10,364 bases of DNA from the IMG/VR virus record IMGVR_UViG_2657245521_000008; one strand, 5' to 3'. How positions within the stretch are numbered: the first letter of the stretch is position 1; each line of letters begins with the position of its first letter. The translations under genes were made by a program, and so were the position numbers. Of the stretch, positions 1-10,364 are shown one piece after another. This DNA comes from a virus (taxonomy: Duplodnaviria; Heunggongvirae; Uroviricota; Caudoviricetes). The notes under the pieces were generated by a model. The model ran no database searches. It saw only the letters and a program-made list of their open reading frames with translations, and had not been told where the DNA came from.

Positions 1-351
1 GTCGCAGTCCAGCGTAATGGTGAACTCACCCAGCGCTTTCAAATCTACTGCCGCACGAAGAGCACGGGCGATCAGACGCTGGATTTCCATGGTGCGTCCA
101 CCCTGCTTACCTTTCGCCGCTTCACGCGCGTTACGGGTGTGGGTAGAACGTGGCAGCATGCCGTACTCTGCGGTGATCCAGCCCTGGCCCTGACCTTTCA
201 GGAAGCGCGGCACGCCTTCTTCAATAGAGGCGGTACACAATACTTTGGTATCGCCAAATTCGACCAGCACCGAGCCTTCTGCATGTTTTGTATAGTTACG
301 AGTCAGGGTAACGGGACGCACCTGATTATTGCTACGGCCTGCTGGACGCAT
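1..351 (-). CDS. rph: Ribonuclease PH, N-terminal 117 codons; the gene's 3' end lies beyond the left edge of the window
   Basis: Reverse-complement translation from the ATG at 349-351 reads [117 protein letters not shown], which I recognise as the enterobacterial RNase PH N-terminus. The frame stays open to position 1. Confidence 0.9.
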
Positions 352-477
352 ATTGAAATCTCCGGCTTGAAACAAATGTGGCTGCGCATTATACGGACTT
401 CCGGCGGTTATTCCTATCCTGACAAGGCATCGATGGCTATAATCCTTCCACCTCTCCTTTTATAAACAGGAACGTCT
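352..477. promoter_or_regulatory. Divergent rph / yicC intergenic region; perfect TATAAT at 438-443 about 35 nt upstream of the yicC ATG, with no convincing -35
   Basis: The two genes start back to back (rph ATG at 349-351 on minus, yicC ATG at 478 on plus). A TATAAT hexamer and an AGGAA Shine-Dalgarno precede yicC. Promoter assignment is from sequence only. Confidence 0.3.
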
Positions 478-1341
478 ATGATCCGCAGTATGACCGCCTA
501 CGCCCGGCGTGAAATCAAGGGTGAATGGGGGAGCGCAACCTGGGAAATGCGCTCGGTAAACCAGCGTTATCTGGAAACTTACTTTCGTCTGCCGGAGCAG
601 TTCCGTAGCCTTGAACCTGTCGTTCGCGAGCGTATTCGTTCTCGCCTGACGCGCGGTAAAGTGGAATGTACCCTGCGCTATGAGCCAGATGTTAGCGCGC
701 AAGGTGAGCTGATCCTCAACGAAAAACTGGCTAAACAGCTGGTAACTGCCGCAAACTGGGTGAAAATGCAGAGTGACGAAGGGGAAATCAACCCGGTTGA
801 TATTCTCCGCTGGCCGGGGGTAATGGCAGCCCAGGAGCAGGATCTCGACGCGATTACCGCTGAAATTCTCGCGGCGCTGGATGGTACGCTGGACGACTTT
901 ATCGTCGCACGCGAAACCGAAGGTCAGGCGCTGAAAGCATTGATCGAGCAGCGTCTGGAAGGCGTCACCGCCGAAGTGGTCAAAGTCCGCGCCCATATGC
1001 CGGAAATCCTGCAATGGCAGCGTGAGCGTCTGGTCGCGAAGCTGGAAGATGCTCAGGTGCAACTGGAAAACAACCGTCTGGAGCAGGAGTTGGTTCTGCT
1101 GGCACAACGAATTGACGTTGCCGAAGAACTGGATCGCCTCGAAGCGCATGTCAAAGAGACCTACAACATTCTGAAGAAAAAAGAAGCGGTTGGTCGTCGT
1201 CTGGACTTTATGATGCAGGAGTTCAACCGCGAGTCGAACACTCTTGCGTCGAAATCTATCAATGCCGAAGTGACGAATTCTGCCATCGAGCTGAAAGTGT
1301 TGATTGAGCAGATGCGCGAGCAGATTCAGAATATCGAATAA
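478..1341 (+). CDS. yicC: YicC-family protein (287 aa)
   Basis: Complete ORF from the track, beginning MIRSMTAYARREIKGEWGSATWEMRSVNQRYLETYF and ending EQMREQIQNIE. Recognised as enterobacterial YicC, whose conserved position is divergent from rph. AGGAA Shine-Dalgarno about 8 nt upstream. Confidence 0.92.
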   Translation: MIRSMTAYARREIKGEWGSATWEMRSVNQRYLETYFRLPEQFRSLEPVVRERIRSRLTRGKVECTLRYEPDVSAQGELILNEKLAKQLVTAANWVKMQSDEGEINPVDILRWPGVMAAQEQDLDAITAEILAALDGTLDDFIVARETEGQALKALIEQRLEGVTAEVVKVRAHMPEILQWQRERLVAKLEDAQVQLENNRLEQELVLLAQRIDVAEELDRLEAHVKETYNILKKKEAVGRRLDFMMQEFNRESNTLASKSINAEVTNSAIELKVLIEQMREQIQNIE

Positions 1342-1380
1342 GCTATCAGTAAAAATCACCAAGCAGCAAAAAAACCACAA

Positions 1381-1405
1381 AGCCCGCGAAATGTCGGGCT
1401 TTTTT
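1381..1405 (+). terminator. Intrinsic (rho-independent) terminator downstream of yicC
   Basis: Stem agcccg (1381-1386) pairs with cgggct (1395-1400) around an 8-nt loop, followed by TTTTT at 1401-1405. It is preceded by an A-run, so it could act in both directions. Confidence 0.6.
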
Positions 1406-1450
1406 GTTATCATGAGCTATCATAACAACGCAACAAAGCGCACAATATGC

Positions 1451-1503
1451 GTGTACATAGAGGTGTACATAATGACTTTCATGTACATTGCTTTATGTAC
1501 ACC
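1451..1503. promoter_or_regulatory. Cluster of four palindromic TGTACA hexamers upstream of int; candidate integrase arm-type or AlpA/Vis-type binding sites within the int promoter region
   Basis: TGTACA occurs at 1452-1457, 1464-1469, 1482-1487 and 1496-1501. The first two copies are within an identical 9-mer gtgtacata and the last two share atgtaca. A CATAAT -10-like hexamer at 1468-1473 overlaps the cluster. Confidence 0.4.
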
Positions 1504-1530
1504 CCCATATTCGATATTCAGGTATTCGCA

Positions 1531-2784
1531 ATGCCAAAACTCACAGATATGCAGATCCGCGCATGGATAAAGGCGGGAGACAGATTTGATGGCAAGGCAG
1601 ACGGCAACGGCCTTTATATTTGCTACCCCAAAAACTACACAGTCCCGTTCTGGCGATTCCGCTATAAGCTCGCAGGAAAGCAGCGGGCTATGGTTATAGG
1701 CTCTTACTCCGAACTGTCACTATCAAAAGCCAGAGAAACAGCAAAAGAGCTGTCAGCCAGAGTTGCTCTTGGCTATGACGTAGCAGCAGAGAAACAGGAA
1801 CGAAAAGCTGAAGCACTGGCAAAAATGGAGGCTGAGAAAAACGCCATGCGTGTTTCAGATCTGGCCTCCGAATACTTCGAGCGCCAGATACTTCCGAGAT
1901 GGAAACATCCCGATATCCTTCGCCGGAGAATTGATAAGGATATTAACCCCTGCATTGGGCATATGAAGGTAGAGGATGTTAAGCCACGCCACATTGACGA
2001 CATGTTGAAAGGTATCGTTGACCGAGGAGCACCAACGATAGCAACAGATGTATTACGCTGGACACGCCGTATCTTTGACTATGGGATAAAACGCCACGCT
2101 CTGGAGATAAACCCTTGTTCAGCGTTTGAAGTATCTGATGCTGGTGGTAAAGAGGTTTCCCGCGACCGTTGGCTAACTCGCGATGAGCTTATCAGGCTAT
2201 TCGAGGCTATGCGCACCGCAAAAGGATTCAGCCGCCAAAACGAACTGACATTTAAACTATTGCTGGCACTATGCGTTCGTAAGATGGAGTTATGCGCCGC
2301 ACGATGGGAAGAGTTTGATTTAGATGGTGCGGTATGGCATTTGCCGGAAGAACGCAGCAAAAACGGAGACCCTATTGATATACCTCTACCTTCCCCAGCC
2401 GTTGAATGGTTGAGAGAGCTACACACCTTTTCATGTAATAGCGCATGGGTGCTTCCGGCCAGGAAGATGCAAAACAGAATGATCCCACATATTCAGGAAA
2501 GCACTTTACCCGTAGCACTGGCTAAGGTTCGCGCCGAAATGCCGGATGTGCCTAATTTCACGATTCACGACTTCCGACGCACCGCACGTACTCATTTAGC
2601 AGCATTGGGTGTTGATCCTGTCGTGGCGGAACGATGCCTCAATCATCGCATTAAGGGCGTAGAGGGGATTTATAACCGTCATCAGTATTTTGATGAGCGT
2701 AAAGCAGCACTGGCACAGTGGGCAGATCTGCTGGTGGCACTGGAAAGCGGAAAAGACTACAACGTAACGCCAATCAGAGCATGA
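1531..2784 (+). CDS. int: Tyrosine-type site-specific integrase, P4-like family (417 aa from the ATG at 1531)
   Basis: N-terminus MPKLTDMQIRAWIKAGDRFDGKADGNGLYICYPKNYTVPFWRFRYKLAGKQRAMVIGSY matches the P4/CP4-57 integrase arm-binding domain pattern. The C-terminus contains HDFRRT, LNH and YNRHQY, consistent with the catalytic R/H/R/Y region. The track ORF starts further upstream at 1447, but that extension has no family resemblance and overlaps the TGTACA repeats. Confidence 0.85.
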   Translation: MPKLTDMQIRAWIKAGDRFDGKADGNGLYICYPKNYTVPFWRFRYKLAGKQRAMVIGSYSELSLSKARETAKELSARVALGYDVAAEKQERKAEALAKMEAEKNAMRVSDLASEYFERQILPRWKHPDILRRRIDKDINPCIGHMKVEDVKPRHIDDMLKGIVDRGAPTIATDVLRWTRRIFDYGIKRHALEINPCSAFEVSDAGGKEVSRDRWLTRDELIRLFEAMRTAKGFSRQNELTFKLLLALCVRKMELCAARWEEFDLDGAVWHLPEERSKNGDPIDIPLPSPAVEWLRELHTFSCNSAWVLPARKMQNRMIPHIQESTLPVALAKVRAEMPDVPNFTIHDFRRTARTHLAALGVDPVVAERCLNHRIKGVEGIYNRHQYFDERKAALAQWADLLVALESGKDYNVTPIRA

Positions 2785-2802
2785 TGAGAGGAAAGATTCA
2801 TA

Positions 2803-3753
2803 ATGAAATTACCTGCGCATAAATATTATTCTTTGGATAAAGCAGCCAAACTGGCCGGATGTGAAGTATCCGATTTAATACACTATGCAGCAATTGGGGT
2901 TTTAGAAATATGTATAAAAATTCCACCTATTGAATTGTTTTACCATTACCCAAAAAATGAAGATGCCGAGCCAGAATTACTTAAAGTTGAAACGGATAGT
3001 ATTTTTCATATAGATACAAAAGCAGCACATGAGAATTATCTCCTTGATCTGAGCAATAAGGCAGATAATCTCGAATCATATGGCTTATCATCACTTGATT
3101 ACAAAAATAGCGATAACTATATGTATTTTATGAGGTTTTCATACAAATCAGAACATTTCTCAGTTATAGAGCGATACAATGTTGGGAAGGATGAAAGAGA
3201 TATCGAAAGATGGAGCGGTCTATTAGCAATTCCGCCTGCGTTCATAGATAACGATGAGCGGGAGCTATCAGAATGGGATGATTGGGAGATCTCTGTATGC
3301 GAACTGATGCCTCCGAGATGTGACGAGTTTAGCAAATCGAATAATTATGAAATCGGAGCTTTTTATATTGACGGCTGGTATGAAATAAGCCGAAACAAAA
3401 TGTATATAACTGACTATGAATACAATCTTCTTATAAATGGAGGAAAATATATTTATGACAGACCCATGCACAAACCATCCGCAAACAAGTTATCCAATGA
3501 TATAAATACGCTAAAAGTTAATAAACGTGCCGAACGGTACGCAGTCAATAGGGAGAAACTATTAAAATCTGCAATTTATATACTTAGTAAGTATCCAAAT
3601 GAATGCAGGGGAGAAAGGAAAGAAATAAGCCCTGAGAAGTGGCGTGACTGTCTTGTTCGTCATTTAGACGAAGTTCCACCACTTATGATAACTAATGAAG
3701 ATGTAATTCTTAAACATCTACGATCTGCGGCAAATGGCAAAGTGGATAGTTAA
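2803..3753 (+). CDS. Hypothetical protein (316 aa), AT-rich cargo gene of unknown function; candidate accessory or anti-phage gene
   Basis: Complete ORF with a GAGAGGAAAG Shine-Dalgarno-like stretch 8-12 nt upstream, starting 18 nt after the int stop. Two 60-nt lines counted by hand give roughly 30-37 percent G+C, against about 55 percent in a sampled int line. The protein is rich in Y/K/N/E/D/I and I recognise no domain. Confidence 0.7.
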   Translation: MKLPAHKYYSLDKAAKLAGCEVSDLIHYAAIGVLEICIKIPPIELFYHYPKNEDAEPELLKVETDSIFHIDTKAAHENYLLDLSNKADNLESYGLSSLDYKNSDNYMYFMRFSYKSEHFSVIERYNVGKDERDIERWSGLLAIPPAFIDNDERELSEWDDWEISVCELMPPRCDEFSKSNNYEIGAFYIDGWYEISRNKMYITDYEYNLLINGGKYIYDRPMHKPSANKLSNDINTLKVNKRAERYAVNREKLLKSAIYILSKYPNECRGERKEISPEKWRDCLVRHLDEVPPLMITNEDVILKHLRSAANGKVDS

Positions 3754-3763
3754 CTTACTATAG

Positions 3764-3790
3764 AGGTACTGCAAAATTACAGTACCTTTT
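3764..3790 (+). terminator. Putative intrinsic terminator after the cargo gene
   Basis: Perfect 8-bp inverted repeat aggtactg (3764-3771) / cagtacct (3780-3787) around an 8-nt loop, followed by a short T-run (TTTT at 3787-3790, first T within the stem). The stem is AT-rich and the U-tract short, so moderate strength. Confidence 0.45.
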
Positions 3791-3793
3791 CAT

Positions 3794-3807
3794 TGTATAT
3801 CTATACA
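3794..3807. promoter_or_regulatory. 14-bp palindrome TGTATATCTATACA upstream of alpA; candidate operator
   Basis: TGTATA (3794-3799) and TATACA (3802-3807) are exact reverse complements separated by TC, about 50 nt upstream of the alpA ATG. It shares the TGTA half-site with the TGTACA cluster upstream of int. Confidence 0.3.
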
Positions 3808-3859
3808 GCTAGATTTCTCGTAACGAAGCAACAACTATCGCTAAGAGGTTACGGGAATC

Positions 3860-4063
3860 ATGAACATCGACACTATCCCTACAAAAGGCTATATCAGACG
3901 CTTTCGCCTGGCTGAATTGCTGGGCGTTAGTGTATCCACCATCGACCGTAAAGTAAGAAACGGTTCACTACCACGTCCGGTAAAGCTGGGAGAAAAAATA
4001 ACTGCGTTTGATGCGGTTGAGATTCACAACTGGCTGGCAGAACGCCGCGGGAAGGTGGCCTGA
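3860..4063 (+). CDS. alpA: AlpA-family phage transcriptional regulator / excisionase-like DNA-binding protein (67 aa)
   Basis: MNIDTIPTKGYIRRFRLAELLGVSVSTIDRKVRNGSLPRPVKLGEKITAFDAVEIHNWLAERRGKVA fits the AlpA/Vis pattern of a short helix-turn-helix followed by the LP.P.K.G and W motifs. Size and position after int match CP4-57 and PICI alpA. Confidence 0.8.
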   Translation: MNIDTIPTKGYIRRFRLAELLGVSVSTIDRKVRNGSLPRPVKLGEKITAFDAVEIHNWLAERRGKVA

Positions 4064-4494
4064 TGGAAAAGAAAAACCGCCCATTACAGGCGGCTAATTC
4101 AGATATTCGCGTATCTGATGTTACGCCCCTTACAAAATCCCTTCAAGCACCAAAGCGCACACCGAAAAAGCATCGTGCCAGAGTCTATATGCTGCGTACT
4201 GGTATAGAGGGATGGACAGAAAATGACATTCTTCGCTACTGCCGTCTGTCTTCTGGTCGTAACTATGCAACAGAGTTAGAACGCCAGCTTGGAATCACTC
4301 TGGAGCGTATCGACGAAAAGAATCCTGATGGTATCGGAACACACCTTCGCTACCGTTTCTCCTGCCGTGGTGATGTTCTGAAAGTGATCACTCATATTAA
4401 CCATCTTGCGAACATAAATGATCACAACGGACTTTCTCAGCCGGAAATTGCCGACATTCTGAAACTCTACCCGGACGCGTTTAACGCCGCTTAA
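4063..4494 (+). CDS. Hypothetical protein (143 aa), basic N-terminus; possibly DNA-binding
   Basis: Start ATG overlaps the alpA stop (TGATG), and an AAGGTGG Shine-Dalgarno sits just upstream. The protein reads plausibly but I recognise no family. Confidence 0.6.
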   Translation: MEKKNRPLQAANSDIRVSDVTPLTKSLQAPKRTPKKHRARVYMLRTGIEGWTENDILRYCRLSSGRNYATELERQLGITLERIDEKNPDGIGTHLRYRFSCRGDVLKVITHINHLANINDHNGLSQPEIADILKLYPDAFNAA

Positions 4495-4506
4495 CGGAGA
4501 CTGAAA

Positions 4507-5340
4507 ATGAACATCGAAAAAAGCAGATTAATTTCTGAGGCCGCCCCTCATCTGAACGCCTCTCTGAGCACAATTAACGGTAATGAATTTGCCGCAATTG
4601 TCCCGGTTATTCCTGGTCATATCGGTGGGCGTGAAACCAATATTGTTAGCGCAAAAGCGTTACACAAAGCGTTGGGCGTGGGAAAAGACTTCTCTACATG
4701 GATCACTGATCGCATCTCTGAATATGACTTCACCATTGGGCACGATTACTCAGTCCATAAAACAATTTCCCCAAATTTGGGGAAAAGCCCGAATGGCGCG
4801 GCTTACAGCAAGATTAAGCAGTCTGGCAGACCCGGCAAAGACTATCTGTTAAGTGTCGGAATGGCGAAAGAACTGGCAATGATCGAACGCAATGATCAGG
4901 GTCGCGCTATCCGCCGTTATTTCATCCAGTGCGAGGAAGAATTACAGCGTAGCGTGCCTGAAATCGCCGCCCGCTATCGTCGCCAGCTAAAAGCCCGTAT
5001 CAGTGCCGCAAACAACTTTAAGCCAATGTGCGATGCGCTGAATATGGCCCGTGCCGAGATGGGGAAAACGACGCAGCAACACCACTACACAAACGAGAGC
5101 AATATGATTTCTCGTATCGTTCTTGGTGGGCTAACTGCTAAGCAGTGGGCGCGGATAAATGGCTATTCTGGCGAACCTCGCGACCATATGAACGCAGAAC
5201 AGCTTGAGCACCTCTCATATCTCGAAAGCACCAATATCACGTTAATTGATATGGGCATGGAATATGAGCAGCGCAAAGGAGAACTCACCCGCCTGTCGCA
5301 ACGCTGGCTCGCCAAGCGTCTGGAGGCGCTCAATGTCTAA
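4507..5340 (+). CDS. Phage antirepressor-like protein with AntA/AntB-type N-terminal domain (277 aa)
   Basis: The segment AAIVPVIPGHIGGRETNIVSAKALHKALGVGKDFSTWITDRISEYDFTIGHDY followed by DYLLSVGMAKELAMIERNDQGRAIRRYFIQCEEEL matches the conserved AntA antirepressor signature as I recall it. GGAGA Shine-Dalgarno 7 nt upstream. Confidence 0.78.
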   Translation: MNIEKSRLISEAAPHLNASLSTINGNEFAAIVPVIPGHIGGRETNIVSAKALHKALGVGKDFSTWITDRISEYDFTIGHDYSVHKTISPNLGKSPNGAAYSKIKQSGRPGKDYLLSVGMAKELAMIERNDQGRAIRRYFIQCEEELQRSVPEIAARYRRQLKARISAANNFKPMCDALNMARAEMGKTTQQHHYTNESNMISRIVLGGLTAKQWARINGYSGEPRDHMNAEQLEHLSYLESTNITLIDMGMEYEQRKGELTRLSQRWLAKRLEALNV

Positions 5341-5512
5341 GCCAACAGGAACACCACAACCACAAAAACGCTACAAAGATGCCCACGGAGCACTCGTTAC
5401 TGTCGAAAGCGTGTCTCACAACCGAGTGACGTTTTATCGCGACGGGTATCAATCGCCATGCGTACAACCGCTGGCACGTTTCATGAAGGAGTTCGCGGAG
5501 GTTAACCAATGA
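5333..5512 (+). CDS. Small hypothetical protein (59 aa) translationally coupled to the antirepressor gene
   Basis: The ATG at 5333 is preceded by GGAGG (5322-5326) with a 6-nt spacer, and overlaps the upstream stop (caATGtcTAA). The track ORF 5246..5512 is the same frame, but its upstream part lies inside the antirepressor gene with no ribosome-binding site. Confidence 0.5.
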   Translation: MSKPTGTPQPQKRYKDAHGALVTVESVSHNRVTFYRDGYQSPCVQPLARFMKEFAEVNQ

Positions 5513-6576
5513 TACCCGTCCAGAAGAAGACATTTTCACTGGCTGGTATGTCGCCAAAATCCAGCAATATGACGGCAAAGTCAGGCATTAATACAGCAGA
5601 TGCAAGCAAAGTTTATCATTTGCTGGTGGTCGGAACGGATGCCTTAACCATACCAGAAATCACGGGCGATGATGTTAGCGTTGAGAAGGTCAGCGGCTGC
5701 GCCAGAGAATTTCTGGTCGTAGATGACCTGTTCTGCTCGTGTAGTGACTCCACAAAAACATTCGTCCACGCGCGTGACGTTAACGAAATGAGCGCGATGT
5801 ACTGTGCTTCTGGTTCTTCCAATAGTGAGTTTTCGGAGTCCATAAAAAAGAGCTTGCCGTTATGCGGCAACACGGTTTATGGTTATAAGGCACCTCATAA
5901 AACGGGTGCCGGGATTGGCGTCCTGGTAAATCGAATGGCGACATATGACGCGCCGAGCGTCTTTTTTTATGTCGTAGGTCTGACTCACCCATTTTTTGGG
6001 CGTTGGTGTATAATCCAGCGCCTTTGTCAATCAATGGTGGCTCAGGCAGGGGCTTCTTCGGAAGCGCCGGTATCCATTCGAGCCGGTTACGCCAACCCTG
6101 TCTGGGCTACCACCAGCGAAATTGGCGTTTCCGGTGGTAGCGTTACATGCTATCGAATGGAGGCTGCCACATGCTGGCTACTACCCCTACCCAAAAACCG
6201 CAATTTATCTGGATTATCGCCGCAGTTCGCCGCGATTGCCCGACAATTACCGCCAAAATTCATCATATTGCTGCCGAGTCTGAACGCGATGCTCGCCGTT
6301 CTCTGGTGCGCGATCACATCTGCTTTTTTGCTGGTCGTATCCGCATGGAGGTGGCACATGATTAAAACCTACGATGTGCATATGGATCCCCTCGAACGCA
6401 CAAGCCAGATCATCACACTGACAGAAGTGATTAACGACATTCTGGTGAGCAACTCTCCCTCACGAGACGAAAGACTAAAGGCGTTACTCGCGATATTGGA
6501 TCTCGCCGTTCGTGACGTTCATTTCCTGCTGGAAGGTGGACAAATGCCATGCAAAACGGGGGCAACCAATGAATAA
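5509..6576 (+). CDS. Hypothetical protein as the stop-free ORF (355 aa); integrity doubtful, possibly a fusion of an upstream gene, a non-coding control region and a separate 72-aa gene starting at 6358
   Basis: GGAGG (5497-5501) lies 7 nt before the ATG at 5509, which overlaps the upstream stop (ATGA). No stop occurs in this frame until 6574-6576. However, 5947-6170 carries terminator, promoter and hairpin features, and in 6171-6357 this frame uses rare codons (cta, tta, cga, agg, ata) while another frame looks genuinely coding. An internal ATG at 6358 has its own GGAGG. Confidence 0.4.
5947..5968 (+). terminator. Terminator-like hairpin with a 7-T tract, lying inside the 355-codon ORF
   Basis: gacgc (5947-5951) pairs with gcgtc (5957-5961) around a 5-nt loop, then TTTTTTT at 5962-5968. 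Stop codons occur in the other two forward frames right here (TGA at 5946-5948, TAG at 5975-5977). Confidence 0.3.
6009..6014 (+). promoter_or_regulatory. Perfect TATAAT -10 hexamer (no clear -35), about 160 nt upstream of the ORF at 6171; candidate promoter for the small-gene/primase operon or for a leader RNA
   Basis: TATAAT at 6009-6014 is immediately preceded by TG and sits in an otherwise GC-rich stretch, about 40 nt downstream of the terminator-like hairpin. Confidence 0.3.
6171..6365 (+). CDS. Small hypothetical protein (64 aa) in a different frame from the 355-codon ORF
   Basis: GGAGG at 6159-6163 lies 7 nt before the ATG at 6171. Codons are typical of E. coli genes (ctg, gct, acc, ccg, atc, gcc, cgc, gat, gtg). 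The stop overlaps the next start as ATGATTAA at 6358-6365. The track shows this frame as 6147..6365. Confidence 0.45.
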   Translation: MLATTPTQKPQFIWIIAAVRRDCPTITAKIHHIAAESERDARRSLVRDHICFFAGRIRMEVAHD

Positions 6577-6763
6577 CTCAATTAATACCCCTCGCCTTAC
6601 GTCCGCACTTCAATTAATCGAGCAAGCAGCGGCTGTCCTGGTTGCTGTCAGTCTTTCGGCTGAAGAAATGGACGCTGCTGATGTCGTGGATGCGATTAAA
6701 GCGTGCTCATCTTTGGTTAACGATGCCCGTGCCGAGCTGGTAATTCTTGGGGGTGAAAAATGA
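6569..6763 (+). CDS. Small hypothetical protein (64 aa)
   Basis: The ATG at 6569 overlaps the upstream stop as ATGAATAA, with GGGGG about 8 nt upstream. It is the plausible start within track ORF 6512..6763, and its stop overlaps the next ATG (ATGA at 6760-6763). Confidence 0.5.
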   Translation: MNNSINTPRLTSALQLIEQAAAVLVAVSLSAEEMDAADVVDAIKACSSLVNDARAELVILGGEK

Positions 6764-7023
6764 ATATCAACTTAATTTATCGTCATCCGTGTGAGCTGGA
6801 AATTGAATCATTGCTGGGGCGCGAAGAGCCATATCCAGACACATTCACTCCCGCAGATTGCGCGACTGAACGGCTTACCAGAGCGCGCACAGGTCTGGTT
6901 CATGTGATGAATGAGATTGTTCCCTCGGTGGGAGGGGAACAGGCGACAGTAATCAATAGCTGGCTACAAAAAGTTACCTCCCTGATAGATATCGGTTTAA
7001 TCGATGTGGAGAGTGCGAAATGA
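6760..7023 (+). CDS. Small hypothetical protein (87 aa)
   Basis: Complete ORF with start/stop overlaps on both sides (ATGA), GGGGGTG upstream, and ordinary coding-like composition. Confidence 0.6.
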   Translation: MNINLIYRHPCELEIESLLGREEPYPDTFTPADCATERLTRARTGLVHVMNEIVPSVGGEQATVINSWLQKVTSLIDIGLIDVESAK

Positions 7024-7241
7024 CCAACATCCAGCTCATTGAAGCGCAATGTCGCATCGAACAGGTTCAGACTGTTTTAGGGTTCTGGCTTGAAGGGGCC
7101 AGCCCCAGCAACAGAGACAAGTTAATGATTGGCGCGGTTATGTCACTGCTCAATGGCGTACCAGAAGCTATTCAGGAAGCGGACGAATTGTTGGGCAAAT
7201 ATGAGTTACAGAATCATTCAGGCGAGGCAAAACATGAATAA
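7020..7241 (+). CDS. Small hypothetical protein (73 aa)
   Basis: Complete ORF. The start overlaps the previous stop (ATGA), GGAGAG lies upstream, and the stop overlaps the next start as ATGAATAA at 7234-7241. Confidence 0.6.
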   Translation: MTNIQLIEAQCRIEQVQTVLGFWLEGASPSNRDKLMIGAVMSLLNGVPEAIQEADELLGKYELQNHSGEAKHE

Positions 7242-7836
7242 TTTCTTAACTTTCCATGCAGAAGCAACGCCTGACGGCGTAAACATCATGTACCGCAGCA
7301 ACGATGGCATGACAGAACGCGTTGAGACCGTCTCATATATTGATGCCGCAAATCGTCTGGATGCCGGGGATTATGACGATAAACCAGATGAAGGCATGTT
7401 TATACATCTCGCTATTGCCAGTGGCGGCAACCAGGGATATTTCGATTACACATCACAGCATCACGTGATTATGTGGCGCTGGCTGATAGCAACAGCATTC
7501 ATCAATGAAATGAGAAAGGAAAACGGCACCGTCAGCATTATTGATGACAGTGGCAATCATTCCGTGGTTTCTGTTTATTCCAATGGCATCGTCGCCATGC
7601 CGCTGTATCCAGTAGCAGAGCGCCTCGCTATGGCAAACAACATTGAGGGCGCAATGATCGAGAAATATGGTGTTGATGTCGGAACAAATAATGCCATCAT
7701 TTTTTACAGCAACATGTTCGATGTCGAACAGGGAACACTCACTTCGTTTGGGCGAGAAGTGCTTGCCGATCTTCACAACAGCTTTATTGCCGAACTAAAC
7801 GAAAACGGCATCCCAGAAGCACCAGTGACGCACTAA
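7234..7836 (+). CDS. Hypothetical protein (200 aa) immediately upstream of the primase gene
   Basis: The ATG at 7234 is preceded by GAGG with a 6-nt spacer. The track ORF starts at 7129, but that extension overlaps the upstream gene in another frame. No recognisable domain. Confidence 0.62.
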   Translation: MNNFLTFHAEATPDGVNIMYRSNDGMTERVETVSYIDAANRLDAGDYDDKPDEGMFIHLAIASGGNQGYFDYTSQHHVIMWRWLIATAFINEMRKENGTVSIIDDSGNHSVVSVYSNGIVAMPLYPVAERLAMANNIEGAMIEKYGVDVGTNNAIIFYSNMFDVEQGTLTSFGREVLADLHNSFIAELNENGIPEAPVTH

Positions 7837-7848
7837 ACGGGGGCCAGA

Positions 7849-10260
7849 ATGCGAAACATTGATCTTATCCGTCAGGTTATCAGTGCGTCTGAAAACAACT
7901 GGCCTCATGTGCTGGGCTGCCTGAACATAAATGTCCCTGACTCTCCGCGCCGTCATGCTCCCTGCCCTGCATGTGGGGGCAAAGATCGATTCCGGTTCGA
8001 TGACAACGGGCGCGGTAGCTTCATCTGTAATCAGTGCGGCGCTGGTGATGGGCTGGATTTAATTAAACGCGTAAATAACTGCGACACAACAGAGGCGGCG
8101 CTGCTTGCCGCTGATGTTCTGGGTATTGATTACCGGACAACGGAAACACCAGAAGCCACCAGCCAGAAACGGGAACAACTGGAAACCGAGCGCCAGCGAC
8201 GCGAACAGGAGCGCCTGAAAAGGGCGGAGAAGGACGAACAACAAAGACGGGATACGTTTTCCCGTCAGTTTGATGACATGCGCAGAAAGGCTGTAAACGG
8301 CAAATCTGATTATCTGGTTGCGAAAGGGGTAGGTGATTTTACATTCCCCGTGTTGCCCGATGGATCTCTGTTGCTGGCGCTGGTGGATAAATCCGGCGCA
8401 GTCACAGCAGCACAGACTATTACCTCACATGGTGAAAAAAGACTCCTGACAGGTTCAGCAAAGCGGGGGGCATATCACGCCATAAACGCACCAGAAACAA
8501 CACAGAGCATCTTAATCGCAGAAGGGCTGGCAACGGCATTATCTGCCCATTTAATTCGTCCAGAGGCGCTGACAGTGGCGGCGATTGATGCCGGGAACCT
8601 GTTATATGTCGCCCAGGTACTGCGGGATAAATTTCCTTCAGCACAAATCATCATTGCTGCGGATAACGACCACAGCGAAGGAAGACAAAACACGGGGAGA
8701 ATAGCAGCAGAAAAAGCAGCTTTATCTGTTTCTGGATGGGTGGCATTACCCCCGACAGGTCACAAAGCAGACTGGAATGATTACCACCAAAAACACGGCA
8801 TTAAATGCGCCACAGAAGCGTTCAATAAGTCAATGTACCAACCACAGGGTAATGGCGTGAAACAGGAGCCACAGACCATTGAGGGAAGCGATTTTAAGGT
8901 TATGGATACCGACCCACTGAAACCAAGAATAGAAAGCCGCGAGGATGGTATTTATTGGGTATCTCCGAGAGCTGACAGCCAGAGTGGAGAAATCATCAAT
9001 AACGAAAGCTGGTTATGTTCTCCGTTAAGCGTTATCGGTACTGGCAGAGACGATAAAGACCAGTATCTCATTCTTCGCTGGCTGTCGTTTGGTTCTGAAA
9101 CGCCGACAACCGCTGCCATTCCACTGGCTGATATTGGTGAACGTGAAGGATGGCGCACACTTAAAGCTGGTGGGGTAAATGTCACGACCAAAAGCAGCCT
9201 CAGAGCAATACTGGCAGACTGGCTACAACGCAGTGGCTCTCGTGAATTGTGGCGTGTTGCTCATGCCACTGGCTGGCAATGCGGAGCGTACATCATGCCT
9301 GATGGGGAAATCATCGGAACACCTGAAAATCCTGTGCTGTTCAGCGGGAGAAGCTCAGCCGCAGCCGGATATACCGTCTCAGGGAGCGCGAAAAGCTGGC
9401 GTGATAACGTGGCGCGTCTGGCCTTTGGTAACTATTCAATGATGACCGGGATCGGCGCAGCACTGGCAGCGCCATTGATTGGGCTGGTGGGCGCTGACGG
9501 GTTCGGCATTCATTTCTATGAGCAGTCGAGCGCGGGTAAGACCACCACGGCAAACGTGGCGAGCAGCTTATACGGCAACCCTGATTTACTGCGGCTGACG
9601 TGGTACGGAACCGCGCTGGGGCTGGCAAATGAGGCCGCCGCCCACAATGACGGATTAATGCCGCTTGATGAAGTTGGTCAGGGCGCTGATCCTGTCAGCG
9701 TTTCACAGTCTGCCTATGCGTTATTTAACGGTGTAGGGAAACTGCAAGGCGCTAAAGATGGTGGAAACCGGGATCTAAAACGCTGGCGTACAGTGGCAAT
9801 CAGCACCGGAGAAATGGATTTAGAAACATTTATCGCTACTTCCGGGCGAAAAACCAAAGCCGGGCAACTGGTGCGACTGCTGAATATTCCGTTGAGTAAA
9901 GCAGTACGCTTTCACGATTACCAGAACGGAAAACAGCACGCAGACGCACTGAAAGACGCTTACCAGCATCACCATGGCGCAGCCGGGCGTGAGTGGATTA
10001 AATGGCTGGCAGACCACCAGCAACAGGCTATTAAAACTGTTCGTGATTGCGAAAGCAGATGGAGAAGCCTGATCCCATCCGATTATGGTGAGCAGGTTCA
10101 CCGTGTAGCCGCGCGATTTGCCATTCTGGAGGCCGCATTGTTGTTAGGCGAGGTTGTAACAGGCTGGGATGCTCAGACATGCCGTGATGCGATACAGCAC
10201 AGCTATAACGCATGGTTGCGCGAGTTCGGCACAAGTACGTGGGAACCGTGGTCGGGTTAA
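7849..10260 (+). CDS. Primase / replication initiation protein (803 aa): N-terminal zinc-binding primase motif, Toprim domain, C-terminal NTPase/helicase-like domain (P4 alpha / PICI Pri-Rep type)
   Basis: CPACGGKDRFRFDDNGRGSFICNQCGAGDGLDL at residues 38-72 is a Cys4 primase zinc-ribbon motif. ILIAEGLATALSAH ... IIIAADNDHSEGRQNTGRIAAEKAA at residues 221-290 is Toprim-like (E ... DxD). A P-loop-like SSAGKTT lies at residues 560-566. GGGGG Shine-Dalgarno precedes the ATG. Confidence 0.9.
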   Translation: MRNIDLIRQVISASENNWPHVLGCLNINVPDSPRRHAPCPACGGKDRFRFDDNGRGSFICNQCGAGDGLDLIKRVNNCDTTEAALLAADVLGIDYRTTETPEATSQKREQLETERQRREQERLKRAEKDEQQRRDTFSRQFDDMRRKAVNGKSDYLVAKGVGDFTFPVLPDGSLLLALVDKSGAVTAAQTITSHGEKRLLTGSAKRGAYHAINAPETTQSILIAEGLATALSAHLIRPEALTVAAIDAGNLLYVAQVLRDKFPSAQIIIAADNDHSEGRQNTGRIAAEKAALSVSGWVALPPTGHKADWNDYHQKHGIKCATEAFNKSMYQPQGNGVKQEPQTIEGSDFKVMDTDPLKPRIESREDGIYWVSPRADSQSGEIINNESWLCSPLSVIGTGRDDKDQYLILRWLSFGSETPTTAAIPLADIGEREGWRTLKAGGVNVTTKSSLRAILADWLQRSGSRELWRVAHATGWQCGAYIMPDGEIIGTPENPVLFSGRSSAAAGYTVSGSAKSWRDNVARLAFGNYSMMTGIGAALAAPLIGLVGADGFGIHFYEQSSAGKTTTANVASSLYGNPDLLRLTWYGTALGLANEAAAHNDGLMPLDEVGQGADPVSVSQSAYALFNGVGKLQGAKDGGNRDLKRWRTVAISTGEMDLETFIATSGRKTKAGQLVRLLNIPLSKAVRFHDYQNGKQHADALKDAYQHHHGAAGREWIKWLADHQQQAIKTVRDCESRWRSLIPSDYGEQVHRVAARFAILEAALLLGEVVTGWDAQTCRDAIQHSYNAWLREFGTSTWEPWSG

Positions 10261-10364
10261 TCATTGCGGGCGTTGCCCTGCACTTTAAAATTCCCGAAGG
10301 TTACACTCTGACCTTGATGCTGATTACCACCCTCGCCAGCTACCTGATATTGCGCAAAAACTAC

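Follow-up and report, generated by a model that had tools for sequence, protein, structure and literature searches.

The DNA analyzed here, a stretch of 10,364 nucleotides (the window), is very probably the left 8.9 kb of a Gram-negative PICI that was inserted at the yicC stop codon by its own tyrosine integrase; the explanation that best covers the data as a whole also takes in a mosaic origin and the life cycle proposed below. A satellite or PICI-type element had been suggested in a first-pass annotation of this DNA, and that reading is supported by empty-site alleles, by an attR repeat before dinD and by the gene content of complete copies. Judged by sequence, the element is a mosaic of two parts: attL, int, a 316-aa ORF and alpA are of the yicC-targeting CfCIP10159/EcCIRM13514 type, and the region from a 143-aa ORF through the primase gene is near-identical to EcCIMP1.

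Insertion at the end of yicC

The target gene, yicC (478-1341, plus strand; Pfam YicC-like_N and YicC-like_C), is left intact. Its TAA codon (1339-1341) is the final triplet common to the window and the K-12 empty site, and the BLAST alignment to K-12 ends at 1341. Homology to K-12 breaks exactly after the stop codon, in agreement with the attachment site at the yicC 3' end supposed in the first-pass annotation, and its observation that no tRNA or tmRNA gene lies between yicC and int was confirmed by ARAGORN and Rfam, which detected none in the window. Comparison with an element-free yicC junction, which it had proposed as a check, revealed empty-site alleles in K-12 and, as counted by matches to a probe spanning the empty junction, in at least 4192 of 5426 complete E. 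coli genomes (at least 77%). In the empty K-12 locus yicC is followed by 220 nt and then dinD. Complete relatives of the element (16.4-17.1 kb) span the interval from yicC to dinD, and directly before dinD, where they end, the 3' end of yicC is imperfectly repeated. The repeat to be sought at the right end is present in these relatives in this imperfect form, but the window's own copy runs into yhfK and has no right end beyond the window. The int gene is carried by 335 of the 5426 genomes (~6%; 320 of those near full length), a matching attR by 300 and an EcCIRM13514-type attL by 402.

Alignment of the K-12 attB with attL and attR of H1, SFE8 and RM13514, together with the published attL/attR of CfCIP10159 and EcCIRM13514, places the attL core, CAGATTCAGAATATCGAATAA joined to GCTATCAG, at 1318-1349. 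The crossover would have occurred at or adjoining TAA. At this presumed crossover, attP (..ATTGAGTAAGC..) and attB (..ATCGAATAACT..) are identical in E. coli only at TAA and scattered bases, which is short for the overlap of a tyrosine recombinase and counts against our preferred explanation. E. coli may offer a sub-optimal host site, or the copies may have spread mainly via flanking homologous recombination.

An intrinsic terminator identified by a terminator scan (1379-1408, plus strand; AAAGCCCG-CGAAATGT-CGGGCTTT followed by T6) is borne by the element and missing from the K-12 empty site, and a hairpin is kept at the corresponding place in the Salmonella, Serratia, Aeromonas and Vogesella copies. 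The terminator is a replacement that now ends yicC transcription. Of the two origins previously allowed for this terminator, native or reconstituted by the element, the second fits, with the native one (GCCGCCACTCAAACAGAGCGGCATTTTT) moved to the attR side. Further downstream, four TGTACA(T) repeats precede int (1451-1502, at 1452, 1464, 1482 and 1496; motif search), and presumably serve as arm-type integrase-binding sites in the P' arm. TGTACA occurs at these four positions only in the window, and two further copies of the repeat lie at attR in complete relatives. The exact 9-mer GTGTACATA is confined, in 40 kb of L001, to attL (three copies) and attR (two copies), and the TGTACA motif co-varies with the integrase in other genera.

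Gene content and RNA immunity module

The integrase gene (1531-2784, plus strand; 417 aa; Pfam Arm-DNA-bind_3, Phage_int_M and Phage_integrase; PHROG 1) most likely starts at ATG 1531 and not at the longest-ORF ATG 1447. Three observations favor the downstream start: it is the RefSeq start in near-identical genomes, the Arm-DNA-binding domain begins at residue 32 of the longer reading frame, and ATGCCAAAACT, which the Salmonella copy retains and the Serratia copy matches almost fully (ATGGCAAAGCT), is preceded by diverging sequence. With this start int lies ~123 nt past the yicC terminator, close to the ~125 nt estimated earlier. Int is 90% identical to the EcCIRM13514 integrase and belongs to a clade tied to yicC: 50 of its 56 homologues (at least 40% identity) are encoded a median of 192 nt downstream of yicC, and those adjoining the gene include homologues from Aeromonas, Vogesella, Azonexus and Steroidobacteraceae. 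The next gene encodes X316, a 316-aa orphan protein (2803-3753, plus strand; about 35-38% GC) that has a winged helix of Xis/MerR-like type at its N-terminus, a beta-rich middle that varies and a C-terminal helical domain that is invariant. It is followed by alpA (3860-4063, plus strand; 67 aa; Pfam Phage_AlpA; PHROG 66, excisionase/regulator), whose product is presumed to be both master activator and excisionase.

The part shared with EcCIMP1 opens with a 143-aa protein of no assigned function (4063-4494, plus strand), for which Pfam, PHROG and NCBIfam profiles gave no family match; its H1 homologue and the EcCIMP1 protein are identical and annotated under one accession, WP_000412531.1. After it come an AntA/Bro-type antirepressor-like protein (4507-5340, plus strand; 277 aa; Pfam AntA; PHROG anti-repressor), a DUF4222 small protein (5333-5512, plus strand; Pfam), an eta-like 'Ash family' long ORF (5509-6576, plus strand; 355 aa; Pfam Ash) and four small ORFs with 4-8 nt overlaps, taken from the H1 RefSeq annotation (6569-6763, 6760-7023, 7020-7241 and 7234-7836, plus strand), a block in which PHROG 20558 and 1515, both of unknown function, were matched. 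The last gene encodes a primase/replication protein with Zn-ribbon, TOPRIM and DUF927 domains (7849-10237, plus strand; Pfam; PHROG 1139, DNA primase), present as the first 796 of 918 codons. The three proteins compared in this region are 98-100% identical to EcCIMP1, with 98% for AntA and 99% over 795 aa for the primase. As the first-pass annotation had described, int, alpA, antirepressor, small overlapping genes and primase all follow yicC on the plus strand, and genes for capsid, tail or lysis proteins were not found in the window by Pfam and PHROG searches.

Three features escaped that annotation: the yhfK fusion, the antisense terS fragment (5657-5763) and an isrK-C4-icd RNA immunity module of the P4/P1 type (5890-6365). 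Within the Ash ORF lie a pac-like fragment, isrK and C4, as well as icd in a different frame, and the stretch that encodes the Pfam Ash domain (residues 124-232, nt 5878-6204) coincides with that of the RNA genes. The isrK-like element (5890-5967, plus strand; Rfam RF01394, 67.1 bits against a gathering score of 50) holds the first C4 target (TTGGCGT at 5915, TCGAATGG at 5931) and an intrinsic terminator at 5947-5968. An extended -10 promoter-like TGTATAAT (6007-6014, plus strand), recognized from its sequence only, lies 16 nt upstream of C4 and probably acts as a promoter. The C4/CI-type antisense RNA (6030-6117, plus strand; Rfam RF01695, 79.5 bits against a gathering score of 45) was also identified by its fold, in which unpaired CCATTCGA (6074) and ACGCCAA (6089) complement both copies of the target. 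The second copy, found by motif search (6122-6163, plus strand; TTGGCGT at 6122, TCGAATGG at 6153), overlaps the GGAGG ribosome-binding site of icd (6159-6163); each of the two motifs has only two occurrences in the window, one in isrK and the other in this second target. The Icd-like cell-division-inhibitor ORF (6171-6365, plus strand; 64 aa; NCBIfam NF033153, 70.4 bits against a cut-off of 25) is unannotated in RefSeq for H1 and SFE8 and annotated at the equivalent place in EcCIMP1.

The terS fragment and the primase-yhfK junction

Alignment revealed, antisense to the element's genes, a 107-bp piece of terS (gene 3) from a P22-like phage (5657-5763, minus strand), 94% identical to P22 over 102 nt and 91% identical to IME10 over 107 nt. 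We consider it a candidate packaging signal. Homology begins at the very first base of the annotated P22 pac (BK000583 4-25) and extends ~85 nt into the P22 initiation-cut region, and the antisense orientation suggests that the fragment is retained as DNA rather than for a protein product. The pac-equivalent 22-mer (5742-5763; sense, GAATGTTTTTGTGGAGTCACTA) is conserved among the PICI copies, and next to it the copies resemble different phage alleles (P22-like in the window, IME10-like in both H1 and SFE8), which points to repeated exchange with this phage group. The chance that the fragment instead has no function and is a scar left by earlier recombination with a P22-like phage is only somewhat short of even. 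The 22-mer equals P22 pac at 15 of 22 positions and differs at the other 7, and the fragment, found in H1, SFE8 and EcCIMP1, is confined to E. coli copies of the EcCIMP1 type and was not found in the yicC PICIs of other genera. Nor was it found in Kapi1, the sole proven EcCIMP1 helper, whose terS is of a different type; a pac-like packaging step would for this reason not explain transfer by Kapi1.

The final 127 nt of the window (10238-10364, plus strand) are foreign to the element and match, at 100% identity, the middle part of yhfK, which adjoins crp on the chromosome, so that the right boundary earlier placed at 10364 was off by 127 nt. The ORF at 7849-10260, previously read as an 803-aa primase, is a primase::yhfK fusion, since the best 25 near-full-length genome matches listed all end at 10237, the remainder is yhfK and intact copies of the primase are 918 aa long. 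In the window's copy the final 122 codons of the primase gene are missing, as are the origin, late zone and attR. The largest k-mer in common use with SPAdes is 127, and because the foreign tail is of exactly this length, the switch at 10238 most likely arose in assembly, as an artefact at the contig end; a 127-nt tail at the very end of a sequence is the pattern that we would expect from a k=127 assembly graph. The alternative, a real chromosomal rearrangement in the source strain, is improbable. The join is clean and in a single orientation, and illegitimate joins without microhomology do occur (microhomology here is at most one base, none convincing), but the junction was not found in 5426 complete E. 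coli genomes or GTDB representatives and the fusion protein was not found in the gene catalogue. As yhfK and the element's genes presumably read in the same direction, as on the K-12 map, a real junction would represent a backward jump of ~330 kb, the novel joint of a tandem duplication from yhfK to the element; a deletion does not fit. A genuine junction would mean that this copy is dead.

Classification, proposed life cycle and known systems

In the complete relatives neither annotation nor Pfam identified capsid, portal, terminase, tail or lysis genes, and the only genes of phage origin are two for P22-like DNA-ejection proteins, downstream. The first-pass annotation had held that phage structural genes downstream would indicate a full prophage; the relatives go against this apart from the two ejection genes. 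Together with the terS fragment and the fact that EcCIMP1 itself was initially annotated as an incomplete prophage (PMC11773190), these genes could suggest a decayed or complete prophage. We find this hardly credible for an element of 16-17 kb in total that keeps the same gene order across many unrelated strains, has no repressor/cro switch, shows the unidirectional int-alpA-primase layout typical of Gram-negative PICIs and has a near-identical core that works as a satellite in EcCIMP1. It is also very unlikely that the element is a P4-family satellite, with P2-type helpers and CI-RNA immunity, and not a PICI. The C4/CI-type RNA and isrK-like leader inside an eta-like 'Ash' ORF, the alpA-family gene, TOPRIM primase and unidirectional early genes, and an integrase with the arm-binding domain architecture of P4-type integrases would all fit the P4 family. 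However, sid, psu and delta were not found in the complete relatives by annotation and Pfam, the phage-derived DNA (the Inj_translocase ejection protein, the terS/pac fragment) is P22-like and not P2-like, the near-identical EcCIMP1 is mobilised by a Lederbergvirus, and C4/isrK matches have previously been reported within Gram-negative PICIs.

For a Gram-negative PICI, we infer the steps of induction, excision, replication, packaging and immunity by analogy with EcCIMP1, EcCICFT073, P4 and P1. In the resting state the element would be silent: the constitutive C4/CI-type RNA (6030-6117) would pair with its two bipartite targets, one within the isrK-like leader and the other covering the ribosome-binding site of icd, causing early termination or a translation block and thereby keeping icd and the downstream replication genes off. 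When a helper of the P22 group (Lederbergvirus) enters the lytic cycle, alpA would be switched on and then activate itself, and Int and AlpA would excise the element. The primase would replicate it from an origin downstream of its gene, outside the window, and packaging into helper capsids would start at the terS-derived pac-like site (5742-5763). After transfer, Int would reinsert the element at yicC.

Helper-dependent excision, dependence on alpA and int, and transduction have been described for EcCIMP1 of E. coli MP1 (Pick, Stadel and Raivio, ISME J 2025; PMC11773190), and its mobilisation by a P22-like phage (Lederbergvirus) was shown experimentally in the same work. The 143-aa ORF, AntA, DUF4222, Ash/C4/icd, small ORFs and TOPRIM-DUF927 primase are near-identical in the two elements, two H1 proteins bear the same accessions as their EcCIMP1 counterparts, both elements have the pac-like terS fragment, and complete relatives of both have P22-like ejection protein genes and a PerC-family gene downstream. 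In contrast, EcCIMP1 sits in tRNA-Thr, its integrase is unrelated (29% identity) and its AlpA differs (36%), no 316-aa ORF separates int from alpA, and its length is 20 kb, with a second alpA and a larger late zone. With P4 (CI RNA) and P1/P7 immI (c4-icd-ant) the window's element shares a C4/CI-family RNA that lies inside a long eta-like ORF and whose unpaired bases correspond to a pair of bipartite targets, the first upstream and the second covering the ribosome-binding site of icd. It differs from P4 in lacking sid, psu and delta, from P1 in having its antirepressor gene upstream and not downstream of c4-icd, and from both systems in the genes after icd, which are small ORFs and primase; its immunity is predicted by analogy.

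CfCIP10159 of Citrobacter freundii (Fillol-Salom 2018; mapped by Mageeney et al. 2023), named as the closest relative of EcCIMP1 (PMC11773190), likewise has its integration site at the 3' end of yicC, and the attL published for it differs little from that of the window: the yicC end, GCTATCAG.., a GCCCGC hairpin with T-run and GTTATCATGxGCTATCATxACAACGCAACAAAGCGC. By the published att sequences, the attL/attR identity block in Citrobacter is 11 bp (ATCGAGTAAGC), whereas E. coli yicC ends in ATCGAATAA-CT and so has only TAA and scattered bases in common. EcCIRM13514 of E. coli O145:H28 RM13514 occupies the same yicC-dinD locus and has, besides the closely related integrase, GTGTACA arm repeats at both ends and the gene order int, ORF, alpA, antirepressors, icd, primase, PerC. 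Its crossover block is ~10 nt further upstream (GAGCAGATTCAA), it gives yicC a new tail (AATGTGGAGTAA), and it has another ORF after int (216 aa), another primase, and SSB and ProQ/FinO genes. Integration at yicC, in place of a tRNA gene, is not unusual; both of these reference PICIs were already mapped to this site by their published attL/attR. Overall, the element belongs to an ordinary kind of phage satellite that earlier work had described, and it lies where such satellites usually insert; the satellite reading holds up but brings nothing new.

Attachment at the 3' end of yicC

To define the left boundary of the element, we compared the window with the empty site of E. coli K-12 (attB), in which 220 nt separate yicC from dinD. 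At its left end the window has the 5' part of rph (1-351, minus strand), followed by an intact yicC (478-1341). Homology of K-12 with the window, and likewise with the complete relative H1 (strain 20AR1039, locus L001), ends exactly at the TAA stop codon of yicC. In H1 it picks up again 17.1 kb further on, also at a TAA. At attB CAGATTCAGAACATCGAATAA is joined to CTCGTAAC, and at the left junction in the window (attL) CAGATTCAGAATATCGAATAA is joined to GCTATCAG. The right junction (attR) joins CAGATTCAATATTGAGTAA to CTCGTAAC in H1 (L001 33464-33482) and CAGATTCAGAGTAA to CTCGTAAC in a second complete relative, SFE8 (L094, about 28744-28760), and the element-side pseudo-yicC end thus varies by strain. 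Comparison of the three sites suggests that attP contains the yicC 3' end in degenerate form and that crossover takes place at or beside the TAA; the predicted attP crossover would read ATTGAGTAA followed by GC(T/C)ATCAG. The identity between attP and attB near the crossover is short in E. coli (the TAA and scattered bases), and the yicC genes of Citrobacter, Salmonella and Serratia, which end in ATCGAGTAA, are a better fit to attP than E. coli yicC. The first-pass annotation had placed the attachment site probably in the yicC 3' end or terminator region, and both the break in homology at the TAA and the repetition of the yicC end at attR in the complete relatives bear out the 3' end. The direct repeat it expected at the right end exists in H1 and SFE8, as an imperfect repeat of the yicC 3' end; the window's own copy reaches sequence of another gene, yhfK, before any attR.

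A hairpin terminator lies behind yicC at 1379-1408, in element DNA, and in the complete relatives the native yicC terminator is found on the attR side, ahead of dinD. Whether the terminator behind yicC was native or reconstituted by the element had been left open; judged by these junctions it is supplied by the element, the native one having moved to the attR side. The window has four copies of TGTACA, clustered at 1452-1501. A search of 40 kb of L001 for the exact 9-mer GTGTACATA gave three copies at attL, two at attR and none elsewhere. These repeats are putative arm-type integrase sites, as would be expected here. The tyrosine integrase gene (1531-2784, plus strand) most likely starts at ATG 1531 and not at ATG 1447 of the longest ORF. 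ATG 1531 is the RefSeq start in near-identical genomes, ATGCCAAAACT is kept in the Salmonella copy and, almost unchanged, in the Serratia copy, in contrast to the diverging sequence upstream, and the arm-binding domain begins at residue 32 of the long ORF. With this start the integrase gene lies about 123 nt past the terminator, close to the 125 nt first estimated.

We then surveyed this junction among 5426 complete E. coli genomes. The attL and int of this element are present in 335 (near full length in 320) and a matching attR in 300, and at least 80% of the whole window is found in 132. Empty-site alleles, the lack of which would have counted against integration, were found as an uninterrupted yicC-dinD junction in at least 4192 genomes. 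A further 402 have an attL of the type of EcCIRM13514 (a reference PICI of E. coli RM13514), and roughly 500 have other non-empty yicC sites, beyond this attL type (320) and the EcCIRM13514 type (402).

Integrase homologues with enough flanking sequence were taken from GTDB species representatives and split at 40% identity. At or above this threshold, 50 out of 56 are located downstream of yicC on the same strand, with a median gap of 192 nt, compared to 1 out of 18 below it. The yicC-linked loci include Aeromonas, Tolumonas, Zobellella, Vogesella, Azonexus, Propionivibrio and Steroidobacteraceae. The stop codon, a hairpin with T-run and four arm repeats are present in the inspected copies except in Steroidobacteraceae, and the arm motif shifts with the integrase from GTGTAC to GTGCAC and then TGTAGCT. 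By this linkage, targeting of the yicC 3' end is an old and stable property of the integrase clade, kept from Enterobacterales to Betaproteobacteria. One GTDB locus, L014 (CACSKA010000004.1), is titled Chryseobacterium sp. 18061 and has a yicC 92% identical to that of E. coli, with a yicC PICI whose Int is 90% identical; either a wrong label on this assembly or contamination by an enterobacterium is probable.

Gene content and extent of the element

All genes annotated downstream of yicC in near-identical RefSeq genomes are on the plus strand. The integrase gene is followed by a 316-aa orphan ORF (2803-3753), alpA (3860-4063), a 143-aa ORF, an AntA-type antirepressor (4507-5340), a DUF4222 protein, an 'Ash family' ORF (5509-6576), four small ORFs with mutual overlaps of 4-8 nt and a primase with Zn-ribbon, TOPRIM and DUF927 domains (from 7849). 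The order int, alpA, primase in one direction, a PICI criterion of Fillol-Salom et al. 2018 (PMC6092414), is present in the window. Profile searches found no match to capsid, tail or lysis families within the window, in agreement with the lack of phage structural and lysis genes that the same PICI criteria require, and together with the RefSeq annotation they agree with the plus-strand satellite repertoire first described. Neither ARAGORN nor Rfam found a tRNA or tmRNA gene in the window, including the stretch between yicC and int as had been noted, and such a gene was ruled out as the target. PADLOC detected no defence-system cargo, either in the 316-aa ORF or in any other unknown ORF; its sole match was a weak PDC-S22 at the AntA C-terminus.

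The element had been drawn from 1342 to the end of the window at 10364, which holds for the DNA up to 10237. The last 127 nt (10238-10364) match the middle of yhfK, a gene that adjoins crp, at 100% identity, and all 25 of the top-ranked near-full-length genome matches listed end at 10237. The switch to yhfK is abrupt after primase codon 796, with microhomology of at most one shared base in a three-way alignment. The primase has 918 aa in intact copies, and the 803-aa ORF of the window (7849-10260) is, by its sequence, a primase::yhfK fusion. The window is therefore chimeric at 10237/10238 and the apparent C-terminus of the primase is not real. The primase-yhfK junction is absent from the 5426 complete E. 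coli genomes and from the GTDB species representatives, and the fusion protein has no entry in the gene catalogue. On the K-12 map yhfK lies about 330 kb 'behind' the element in the same orientation, a geometry compatible with a tandem duplication, as its novel joint, and not with a deletion. A real rearrangement with a joint of this type is unlikely. The foreign tail is exactly 127 nt long and stands at the very end of the sequence, and 127 is the largest k-mer that SPAdes commonly uses; the length and position of the tail make an assembly artefact at the contig end the likelier origin of the join, and we regard it as highly probable.

The right part of the element can be followed in H1 and SFE8, where the distance from the yicC stop to attR is 17.1 and 16.4 kb, respectively, compared to about 10-20 kb in the PICI criterion (PMC6092414). 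Past the primase, both have a small ORF and then two ejection-protein genes, one for a P22 gp20-like protein (Pfam Inj_translocase) and one for a second injection protein; a few minus-strand ORFs, the gene of a PerC-family regulator and attR complete the right part. Structural genes downstream would have pointed to a full prophage; no capsid, portal, terminase, tail or lysis genes were found in H1 or SFE8, and a full prophage is rejected from the gene content and size of these relatives. Their content, including two P22-like ejection-protein genes, matches the late zone of Gram-negative PICIs, for which captured helper genes have been described (10.1101/2022.07.18.500453). An 87-aa satellite ORF of SFE8 (L094 17759-18022, corresponding to window 6760-7023) is labelled 'nicotinic acetylcholine receptor subunit beta' in RefSeq, an evident annotation error.

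The 316-aa gene has a GC content of about 35-38%, compared to about 49% in the rest of the element, and its product received no family assignment in profile searches including Pfam and PADLOC. In the protein, an Xis/MerR-like winged helix at the N-terminus precedes a hypervariable middle part, and the C-terminus is invariant. In every context examined, members of the family directly follow a satellite integrase, in yicC PICIs of Serratia, Salmonella and E. coli and in an Enterobacter satellite (window 2803-3753, L005 8001-8957, L006 8001-8963, L008 7001-7957, L010 7001-7966). One may reasonably guess at a role as regulator or as recombination cofactor, and the variable domain might sense helper proteins. 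In L006 and L007 (Enterobacter cloacae complex, 1395-13831) a helper-embedded satellite of int, the 316-aa-family ORF, Bro-N and a D5-type primase, with no alpA called, immediately follows the prophage genes for terminase, portal and Mu-F.

RNA genes and a terS fragment within the Ash ORF

A module of isrK, C4 and icd had been missed in the first-pass annotation. Both RNA genes are on the plus strand within the Ash ORF. The first, isrK (5890-5967), scores 67.1 bits in Rfam (gathering score 50) and has its terminator at 5947-5968; the C4 antisense RNA (6030-6117) scores 79.5 bits (gathering score 45) and has an extended -10, TGTATAAT, 16 nt upstream. A 64-aa Icd-like ORF follows on the same strand (6171-6365; NF033153, 70.4 bits). 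C4 folds into a long stem, in which a hairpin loop exposes CCATTCGA (6074) and an internal loop exposes ACGCCAA (6089), and the complementary TTGGCGT and TCGAATGG occur in two copies each in the window. One pair is located in isrK (5915 and 5931), directly ahead of the isrK terminator. The other is past C4 (6122 and 6153; target 6122-6163), where TCGAATGG runs into GGAGG (6159-6163), the ribosome-binding site of icd. From its sequence, the module is the arrangement of P1 immI c4-icd and of the P4 CI RNA (10.1101/2022.07.18.500453), with two bipartite targets. By analogy, C4 RNA would silence icd and the replication genes behind it, a block that late transcription would override. The two RNA genes fall within the Pfam 'Ash' domain (residues 124-232, nt 5878-6204), suggesting that conservation of the Ash family may largely reflect the RNAs. 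RefSeq annotates the long Ash ORF in H1 and SFE8, and not icd.

The Ash ORF also contains, on the minus strand at 5657-5763, a fragment of terS (gene 3) of P22-like phages, which is 94% identical to P22 and 91% identical to IME10 over 102-107 nt and is the sole phage-collection similarity of the element among the matches listed. As a reference for pac we used the annotated site in the curated P22 record BK000583 (22 bp at nt 4-25); nt 9-110 of this record are covered by the match to the element. In the alignment, similarity starts at the first pac base and runs about 85 nt downstream, with none upstream. The pac-like 22-mer of the element (5742-5763, minus strand, given as the reverse complement), GAATGTTTTTGTGGAGTCACTA, is identical to the P22 22-mer, GAAGATTTATCTGAAGTCGTTA, at 15 out of 22 positions; that of IME10 is GAAGGTTTTTCTGACGTCACAT. 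In P22, initiation cuts fall within about 120 bp around pac (PMC10996546).

The terS fragment is antisense to the genes of the element, so that its conservation is at the DNA level. H1, SFE8 and EcCIMP1, a PICI of E. coli MP1, also have it. The pac-like 22-mer is nearly constant across PICI copies; the adjoining part has a P22-like allele in the window and an IME10-like allele in H1 and SFE8, which suggests repeated exchange with the P22-like phage group. The packaging mechanism of EcCIMP1 is unknown, and its transfer by the known Lederbergvirus helper Kapi1 is very inefficient (PMC11773190). EcCIMP1-type PICIs are without terS, rpp or a capsid-remodelling module, and automated tools class them as doubtful 'Type C' satellites. 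Given this unexplained packaging, and given that Kapi1 has a terS of another type (142 aa) and no pac-like fragment, we propose that the terS fragment is a candidate pac mimic for helpers with a P22-type small terminase, a reading that we hold tentatively and place just short of an even balance. Alternatively, the fragment may be a recombination scar, in line with its absence from the yicC PICIs that were searched in other genera. If pac mimicry is true, 5657-5763 would be the signal that P22/IME10-type Lederbergviruses read with their small terminase, and a pac-like site antisense in the Ash ORF would provide a testable lead on EcCIMP1-type packaging, the question raised in PMC11773190. The combined proposal, that pac mimicry makes phages of the P22/IME10 type, not Kapi1, the efficient helpers and that the 316-aa protein is a satellite-specific regulator or recombination cofactor, is possible but somewhat on the doubtful side.

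Relation to known PICIs and satellites

A satellite at yicC instead of a tRNA gene, as claimed at first, is already described: the element is a Gram-negative PICI at a known site. The 2018 reference set already includes PICIs at the yicC 3' end, and their mapping followed in 2022/2023 (PMC6092414, PMC10111431). The 2022 preprint reports reference Gram-negative PICIs integrated into yicC with drifting identity blocks (10.1101/2022.07.18.500453), and the supplement of PMC10111431 lists attL and attR of CfCIP10159 (Citrobacter freundii) and EcCIRM13514 under 'YicC_N'. The published attL of CfCIP10159 has almost the same sequence as that of the window. EcCIRM13514 has an Int 90% identical over 416 aa and the same overall gene order, between yicC and dinD. 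The layout of the yicC clade, with attL at the yicC 3' end, an element-borne hairpin and GTGTAC-type arm repeats, is present in the window.

The body of the element is that of EcCIMP1. AntA is 98% and the primase 99% identical, and the compared proteins from the 143-aa ORF to the primase are 98-100% identical, those other than AntA and primase being compared only via RefSeq accessions common to H1 and EcCIMP1. In contrast, Int (29% identical) and AlpA (36%) are unrelated, and EcCIMP1 integrates in tRNA-Thr (core att TCCTATTATC) whereas the element of the window is located at yicC, without a tRNA. A yicC-type integration module joined to an EcCIMP1 body makes the window a mosaic of two known things. 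EcCIMP1-like elements with variable integrase and AlpA have been reported, and CfCIP10159 is named as the closest relative of EcCIMP1 (PMC11773190). EcCIMP1 excises only with Kapi1 present or induced, requires its own int and canonical alpA for excision and is transduced at low frequency (PMC11773190); helper-dependent induction and transfer are thus known only for an element that shares the core, but not int and alpA, with the window. The location at yicC by itself adds little, and the core has already been studied experimentally as EcCIMP1 (PMC11773190).

Beyond PICIs, the window shares with P4-like satellites a putative CI/C4 RNA immunity with repeated complementary target sites. The P4 genes for capsid-size determination and helper transactivation (sid, psu and delta) were not seen in H1, whose downstream ORFs gave no such annotation or Pfam match in a sequence-profile search. 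As in immI of P1/P7, c4 is followed by icd, with an RNA target overlapping the icd ribosome-binding site. In P1/P7 ant is translationally coupled downstream of icd, whereas in the window the AntA gene is upstream (4507-5340) and it is the small ORFs and the primase that lie downstream of icd.

Follow-up and report, generated by a model that had tools for sequence, protein, structure and literature searches.

A repeat cluster upstream of the integrase gene in a yicC-inserted phage-inducible chromosomal island as a likely set of arm-type sites for its P4-family integrase

Described attachment-site plans and the island at yicC

The record of satellite phage P4 (NC_001609) annotates an "attP arm sequence repeat" as one tandem pair at 4174-4151 and a second at 3965-3942 on either side of the core (4097-4078), together with an inverted copy at 3926-3915 at the start of int. 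The P4 Int and Vis proteins repress Pint, and the integrase IntI of PAI I536 represses its own promoter (PMC7286903). In KplE1 (CPS-53), a system with IntS and TorI for which the transcription starts and the P' and RDF sites have been mapped and mutated, IntS acts via P' arm sites overlapping its promoter, and Panis et al. predicted that autorepression would be general for int promoters embedded in attL (PMC2951348). Among phage-inducible chromosomal islands (PICIs), a doubled motif, tgTGTATTGCantgTGTATTGCa, was reported as unique to the helper-embedded PICIs (HE-PICIs), where its copies flank the attP centre, 81 bp away upstream and 132 bp away downstream, with the Int arm domains and AlpA as possible binders (PMC10111431). 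Table S1 of Fillol-Salom et al. 2018 lists EcCIRM13514 as a PICI between yicC and dinD with the att sequence GAGCAGATTCAA (PMC6092414); the catalogue entries for this island and for CfCIP10159, also a yicC-dinD PICI, give a short att core only, arm sites not being described in them.

The DNA analysed here is a viral sequence record of 10,364 bases (IMGVR_UViG_2657245521_000008; the window). Its genes include rph, on the minus strand, and yicC (478-1341, plus strand), which is annotated under that name in matching E. coli genomes and is the integration target. These are followed by int (1531-2784, plus strand), encoding a P4-family tyrosine integrase with the Pfam domains Arm-DNA-bind_3, Phage_int_M, and Phage_integrase; an ORF at 2803-3753, whose product is without Pfam evidence; alpA (3860-4063), for an AlpA-family HTH protein (Phage_AlpA); the gene of an AntA-like protein at 4507-5340 (AntA); and a Toprim/DUF927 primase gene at 7849-10260 (DUF927, Toprim_3, and Zn_Ribbon_Prim). 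No tRNA gene was found in the window. When compared with P4, the island Int was found to have the same domain architecture, including Arm-DNA-bind_3, and int to adjoin attP, the P' arm taking in the region upstream of the gene. The two elements differ in target, which is the 3' end of a tRNA-Leu gene in P4 and that of the protein gene yicC here, and in gene set, that of the island being PICI-style (alpA, antA, and the Toprim/DUF927 primase) and not P4's. The closest homologue of the island Int in the phage collection was 34% identical. KplE1 and PAI I536 share with the island the order of target gene, attL, and int as well as P'-type sites directly upstream of int, but the words differ and the island has entered a protein gene, not a tRNA gene. 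In P4, binding and autoregulation have been demonstrated by experiment; for the island they are predicted.

The end of yicC was matched in 5403 of 5426 complete E. coli genomes, and the integrase-side junction was present in 458 of the 5426. In the island-free genomes, which form the majority, the match to the window ends at ~1341-1343. In K-12, which has an empty site, dinD directly follows yicC; in the island-bearing genomes the island is located between the two genes. As this location and the att core GAGCAGATTCAA are those catalogued for EcCIRM13514, the element is a catalogued kind of phage-inducible chromosomal island, with integration site, core, and island type in common with the entries for EcCIRM13514 and CfCIP10159. 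Twelve E. coli islands, whose int genes are 66-99.9% identical in nucleotide sequence to that of the window, share the block CAGATTCA among attL, attR, and attB, and the attR of one of them (L012) holds a perfect inverted repeat, TCAATATTC-AGATTCA-GAATATTGA. In classical core sites, a 7-bp overlap separates two inverted half-sites of 9 bp. Here this overlap is predicted to be AGATTCA at 1322-1328 on the plus strand (with exact cleavage positions likewise predicted), between a chromosomal core-type half-site, TGCGCGAGC, at 1313-1321 and an island-borne one, GAATATCGA, at 1329-1337. The island contributes the final ~13 nt of yicC (1329-1341), and the last codons differ by island lineage.

A terminator scan placed an intrinsic terminator at 1379-1406 on the plus strand (hairpin at 1379-1402 plus a T-run). 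This terminator had been assigned to the backbone in a first-pass annotation of the window, an assignment that failed because homology to empty-site E. coli stops inside or at the end of yicC. The hairpin was present in all ~50 related islands of the wider sample described below and absent from the K-12 empty site, where a different sequence and a different terminator follow the yicC stop. Since the structure at 1379-1402 occurs in every island, varies by lineage, and differs from the K-12 sequence and terminator, it is island DNA. Judged from these comparisons, the island terminator replaces the native yicC terminator and shields int from yicC read-through. For annotation, this settles where a widespread satellite (PICI) at yicC truly begins on the left and how it is built: the crossover would fall inside yicC, the 3' end of the gene and the terminator are island-supplied, and the P' arm sites described next are the likely control region of int.

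Repeats between the terminator and int and on the opposite arm

Four copies of TGTACA had been noticed upstream of int, and a search of both strands of the window recovered them at 1452-1457, 1464-1469, 1482-1487, and 1496-1501, with the start-to-start spacings of 12, 18, and 14 nt that had been given. They are the only copies on either strand of the 10,364 bases, where ~1.9 would be expected, and all of them are within 1452-1501, in agreement with the earlier remark that no similar cluster exists elsewhere in the window; the longer pattern RTGTACAY matched the same four places only. The first two copies do belong to an identical 9-mer, GTGTACATA, detected by repeat search at 1451 and 1463. 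Motif density was compared with randomized sequence, as had been proposed. At least three TGTACA inside 60 bp were found in none of 1500 first-order Markov windows, and at least three copies in none of 20,000 shuffles of the intergenic segment 1403-1530. The clustering is thus far beyond random, and a chance origin is excluded. This result bears on readings in which the repeats have no part in site-specific recombination and are instead iterons for replication, signals for packaging, some other cis element, or a chance cluster of low complexity. Satellites carry iterons, and in P4 ori repeats are annotated near attP. Beyond the simulations and shuffles, which remove chance, the P4 arm repeats are annotated apart from the ori repeats, the primase/replication module of the island is 6 kb away, and the fixed distances from the core on both arms and the covariation with Int presented below run counter to iterons; we rate this the least probable of the alternatives weighed here.

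The true repeat unit was found to be an asymmetric 10-mer, GTGTACATAA, with two direct and two inverted copies; its direct form reads GTGTACATA(A/G) twice. The repeat finder returned (i) the 12-bp direct pair; (ii) a 14-bp spaced inverted pair; and (iii) a 16-nt inverted repeat between sites 2 and 4. Candidate arm-type site P'1 (GTGTACATAG, 1451-1460, plus strand, direct) has one mismatch to GTGTACATAA and holds the first TGTACA; its position (+108/109 after the yicC stop) and its TGTAC core are invariant in the 12 E. coli islands and the ~50 wider relatives. Candidate site P'2 (1463-1472, plus strand, direct) is an exact copy of GTGTACATAA at a 12-bp period from P'1 and includes the second TGTACA. 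When the best 10-mer pair at a spacing of 11-13 bp was sought without supervision, this P'1/P'2 pair came up in most loci. Putative site P'3 (TCATGTACAT on the plus strand, 1479-1488, inverted), which holds the third TGTACA, is weak and lineage-specific, with two mismatches; a good inverted copy at its position was detected in some relatives only (e.g., L004, L006, and L009), and the column is unconserved overall. The third TGTACA (1482) is therefore a poor, unconserved copy and may be no site at all. Candidate inverted site P'4 (TTATGTACAC on the plus strand, 1493-1502) is the exact reverse complement of GTGTACATAA, holds the fourth TGTACA, and is positioned 29-38 bp upstream of the int ATG; most relatives checked have an inverted copy of their own word at the same distance from that ATG. 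A search of Rfam gave no RNA family matches in or near the cluster. The idea that the palindrome TGTACA is itself the unit did not survive comparison with related islands, which carry the non-palindromic words GTGTACCCAA, GTGTACACCT, TGTACCAA, and GTGCACCCAA at matching positions, and on this evidence from sequence comparison the palindromy of TGTACA is incidental.

The same word was also found on the opposite arm. In PA45B, whose attL and Int N-terminus are identical to those of the window, attR holds the doublet GTGTACATAA-GG-GTGTACATAA, starting 87 bp left of the overlap centre, and all five matches to the 10-mer at up to one mismatch in 40 kb are in the arms (three at attL and two at attR). 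In CRE1540, with an island 98-99% identical to the window, six such matches (again at up to one mismatch) were found in 24 kb, five of them in the arms. The P pair was detected at attR in near-identical islands (at 37968/37980 in L002 and at -99/-87 in L094). When the 12 E. coli islands were aligned, the direct pair was found at +108/+120 and an inverted copy at ~+150, counted from the yicC stop; this copy precedes the int ATG by ~38 bp. At attR, a direct pair was found at ~-100/-88 from the chromosomal anchor (range -104 to -79). The only invariant columns were TGTAC and GTAC, amid strongly diverged DNA, and the site offsets were constant within a few bp in most islands, with L009 an outlier shifted by ~9 bp. 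The question of whether the repeats are conserved near att in related elements thus received a divided answer, in that the site positions and TGTAC/GTAC are kept while the palindrome and the third TGTACA column are not.

The wider sample came from a scan of one genome per species, which returned 80 loci and ~50 distinct islands with the same plan, from Enterobacterales, Aeromonadales, and Betaproteobacteria. In this plan the terminator is followed by a 46-bp spacer, site 1, a 12-bp period, site 2, the inverted site or sites, and int, and in most of the ~50 the visible upstream sequence closes with what resembles the 3' end of yicC, ATCGAGTAA. In all, about 60 related islands, from E. coli and other Proteobacteria, hold the sites in position. 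Islands with more distant integrases keep the tandem repeats and the inverted copy in other words: TGTAGCT at ~42% integrase identity, and TGGGGGTAT or GTTGGTAT at ~31%. The repeats therefore have the properties of arm-type sites, in that (i) their word is distinct from the core-type sites (TCAATATTC-type) and is present on both arms; (ii) their position relative to the core is kept while the flanks diverge; and (iii) an integrase with an N-terminal arm-binding domain is encoded beside att.

The geometry was then compared with that of the described systems. The P pair starts 86.5 bp from the core centre in P4 and 87 bp in the yicC islands, the distance from the core centre to the start of the P' pair is 122.5 and 126 bp, respectively, and that from the P' pair start to the inverted copy is 39-50 and 42-51 bp, respectively. 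Both have a 12-bp period within the pair and the order of pair, core, pair, and inverted copy by the int start. As this P4 repeat geometry is matched, the window cluster appears to be the P' arm of an attP of the P4 plan. The words differ (TTGGGGGCAT in P4 and GTGTACATAA in the island), and only the island has a second, weak inverted copy and a terminator of its own that separates the core from the P' sites. The HE-PICIs share with the island a tandem doubled word that begins with TGTA and has a 12-bp period, carried by PICIs with int-alpA modules. The two doublets are co-oriented in both and are separated by the same total distance (81 + 132 = 213 bp in the HE-PICIs and 87 + 126 = 213 bp in the island). 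The island thus has the two co-oriented doublets at fixed distances that characterize the HE-PICI motif but not its core word, TGTATTGC, the island word TGTACATA having TGTA alone in common with it. The yicC PICIs further differ in their lineage-specific words, in the extra inverted copies before int, and in a word that follows the Int N-domain, not AlpA. The HE-PICI doubled motif would then be one instance of the old P4 attP plan, which the yicC PICIs also use.

Overall, these comparisons suggest that the cluster is a set of arm-type sites for the P4-family integrase of the island itself, a reading to which we give a probability of about 0.85, and most likely the P' arm of an att site belonging to a P4-type satellite PICI in the yicC 3' end. 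Each ~10-bp GTGTACATAA word would be read by the N-terminal arm-binding domain of the island Int. The sites available to it would be the co-oriented, 12-bp-period pair at 1451-1472, ~126 bp right of the crossover AGATTCA; the matching co-oriented pair, which excision would bring to ~87 bp left of the crossover and which is located at attR, outside the window, in the integrated form; and the one or two inverted copies at 1479-1502, right before int. By analogy with the P4/lambda family, Int protomers with their catalytic domains on the core would reach these arm sites, and the bridging would build an intasome for integration and excision. Among the options that the first-pass annotation had listed for the cluster, integrase arm-type sites have strong comparative support and an int operator is compatible with them and plausible, while sites for AlpA are unlikely, as the following section describes.

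Covariation of the repeat word with the integrase N-terminal domain

Residues 4-90 of Int (nt 1540-1800) match Pfam Arm-DNA-bind_3 (E = 9e-20). An AlphaFold model of residues 1-105, made from the single sequence and of moderate confidence (pLDDT 71), was used only for strand placement, and gave strands at 28-31, 40-47, and 50-58; it was matched best by 3JTZ, 3JU0, and 3RMP, solved arm-type binding domains of P4-like integrases. Contact of the N-domain sheet with DNA is predicted by analogy with the arm-binding domains of the lambda and Tn916 type. The segment of interest comprises the end of beta1, the hairpin, and the start of beta2 (residues ~27-45, nt 1609-1665), and reads ICYPKNYTVPFW in the window and LRYREADKTPTW in the L004 type. 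Among 53 loci, the 3' half of the repeat word was found to covary with this segment in four to five classes. The hairpin C[YF]P..Y..PFW accompanies the word TGTAC-ATA (6 loci, the window among them), R[YFH]R..D accompanies TGTAC-(C/A)CAA (26 loci), SYR.NY accompanies TGTAC-ACCT/CCCT (12 loci), and C[YH]R..F..PKW accompanies TGTAC-CA(A/T) (7 loci); in addition, CYRESY..PVW of Azonexus occurs with TGCAC-CCCT (2 loci) and RYRKED with GTGCAC-CCAA (1 locus, L051, also counted in the R.R class). In a few cases, the second or third site of a locus deviates from the class word.

The word class was the same as that of the nearest neighbour by N-terminal sequence in 46 of 49 loci, and as that of the nearest neighbour by C-terminal sequence in 20 of 49. 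On catalytic-domain similarity the classes are interleaved, and the word differs within each of four pairs (L024/L031, window/L004, L005/L006, and L051/L048) whose catalytic domains are 98-100% identical. Over 1-5300, L004 departs from the otherwise near-identical window sequence in two places, a patch at ~1410-2100 that comprises the arm sites and the N-terminal half of Int and a short one within int at 2600-2720. The word therefore co-evolves with the arm-binding domain of Int, and the sites are physically linked to the region that encodes it. Counter to the arm-site reading, L005 has an SYR-class Int and yet an attR arm almost identical to that of L006, of the R.R class. Covariation without direct readout is also conceivable through co-transfer, as the sites adjoin the coding region of the Int N-terminus and, in the excised circle, are contiguous with the attR arm.

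These natural domain swaps also bear on AlpA, a Vis/Xis-like HTH protein that could be the RDF or a regulator, and that might use the repeats to bend the P' arm for excision, to repress int, or both. Tandem direct repeats are typical of Xis-type sites, and the AlpA of the island belongs to the Phage_AlpA family. Support also comes from the repression of Pint by P4 Vis (PMC7286903) and from the authors of the HE-PICI doubled motif, who kept AlpA as a possible binder (PMC10111431). The AlpA of L004 is 100% identical and that of L005 97% identical to the AlpA of the window, yet their arm words differ from that of the window, giving three words (ATAA, CCAA/ACAA, and ACCT); conversely, the AlpA of L002 is just 75% identical and the word TGTACATA is unchanged. 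The patch of divergence between the window and L004 takes in only the arm sites and int. In addition, Fillol-Salom et al. 2018 report that in the related PICI EcCICFT073 AlpA was without effect on a Pint-lacZ fusion (PMC6092414), a result that is indirect here as EcCICFT073 has a different integrase and att site. AlpA as the partner that covaries with the word is excluded by these sequence comparisons, and AlpA sites are an unlikely account of the cluster, although the conserved spacer at 1404-1450 could be a target of AlpA or another factor. The comparisons instead assign the predicted binder to the integrase N-domain.

The palindrome TGTATATCTATACA is located upstream of alpA at 3794-3807, as had been noted, and a single regulator had been suggested for it and the cluster. 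In the version of this idea considered here, TGTACA would be the palindromic operator of a dimeric regulator of the island or host, which would also read TGTATATCTATACA by its TGTA half-site and so co-regulate int and alpA. The two sequences do share TGTA...TACA symmetry, and both are in control regions. However, the words in relatives are asymmetric (TGTACCCAA and others) and keep the orientation direct, direct, inverted; the words recur at attR, where no promoter is near; and a host factor with one fixed specificity is excluded, as E. coli itself harbours islands of several word classes. Nor does TGTATATCTATACA follow the arm word: the window, L004, and L005 carry it with the same flanks but three different arm words, yet it is missing from L002, whose arm word and Int N-domain are those of the window, and from all other islands. 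With this independent distribution the proposal of a single regulator was not sustained, and we consider a shared operator very unlikely. The segment at 3793-3808 is TTGTATATCTATACAG, or TTGT-N8-ACAG, and LexA (SOS) boxes have the form CTGT-N8-ACAG. A LexA box at TGTATATCTATACA was rejected, as TTGT stands for CTGT with its near-invariant C replaced by T, the palindrome is confined to one allele group, and the literature favours induction by helper phage: in EcCICFT073, a different island, alpA is described as self-activated and its induction as dependent on helper phage, not SOS (PMC6092414), which is again indirect evidence. The yicC island of strain 83972 (L007) was considered as a possible EcCICFT073 and dismissed, as Table S1 of the same paper places EcCICFT073 at ycfD-phoQ.

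The pairing of hairpin and word raises a more speculative possibility, that rival islands at the yicC attB have repeatedly swapped a module of arm sites and Int N-domain, giving at least four specificities (ATA/C.P, MCA/R.R, ACCT/S.R, and CAW/C.R) that were perhaps selected for orthogonality; we offer this tentatively. If true, each Int would build intasomes and autorepress on its own arms only, and a rival, whether co-resident or incoming, would not cause cross-excision or cross-repression. There would also be a readable code between three to four hairpin residues and bases 6-9 of the arm site, from which orthogonal P4-family integrases could be engineered, and the pairs of hairpin and word listed above are ready predictions for specificity swaps. 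Only two aspects are mildly novel, the exchange of arm sites together with the Int N-domain as a module and the clear-cut correspondence of hairpin and word classes; the rest would not surprise a specialist in site-specific recombination.

Spacer, promoter region, and start of int

The spacer between the terminator and the first arm site (1407-1450, plus strand) is a candidate for the int promoter and/or a host-factor site. Its length is constant (46 bp in the family consensus) and its sequence strongly conserved in 50 distinct islands; an inverted repeat, TTGTTATCAT/ATCATAACAA, was detected at 1404-1428, and AAAGCGCA at 1435-1442. On its minus strand, the family consensus of the spacer contains AATCATGCGCTTT, two mismatches from the IHF consensus WATCAANNNNTTR, to which the window's own sequence matches poorly. 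A scan of 1300-1600 for consensus sigma-70 promoters found none. By eye, CTATCA-N18-CA(C/T)(A/G)AT, ending ~5 bp before site 1 in the family consensus, is a weak promoter candidate that we do not claim. In contrast to the mapped and mutated sites of KplE1, those of the island are predicted.

The terminator at 1379-1406 leaves 1407-1530 for the int promoter, and the sites span 1451-1502. As the terminator leaves 128 bp for the promoter and these are largely filled by the sites, the sites probably serve as an operator for int autorepression. The island terminator would shut off upstream transcription, and the same sites would probably let Int repress its own gene, as in the described systems. 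The intergenic region of ~190 bp, like those of KplE1 and PAI I536, has room for a whole P' arm, and negative autoregulation would be expected by analogy with these elements. On balance, and with P4, KplE1, and PAI I536 as precedents, we lean towards Int autorepression through the predicted arm sites. An int ORF starting at the ATG at 1447, which would put the repeats inside the coding sequence and whose equivalent is annotated for L006 in one genome, was considered and rejected. The start was placed at 1531 because (i) the Pfam domain and the conserved N-terminus MPKLTD begin there; (ii) a Shine-Dalgarno sequence, AGG, precedes it; and (iii) relatives have indels between the sites and the ATG.

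Mosaicism of the arm sites and the N-terminal half of Int

When the window was compared with the related island L004, sharp mosaic boundaries were found, with two divergent patches (at approximately 1410-2100 and 2600-2720) displaying 20-32 differences per 100 nt against 0-7 elsewhere over 5.3 kb. These boundaries indicate that the arm sites (TGTAC-type repeats at 1451-1502) and the N-terminal half of the integrase were recently replaced together by recombination. A further island, that of strain X14-3 (L005), was found to encode an Int of the SYR hairpin class and to carry ACCT-type words at attL, while its attR arm was nearly identical to that of an island of the R.R class (ACAA/CTAC; L006, strain 39EVA). 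Recent recombination may have left this island with mismatched arms. Distant integrase homologues (31-43% identity), found in Steroidobacteraceae (L057-L073) and Hydrogenophaga (L077-L091), were likewise associated with three to four tandem repeats plus an inverted copy immediately upstream of int. The words of these repeats differed from those of the window and were of the form TGTAGCT, and TGGGGGTAT or GTTGGTAT, with TGGGGGTAT recalling the GGGGGCAT of phage P4.

Regions flanking the arm sites

The spacer between the terminator and the first arm site (1404-1450) showed strong conservation across about 50 islands and a constant length, which is 46 bp in the family consensus. Within it were an inverted repeat, TTGTTATCAT/ATCATAACAA, corresponding to a doubled TATCAT, and the sequence AAAGCGCA. 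The family consensus of the spacer was found to include, on the minus strand, a sequence close to an IHF site (AATCATGCGCTTT), to which the window's own sequence was a poor match. The spacer may act as the promoter of int, or as a site for a host factor or an RDF. On the other side of the arm sites, immediately upstream of the int ribosome-binding site, the element TTCGATATTCAGG (1510-1522) was similar to the island-side core half-site joined to the first bases of the overlap (TCAATATTC-AG). In many relatives this element was retained as TTCAATRTTCAGG, and in others (L011-L013) it was missing. It may represent a core-type half-site for Int, or simply the context of the Shine-Dalgarno sequence. 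An in-frame ATG at 1447 would extend the int reading frame through the arm sites to 445 aa (1447-2784). The equivalent start is used in one genome annotation (39EVA), and is probably a misannotated start codon.

Island ends at yicC

The island was found to contribute the final ~13 nt of yicC, stop codon included, together with an intrinsic terminator of its own (1329-1406); therefore, the yicC transcript of a lysogen finishes within island DNA. The native yicC terminator of K-12 is pushed past attR in island-bearing genomes. At attR, the yicC remnant displayed deletions that varied in length by island from 0 to about 13 nt (L002-L013 and L094; e.g., L002 38040-38070) and that in all cases started at a fixed point directly after CAGATTCA. 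These deletions resemble the fixed-start 'damage' described for tRNA fragments at PICI attR sites (PMC10111431), and may be a cause of the 'attB drift' noted for yicC PICIs in the same study.

Elements outside the int region

The palindrome TTGTATATCTATACAG (3793-3808), approximately 50 bp upstream of alpA, directly follows a terminator-like hairpin (3764-3790) and was present only in islands with the alpA-upstream allele of the window (the window, L004 and L005). It is similar to a LexA box, but the critical C is replaced by T. Rfam matches at gathering score were obtained for the Hfq-binding sRNA isrK (5890-5967) and the C4 antisense RNA (6030-6117). Because these matches (5890-6117) coincide with the region that holds Ash-family and Icd-like genes in related islands, they suggest that the island carries an immunity module in the style of the P1/P7-type c4-icd-ant.

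What the first reader, a model, noticed from the sequence alone, without database searches (positions are those of the whole stretch)
2803..3790. AT-rich orphan cargo gene between int and alpA: candidate novel single-gene accessory or anti-phage function
The 316-aa ORF is much more AT-rich than every neighbouring gene: two hand-counted 60-nt lines give about 30-37 percent G+C, against about 55 percent in a sampled int line. It starts 18 nt after the int stop and is closed by its own hairpin terminator at 3764-3790, so it looks like a self-contained insert carried by the element. Satellites and PICIs are known to carry variable cargo, often defence genes, next to their integrase. I recognise no domain. 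The N-terminal 40 residues (YYSLDKAAKLAGCEVSDLIHYAAIGVLEI) could form a helix-turn-helix-like fold, and the rest is rich in acidic and aromatic residues (EWDDWE, DYEYNLL).
Basis: partly seen in the sequence, partly recalled or inferred. Interest (0 to 1): 0.75.

Follow-up and report, generated by a model that had tools for sequence, protein, structure and literature searches.

The report
Swappable unknown gene in satellite's integrase-side slot
The AT-rich 316-residue gene is a real, exchangeable one-gene cassette between the integrase and alpA of an E. coli P4/PICI-type phage satellite; it belongs to a large uncharacterised mosaic protein family seen only at this position, and it is a plausible but unproven phage-conflict gene.

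Summary
ORF 2803-3753 (316 aa) starts 18 nt after the int stop, has 36% G+C against 49% for int, and is followed by a hairpin plus U-run at 3762-3790.

It is not an orphan. It belongs to a family of at least 647 clusters (50% identity) with no Pfam, NCBIfam or PADLOC match. The protein has four parts:
- an N-terminal domain with a winged-helix fold;
- a hypervariable, strongly acidic, beta-rich middle;
- a disordered linker;
- a C-terminal helical domain under strong purifying selection.

Every family member whose context I sampled lies in an int -> gene -> alpA -> primase island. The gene is a true cassette. Elements with 99%-identical int and alpA carry unrelated genes in this slot, and the same allele sits in backbones whose int is saturated at synonymous sites.

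All 29 surveyed sibling slots hold one co-oriented, AT-rich gene. None of those scanned matches a known defence family.

The element already has P4-type immunity RNAs (isrK and C4). That argues against this protein being the master repressor.

My best reading is a constitutively expressed phage-conflict (defence-type) accessory protein, at confidence about 0.4. A helper-sensing regulator of alpA remains a live rival. The function is unproven.

The parts
1531..2784 (+). P4-type tyrosine integrase: left conserved anchor of the slot
   Evidence: Pfam Arm-DNA-bind_3, Phage_int_M and Phage_integrase. The RefSeq homologue has the same start. Homology to sibling elements ends at 2778.
2779..3818 (+). 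Exchangeable cassette, as delimited against sibling elements with 98-99%-identical flanks
   Evidence: blastn breakpoints: left edge 2778 in L002, L003 and L004; right edge 3819 (L003), 3873 (L004) or 3547 (L002). The reverse case: the same allele in divergent backbones, with a shared tract of about 2730-3940.
2786..2795 (+). Shine-Dalgarno-like GAGAGGAAAG upstream of the ATG
   Evidence: Read directly from the sequence. No sigma-70-like promoter was found on the + strand in 2500-4200, so co-transcription with int is inferred.
2803..3753 (+). CDS of the 316-aa slot protein (stop codon included)
   Evidence: ORF list. Annotated as hypothetical protein WP_000775207.1 in a 99.8%-identical locus. 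Purifying selection: whole-gene dN/dS 0.18-0.46.
2803..2946 (+). N-domain (aa 1-48), winged-helix / HTH-like fold
2947..3387 (+). Hypervariable acidic beta-rich middle domain (aa 49-195)
   Evidence: Alignments A1 and A2. Net charge -19, family median -16. No fold match. In the 88%-identical variant P0002, 29 of the 38 substitutions fall here.
3388..3447 (+). Conserved strand-plus-helix motif (aa 196-215; I202 and L210 nearly invariant)
   Evidence: Alignments. Retained in distant relatives as DLVLPRAELEKAYELL.
3448..3522 (+). Low-confidence, probably flexible linker (aa 216-240)
   Evidence: AF2 pLDDT below 50 for residues 216-242. Variable in the alignments.
3523..3750 (+). Conserved C-terminal helical domain (aa 241-316)
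   Evidence: 19 invariant columns across 59 sequences. Codon position 2 is 0.85-0.96 identical and position 3 only 0.43-0.53. Present in 137 of 201 family proteins. No structural or sequence relative.
3762..3790 (+). Hairpin plus U-run, a probable intrinsic terminator that insulates alpA from int-cassette transcription
   Evidence: RNA fold -13.6 kcal/mol, z = -4.2. Inverted repeat found. Conserved with compensatory changes in L002 and L005. It lies inside the cassette.
3860..4063 (+). alpA (satellite activator): right conserved anchor of the slot
   Evidence: Pfam Phage_AlpA, 2e-08. An AlpA-like ORF follows the family member in nearly all loci sampled.

Best explanation
The gene is the cargo of a one-gene exchangeable slot, immediately downstream of int and upstream of alpA, in a P4/PICI-type phage satellite integrated next to yicC.

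Proposed mechanism, with each step marked:
1. Expression (inferred). The gene is expressed in the quiescent, integrated state, probably co-transcribed with int. Its own terminator stops that transcript from reading into alpA, which would otherwise switch the satellite on.
2. Architecture (shown). The protein is a single-chain modular sensor. A small winged-helix N-domain and a conserved strand-helix motif are the conserved elements on either side of a hypervariable, very acidic, aromatic-rich beta domain.
3. Specificity module (inferred). The acidic beta domain is the specificity module. It most likely binds a basic, nucleic-acid-binding protein of an incoming or induced phage.
4. Output module (inferred). 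A flexible linker tethers a strongly conserved 75-residue helical domain. This is the output or partner-binding module, and it acts on something that does not vary between elements or host genera.
5. Net effect (inferred, untested). Interference with competitor phages, that is, a defence-type accessory function that benefits the satellite and its host.
6. Diversification (shown). Alleles diversify by recombination of whole cassettes and of individual domains, not by point-mutation arms races.
For: Element type. The order is yicC | int | gene | alpA | PM1773-family gene | AntA | ash | Toprim/DUF927 primase. P4-type isrK and C4 RNAs lie inside the ash region.

Cassette behaviour.
- Sibling E. 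coli elements with Int 98-99% and AlpA 98.5% identical carry slot proteins that are 20-33% identical in the N-domain, 17-22% in the middle, or are unrelated.
- The left breakpoint is sharp, at 2778.
- Conversely, the same allele (dS about 0.05) sits beside an int with dS of 1.3-1.4 and an alpA with dS of 0.87. The exchange tract ends inside int and alpA.

Composition. Slot genes are AT-rich in 29 of 29 loci.

Unrelated occupants. At least two unrelated families occupy the slot (hhalign probability 0.1%), plus several smaller ones.

A real, selected protein. dN/dS is 0.18-0.46. The C-domain is conserved at the protein level while its synonymous sites are saturated. The AF2 model has mean pLDDT 79.

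Expression logic. An 18-nt gap with an SD-like sequence, no promoter hit, and its own terminator.

Against a core life-cycle role.
- The element has its own P4-type immunity RNAs.
- The model PICI EcCICFT073 appears to have alpA as ORF2, meaning no slot gene, yet it is helper-inducible (PMC6092414).

Literature base rates.
- PICIs carry immune systems at their 5' end (PMC11364771).
- In P4-like satellites the int-adjacent hotspot is almost never empty, and 6 of 8 unknown-function loci taken from it protected against phages (PMC13586616).
Against: - There is no similarity to any known defence protein or effector domain, and no enzymatic domain is evident.
- None of the slot genes scanned from about 33 related elements matches PADLOC or Pfam. 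P4 hotspots hold recognisable defence genes in 73% of elements.
- The slot always holds exactly one co-oriented gene of 216-353 aa. That looks more like an allelic locus than a general cargo bay.
- The family was found only in int -> gene -> alpA -> primase islands in every context sampled. Defence genes usually move between different kinds of hotspot.
- No gene-wide dN/dS above 1 was found.
- No phenotype data exist.
Confidence: 0.4

Rival explanations
1. Helper-sensing regulator, a functional analogue of SaPI Stl. The protein keeps alpA or int silent, or gates their activation. Its variable middle domain binds a helper-phage protein, which couples satellite induction to the helper's lytic cycle. 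Alleles would then set helper specificity.
For: - Position between int and the alpA regulatory gene, and strict int -> gene -> alpA synteny in all sampled members.
- In L090 other cargo separates int from the gene, while the gene stays directly upstream of alpA.
- The slot always holds exactly one gene and never a recognisable defence system.
- The N-terminal fold is of the same class as AlpA and Xis.
- The layout of HTH, variable domain and conserved C-terminal domain parallels Stl (my own knowledge of Stl).
- How helpers induce alpA, and whether Gram-negative PICIs have a repressor at all, is stated to be unknown (PMC6092414).
Against: - The element already carries P4-type immunity RNAs, isrK and C4.
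- The gene is co-oriented with alpA and separated from it by a terminator, not divergently transcribed across an operator.
- The N-domain has no net positive charge, has an invariant Asp in the would-be recognition helix, and matches the AlpA profile only weakly at 11.6%.
- Alleles are fully decoupled from the int and alpA alleles and from the flanking DNA.
- Unrelated proteins fill the same slot.
- EcCICFT073 seems to lack a slot gene yet is induced by helpers (by inference).
Confidence: 0.23
2. Counter-defence or host-takeover factor. The very acidic middle domain acts as a DNA or nucleic-acid mimic, in the manner of Ocr or ArdA. It would neutralise host or rival-element DNA-binding defences, such as restriction or nucleoid proteins, and so help the satellite establish or persist.
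For: - The middle domain is consistently acidic despite its hypervariable sequence: median net charge -16, about 18% D/E, about 12% aromatic.
- The gene sits on a mobile element and is exchanged rapidly by recombination.
- The N-domain looks unsuited to binding DNA itself.
Against: - No fold similarity to known DNA mimics or anti-restriction proteins.
- The predicted domain is a beta-rich globule, not an elongated charge array.
- Probable constitutive co-expression with int in the integrated state suits defence better than entry-phase counter-defence (inference).
Confidence: 0.1
3. Recombination directionality or integration cofactor. An enlarged Xis-like protein would bind att arms or Int and control excision.
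For: - It lies immediately downstream of int.
- The N-domain fold resembles excisionases: Pukovnik Xis, RdfS and the GIsul2 AlpA-type excisionase.
Against: - Elements with 99%-identical int and att regions carry unrelated slot genes, and the same allele serves ints only about 30% identical or saturated at synonymous sites.
- The N-domain is not basic.
- AlpA already occupies the RDF-like role in this element class (PMC10111431).
Confidence: 0.05
4. Decaying or non-functional AT-rich insert that only happens to keep an open reading frame.
For: - No known domain.
- Atypical composition.
Against: - Intact in all 41 E. coli genomes that carry it.
- dN/dS 0.18-0.46.
- C-domain conserved at the protein level with saturated synonymous sites.
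- Confident AF2 fold.
- Hundreds of full-length relatives.
Confidence: 0.02

Closest known systems
Int-adjacent defence hotspot of P4-like satellites (Rousset 2022, PMC9122126; NAR 2026, PMC13586616)
   Same: - The variable locus is directly next to the P4-type integrase in a satellite that also has AlpA, ash with CI-type RNA, and an alpha-like primase.
- It is almost never empty.
- Cargo is swapped by recombination between otherwise similar elements.
- It holds many genes of unknown function, most of which protected against phages when tested.
   Different: - Here the slot holds only a single gene of 216-353 aa.
- None of the occupants scanned from about 33 elements is a recognisable defence gene, against 73% of elements in P4.
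- The right border is alpA, not the cos/psu side.
- The element lacks annotated psu, delta and sid.
5' accessory (immune) region of Gram-negative PICIs (Fillol-Salom 2022, as cited in PMC11364771)
   Same: The position at the int end of an int-alpA-primase island. The published claim is that this end carries anti-phage cargo.
   Different: That paper could not be read here, so I could not check whether this family was among the genes tested. PADLOC 2.0 has no model that matches.
SaPI/PICI master repressor Stl/Rpr
   Same: - A gene next to int, highly diverse between sibling islands.
- The layout of N-terminal HTH-like domain, variable partner-binding region and C-terminal domain.
   Different: - Co-oriented with the downstream regulatory gene and separated from it by a terminator, not divergent across an operator.
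- The N-domain is not basic.
- The element has RNA-based immunity (isrK and C4).
- No sequence or fold relationship is shown beyond the small wHTH.
AlpA / Xis / MerR-type winged-helix (Pfam HTH_17, Phage_AlpA)
   Different: - No Pfam hit in any of 24 members.
- hhalign probability is only 11.6%.
- The helix equivalent to the recognition helix carries an invariant Asp and no basic residues.
- The domain is fused to about 270 further residues.
yfjH, the gene between intA and alpA of E. coli K-12 prophage CP4-57
   Same: A single uncharacterised gene of about 318 aa occupying the int-alpA interval of the founding AlpA element.
   Different: Opposite strand, and no detectable homology (hhalign probability 0.4%).

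Membership tests
Variable accessory/defence hotspot cargo of phage satellites | Lies between conserved core genes that serve as recombination anchors | tested here: met
   Bounded by int and alpA. Breakpoints are at 2778 and 3819, or inside int and alpA at about 2730 and about 3940.
Variable accessory/defence hotspot cargo of phage satellites | Content differs between otherwise near-identical elements, and the same cargo occurs in divergent backbones | tested here: met
   Int 98-99% and AlpA 98.5% identical while the slot protein is 17-33% identical outside the C-domain, or unrelated. The same allele at dS 0.05 sits beside an int with dS 1.3-1.4.
Variable accessory/defence hotspot cargo of phage satellites | Atypical base composition relative to the backbone | tested here: met
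   0.36 against 0.49 in the window. Slot G+C is below int G+C in 29 of 29 loci.
Variable accessory/defence hotspot cargo of phage satellites | A sizeable fraction of occupants across sibling elements are recognisable defence systems | tested here: not met
   No PADLOC hit for the query or for 10 representatives covering all slot families. The only Pfam hit is an IS transposase.
Variable accessory/defence hotspot cargo of phage satellites | Confers resistance to phage infection when expressed | not testable with these tools
   Needs plaque and burst assays.
Known anti-phage defence protein families (PADLOC-DB 2.0) | Profile match to a defence-system component | tested here: not met
   Zero families at E <= 1.
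AlpA/Xis/MerR-type wHTH DNA-binding domain | Winged helix-turn-helix fold | tested here: met
AlpA/Xis/MerR-type wHTH DNA-binding domain | Sequence-profile membership (Pfam HTH_17, Phage_AlpA or MerR) | tested here: not met
   No Pfam hit at E <= 1 in 24 members. hhalign against an AlpA alignment gives probability 11.6%.
AlpA/Xis/MerR-type wHTH DNA-binding domain | Basic DNA-contacting surface or recognition helix | tested here: not met
   Median net charge of the N-domain is 0, range -7 to +4. D24 is invariant in helix 2.
Stl/Rpr-type satellite master repressor | Encoded next to int and diverse between sibling islands | tested here: met
Stl/Rpr-type satellite master repressor | Divergently transcribed from the lytic/regulatory operon across a shared operator region | tested here: not met
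   Same strand as alpA, with a terminator in between.
Stl/Rpr-type satellite master repressor | It is the element's immunity function, with no other repressor system present | tested here: not met
   isrK and C4 (the P4 CI/seqA-type immunity RNAs) at 5890-6117 score above their gathering thresholds.
Stl/Rpr-type satellite master repressor | Binds operator DNA and is released by a helper-phage protein | not testable with these tools
   Needs EMSA, reporter and interaction assays.

The most novel reading that the evidence does not exclude
The int-alpA slot is not a generic cargo bay. It is a dedicated 'specificity locus' of P4/PICI-type satellites. Its single-gene alleles, meaning this tripartite family and the unrelated 216-237-aa family, would be the long-sought sensors through which Gram-negative satellites detect particular phages. 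The conserved tethered C-domain would relay the signal to an invariant host or satellite component, either to switch on alpA or to abort the phage. This would explain four findings: the slot is always filled with exactly one gene, it never holds a known defence system, the family occurs nowhere else, and the alleles are shuffled independently of int and alpA.
Probability: 0.2. Interest if true: 0.85.

Novelty: new member of a known kind. Interest (0 to 1): 0.55.

Why it matters
If the protein is a defence gene, it adds a large and completely unannotated single-gene family, with at least 647 clusters at 50% identity, to the satellite-borne immune repertoire. It has no known effector domain, so its mechanism would be new.

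If it is instead the satellite's phage sensor, it would address an open question stated in the PICI literature: how Gram-negative islands couple alpA induction to a helper phage.

Either way, the tripartite design gives clear domain-swap experiments. The parts are a conserved scaffold, a hypervariable acidic domain and a tethered conserved C-domain. The natural allelic series in otherwise identical E. coli elements provides ready-made isogenic comparisons.

Tried and rejected
- Sequence libraries. Pfam, NCBIfam and PADLOC gave nothing for the query. PHROGs gave only unknown-function families, phrog_7144 and phrog_13283. A Pfam scan of 24 members gave only scattered chance hits.
- 'PM1773 family protein'. 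This looked like an annotation for the slot gene but belongs to the 143-aa gene after alpA.
- The 216-237-aa slot family as a distant relative: rejected (hhalign 0.1%).
- yfjH of CP4-57 as a relative: rejected (0.4%).
- C-domain conservation caused by a DNA-level element, such as the alpA promoter: rejected, because third codon positions are near saturation.
- Positive selection in the middle domain: not found. dN/dS is 0.22-0.47, and the uneven dS points to recombination instead.
- EcCIMP1_002, the slot gene of a studied PICI, is a small unrelated protein.
- Tai systems sit elsewhere in PICIs.
- My guess at the EcCICFT073 coordinates hit a lambdoid prophage and told me nothing.
- The Fillol-Salom 2022 Cell paper is not held.
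- Literature searches by protein accession and by 'FS_' system names were empty or off-target.
- The metagenome scan returned only close relatives.
- The phage database held one poorly annotated record with the same int-adjacent arrangement.

Full report
OBSERVATION

The window holds yicC (478-1341) and a P4-type integrase (1531-2784; Arm-DNA-bind_3, Phage_int_M and Phage_integrase). Next come the ORF in question (2803-3753, 316 aa) and alpA (3860-4063). Further along are a 143-aa gene, an AntA-family gene, a long 'ash' ORF and a Toprim/DUF927 primase.

The ORF starts 18 nt after the int stop, behind a GAGAGGAAAG Shine-Dalgarno-like sequence. Its G+C is 0.36 against 0.49 for int.

A 10-bp hairpin follows it: 3762-3771 pairs with 3780-3789, and a TTTT run lies at 3787-3790. 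It folds at -13.6 kcal/mol, z = -4.2 against shuffles. The window is 99.8% identical over this gene to E. coli chromosomes, for example strain SA186. The gene is present in 41 of 5,426 complete E. coli genomes, always on the chromosome.

WHAT THE PROTEIN IS

No Pfam, NCBIfam or PADLOC family matches. It is not an orphan, however.
- A word-indexed search found 61 relatives across Enterobacterales, all labelled 'hypothetical'.
- A profile search of 1.84 billion cluster representatives found 647 clusters at E <= 0.001, mostly 270-340 aa.

Alignments and an AlphaFold2 model (mean pLDDT 79) show a fixed chassis:
- N-domain (aa 1-48). Moderately conserved, with A14 and D24 invariant.
- Middle (aa 49-195). 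Hypervariable and beta-rich.
- Strand-helix motif (aa 196-215). Short and conserved, with I202 and L210 nearly invariant.
- Linker (aa 216-240). Low confidence.
- C-domain (aa 241-316). Helical, with 19 invariant columns among 59 sequences.

Of 201 retrieved relatives, 194 carry the N-domain and 137 the C-domain.

- Sequence-profile membership is not met: no Pfam hit in 24 members, and hhalign against AlpA gives only 11.6%.
- The domain has no net positive charge.
- It keeps an invariant Asp in the would-be recognition helix.

The middle and C-terminal domains have no structural or sequence relative. The middle domain is consistently very acidic despite its variability: net -19 here and a family median of -16, and it is aromatic-rich.

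SELECTION

In the C-domain, second codon positions are 0.85-0.96 identical between divergent alleles, while third positions are 0.43-0.53 identical. The conservation therefore acts on the protein, not on an overlapping DNA signal.

Among close E. coli alleles, dN/dS is 0.18-0.46 for the whole gene and 0.22-0.47 for the middle domain, against 0.04 for int. The gene is constrained, and there is no gene-wide sign of positive selection.

Variation is concentrated in the middle domain. In allele L115, dS jumps from 0.07 in the N-domain to 0.46-0.72 in the middle and linker. That is the signature of intragenic recombination.

Mosaic combinations confirm domain shuffling. They include the N- and C-domains with a foreign middle, the N-domain and middle with a foreign C-terminus, and the N-domain alone with other partners.

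THE SLOT

E. coli elements at the same yicC site have Int 98-99% and AlpA 98.5% identical to the window, yet they carry different genes here:
- a 321-aa family member with a different N-domain and middle;
- a 281-aa distant member;
- an unrelated 216-aa protein.

Homology breaks at 2778, six bases before the int stop. It resumes at 3819, 3873 or 3547 depending on the allele.

The reverse also occurs. Two genomes carry almost the same allele (dS about 0.05) beside an int with dS of 1.3-1.4 and an alpA with dS of 0.87. The shared tract ends inside int (about 2730) and inside alpA (about 3940). This is a cassette exchanged by homologous recombination in the flanking core genes.

I surveyed about 40 loci from other species with a related integrase. 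Nearly every one has a single co-oriented gene of 216-353 aa between int and alpA. Including the four E. coli alleles, these fall into the query superfamily (14), an unrelated 216-237-aa family (15; hhalign 0.1%) and a few small families. For 29 of the surveyed loci I compared G+C, and in all 29 the slot gene is more AT-rich than int. None of the representatives scanned matches PADLOC or Pfam, apart from one IS insertion.

CONTEXT OF THE FAMILY

Every family member whose locus I fetched, including very divergent ones, lies in an island ordered P4-type int -> member -> AlpA/HTH_17 -> primase. These islands sit at several chromosomal sites and have several primase types.
- A sensitive search found AlpA-like ORFs directly downstream in loci where gene calling had missed them.
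- In one metagenomic locus, about 4 kb of other cargo, including a toxin-antitoxin pair, separates int from the member, which still abuts alpA.
- The exceptions are a helper-embedded Enterobacter element where Bro-N follows and a poorly annotated 'phage' record.

ELEMENT BIOLOGY

Rfam finds isrK (5890-5967) and C4 antisense RNA (6030-6117) above their gathering scores, inside the ash ORF. These are the P4 CI/seqA-type immunity RNAs noted in Gram-negative PICIs (PMC10111431), so the island has a known kind of repression system.

The founding PICI paper states that a global repressor in Gram-negative PICIs is 'unclear' and that helper phages induce alpA by an unknown route (PMC6092414). In its model island the reporter is fused to 'ORF3' after alpA. 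That implies no gene between int and alpA there (my inference).

Other papers place immune cargo at the 5' end of PICIs (PMC11364771). For P4-like satellites, the int-adjacent hotspot is almost never empty, 27% of elements carry only unknown genes there, and 6 of 8 such loci protected against phages. However, 73% of those elements carry recognisable defence genes (PMC13586616).

INTERPRETATION

Shown:
- The gene is a real protein under selection.
- It is an autonomous cassette, decoupled from int and alpA.
- It has a modular sensor-like architecture.
- It probably forms a transcription unit with int, closed by a terminator that some related cassettes conserve.

Inferred: it acts in the quiescent state as a phage-conflict protein. 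The acidic variable domain would provide target specificity, and the tethered conserved C-domain would provide the output. I give this 0.4.

The main rival, at 0.23, is a helper-sensing regulator of alpA. The strict synteny, the one-gene rule and the absence of known defence genes in the slot all favour it. Against it stand the immunity RNAs, the co-orientation with an intervening terminator, the non-basic N-domain, the complete decoupling from flanking alleles, and the unrelated proteins in the same slot.

Lesser rivals are a counter-defence or mimic role (0.1) and an excision cofactor (0.05). A non-functional ORF is effectively excluded.

NOVELTY AND SCORE

The kind of thing, a variable int-proximal cargo slot in a satellite, is known. 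The protein family appears undescribed: no library match, and no paper found by accession.

I class it as a new member of a known kind, with interest 0.55. The more novel reading is that this slot is a dedicated phage-sensing specificity locus of Gram-negative satellites. The evidence does not exclude it (probability about 0.2), and it would be of high interest if true.

Noticed in passing
window 5890-5967 and 6030-6117 (+): Rfam isrK (67 bits, gathering score 50) and C4 antisense RNA (79.5 bits, gathering score 45) lie inside the long 'ash family' ORF (5509-6576). This is a P4-type CI/seqA immunity-RNA pair, so the island is a P4/PICI hybrid with RNA-based immunity.
   Followed up: partly
window 1451-1508: A cluster of GTGTACATA repeats lies just upstream of the int start (1531). 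There are two direct copies (1451-1459 and 1463-1471) plus inverted copies (TTATGTACAC at 1493-1502). These are candidate Int arm sites or an int-promoter operator. They lie in DNA shared by sibling elements whatever their slot allele.
   Followed up: no
window about 10240-10260: The primase ORF (7849-10260, 803 aa) diverges from its 918-aa SA186 homologue after '...AWLREFGT' and stops 10 codons later. This is an apparent frameshift, either a truncated helicase domain or a sequencing error. The window also differs from SA186 by a 39-nt indel; my alignment, which began at 7701, placed it at 7701-7739, so its true position was not resolved.
   Followed up: partly
L004:3897-4547 and 14 other loci (alignment A5): A second, unrelated and equally unannotated family of 216-237 aa is the commonest alternative occupant of the same int-alpA slot. 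It is also AT-rich and has no Pfam or PADLOC match.
   Followed up: partly
window 4063-4494: Newer RefSeq records name the 143-aa gene directly after alpA 'PM1773 family protein'. It is conserved across these islands, and Pfam gives only a weak winged-helix hit.
   Followed up: no
L090:3095-6867 and L031:6705-7475: Other DNA can enter between int and the family member. In one metagenomic island this is a TumE/HVO_A0114 toxin-antitoxin pair, an HTH_3 gene and an antiterminator-Q-like gene. In Symbiopectobacterium it is an IS (rve) transposase.
   Followed up: no
L118:4645-5601 (E. coli K-12 CP4-57): The int-alpA interval of the founding AlpA element also holds one uncharacterised 318-aa gene, yfjH. 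It is on the opposite strand and unrelated to the query family.
   Followed up: yes
L007/L008 (Enterobacter): A family member (P0019) sits in an island inserted among prophage late genes (terminase, portal, Mu-F). It has a different integrase (30% identity) and a Bro-N gene in place of alpA, which looks like a helper-embedded PICI.
   Followed up: no

Follow-up and report, generated by a model that had tools for sequence, protein, structure and literature searches.

A probable P4-like immunity and early-operon region in an Escherichia coli island, with likely control by a pair of small RNAs and a long bridging ORF

The interval 5333-7851 of the viral sequence IMGVR_UViG_2657245521_000008 raises the question of what controls a chain of small overlapping genes that leads up to a primase. 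The window, i.e. the whole stretch of DNA analyzed, is 10,364 nucleotides long, and all features described here lie on its plus strand. Quite probably the interval holds the immunity region and early operon of a P4-like or Gram-negative PICI-like satellite island in E. coli, built like the P4 left operon. By analogy with known systems, a pair of small RNAs, together with a long bridging ORF, probably controls the gene chain up to the primase. This kind of system is already known from the P4 left operon and the "Bro zone" of Gram-negative PICIs, and is not a new one. The original prediction had also pointed to the P4 left operon, and the likeness is borne out: P4 DNA aligns to window positions 6031-6192 at 71%, and the order of features is the same through the primase. 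It had placed small modulators ahead of the primase, but the regulators that can be identified in the interval are this RNA pair and a bridging frame that is translated, rather than small modulator proteins.

The ORF map and domain matches give a gene order, all on one strand, of int, alpA, AntA, DUF4222, Ash and a DUF5906/DUF927-type primase. The same order of Integration (int, alpA), Bro (AntA/Ash and others) and Replication (DUF5906/DUF927 primase) zones is described for Gram-negative PICIs, whose Bro zones contain C4 and isrK matches, in a paper that also sets out the eta/kil/PLE/late-promoter model of P4 (PMC10111431). The primase-helicase gene at the end of the coupled operon (7849-10237) is truncated at about 10237. 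It is 99% identical to one related copy (L003) of the TOPRIM/DUF927-type primase annotated in the loci L021 and L022. From 10238 onward the window is a yhfK fragment (100% match). With the primase cut short and joined to yhfK at the end of the window, the Late zone is not visible, and given the truncation this genome may carry the operon as no more than a dead remnant.

Two RNA families match the interval well above threshold, and both RNAs are shown by the sequence analysis. An IsrK/seqA-like RNA occupies 5890-5967 (Rfam RF01394, 67.1 bits; gathering score 50), with an intrinsic terminator, located by a terminator scan, that consists of a stem at 5947-5961 and a T-run. A C4/CI-like antisense RNA occupies 6030-6117 (RF01695, full-length match, 79.5 bits; gathering score 45); its predicted fold has a free energy of -47.2 kcal/mol (z = -6.2), and its helices co-vary among 18 sequences. 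The c4-a1b1 model of the C4 module (RF01695 with RF01394/RF03163) scored 17.9 bits against the window, below its threshold of 46.7. IsrK has been equated with seqA and C4 with CI (PMC3632133). C4 is present in 18/18 related loci, and the pair of isrK and C4 in 17 of them and in P4. Directly upstream, 5854-5883 is a putative constitutive promoter (-35 TTGCCG, 5854-5859; -10 TATGGT, 5878-5883; predicted +1 at about 5890) that would be the positional equivalent of P4 PLE. The arrangement cTTGCCG-N17/18-TATGGT lies directly 5' of isrK in about 17/19 loci, and the P4 counterpart of TATGGT is TATAGT, annotated as the -10 at P4 2367-2372; a generic promoter scan made no call at 5854-5883.

C4 has two segments that are complementary both to sites in IsrK (a1/b1) and to sites just 5' of the ATG at 6171 (a2/b2). 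On the C4 side these segments are the b' loop UCCAUUCGA (6073-6081) and the single-stranded a' stretch ACGCCAA (6089-6095). In IsrK, a1 (TTGGCGT, 5915-5921) sits in a hairpin loop and b1 (TCGAATGG, 5931-5938) within an unpaired stretch. In the downstream target region (6122-6163), a2 (TTGGCGT, 6122-6128) is followed by a small hairpin that varies and then by b2 (TCGAATGGA, 6153-6161); the icd Shine-Dalgarno, GGAGG (6159-6163), overlaps b2 and lies 8 nt ahead of the ATG, and the overlap is common to all loci. Complementarity between C4 and its targets is exact over stretches of 7-9 nt, at accessible positions, and in a comparison of 18 related loci and P4 the three copies change together. Changes on both sides are seen in 6/7 pairs between a' and a2 and in 8 of the 12 pairs between b' and b2; 0/500 shuffles attain the observed values, and slid controls collapse. 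There are 12 b' variants and seven a' variants, each with matching a1, a2, b1 and b2. The hypervariability of this specificity cassette is localized: eight otherwise near-identical Escherichia islands hold four specificity types, and the diversity among them is limited to 5900-6199, between the invariant promoter region and an invariant icd.

These RNAs bear directly on the reading first proposed for the interval, namely independent small protein genes (one of them starting at 5509) that modulate the helper phage or replication, with no RNA regulator involved. The overlapping junctions on which it draws are real, substitution patterns are of the coding type from 6358 onward, and the corresponding place in P4 is taken by epsilon and orf151. 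A plain gene series is nevertheless at odds with the two RNA families inside the interval, which three-way co-variation backs. It is also at odds with 5512-6170, which holds no small ORF and a single open frame of 355 codons, and with the lack of codon periodicity over 5890-6168 (variable sites 43/38/40 by codon position, pN/pS 0.93). We consider this reading extremely improbable.

The first gene 3' of the RNA target is an Icd-like or P4 Kil-like gene (6171-6365, 64 aa; NF033153, 70.4 bits against a cutoff of 25), which is conserved in 19 loci. Its product is 41% identical (E = 4e-9) to the 65-aa ORF of P4 (kil), which itself scores 76 bits on NF033153. Positions 6178-6255, with 29 C and 12 G (ratio 2.23), are the maximum of a scan in 78-nt windows over 3800-7900, a base composition suggestive of a Rho-utilization region. 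The 3' end of icd carries a coupling cassette (6345-6365) with GGAGG at 6347-6351, the next ATG at 6358 and the icd stop TAA at 6363-6365; GGAGGTGG or GGGGGTG, then ATG(A), is found there in all loci and in P4, whichever gene comes next. The strings ATGGAGGCTGCCACATG (6157-6173) and ATGGAGGTGGCACATG (6345-6360) had been taken for a duplicated initiation motif. Both are present exactly as quoted, but they represent distinct conserved elements. In the one at 6157-6173 the C4 target b2 is fused to the icd Shine-Dalgarno, and it is not a start-on-stop junction, because the ORF at 6171 is nested in the 355-codon ORF in another frame. The other is the coupling cassette and no RNA target: it has just 5 nt of complementarity to C4 and shows no co-variation with the C4 loop.

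The 355-codon ORF (5509-6576), annotated as "ash family protein", is an eta-like bridging frame. It crosses the isrK promoter, IsrK, its terminator, C4, a2/b2 and, in another frame, icd, and it ends in frame with the 72-aa ORF that follows icd. The equivalent frame is also open in P4. In the window, icd and the long ORF are read in different frames, but in 11/19 related loci and P4 the two share a frame; because they do not do so here, ribosomes on the long ORF make no Icd. The first ATG of the long ORF precedes the isrK +1 by 84-396 nt (381 nt here), and in 15/20 loci it overlaps the stop of the upstream ORF. At a median nucleotide identity of 68%, the long frame has 0 stops in 19/19 loci, whereas the other two contain 61 and 59, and the differences in isrK-to-C4 spacing are all multiples of 3 (-12, -15, -39, -42, and +45 in P4).

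Selection on the protein is another matter. Phage_ASH (PF10554) matches with 105.3 bits (threshold 26), over amino acids 124-232 only, i.e. nucleotides 5878-6204, which is the RNA region. No selection on the amino-acid sequence of this segment was detectable from pN/pS, from three-frame identity or from differences by codon position: over C4, all three frames give the same level of amino-acid identity (0.47, 0.51 and 0.50), and nucleotide differences over C4 are flat across codon positions. Upstream, 5509-5889 has a weak coding signal (pN/pS 0.54, variable sites 18/8/17). Since the frame is stop-free yet amino-acid constraint is undetectable, it seems to be the act of translating the long frame, and not its protein sequence, that matters. 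In Gifsy-1, the ORF that overlaps the C4-like RNA is likewise translated, variable in its amino acids and AUGA-coupled to the next gene (PMC4825925).

The same data allow two other readings of this frame to be weighed. It could be an annotation artefact, 5509-6170 being an untranslated leader that bears the RNAs. In keeping with this, Phage_ASH covers exactly the RNA genes, constraint at the amino-acid level is absent, and the PGAP annotation in some cases breaks the ORF up into a pseudogene, icd and the 72-aa ORF. A functionless frame is hard to square with the missing stops, the spacing in multiples of 3 and the recurrent overlap of the first ATG with the upstream stop, or with reports that P4 eta (PMC10111431) and Gifsy-1 orf45 (PMC4825925) are translated, and we judge the artefact unlikely. 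Conversely, Ash could be a genuine folded domain with its own activity, to which the RNA overlap is secondary. A Pfam family does exist for it and scores 105 bits here, phages have it in fusions with Rha or AntA-type domains, and it has been described as a domain of the "Bro network" (PMC10111431). Such a domain is very hard to reconcile with equal identity in all frames, flat differences by codon position and a pN/pS of about 0.93, and RNA pairing accounts for the conservation pattern; we give this reading very little credence. A bridging frame valued for its translation remains our preferred interpretation.

The long frame is itself coupled upstream. Its ATG at 5509 overlaps (ATGA) the stop of a 59-aa DUF4222 gene (5333-5512; PF13973, 87 bits; pN/pS 0.25), the copies of which in relatives carry the PGAP annotation DUF4222 protein. 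The start of this gene in turn overlaps the stop of the AntA-domain gene at ATGTCTAA (5333-5340), a junction additional to those reported originally. Overlaps of 1-8 nt are found at 8/10 junctions from 3860 to 10260 in the ORF listing. Among 19 related loci, greedy ORF chaining gives overlaps of 1, 4 or 8 nt at about 77/94 junctions from icd to the primase, a count that is approximate because the script prefers overlapping starts; such junctions are retained across the loci despite differing genes. Translational coupling of the chain is real and conserved. Every junction quoted in the original prediction is exact in sequence and position, including ATGA at 5509, 6760 and 7020, the 8-mer ATGAATAA at 6569-6576 and 7234-7241, and ATGATTAA at 6358-6365. 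The two copies of ATGAATAA are unremarkable, because fixing ATG and TAA leaves just two free positions. The notion of a chain of small ORFs stands as far as these overlaps go, but it fails over 5509-6171, where the ATGA opens the 355-codon ORF. Nor is it the case that none of the ORFs has a recognizable family, as matches were obtained to DUF4222, to the Icd-like family NF033153, to Phage_ASH and, on 7234-7836, to phrog_1515.

Downstream of icd, five small ORFs precede the primase. Absence of a coding-type substitution pattern, originally named as grounds for rejecting them, is not what we found: pN/pS is 0.00-0.32 for the ORFs starting at 6358, 6569, 7020 and 7234, and 0.58 for that at 6760. 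The 72-aa ORF (6358-6576; pN/pS 0.21, variable sites 2/2/8 by codon position) is called by PGAP in strain G749, and homologues 40-45% identical come after icd in three other genera. Ribosomes that re-initiate after icd can make its product alone, and it can also arise as the C-terminal part of the 355-codon ORF. The 64-aa ORF (6569-6763; pN/pS 0.08) is found in Escherichia copies only, and its family matches were all sub-threshold. The 87-aa ORF (6760-7023; o87), with its pN/pS of 0.58 among close copies, has a weakly coding-type pattern; homologues 44-53% identical are found in seven other loci, and ORFs of 87 aa occupy varying positions in the chain. In the 73-aa ORF (7020-7241; phrog_20558; pN/pS 0.00) all 4/4 variable sites are at third positions, and homologues 33-53% identical are found in seven other loci. 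Most related loci retain the 200-aa ORF (7234-7836; phrog_1515) among the final genes ahead of the primase; a structural search with its product gave no match. The small ORFs downstream of icd differ between elements. No informative match to the ORFs of 6358-7836 was obtained in Pfam, NCBIfam, PHROGs, PADLOC, PDB sequences or P4 epsilon and orf151. The evidence speaks neither for nor against their acting in helper interference or replication control.

Taken by homology with P4, P1 and Gifsy-1, these features suggest two transcriptional routes, for which we infer RNA processing, a translational block, Rho termination and a translation bypass. In the immunity-sensitive route, the promoter within the long ORF (about 5854-5883) would start transcripts at about 5890, most of which would end at the IsrK terminator (about 5967). 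Read-through transcripts would give the C4/CI-like RNA (6030-6117), whose a' and b' would pair with a2/b2 (6122-6161) and cover the Shine-Dalgarno of the Icd/Kil-like gene. Without ribosomes on icd, its C-rich 5' region would be exposed and transcription would probably end in a Rho-dependent manner; the coupled chain of 72, 64, 87, 73 and 200 aa and the primase would therefore be silent. The a1/b1 of IsrK would be a second pairing site for C4, a co-target as in P4 or a decoy or activator as in Gifsy-1. In the immunity-insensitive route, transcription would come from the upstream alpA-AntA-DUF4222 operon and ATGA coupling would load ribosomes onto the 355-codon ORF. Passing through IsrK, C4, the targets and icd, these ribosomes would keep the RNA occupied and permit read-through to the primase.

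The C4 RNA of P1/P7 immI belongs to the same Rfam family. In immI the two-part (a, b) recognition is duplicated upstream and downstream, as here, and b2 masks the icd ribosome-binding site, as here, while specificity variants define heteroimmunity. The mechanism of the P1/P7 C4 RNA was reportedly worked out by Citron and Schuster in 1990. The present locus differs in having the small-ORF chain and primase after icd, where P1/P7 have an antirepressor (ant), and in having its upstream targets within a terminated IsrK-type RNA.

The Salmonella locus isrK-orf45-anrP of Gifsy-1 shares with the window an IsrK with its own terminator, a C4-like RNA (STnc1160, processed, in Gifsy-1), an ORF over that RNA in which the nucleotide sequence is conserved but the amino acids are not, and AUGA coupling. 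In contrast, orf45 is short and starts downstream of IsrK, whereas the frame here starts 381 nt upstream of it, and the Gifsy-1 cargo is an antirepressor whereas here it is a replication module. The resemblance raises the alternative that the RNA module is mainly a Gifsy-1-type activator, in which the short IsrK RNA acts in trans to open an inactive mRNA fold or titrate C4 and thereby turns on icd and the chain, with no repressor immunity. IsrK can compete for C4 because its a1/b1 share the specificity of a2/b2, with which they are identical in this respect; an alternative co-varying hairpin uses the 3' strand of C4; and experiments in Gifsy-1 point the same way (PMC4825925). Against activation as the main function are the layout and DNA homology shared with P4, where CI, seqA and seqC cause termination, and the two modes are compatible with each other. 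We think an activator without immunity possible but rather unlikely. The role of IsrK could be repression as in P4 or activation as in Gifsy-1, either being compatible with the sequence.

It is with the P4 left operon that the interval is most fully compared. The order and spacing of isrK/seqA, C4/CI, kil, the next gene and the primase are alike, the two RNAs are found with the same Rfam models, and a 65-aa Icd-like kil begins in P4 about 142 nt after the C4 start. P4 likewise has a long ORF that starts 5' of the constitutive promoter and extends across seqA and CI; in P4, too, epsilon, the gene after kil, has a start that overlaps the kil stop, and the primase ends the operon. Differences lie in what is attached. 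The eta-like ORF here does not share a frame with icd, whereas P4 kil is in frame, and it continues in frame into the 72-aa ORF. On its upstream side it is coupled to DUF4222 and AntA and not, as in P4, directly to an alpA homologue. Five unrelated small ORFs replace epsilon and orf151: no window ORF matches the Derepression family PF25738 (P4 epsilon scores 170 bits), and none has an E value below 0.01 against P4 epsilon or orf151 in BLASTP. By annotated name, psu, sid and delta, the capsid-remodelling genes that mark a P4-like satellite in the narrow sense, are absent from the truncated window and from the inspected parts of two relatives (L001 and L002). In one true P4-like locus (L030), psu and sid adjoin the same RNA module.

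The window opens on rph and yicC of the Escherichia chromosome, followed by an island whose genes lie on one strand: an integrase (1531-2784), a cargo ORF with a G+C content of 36% (2803-3753), an alpA-like gene (3860-4063), a 143-amino-acid ORF (4063-4494), an AntA-domain gene (4507-5340), the interval under study (5333-7851) and a primase-helicase from 7849 onward. Of 5,426 complete E. coli genomes, about 470-500 carry a near-identical copy of the island, located at yicC-dinD or at tRNA-Thr. PGAP labels the interval as 'DUF4222', 'ash family protein', sometimes 'Icd-like', and four hypothetical proteins; RNA gene annotation is absent from it in all five annotated copies inspected. The original prediction saw here a chain of small, overlapping ORFs of no recognizable family, and this observation was largely accurate. 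All of the strings that it quoted are present where it placed them, the AntA gene and the first ORF share a further overlap (ATGTCTAA, 5333-5340), and 8 of the 10 gene junctions in 3860-10260 overlap by 1-8 nt, the other two being 12-nt gaps. The overlap junctions are therefore real, but the chain of small genes fails at 5509-6171. The ORF that begins at the ATGA at 5509 meets no stop until 6576 and is thus 355 codons long; it spans the region, and the ORF at 6171 is nested inside it in a different frame, which leaves no small gene in the stretch from 5512 to 6171. Three of the ORFs do belong to recognizable families. The main identifiable regulators of the interval, however, are two RNAs and a translated, putatively bridging frame.

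The first RNA is a seqA-like IsrK at 5890-5967 (Rfam 67.1 bits, gathering threshold 50) and the second a CI-like C4 antisense RNA at 6030-6117 (79.5 bits, gathering threshold 45), whose predicted fold has a free energy of -47.2 kcal/mol (z = -6.2). Four target sites were found by exact complementarity to C4. The C4 hairpin loop UCCAUUCGA (b', 6073-6081) is complementary to TCGAATGG within IsrK (b1, 5931-5938) and to TCGAATGGA (b2, 6153-6161), while the single-stranded ACGCCAA (a', 6089-6095) is complementary to TTGGCGT both in a hairpin loop of IsrK (a1, 5915-5921) and at 6122-6128 (a2). Site b2 overlaps the Shine-Dalgarno sequence GGAGG (6159-6163) of the ATG at 6171, which starts a 64-amino-acid Icd-like ORF (icd, 6171-6365; NF033153, 70.4 bits, cutoff 25).

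This arrangement was compared across 18 loci from other Enterobacteriaceae genera, retrieved by a scan with the Icd-like protein. C4 reaches the Rfam threshold in 18 of the 18 loci and isrK in 17, in the same order. There are 12 versions of the b' loop and 7 of a' among the loci, and every locus has a matching complement at both the upstream and the downstream target. In an 18-sequence alignment that includes P4, 8 of the 12 b'-b2 pairs and 6 of the 7 a'-a2 pairs have changed on both sides; 94% of the cells are paired versus 36-49% with slid partners, and the observed values were reached in 0 of 500 shuffles. The 3' strand of the C4 stem, GCTACCACC (6106-6114), has a second possible pairing site in GGTGGTAGC (6133-6141), which repeats its 5' partner further downstream. 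The resulting alternative hairpin (6106-6141) puts a2 in its loop, and over the 18 sequences it is 98% paired, with 5 of its 9 pairs co-varying. IsrK could serve either as a co-target or as a decoy of C4.

Immediately upstream of IsrK, a cTTGCCG-N17/18-TATGGT element is conserved (5854-5883) and corresponds to the P4 -10 at 2367-2372; a generic promoter scan found no consensus promoter in the region. A perfect TATAAT at 6009-6014 lies 16 nt upstream of the C4 match, and the P4 record marks a '-10 consensus' in about the same place. A separate C4 promoter at this TATAAT was rejected as unconserved, the spacer ranging from 21 to 62 nt in other loci. Since only 21-25 nt of the spacer remain in four related loci and 38 nt of it are missing from strain JSWP021, this TATAAT is probably not a required promoter.

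In 19 of 19 loci, the window included, the same reading frame relative to C4 lacks stop codons over a stretch that begins 5' of IsrK and ends past the icd ATG. At a median nucleotide identity of 68%, the loci together contain 61, 0 and 59 stops in the three frames between isrK and the ATG. The distance from isrK to C4 takes the values 140, 128, 125, 101 and 98, and 185 in P4, all of which equal 140 plus or minus a multiple of 3. The sole change of phase is a 1-nt difference in the spacer between the Shine-Dalgarno sequence and the ATG: the long frame is in frame with icd in 11 loci and P4, and in 8 loci, among them the window, the two are out of frame. The first ATG of the long frame precedes the start of IsrK by 84-396 nt; in 15 of 20 loci this codon overlaps the stop of an upstream ORF. 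Among close copies the frame has a pN/pS of 0.93 and 43, 38 and 40 variable sites at the three codon positions; amino-acid identity over C4 is 0.47, 0.51 and 0.50 in the three frames. Because it is open and its phase is kept without amino-acid constraint, the frame seems to be maintained as something translatable and coupled, not as a protein. The Phage_ASH match covers only amino acids 124-232 of the 355-codon ORF, that is nt 5878-6204, which hold the two RNAs and the downstream target.

One reading of these observations, to which we give as much credence as doubt, is that the long frame is a sequence-independent ribosome bridge. Kept open and coupled at both ends without selection on its product, it would carry ribosomes from the AntA and DUF4222 genes across an RNA specificity cassette that is hypervariable and exchangeable into the replication operon, the 1-nt spacer change setting whether they make an extended Icd or read into the next gene. 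If such a bridge were general for PICI-like islands and for the lambdoid Rha and antirepressor genes with the same RNAs, the Pfam 'domain' would be an RNA module that ribosomes read for regulation. In the lambdoid phages PhiR47_1 (L027, 843-1991) and Salmonella phage 118970_sal3 (L028, 849-1991), the isrK-C4 pair lies inside ORFs called 'Rha protein' or 'putative antirepressor'; in PhiR47_1, Phage_pRha comes in frame after Phage_ASH (amino acids 117-212). Satellites are thus not the only elements with an open frame across isrK and C4.

At the 3' end of icd, GGAGGTGG (or GGGGGTG) precedes an ATG or ATGA overlapping the stop codon of icd; all loci and P4 share this layout, regardless of the gene downstream. 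The original prediction had taken this motif, together with the one before icd, for a duplicated initiation motif. As a target of C4 it was discarded: only 5 nt are complementary (AUGGA/UCCAU), and the bases 5' of GGAGG show no correspondence to the b' loop from locus to locus. The element is a coupling cassette and no RNA target.

The proposed likeness to the P4 left operon holds, both in the order of features and in the DNA, P4 aligning to 6031-6192 with 71% identity. In the P4 record isrK lies at 2379-2456 and C4 at 2564-2651, within a stop-free frame (2250-2903) that has ATGATGATG at 2304-2312; a 65-amino-acid Icd-like ORF at 2706-2903 (76 bits on NF033153, 41% identical to that of the window) is followed by epsilon from 2896, whose GTG start overlaps its stop. 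IsrK equals seqA and C4 equals CI (PMC3632133). In P4, CI is a product of transcript processing, Kil is a truncated Eta translated on read-through, and full-length Eta is made only from the upstream late promoter, coupled to the alpA homologue, its translation preventing termination (PMC10111431).

By analogy with P4 and P1, most transcripts from an internal promoter would stop at the IsrK terminator, and read-through would supply C4. C4 would then pair with a2 and b2 and mask the icd ribosome-binding site. The most pronounced C-rich, G-poor stretch in 3800-7900, which begins at 6178, would then be accessible to Rho, and the coupled chain and the primase would stay off. One block at a ribosome-binding site can silence all of the small genes because they are chained by overlapping codons. 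For transcription from upstream, P4 eta and the open frame and coupling seen here suggest that ribosomes would pass via the DUF4222 gene (ATGA 5509) into the 355-codon frame, cross the RNAs and targets, enter the frame of the 72-amino-acid ORF and go on down the chain. This route would be insensitive to C4, since the ribosomes translate across the RNAs and their targets.

The biology is already established for P4, P1/P7 and Gifsy-1. In Gifsy-1, the ORF overlapping a C4-like RNA is translated, variable in amino-acid sequence and AUGA-coupled to the next gene (PMC4825925), and C4 and isrK matches have been noted in the Bro zones of Gram-negative PICIs (PMC10111431). What is gained is thus annotation and comparative detail rather than a new principle. 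Four such details may go slightly beyond the cited papers: a frame that stays open without amino-acid constraint, the frame toggle, the sharply bounded hypervariable cassette, and the reading of Phage_ASH as translated RNA genes. They do not change the overall picture. The IsrK/C4/icd switch would account for a possible silencing of replication genes in widespread islands, for an open frame without amino-acid constraint, for a hot spot of diversity and for the chaining of the small genes by overlapping codons.

Eight Escherichia islands are otherwise near-identical, yet they fall into four specificity types. Among them pairwise diversity is 0.15-0.33 in 5900-6199, as against 0.000-0.004 in the flanks at 5840-5899 and 6200-6379; by its sequence pattern, 5900-6199 bears the signature of an exchangeable heteroimmunity cassette. 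In close copies a second peak lies at 7460-7819, in the C-terminal third of a 200-amino-acid ORF, with pairwise differences of up to 0.20 at 7640-7699; its diversity may track the type of the primase downstream. The rest of the small-ORF chain is nearly invariant in these copies.

If the interval holds anything new, such as factors that manipulate a helper phage, it is most likely in the five small ORFs that separate icd from the primase. Related loci have between 1 and about 9 such ORFs ahead of the primase; of 94 junctions, about 77 show overlaps of 1, 4 or 8 nt, an approximate count from a greedy ORF-chaining script. In the window, they encode 72 amino acids (start 6358; pN/pS 0.21), 64 (6569; 0.08), 87 (6760; 0.58), 73 (7020; 0.00) and 200 (7234; 0.32), with homologues outside Escherichia in 3, none, 9, 7 and 12 of 17 loci, respectively, at 25-61% identity; none could be assigned a function. 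Their matches in Pfam, NCBIfam, PHROGs and PADLOC are sub-threshold or to families without an assigned function, and BLASTP against P4 orf88, epsilon and orf151 and against one another gave no match. For the 200-, 87- and 73-amino-acid ORFs, a PDB sequence search returned nothing convincing and a large-database search no informative names, a 'nicotinic acetylcholine receptor' label among the matches being spurious. A relationship of the 200-amino-acid ORF to DUF5375 is unsupported in current Pfam.

The module from alpA to the 200-amino-acid gene is 97-99% identical between the window and its relatives in strains FORC_031 (L001) and MB165 (L002), although these islands occupy different chromosomal sites (yicC-dinD vs tRNA-Thr beside proA) and have different integrases. 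To judge from these alignments, the integration module is swapped independently of the regulatory module. The window itself is a mosaic: its 200-amino-acid gene is of the MB165/JSWP021 type (98%), its primase of the TOPRIM-DUF927 type of another relative, L003 (99%), and at 7837-7848 it lacks about 690 nt with two extra ORFs (113 and 123 amino acids) by which L003 and L021-L023 keep the two genes apart. At about 10237 the primase ORF ends abruptly; the remainder of the window, 10238-10364, matches an internal part of the core gene yhfK at 100% identity. All 5,426 genomes carry yhfK, which was not seen in the yicC-region stretches inspected. The join would reflect an assembly chimera, or else a large rearrangement or deletion with one end point within the island; with its primase truncated and fused to a yhfK fragment, the window copy may be a remnant, or its sequence chimeric.

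Between integrase and alpA, the 316-amino-acid cargo ORF (2803-3753) has 36% GC versus 49-54% in its neighbours, with no match in NCBIfam, PHROGs or PADLOC. The same slot holds a different 216-amino-acid gene in FORC_031 and is empty in MB165, so it looks like a variable cargo position. The Rfam int-alpA RNA motif RF02996 (43-57 bits) lies upstream of alpA in nine loci (L003, L006, L008, L011, L014, L016-L019) and was not detected in the window, whose int-alpA gap holds the cargo ORF. Within the inspected stretches of L001 and L026, the annotation names no psu, sid or delta gene. In these intact relatives, the region 3' of the primase and before dinD (L001, 14045-18902; L026) encodes a 'phage DNA ejection protein', a large hypothetical protein and a PerC-family regulator. 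Amino acids 165-266 of the AntA-domain protein (4507-5340) match the PADLOC candidate defence model PDC-S22 (E = 4.5e-11).

Follow-up and report, generated by a model that had tools for sequence, protein, structure and literature searches.

The immunity factor of the satellite P4 is an RNA, the CI RNA, and not a protein. P4 processes this RNA from the leader transcript and also has a Rho-dependent terminator, timm. The P4 immunity region comprises the PLE promoter, seqA, the CI RNA (seqB) and seqC together with the nested genes kil and eta, for which a mechanism has been described (PMC10111431, citing Forti et al. 1999). The immI region of P1 and P7 encodes the c4 antisense RNA, icd and ant1/ant2; this RNA belongs to the Rfam C4 family, and the c4 and c4-a1b1 motifs were reported by Weinberg et al. 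2010 (PMC2864571). In the isrK-orf45-anrP region of Salmonella Gifsy-1, the isrK leader carries its own terminator and gives rise to short and read-through isoforms (Hershko-Shalev et al. 2016, PMC4825925). There, the middle of isrK pairs with a sequence approximately 130 nt downstream, the next gene is expressed only if a small ORF that follows isrK is translated, and the short RNA activates translation in trans, the output being an antirepressor-like protein and then AntQ (PMC4825925).

The window analyzed here is the whole of a 10,364-nucleotide stretch of viral DNA (Caudoviricetes; IMG/VR record IMGVR_UViG_2657245521_000008). Between positions 5333 and 6576 it contains the following features:

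5333 to 5512, plus strand: DUF4222 gene (Pfam PF13973, 5.8e-25; PGAP annotation; pN/pS 0.22)
5509 to 6576, plus strand: long open frame of 355 codons, named 'ash family protein' by PGAP; putative eta-like read-through ORF in 'configuration A'
5854 to 5883, plus strand: predicted internal constitutive promoter, a putative analogue of P4 PLE (conserved -35/-10 pattern)
5890 to 5967, plus strand: isrK / c4-a1b1 / P4 seqA-like leader RNA (Rfam RF01394, terminator scan, covariation with the C4 loops)
6030 to 6117, plus strand: C4 / P4 CI-like antisense immunity RNA (Rfam RF01695, covariation)
6118 to 6170, plus strand: seqC-like downstream target (duplex with the C4-like RNA, covariation)
6171 to 6365, plus strand: icd/kil-like cell-division inhibitor gene (NF033153, codon periodicity, codon usage)
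6358 to 6576, plus strand: orf72 (start over the icd stop; pN/pS, codon usage)

In P4 the same parts follow one another in the same order, and the same Rfam models match both loci (isrK for seqA, C4 for CI). The P4 -10 element lies as far from the leader start as the predicted one of the window, the annotated P4 hexamer occupying the same -12 to -7 position relative to the start of the isrK model. In both loci a target site covers the Shine-Dalgarno sequence of an Icd-like first gene, Kil itself matching NF033153 with 76 bits; the gene after kil starts on the kil stop codon, as orf72 does on that of icd; and a primase gene lies downstream. In P4, too, the long ORF opens ahead of the promoter that lies inside it, shares an overlap with the gene before it and extends across the RNAs; PF10554 covers residues 37-161 of that ORF. 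The P4 ORF, however, is in frame with kil and coterminal with it, whereas that of the window lies +1 relative to icd, shares the frame of orf72 (configuration A) and ends at the orf72 stop codon. An eta-like ORF positioned +1 relative to icd, and not in frame with it as in P4, is new here. The two loci differ further in their N-terminal 127 codons, which are unrelated, in the isrK-to-C4 spacer (62 nt in the window, 107 nt in P4), and in the specificity loop, which reads TCCATTCGA in the window and TCCTGTGAA in P4. Although orf72 occupies the place of P4 epsilon, BLASTP finds no similarity between the two, and orf72 was rejected as an epsilon homologue.

The immI region of P1 and P7 shares with the window an icd-like gene, a next gene whose start overlaps icd, and a C4-type RNA with two effectors, whose complementary sites lie upstream (a1b1) and over the ribosome-binding site of icd (a2b2). 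In contrast to immI, the gene after icd in the window lacks an antirepressor domain, orf72 having no match in Pfam or NCBIfam; an AntA/AntB gene lies upstream instead (4507-5340), and a long ORF spans the RNA genes. P1 is of the plasmid prophage type, whereas the window is a P4-like island with integrase and primase. A tRNA scan of the window found none, which means that no tRNA gene in the window serves as the attachment site adjoining yicC. Gifsy-1 resembles the window in its isrK leader with terminator and, on the reading proposed below, in the pairing of isrK with RNA encoded downstream and in a dependence of downstream expression on translation; it differs in its activation in trans and its antirepressor-like output.

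A preliminary description of this stretch had noted a frame opening at 5509 without a stop for 1068 nt, and had proposed that the resulting ORF may be an artefact or a recent fusion produced by a single-base difference in a homopolymer. The open frame is confirmed (5509-6576, 355 codons), and the landmarks on which the proposal drew are all in place, namely the TGA at 5946-5948 and the TAG at 5975-5977 in the other frames, the A6 run at 5844-5849 and the T7 run at 5962-5968. On that reading, a sequencing error, or the recent gain or loss of one base, in the A6 run or the T7 run would have joined a short gene, from 5509 to approximately 5948-5977, to the frames downstream, and two rare database variants, P0084 and P0092, do carry a shift precisely at the T7 run and terminate at 6140. 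These shifted forms have 4 and 11 members, as against 306, 1393 and 484 in the clusters of intact forms. E. coli genomes matching the locus number 1378; at least 80% of a 1.5-kb query (5300-6800) is present in 479 complete E. coli genomes, and the frame is open across the region in 87 of 88 distinct Icd-anchored loci, other genera and P4 included. Comparison with homologues, the check named beforehand as able to overturn the artefact reading, recovered intact ORFs 320-376 aa long, grouped in clusters with hundreds of members; identities reach down to 48-50%, at coverage of 98-99%, and such ORFs are frequent in E. coli and Klebsiella. An error or recent indel as the origin of the long ORF is thus highly improbable.

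GGAGG (5497-5501) precedes the ATG of the long ORF at 5509, which shares the tetranucleotide ATGA with the TGA of the upstream DUF4222 gene; given this overlap, translation of the two genes is probably coupled. In all loci the long frame begins with a Shine-Dalgarno sequence and an ATG, in many with the same ATGA overlap with an upstream stop codon, and it keeps a constant phase relative to isrK and C4. A minus-strand ORF (5616-5873) was considered as the true gene of the 5' part and rejected, its pN/pS being 0.82 vs 0.46 for the plus frame; it has no family match, and the plus-strand starts are conserved.

The zone in which the frames conflict holds two Rfam RNA elements and a predicted internal promoter, the components of the P4 immunity region, which had no place in the preliminary description. 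The predicted promoter consists of a -35 element TTGCCG (5854-5859) and a -10 element TATGGT (5878-5883), with an A-tract (5844-5849) upstream and a predicted start near 5890. Nearly every locus retains the pattern AAAAAAGGGCTTGCSG-N17/18-TATGGTTATAGC-GCACC, with a variable spacer (alignment columns); a scan for strict consensus promoters does not report the site at 5854-5883.

The leader RNA matches RF01394 over the full model (1-77) with 67.1 bits against a gathering score of 50, its 3' terminator included, and carries the target sites b1, TTGGCGT (5915-5921), and a1, TCGAATGG (5931-5938). A hairpin described earlier as terminator-like was recovered by the terminator scan as an intrinsic terminator, formed by positions 5947-5961 and the T-run at 5962-5968, which is the 3' end of the isrK match. 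The C4-like RNA scores 79.5 bits against RF01695, whose gathering score is 45, and carries two effectors: a', TCCATTCGA, in the loop of hairpin 2 (6073-6081), and b', ACGCCAA (6089-6095). Its structure, a long closing stem with two internal hairpins, is paired in 99.1% of cells vs 33-52% in slid controls, and compensatory changes occur at 16 of 27 pairs. Downstream, the seqC-like target contains b2, TTGGCGT (6122-6128), and a2, TCGAATGGA (6153-6161), the latter overlapping the Shine-Dalgarno sequence GGAGG of icd (6159-6163).

In the window the C4-like RNA forms duplexes of -35.3 kcal/mol with the upstream target and -36.4 kcal/mol with the downstream target. Across loci the C4 loops covary with both targets in 36 specificity types, TCCTTGTAC being an example of a loop of another type, and cognate pairs average -35.0 kcal/mol vs -25.4 kcal/mol for non-cognate pairs, a cognate mean reached by none of 10000 permutations. 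These analyses establish both the identity and the covariation of the RNA parts within the long ORF.

Two genes overlapping the 3' portion of the long ORF are protein-coding. The first, icd, encodes 64 aa from the ATG at 6171 (PGAP places its start at 6147), and the region 6147-6365 matches NCBIfam NF033153 (Icd-like) with 1.3e-19. Its diversity by codon position is 0.12/0.11/0.35 (p = 3e-11). The long ORF overprints icd in the +1 frame, and over positions 6171-6357 the icd frame has 0 rare codons of 62 and a codon log-odds of +0.37, vs 12 of 62 and -0.14 for the long frame. The preliminary description had contrasted these same two frames, calling the long frame rich in rare codons and the frame 6171-6365, with its GGAGG at 6159-6163, a likely gene, and both assessments hold. 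The conflict between the frames is real, with 6171-6365 under amino-acid selection, and overprinting, one of the interpretations then offered, fairly describes 6171-6357; the suggestion of an artefact or recent fusion does not survive the comparison among loci. By analogy with Kil, the icd product would be toxic. The second gene, orf72, whose coding character had likewise been anticipated, starts at ATG 6358 behind GGAGG (6347-6351) and supplies the stop codon of the long ORF; its pN/pS is 0.25 within the window's own family and its codon log-odds +0.30. A start codon with Shine-Dalgarno sequence overlapping the icd stop is present in every locus.

Stop codons are nearly absent from the long frame, with 0.02 per sequence (2 occurrences) vs 3.1 and 4.1 in the other two frames (272 and 364 occurrences). 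Single-base paths to a stop are similar in number among the three frames (24, 32 and 37), and the other two frames have 37 and 28 polymorphic stop positions vs essentially none in the long frame. Diversity by codon position is flat in isrK (0.188/0.196/0.185) and in C4 (0.278/0.272/0.288), and codon periodicity was sought in both and found in neither (p = 0.8 to 0.97). The pN/pS of the long ORF is 0.45 in its 5' part and 0.99 in its RNA part; neighboring genes give 0.22-0.30. Taken together, the near absence of stops, the flat periodicity and a mid-ORF pN/pS of approximately 1 demonstrate that the long frame is kept open by selection, and that its middle 230 or so codons are not constrained as a peptide. 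The N-terminal peptide, with the lower pN/pS of the 5' part, may have a function.

Were the long ORF instead an untranslated annotation artefact, open simply because its frame by chance contains no stops in the conserved RNA sequences, its middle would evolve like non-coding RNA, as it does; annotation by PGAP is also inconsistent, strain 21EVA being assigned a truncated pseudo 'ash' and an Icd-like gene despite an intact ORF. We nevertheless consider this explanation unlikely. First, it does not account for stops that are polymorphic at many positions in the other frames and missing from this one, where mutational access is comparable. Second, the frame remains open through variable spacers, through RNA cassettes that in some loci are only approximately 60% identical between near-identical flanks, and through 5' parts of 350-700 nt that are mostly non-homologous across loci (approximately 40% identity), while the conserved starts point to translation. 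Finally, absence of stops from the +1 frame of icd follows the use of that frame by the long ORF. Within icd, the +1 frame has no stop in 52/52 loci in which the long ORF uses it vs 7/36 in which it does not (Fisher p = 5.5e-17, a value that overstates independence because the loci are phylogenetically related), and the same contrast is seen within mixed icd clusters whose identity is at least 93%.

The PGAP name would imply the opposite, namely that an ordinary gene encodes a functional protein of the Ash family and that the RNA motifs are embedded in it by chance. Such a gene would fit the conservation of the ORF and its start signals, its status as a PGAP CDS, the pN/pS of the 5' part, and a match to the full profile of PF10554 Phage_ASH (2.9e-30, 105.3 bits, cut-off 26). 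That match, however, covers aa 124-232, which correspond to nt 5878-6204 and hence to the -10 element, isrK, C4, the seqC-like site and the icd Shine-Dalgarno sequence. The matched region displays RNA-type and not amino-acid-level constraint, as its flat codon positions and pN/pS attest, and RNA base pairs together with antisense covariation account for its conservation. Within the icd overlap, the second codon position of the long frame is the most variable. AlphaFold2 finds no confident fold for the 355-aa product (mean pLDDT 32.7, pTM 0.19), the N-terminal parts are not homologous across loci, and in the P4 record the 137-codon 3' part of the long ORF, annotated as 'put. ash gene' or 'cI gene product', contains the CI RNA according to the C4 model. 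An ordinary Ash gene is accordingly improbable, and PF10554 Phage_ASH is the translation of promoter and regulatory-RNA sequence.

Relative to icd, the long ORF takes the +1 form in 52/88 loci and the P4-type in-frame form in 36/88, the two types differing by one base in the spacer between the icd Shine-Dalgarno sequence and ATG. The in-frame loci, P4 among them, encode an Ash-Icd fusion protein like P4 Eta, and programmed -1 frameshifting near the icd start could yield the same product from the out-of-frame loci, the window having a CAAAAAC run at 6192-6198. The preliminary description had already failed to find a canonical slippery heptamer here; no X_XXY_YYZ heptamer occurs in the long frame, and none is conserved among homologues. 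The A-run is not conserved, other out-of-frame loci having CAAATTC or CAAAATC, and the +1 frame is open through the entire icd in every out-of-frame locus, which would be unnecessary if ribosomes left it early. Frameshifting was therefore rejected as a very unlikely event at this locus.

We consider it fairly probable that the region serves a P4-like satellite or island as its module for immunity and early control, and that the long ORF is the analogue of P4 eta, translation of which overrides RNA-mediated termination. We infer by analogy both the role of the ORF in read-through and the direction in which regulation acts. The module is nested within one ORF and consists of the predicted internal promoter, the isrK/seqA-like leader with its terminator, the C4/CI-like antisense RNA and the seqC-like site over the icd ribosome-binding site. 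In the quiescent state, as modeled on P4 and P1, transcripts from approximately 5890 would give rise to the C4-like RNA. Base pairing of its two effectors to the leader and to the ribosome-binding site of icd would block icd translation and cause premature termination, keeping icd, orf72 and the downstream replication genes off.

Since the long ORF opens before the internal promoter, it can be translated only from transcripts begun further upstream, in the alpA-antA-DUF4222 operon. Ribosomes on such transcripts would move across the terminator of the leader, the C4 sequence, the seqC-like target and the whole of icd, and in doing so would prevent the RNA pairings and termination, much as translation of eta does in P4, so that the upstream transcript would reach the replication genes. 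The out-of-frame form might work differently from P4, for example by occluding initiation at icd.

More tentatively, although we hold it to be quite possible, the long ORF may act as a 'ribosome conduit', that is, a class of frame selected only for its translatability and not for its product. Approximately 700 nt would be kept free of stops, first across a promoter, a terminator and the two regulatory RNAs and next, in the +1 frame, across a toxic gene; ribosomes on the upstream transcript would switch off the RNA immunity in cis; and the frame configuration would decide whether the Kil/Icd domain is made or avoided. If this is true, a single base in the icd spacer determines whether that domain is part of the read-through product, as in the P4 type, or avoided, as in the type of the window, and PF10554 is no protein domain.

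Thousands of enterobacterial ORFs are named 'Ash family protein' on the basis of PF10554, while the isrK-like leader, the C4-like RNA and icd often go unannotated or are called pseudogenes. PF10554 has served as a marker for epsilon in one survey of P4-like satellites; epsilon is a different gene, that of P4 belonging to PF25738 and not PF10554. The existence of at least 36 specificity types, together with loci that differ in the RNA cassette only, points to widespread heteroimmunity among P4-like islands. The locus is also a clean natural case of selection on an open frame without selection on its peptide. The in-frame and out-of-frame configurations constitute a built-in control, through which the P4 model, in which translation overrides RNA immunity, becomes testable in many elements.

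The window is a section of an E. coli P4-like island whose insertion site adjoins yicC (478-1341). The island genes listed here all lie on the + strand, and their starts and stops mostly overlap.

Features of the island section, with the two RNAs nested in the long ORF
1447-2784, +, integrase
3860-4063, +, AlpA-like gene
4507-5340, +, AntA/AntB gene
5333-5512, +, DUF4222 gene
5509-6576, +, long ORF, the ORF in question
5890-5967, +, isrK (RF01394; Rfam, above gathering score)
6030-6117, +, C4 antisense RNA (RF01695; Rfam, above gathering score)
between the long ORF and the primase in the gene list, +, several small ORFs
7849-10260, +, P4-alpha-like primase

A 1.5-kb query around the region of the long ORF finds matches in 1378 of 5426 complete E. 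coli genomes, 479 of them at a coverage of at least 80%. Antisense to yicC runs a 317-codon minus-strand ORF (460-1413), which is almost certainly spurious, a shadow of the yicC frame.

The preliminary description had proposed that the long ORF might be an artefact or a recent fusion arising from a homopolymer indel. Reanalysis recovers the features where that description placed them: the frame opening at ATG 5509 is open for 355 codons, and a terminator scan returns the terminator-like hairpin at 5947-5961 with its T7 run. Between 6171 and 6357, rare codons make up 12 of 62 in the long frame (codon log-odds -0.14) and none in the overlapping frame (+0.37). This overlapping ORF, icd (GGAGG 6159-6163, ATG 6171), matches the NCBIfam Icd-like model at 1.3e-19. 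The 3' part from ATG 6358, orf72, has a codon usage score of +0.30 and, in the window's own family, a pN/pS of 0.25, close to the 0.22-0.30 of neighbouring genes. Both icd and orf72 are coding. The proposed artefact, on the other hand, does not hold: predicted proteins of 320-376 aa match 98-100% of the query at identities down to 48-50%, in clusters numbering hundreds of members. Rare variants shifted at the T7 run do exist, but conservation of the long frame contradicts an indel origin.

We collected 98 loci (18 from species-representative genomes, 80 from IMG/VR) anchored on the Icd-like protein alone, without use of the Ash frame; addition of the window, P4 and two RefSeq loci gave 88 distinct sequences. 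In the Icd-anchored loci, 99.1% of cells in the C4 structure are paired, with compensatory changes at 16 of 27 pairs, against 33-52% of cells in slid controls. The C4 effector segments TCCATTCGA (6073-6081) and ACGCCAA (6089-6095) are complementary to two sites in the isrK leader, TCGAATGG (5931-5938) and TTGGCGT (5915-5921), and to two sites just 5' of icd, TCGAATGGA (6153-6161), which overlaps the icd Shine-Dalgarno sequence, and TTGGCGT (6122-6128). Thirty-six effector types occur among the 88 sequences, and all three sites covary across loci. Cognate duplexes average about -35 kcal/mol and non-cognate ones about -25, a cognate mean reached by 0 of 10000 permutations. Three loci (L031, L032 and L005) compared with window positions 5930-6165 have flanks 93-100% identical and an RNA cassette only ~60% identical, within which the three complementary sites change together (e.g. 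TCCTTGTAC, GTACGAGG, GTACAAGGAGG). This looks like an exchange of heteroimmune cassettes.

Directly 5' of the leader, nearly all loci conserve the arrangement AAAAAAGGGC-TTGCCG-(17-18 variable nt)-TATGGTTATAGC-GCACC, whose predicted -10 element, at -12 to -7 from the isrK start, exactly matches the position of the annotated P4 -10. This internal promoter is still a prediction, since a strict promoter scan of the window does not list it. A minus-strand intrinsic-terminator call at 5854-5870 (hairpin TTGCCGCATAACGGCAA, then GCTCTTTTTT) overlaps the predicted -35; it may reflect an antisense transcript or a chance match.

One frame is open through isrK and C4 in 87 of the 88 distinct loci, keeping a constant phase to the RNAs wherever it is open, and starts 350-700 nt upstream of icd (>1100 nt in one locus). 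The start is always an ATG after a GGAGG- or GGGGG-type sequence, and this ATG often overlaps the preceding gene's stop. From locus to locus the 5' parts are for the most part non-homologous (~40% identity), yet they are open as well. Two loci (L036 and L061) have an in-frame fusion of the DUF4222 gene and the long ORF (N-terminus ...NRVTFYREGYQFPCVKPIERFMKEV...), so an upstream gene and the read-through ORF are able to merge into one frame. A motif, CTGGCTGGCCTGATGT (peptide '..SLAGLM..'), recurs near the long-ORF start in several families that are otherwise unrelated in their 5' parts; it lies at 5530-5550 in the window (ttcactggctggtatgtcgcc) and elsewhere within the first ~60 nt of the ORF, and might act as a binding site or as an RNA element.

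The middle of the long ORF lacks a protein-like pattern of evolution. Nucleotide diversity by codon position is flat across isrK (0.188/0.196/0.185) and C4 (0.278/0.272/0.288), against 0.12/0.11/0.35 for icd in its own frame (p = 3e-11), and pN/pS is 0.99 in the RNA part and 0.45 in the 5' 127 codons, compared with 0.22-0.30 in the neighbouring genes. AlphaFold2, given a 36-sequence alignment, returns no fold for the long-ORF product (mean pLDDT 32.7). A conventional Ash protein is contradicted by this lack of amino-acid-level constraint. A chance ORF that is never translated is contradicted in turn by the conserved starts and by the stop statistics: from the start of the leader to the icd ATG, the long frame contains 2 stops in 88 sequences, both in one frameshifted locus, and the other two frames contain 272 (37 polymorphic positions) and 364 (28 polymorphic positions). 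All three frames offer similar numbers of single-base paths to a stop (24, 32 and 37 per sequence). Stops are excluded, yet the middle is not protein-like; selection therefore acts on the openness of the frame and not on a particular peptide.

Two frame configurations provide a natural control. In 36 loci, P4 included, the long frame coincides with that of icd and shares its stop (eta/kil nesting); in 52, the window included, it lies in +1 relative to icd. A single base separates the two forms, the spacer from GGAGG to the icd ATG being 7 or 8 nt long. The next gene's start sits on the icd stop in every locus, and the junction GGAGGTGGCNCATGNNTAA, found in most, places that gene in the +1 frame, so that in the +1 form the long ORF continues to the next gene's stop (6576 in the window); an alternative junction, GGAGGTGGCAGCATGA, places it in the +2 frame. 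Within icd, the +1 frame is free of stops in 52 of 52 loci whose long ORF uses it versus 7 of 36 whose long ORF does not (Fisher p = 5.5e-17, only indicative because the loci are related), and this contrast is also present in mixed icd clusters with identities of at least 93%. Stops interrupt the +2 frame in 85 of 88 loci. Programmed frameshifting has against it that no slippery site is conserved, and that it would not call for a +1 frame open throughout.

The sole Pfam match of the 355-aa product, PF10554 (Phage_ASH; residues 124-232), covers nt 5878-6204, that is, the -10 element, isrK, the spacer, C4 and the icd ribosome-binding site. By tblastn these residues fall on P4 8369-8728, overlapping an ORF named 'put. 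ash gene' or 'cI gene product (AA 1-137)' in old records and distinct from epsilon, the next gene. Scanned with the Rfam models, P4 shows isrK in the seqA region and C4 in the CI RNA region. Its long ORF (L003 2417-3058) has PF10554 at aa 37-161 and then an Icd-like domain at aa 161-208, and the 65-aa P4 Kil belongs to the Icd-like family. PF10554 thus corresponds to translated -10 element, isrK/seqA, C4/CI and seqC (window 5878-6204; L003 2525-2899). In a survey of P4-like satellites, Ash was taken to be epsilon and PF10554 served as the epsilon marker (PMC8628076); given that P4 epsilon belongs to another family, PF25738, that marker really detects the immunity RNA region. Gene calls here also vary: in two near-identical loci with the long ORF intact, L001 (NZ_CP073924.1) and L002 (NZ_CP138427.1), PGAP gives one a 355-aa 'ash family protein' and the other an 'Icd-like protein' together with a pseudo 'ash' that is truncated; the isrK and C4 RNAs are missing from both records. 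The H7-H9 annotation names one gene of this stretch 'nicotinic acetylcholine receptor subunit beta'.

The system itself is already known from P4 immunity, P1 immI and the Rfam C4 and isrK families, and RNAs nested in a long ORF are known for P4 and noted for PICIs. Within the part of the literature searched, three points appear to be new: the common out-of-frame configuration overprinting icd, the quantitative evidence for selection on openness only, and the explicit mapping of PF10554 onto promoter and RNA sequence.

'Bro-network' genes, P4 eta among them, contain relatives of CI and seqA that the C4 and isrK models pick up; P4 eta also has a constitutive promoter within it, early termination results from RNA pairing at CI and seqA, Kil is a shortened form of Eta, and Eta, coupled to an upstream alpA homologue, stops termination by its translation (PMC10111431). 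Experiments on Gifsy-1 offer a related precedent: there, expression of the next gene needs translation of a small ORF 3' of isrK (PMC4825925). At the 5' end of the C4 stem, ATGGT (window 6034-6039, ATGGTG) is invariant in 29 diverse sequences (alignment A2 columns 5-9), its ATG in the long-ORF frame; this might be a candidate internal start on internal-promoter transcripts and could be the counterpart of Gifsy-1 orf45.

The best-supported reading of the region is a P4-type immunity module that differs from P4 in the frame arrangement of its eta-like ORF. The present data directly establish what the RNAs are and that they covary, that icd and orf72 are coding, and that openness is under selection. 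By analogy with P4, from which the regulatory logic is taken over, transcripts from the internal promoter could not include the long-ORF start and would yield the leader and the C4-like RNA, keeping icd and the downstream replication genes off. On transcripts from upstream, translation would begin at 5509, and ribosomes crossing the terminator, the RNA and the whole of icd would suppress both pairing and termination.

Follow-up and report, generated by a model that had tools for sequence, protein, structure and literature searches.

The viral record IMGVR_UViG_2657245521_000008, analyzed here over its whole length of 10,364 nt (the window), carries on its plus strand two RNA genes and the leader of a small protein gene, and this region at 5890-6170 is a known P4/P1-type antisense-RNA immunity switch of prophages and satellites, real but ordinary. 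The element is arranged in the order integrase, AlpA, AntA, DUF4222, isrK-C4-icd and primase-helicase (7849-10260), in agreement with the first-pass annotation, which had placed a control region ahead of the replication genes. A search of the window for tRNA genes returned none. Related sequence is present in 2885 of 5426 complete E. coli genomes. Two search hits (H56 and H57) show 100% identity to the window across 5880-6200. In the homologous loci scanned, isrK is followed by C4 in the same order in 20 of 20, including phage P4 (locus L141), SfV and a P1-like plasmid.

The first-pass annotation had assigned the region to the class of the P4 CI and P1 C4 RNAs and named Rfam models of the C4/CI family as a way to check this. 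Two such models matched above their gathering scores. RF01695 (C4) matched 6030-6117 at full length (model positions 1-87) with 79.5 bits against a gathering score of 45 (E = 9.9e-15), and RF01394 (isrK) matched 5890-5967 over model positions 1-77 with 67.1 bits against a gathering score of 50. The c4-a1b1 motif (RF03163) scored 17.9 bits at 5877-5929, under its gathering score of 46.7, and reached 47.9-49.6 bits in five homologous loci; the a1/b1 sequences are present and covary here despite the low score, and the isrK model covers the same stretch. The Icd-like ORF and the covariation described below likewise uphold the class assignment.

To assess compensatory base changes, we used 22 homologous loci, including those of phage P4 and of the P1-like plasmid. 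Such changes, which had been proposed as a check on the stems, were found both in the stems and in the pairings between RNA segments. The IsrK/seqA-type leader RNA (5890-5967) consists of two hairpins, a linker and an intrinsic terminator, and its helices are 92-96% paired with compensatory changes. The terminator at 5947-5968 reads gacgcgccgagcgtc followed by ttttttt, a 5-bp GC stem and seven T that correspond to isrK model positions 57-77; its stem is 96% paired, and it was also listed by a terminator scan. The hairpin and the T run had been noted from the sequence together with adjoining stops in the other two frames, which lie at 5946 and 5975/5981. This terminator ends the IsrK/seqA leader RNA and not an upstream protein gene.

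Upstream of isrK lies a σ70-type promoter (5854-5883) at the position of the P4 PLE promoter, composed of a TTGCCG −35 hexamer (5854-5859), an 18-nt spacer and a TATGGT −10 hexamer (5878-5883). A simple scanner missed it because the match is only 8/12. Nevertheless, TTGnnn and TAnnnT occur with equivalent spacing and at a fixed distance before isrK in 22/22 loci, P4 included. The isrK-C4-icd transcript is predicted to start at approximately 5890.

The C4/CI-type antisense RNA (6030-6117) is defined by the Rfam match, by covariation and by its fold, which has a minimum free energy of −47.2 kcal/mol (z = −5.8). Its 17-bp closing stem (6035-6051/6096-6112) encloses the hairpin gcttc-ttcg-gaagc (6052-6065) and a second hairpin (6066-6070/6083-6087) that bears the b′ loop. 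All three helices are 100% paired among the 22 loci, with changes on both sides in 8 + 5 + 1 = 14 pairs. The UUCG hairpin thus stands as first described. Its extension to 6049-6068 with one mismatch (G/G) exists in the sequence but not in the family fold, where 6049-6051 belong to the outer stem and 6066-6068 to the second hairpin. The C4 sequence also shows an acceptor-like stem with ACCACC after it.

Two segments of C4 are complementary to targets on both sides of the RNA. The b′ recognition loop, tccattcga (6073-6081), is the exact reverse complement of b2, tcgaatgga (6153-6161), which overlaps the Shine-Dalgarno sequence GGAGG (6159-6163) located 7 nt before the ATG at 6171; this match, already pointed out from the sequence, is as described. 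The b′ loop also has an exact 8-nt complement, b1 (tcgaatgg, 5931-5938), in the isrK linker. Likewise, the a′ segment acgccaa (6089-6095), at the junction before the closing stem, is exactly complementary over 7 nt to ttggcgt both in the loop of isrK hairpin 2 (a1, 5915-5921) and downstream of C4 (a2, 6122-6128). The a2 target is presented by a small gaaa/tttc hairpin (6118-6131) whose stem covaries in 3/4 pairs. The predicted duplex energies are −13.8 and −11.3 kcal/mol for b′ with b2 and b1, and −10.3 and −12.7 kcal/mol for a′ with a2 and a1, respectively.

All four pairings covary among the 22 loci. In the downstream pair, b′/b2 is paired in 97.5% of cells with compensatory changes in 7/9 pairs, and a′/a2 is 95-98% paired, also with compensatory changes; the two together are 97% paired with a covariation score of 0.83, whereas shuffles gave 0.20 and sliding the partners gave no more than 0.15. 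In the upstream pair, a1/a′ is paired in 100% of cells and b1/b′ in 96.6%, with compensatory changes in 6/7 and 7/8 pairs, respectively, giving together 98% pairing and a score of 0.88. The first-pass annotation had put the expected number of 9-nt complements at less than 0.1 by a rough estimate, and the mean in 5000 mononucleotide shuffles of 5947-6170 was 0.076; two such pairs were observed (P(≥2) = 0.016). It is the covariation in the 22 homologous loci that sets the pairings well above chance. By analogy with the known systems, the C4 loop would mask the Shine-Dalgarno sequence, with a second contact at a′/a2 and duplicate upstream targets at a1/b1.

The Shine-Dalgarno sequence belongs to an icd/kil-like gene of 64 aa (6171-6365), the first gene under the switch. 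It matches NCBIfam NF033153 (phage_ICD_like) at 6171-6362 with 70.4 bits against a cutoff of 25, and is 42% identical to the 65-aa ORF at the kil position of P4 (E = 5e-11). Between the window and two of the homologous loci (L123 and L124), the RNA cassette is only about 60% identical while the flanks are 93-100% identical. A diverged cassette between near-identical flanks fits swapped immunity specificities.

As a separate observation, a local anti-Shine-Dalgarno pairing between 6127-6133 and 6158-6164 is predicted in both global folds of the region, the one with C4 folded and the one with its recognition segments paired upstream in cis. Its four core pairs are 90-100% paired among the loci; the Shine-Dalgarno sequence is invariant, hence this pairing does not covary.

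Both RNA genes lie within a stop-free, eta-like frame of 355 codons (5509-6576), found in the ORF list and labeled 'ash family protein' by PGAP. It begins with an ATG at 5509 that overlaps the stop codon of the DUF4222 gene (5333-5512), continues through the promoter, the two RNA genes and the leader, crosses icd in the +1 frame of that gene and takes in the next small ORF. It is free of stops between 5506 and 6576, whereas the other two frames have 3 and 4 between 5890 and 6171. The frame over the RNA genes is open in 20/22 loci, while the other two contain 1-7 stops each in nearly every locus, a second open frame being found in two loci. Its translation aligns with that of the P4 eta frame over aa 116-220. 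The stop-free ORF is not accidental and corresponds to the P4 eta read-through frame. It is in phase with icd in 17/22 loci. In the window, as in L123 and L124, the ATG of icd lies 2 nt further from the Shine-Dalgarno sequence, which shifts the long frame to +1 relative to icd; the eta/kil nesting of P4 is therefore not exactly reproduced in the window.

Such a frame could also be read as an ordinary protein gene, an 'ash family protein' or transcriptional regulator in which the RNA features are incidental. The 355 codons without a stop and their maintenance in 20/22 loci would fit this reading, as would a Pfam Phage_ASH match (PF10554, 105.3 bits), matches to several PHROG 'transcriptional regulator' families and the agreeing PGAP label. 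However, the Phage_ASH match covers only aa 124-232, that is, nt 5878-6204, and the PHROG matches are confined to aa 106-233; all protein-family matches thus fall on the translated RNA genes, and the N-terminal 123 aa are unmatched. Substitutions in the C4 segment fall about equally on the three codon positions, 13/10/13 (versus L123) and 13/9/12 (versus L124), with no third-position excess, unlike the pattern of purifying selection on a protein. Instead, the changes compensate RNA helices and pairings up to 170 nt apart. Moreover, the same frame crosses icd out of phase, and the historical 'ash' ORF of P4 overlies the CI RNA gene. The protein-gene reading is almost certainly wrong. A frame kept open with no third-position excess fits translation without a conserved product. 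The corresponding counts for the N-terminal 381 nt (11/4/12, 9/2/4 and 10/0/4) are few and non-independent.

For annotation, two RNA genes (an isrK/seqA-type leader and a C4/CI-type immunity RNA) are appropriate here together with an icd/kil-like gene, whereas the labels 'transcriptional regulator' and 355-aa 'ash family protein' are unsuitable. The Pfam Phage_ASH model and six PHROGs seem to have been anchored on translations of RNA genes. We discounted the minus-strand ORFs at 5780-6034, 5860-6030 and 6150-6359; on that strand, the G-U pairs of the covarying helices would be A-C mismatches.

The spacer between isrK and C4 contains the perfect TATAAT noted by the first-pass annotation at 6009-6014, one of only two on the plus strand of these 10.4 kb. 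This hexamer is located in the loop of a hairpin (5998-6006/6015-6023) that is predicted in both global folds. The spacer measures 62 nt in the window and 10-107 nt across the loci, and the distance from isrK to C4 equals 2 modulo 3 in 7/8 length classes. The hairpin is part of an insert of approximately 38 nt that is absent from loci with a 21-25-nt spacer.

If this TATAAT were a promoter for C4, as the first-pass annotation had read it, starting a transcript at approximately 6021, C4 synthesis would be independent of read-through at the IsrK terminator. The perfect hexamer lies approximately 20 nt upstream of C4, L123 has TATAAT and L125 has TATGCT in the same place, and a transcript from 6021 folds cleanly into C4. 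We nevertheless regard a separate C4 promoter as somewhat unlikely. There is no usable −35 element, CACCCA at 17-nt spacing matching in 2/6 positions, and the scanner made no call; the hexamer sits in the loop of a conserved hairpin, within an insert that is absent in 12/22 loci (spacer 10-25 nt); and L130 and L133 lack a −10-like hexamer at that position. In P4, furthermore, CI is processed out of the transcript of the upstream promoter (PMC10111431).

A further 9-bp complementarity noted earlier, between gctaccacc (6106-6114) and ggtggtagc (6133-6141), is likewise exact. The 3′ arm, 6133-6141, is complementary to the 3′ strand of the C4 closing stem, and its part 6136-6141 is also the 5′ arm of a local hairpin with 6149-6154. 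Since the 5′ arm of this helix is the 3′ strand of the C4 closing stem, the helix and the C4 fold are mutually exclusive. The helix is paired in 96.5% of cells, with compensatory changes in 6/9 pairs and with U-G wobbles; it is absent from the predicted minimum-free-energy structure and costs approximately 7 kcal/mol. For this question only, we used a more distant set of loci. A pattern scan of genome contigs with GGGGCNNCTTCGGNNGCGCCGG matched at least 120 loci, about half of those listed being in unrelated GC-rich genomes, and among the listed matches 56 distant loci hold C4 RNAs. An element like the 3′ arm follows C4 by approximately 16 nt in these 56 loci. Complementarity there is 7.30 of 9 for cognate and 6.97 of 9 for non-cognate partners; because the arm is nearly invariant in the distant set, this is positional support only and not covariation.

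The 9-bp helix is conserved and covarying but has no place in the immunity model. It might represent a conserved third conformation of the leader, undescribed so far (older P1 and P4 papers aside), that couples C4 folding to icd translation, a proposal that we consider unlikely. When C4 is unfolded, for example with a1/b1 holding a′/b′ in cis, the freed 3′ strand might capture 6133-6141; this would open the local hairpin that uses the same bases (in Pseudomonas-type loci, the anti-Shine-Dalgarno hairpin) and expose the icd ribosome-binding site. If this is true, translation of icd would respond directly to whether the antisense RNA is folded.

Taken as a whole, the region is very probably the immunity and early-control module of a P4-like integrated element. 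A constitutive promoter at 5854-5883, itself inside the long frame, would start the transcript at approximately 5890, and most transcripts would end at the terminator (5947-5968) to give the IsrK/seqA leader RNA. The read-through transcripts would carry the C4/CI RNA (6030-6117), which, as in P4 and P1, would then be excised and accumulate. Its b′ loop and a′ junction would pair with a2/b2 just downstream, and icd would remain untranslated because b2, when bound by C4, overlaps the icd Shine-Dalgarno sequence. The untranslated RNA would be terminated ahead of the replication genes, presumably by Rho-dependent polarity as in the P1 system, and C4 would also bind the duplicate leader targets a1/b1. 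Transcription from an upstream (late) promoter may have another outcome: ribosomes translating 5509-6576 would pass through the terminator, C4 and the targets, and the transcript would therefore be insensitive to C4, as reported for P4 eta. From one element to another, the a′/b′ segments vary in concert with their four targets, so the cassette would set the immunity specificity. The a′/b′ sequences indicate the immunity type of the element, and the presence of the cassette identifies it as a P4-like satellite or island whose immunity is RNA-based. The mechanism itself contains nothing new, both RNA families being already curated in Rfam.

The same parts could work in the opposite direction, by activation as in Salmonella prophage Gifsy-1. 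In that case, the short IsrK (5890-5967) would be a trans-acting regulator and the C4-shaped RNA mainly its target or a by-product: the read-through transcript would be inactive while a1/b1 are paired in cis to a′/b′, and free IsrK would displace this pairing and switch on a frame from the AUG at 6034, in the 5′ strand of C4, together with the downstream genes. In support, the two folds of 5890-6185 are nearly isoenergetic (−132.0 kcal/mol with a1b1 paired in cis to a′b′ and −130.3 kcal/mol with C4 folded) and correspond to structures A and B described for the Gifsy-1 isrK-orf45 RNA (PMC4825925); the ATG at 6034, within the long frame, is invariant in the 22 loci. On the other hand, an icd/kil-like gene with b2 on its own Shine-Dalgarno sequence is the geometry of P1/P4 repression, and covariation is equally strong in the b2 pairing and in the upstream ones. 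Homology to P4 seqA/CI is pointed out in the Gifsy-1 study itself, whose authors could not discard a CI-like role for STnc1160 (PMC4825925). Activation as the main mode is thus quite improbable here, but it is compatible with repression of the P1/P4 type and the two are not mutually exclusive.

The Gifsy-1 isrK-orf45(STnc1160)-anrP locus of Salmonella shares its leader with the window, IsrK being the founding member of RF01394, which matches at 5890-5967 here. Terminator read-through, pairing in cis of the leader with the RNA that follows it and a downstream processing product of approximately 80 nt have been described for Gifsy-1 (PMC4825925), and the orf45 start is the invariant AUG in the 5′ strand of C4, which is 6034 in the window. 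The a1/a′ helix was tested there by the compensatory mutations G28A/C162U and G31A/C159U, and IsrK in trans activates rather than represses downstream translation as measured (PMC4825925). Hfq binding and trans activation by IsrK are experimental results for the Gifsy-1 copy only (PMC4825925). Gifsy-1 differs from the window in that its 45-codon ORF is coupled to an antirepressor gene, and an icd-like gene with b2 on the Shine-Dalgarno sequence is not described for it.

The immI region of P1/P7 (c4, icd and ant1/2, with a1 b1, a′ b′ and a2 b2) contains an RNA of the same family as the window. In both systems the RNA contacts its target at two sites, of which b2 lies on the ribosome-binding site of icd, and in both, heteroimmunity is accounted for by coordinated change of a′/b′ and their targets. 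In P1, RNase P reportedly processes C4 to an RNA of 77 bases, and Rho-dependent polarity is said to result when icd translation is blocked. The P1-like plasmid locus (L126) aligns with the window column for column, but it lacks an open frame over the RNA genes. The regulated output also differs, being the Ant antirepressor in P1, whose synthesis the c4 RNA represses (PMC8546580), and the replication genes of a satellite-type island in the window. The Rfam C4 model was built around P1/P7 c4 (Weinberg 2010, PMC2864571).

The order of parts in the window follows that of the P4 immunity region, namely the PLE promoter, seqA, the cI gene for the CI RNA with seqB, seqC, and the nested eta/kil genes. 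The Rfam C4 and isrK profiles detect relatives of P4 CI and seqA (PMC10111431), and the P4 locus (L141) has isrK and C4 matches of its own and the promoter in the position common to the window. In P4, CI lies inside eta, Kil is a truncated form of the same product, and eta translation prevents termination (PMC10111431). Differences are found in the recognition sequence, where a′ is attctca in P4 and acgccaa in the window and the b′ loops are also distinct; in the spacer from the leader terminator to the RNA (107 nt in P4 and 62 nt in the window); and in the long frame, which in P4 is in phase with kil but in the window is +1 relative to icd and, unlike that of P4, shares its stop with the next small ORF. 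In addition, AntA and DUF4222 genes lie upstream of the cassette in the window, where P4 has alpA directly. Both regions share a recognition sequence in two parts whose targets flank the RNA, an Icd/Kil-like first gene and a stop-free frame that begins upstream of the promoter and crosses the RNA gene, and the setting in the window is P4-like, with integrase, AlpA and then a primase-helicase downstream.

The first-pass annotation had read the region at 5947-6170 as a control RNA of the P4 CI/P1 C4 class. When the window was scanned against Rfam at curated thresholds, exactly two matches were obtained, both on the + strand: isrK (RF01394; 5890-5967, 67.1 bits for a gathering score of 50) and the C4 antisense RNA (RF01695; 6030-6117, 79.5 bits for a gathering score of 45), the latter bearing out the proposed class. 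The Rfam c4-a1b1 model stayed below threshold in the window (17.9 bits, gathering score 46.7). Relatives of P4 CI and seqA can be recognised with the C4 and isrK profiles of Rfam (PMC10111431). The ORF at 6171-6365 (icd, + strand) matches the Icd-like cell-division inhibitor family (NCBIfam NF033153, 70.4 bits) and is 42% identical to the 65-aa P4 ORF at the kil position. The locus is a member of the curated families Rfam C4, Rfam isrK and NCBIfam Icd-like.

The hairpin gacgc/gcgtc with seven T at 5947-5968, also listed by the terminator scan, is the final helix and U-run of the isrK match, in agreement with its earlier reading as a terminator. The hairpin gcttc-UUCG-gaagc at 6052-6065 is the first internal hairpin of C4, and the second bears in its loop tccattcga (6073-6081), the exact complement of tcgaatgga (6153-6161). 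The latter overlaps GGAGG (6159-6163), which lies 7 nt upstream of the icd ATG at 6171. Folded alone, C4 adopts the family structure (-47.2 kcal/mol, z = -5.8). Fewer than 0.1 such 9-nt complements had been estimated to arise by chance; 5000 shuffles of 5947-6170 gave a mean of 0.076 9-mer complement pairs, and two are observed (shuffle P of two or more = 0.016).

Profile matches identified genes for an integrase (1447-2784), AlpA (3860-4063), AntA (4507-5340), DUF4222 (5333-5512) and a primase-helicase (7849-10260). The RNA module is separated from the primase-helicase by four small ORFs and lies ahead of the replication genes, as had been proposed; its gene neighbourhood is that of a P4-type island. 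The island integrase gene adjoins a YicC-family endoribonuclease gene (478-1341), and a tRNA gene search of the window found none. The module recurs at 98.9% identity in strain MB165, in an island beside tRNA-Thr and proA; this site differs from that of the window, and thus near-identical modules reside in islands at different chromosomal sites.

Of 5426 complete E. coli genomes, 2885 contain related sequence, with some copies 100% identical over 5880-6200; phages also contain it, among them P4, SfV and Stx phages. In three RefSeq E. coli chromosomes, one of the small ORFs at the matching stretch bears the name 'nicotinic acetylcholine receptor subunit beta', evidently an annotation error. An Rfam scan of 20 loci, consisting of 19 diverse loci with identities of 67-81% or lower and the close relative L002, detected isrK followed by C4 in every one, including P4 (L141) and the P1-like plasmid (L126), and the pair occurred twice in two prophages.

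We aligned isrK, C4 and 62 nt downstream from 22 cassettes, namely the window and 21 from the scanned loci, leaving out L002. The local helices were 93% paired, compared with 39-47% when partners were slid, and the three C4 helices were 100% paired with both sides changed in 14 pairs. C4 carries two recognition segments, a′ and b′, with targets in isrK (a1, b1) and downstream (a2, b2). The b′ loop and b2 were 97.5% paired with compensatory changes in 7 of 9 pairs, and a′ (6089-6095) and a2 (6122-6128) were 95-98% paired; the covariation score for both pairings together was 0.83, against 0.20 for shuffled and at most 0.15 for slid partners. The same segments also match a1 in the loop of isrK hairpin 2 (5915-5921; 100% paired) and b1 in the isrK linker (5931-5938; 96.6% paired), with a covariation score of 0.88. 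The recognition sequences vary from locus to locus, and all partners change in concert. These pairings are established, as are the family membership and folds of the RNAs; the original observation is confirmed and its interpretation supported.

The perfect 9-bp stem gctaccacc (6106-6114)/ggtggtagc (6133-6141) noted earlier, here helix (d), likewise covaries: 96.5% of cells were paired in the 22 cassettes, 6 of 9 pairs were compensatory, and U-G pairs occurred, which argue for same-strand RNA pairing and against a DNA palindrome. The 3′ strand of the C4 closing stem serves as its 5′ arm, and its 3′ arm lies between a2 and b2; because the former arm is shared, helix (d) is incompatible with folded C4. 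By the energy model, it is less stable than the optimum by about 7 kcal/mol. Searching with a covariance model of 20 C4 sequences retrieved at least 56 further C4 RNAs from Pseudomonas, Serratia, Pectobacterium, Photobacterium and others. In most of these distant loci, a GGTGG(C/T)AGC-like element is located about 16 nt past C4, and in the sequences inspected it often shares bases with an AGCTCC:GGAGCT Shine-Dalgarno hairpin. This suggests a putative switch that would couple C4 folding to ribosome access. Older literature aside, helix (d) is absent from the published model; it is conserved and is the sole unexplained piece of the locus.

All 22 loci contain, within 60 nt upstream of isrK, a TTGnnn hexamer, a 17-18-nt spacer and TAnnnT ending 6-7 nt ahead of the first base of isrK. 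The hexamers of the window are TTGCCG (5854-5859) and TATGGT (5878-5883) on the + strand; those of P4, TTGCCT and TATAGT, are at the position of the P4 early promoter. An inverted repeat, ttgccg-ttatg-cggcaa (5844-5870), overlaps the -35 hexamer. On the minus strand, the terminator scan listed it as a terminator-like hairpin with a T-run behind it; it may serve as an operator or terminate convergent transcription. The TATAAT at 6009-6014, previously taken as a promoter element, is present as described, but it lies outside the conserved design. It could be a lineage-specific extra promoter for C4, as it is kept in L123 and L125 has TATGCT; this is unlikely, however, since the hexamer lies in a predicted hairpin loop (5998-6006/6015-6023), sequence inspection revealed no usable -35, the promoter scanner made no call, L130 and L133 have no -10-like hexamer at this position, and the insert holding it is missing in 12 of the 22 loci, where C4 starts 10-25 nt past the terminator. 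The insert, about 38 nt long, separates the isrK terminator from C4; by eye, the stem of its hairpin (8-9 bp) shows apparent compensatory changes in L123, L125, L130 and L133, and the loop of the hairpin is variable.

The region had also been described as embedded in a stop-free ORF, and indeed the mod-3 = 1 frame is open over 5506-6576, the remaining two forward frames being full of stops. PGAP names 5509-6576 an 'ash family protein'. Pfam PF10554 (Phage_ASH) covers only aa 124-232, or nt 5878-6204, which correspond to the promoter -10, isrK, spacer, C4 and leader; six PHROG 'transcriptional regulator/repressor' families match within aa 106-233 only, and protein-family searches with the N-terminal 123 aa gave zero matches. 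The historical P4 'ash' ORF spans the CI RNA gene. Within the C4 segment, substitutions fall evenly on the three codon positions (13/10/13 and 13/9/12 against the near relatives L123 and L124, respectively), indicating no conserved amino-acid sequence there. What anchors the Phage_ASH and PHROG families and the PGAP name seems to be conserved RNA genes in a kept-open frame, and these protein-family models appear to have been built on translated RNA genes.

Of the 22 loci, 17 have an open frame that begins upstream of isrK, reaches the icd stop and is in phase with the icd/kil ATG. The window, L123 and L124 have the +1 frame of icd open instead, and an open frame is absent only from the P1-like plasmid and L136. 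The remaining two frames contain 1-7 stops each in most loci, and the distance from isrK to C4 equals 2 mod 3 for 7 of 8 length classes. The kept-open frame is P4's eta. Kil is a truncated C-terminal form of Eta, and full-length Eta is translated only from the upstream late promoter, coupled to the upstream gene, its translation preventing termination (PMC10111431, summarising Forti et al. 1999). The ATG at 5509 overlaps the stop of DUF4222, the last in a closely spaced or overlapping gene chain from alpA, and an eta role for 5509-6576 is plausible. The in-phase nesting of kil within eta in P4 is, however, not reproduced in the window. The spacing from Shine-Dalgarno to ATG is 2 nt longer in the window, L123 and L124 than in the other 19 cassettes (ctgccacATGctggct versus ctgccatcATGgct; the additional nt are at 6164-6173, between GGAGGCTGC and the icd coding sequence), so that the eta-like frame crosses icd out of phase. 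It is open across all 64 icd codons, joins the next small ORF (6358-6576; own GGAGG at 6348-6352) in phase and ends at its stop. The out-of-phase long frame is a trait of this subfamily. The icd initiation region (6157-6173, atggaggctgccacATG) has nearly the same sequence as that of the next ORF (6345-6360, atggaggtggcacATG), which is without the tcga part of b2.

Between the window and L123/L124, the isrK-to-Shine-Dalgarno cassette is about 60% identical (C4 59-61%, leader 60-62%), whereas the flanks are 93-96% identical upstream and 99-100% for icd. This is the pattern expected of exchanged immunity specificities, 5890-6170 representing a sharply bounded replacement of the specificity module between otherwise near-identical islands. 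In the E. coli prophages L127 (701-889 and 1357-1545) and L131 (703-891 and 1569-1754), both cassette copies are complete, about 650-870 nt apart and each before a Rha/Ash-type gene. Within each prophage the two copies have different b′ loops, and in L127 different a′ segments as well; these prophages therefore carry tandem immunity modules.

For the leader (5890-6185), two folds of nearly equal energy are predicted, one with a1/b1 paired in cis with a′/b′ (-132.0 kcal/mol) and the other with isrK and C4 folded separately (-130.3 kcal/mol). In both, UUUCC (6128-6132; the a2-hairpin 3′ arm plus the base after it) pairs with the Shine-Dalgarno (6159-6163); pairing of the four core pairs is 90-100% among the loci, without covariation because the Shine-Dalgarno is invariant. 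The two folds match structures A and B of the Gifsy-1 isrK-orf45 RNA. In Gifsy-1, compensatory mutations were tested in the counterpart of the a1/a′ helix, IsrK activates downstream translation in trans, and IsrK and STnc1160 are homologous to P4 seqA and CI, respectively (PMC4825925). Given this activity and the matching folds, an activating role of free IsrK may coexist with C4 repression in the window element; we rank activation as a secondary mode because the regulated gene here has b2 on its own Shine-Dalgarno.

The window shares the a1 b1/a′ b′/a2 b2 sites of P1/P7, b2 likewise falling on the ribosome-binding site of icd, and the arrangement corresponds to seqA, seqB in CI and seqC of P4. 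Because the arrangement is the same, we consider the following mechanism most likely. Transcription would start at about 5890 and terminate mostly at 5968, and C4 would derive from read-through transcripts. C4 pairing with a2/b2 would then block the icd Shine-Dalgarno, so that the replication genes are not expressed, with a1/b1 as a second target. Biere et al. 1992 and Hartmann et al. 1995 reportedly found that a block of icd translation exerts Rho-dependent polarity on downstream genes and that the 5′ end of C4 is made by RNase P; we infer C4 processing, translational block and polarity here as well. Ant synthesis is repressed by P1 c4 RNA (PMC8546580), and the mode of action of the locus is probably like that of the P4 CI and P1 c4 immunity systems. 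The locus is of a kind already known, and it is common.
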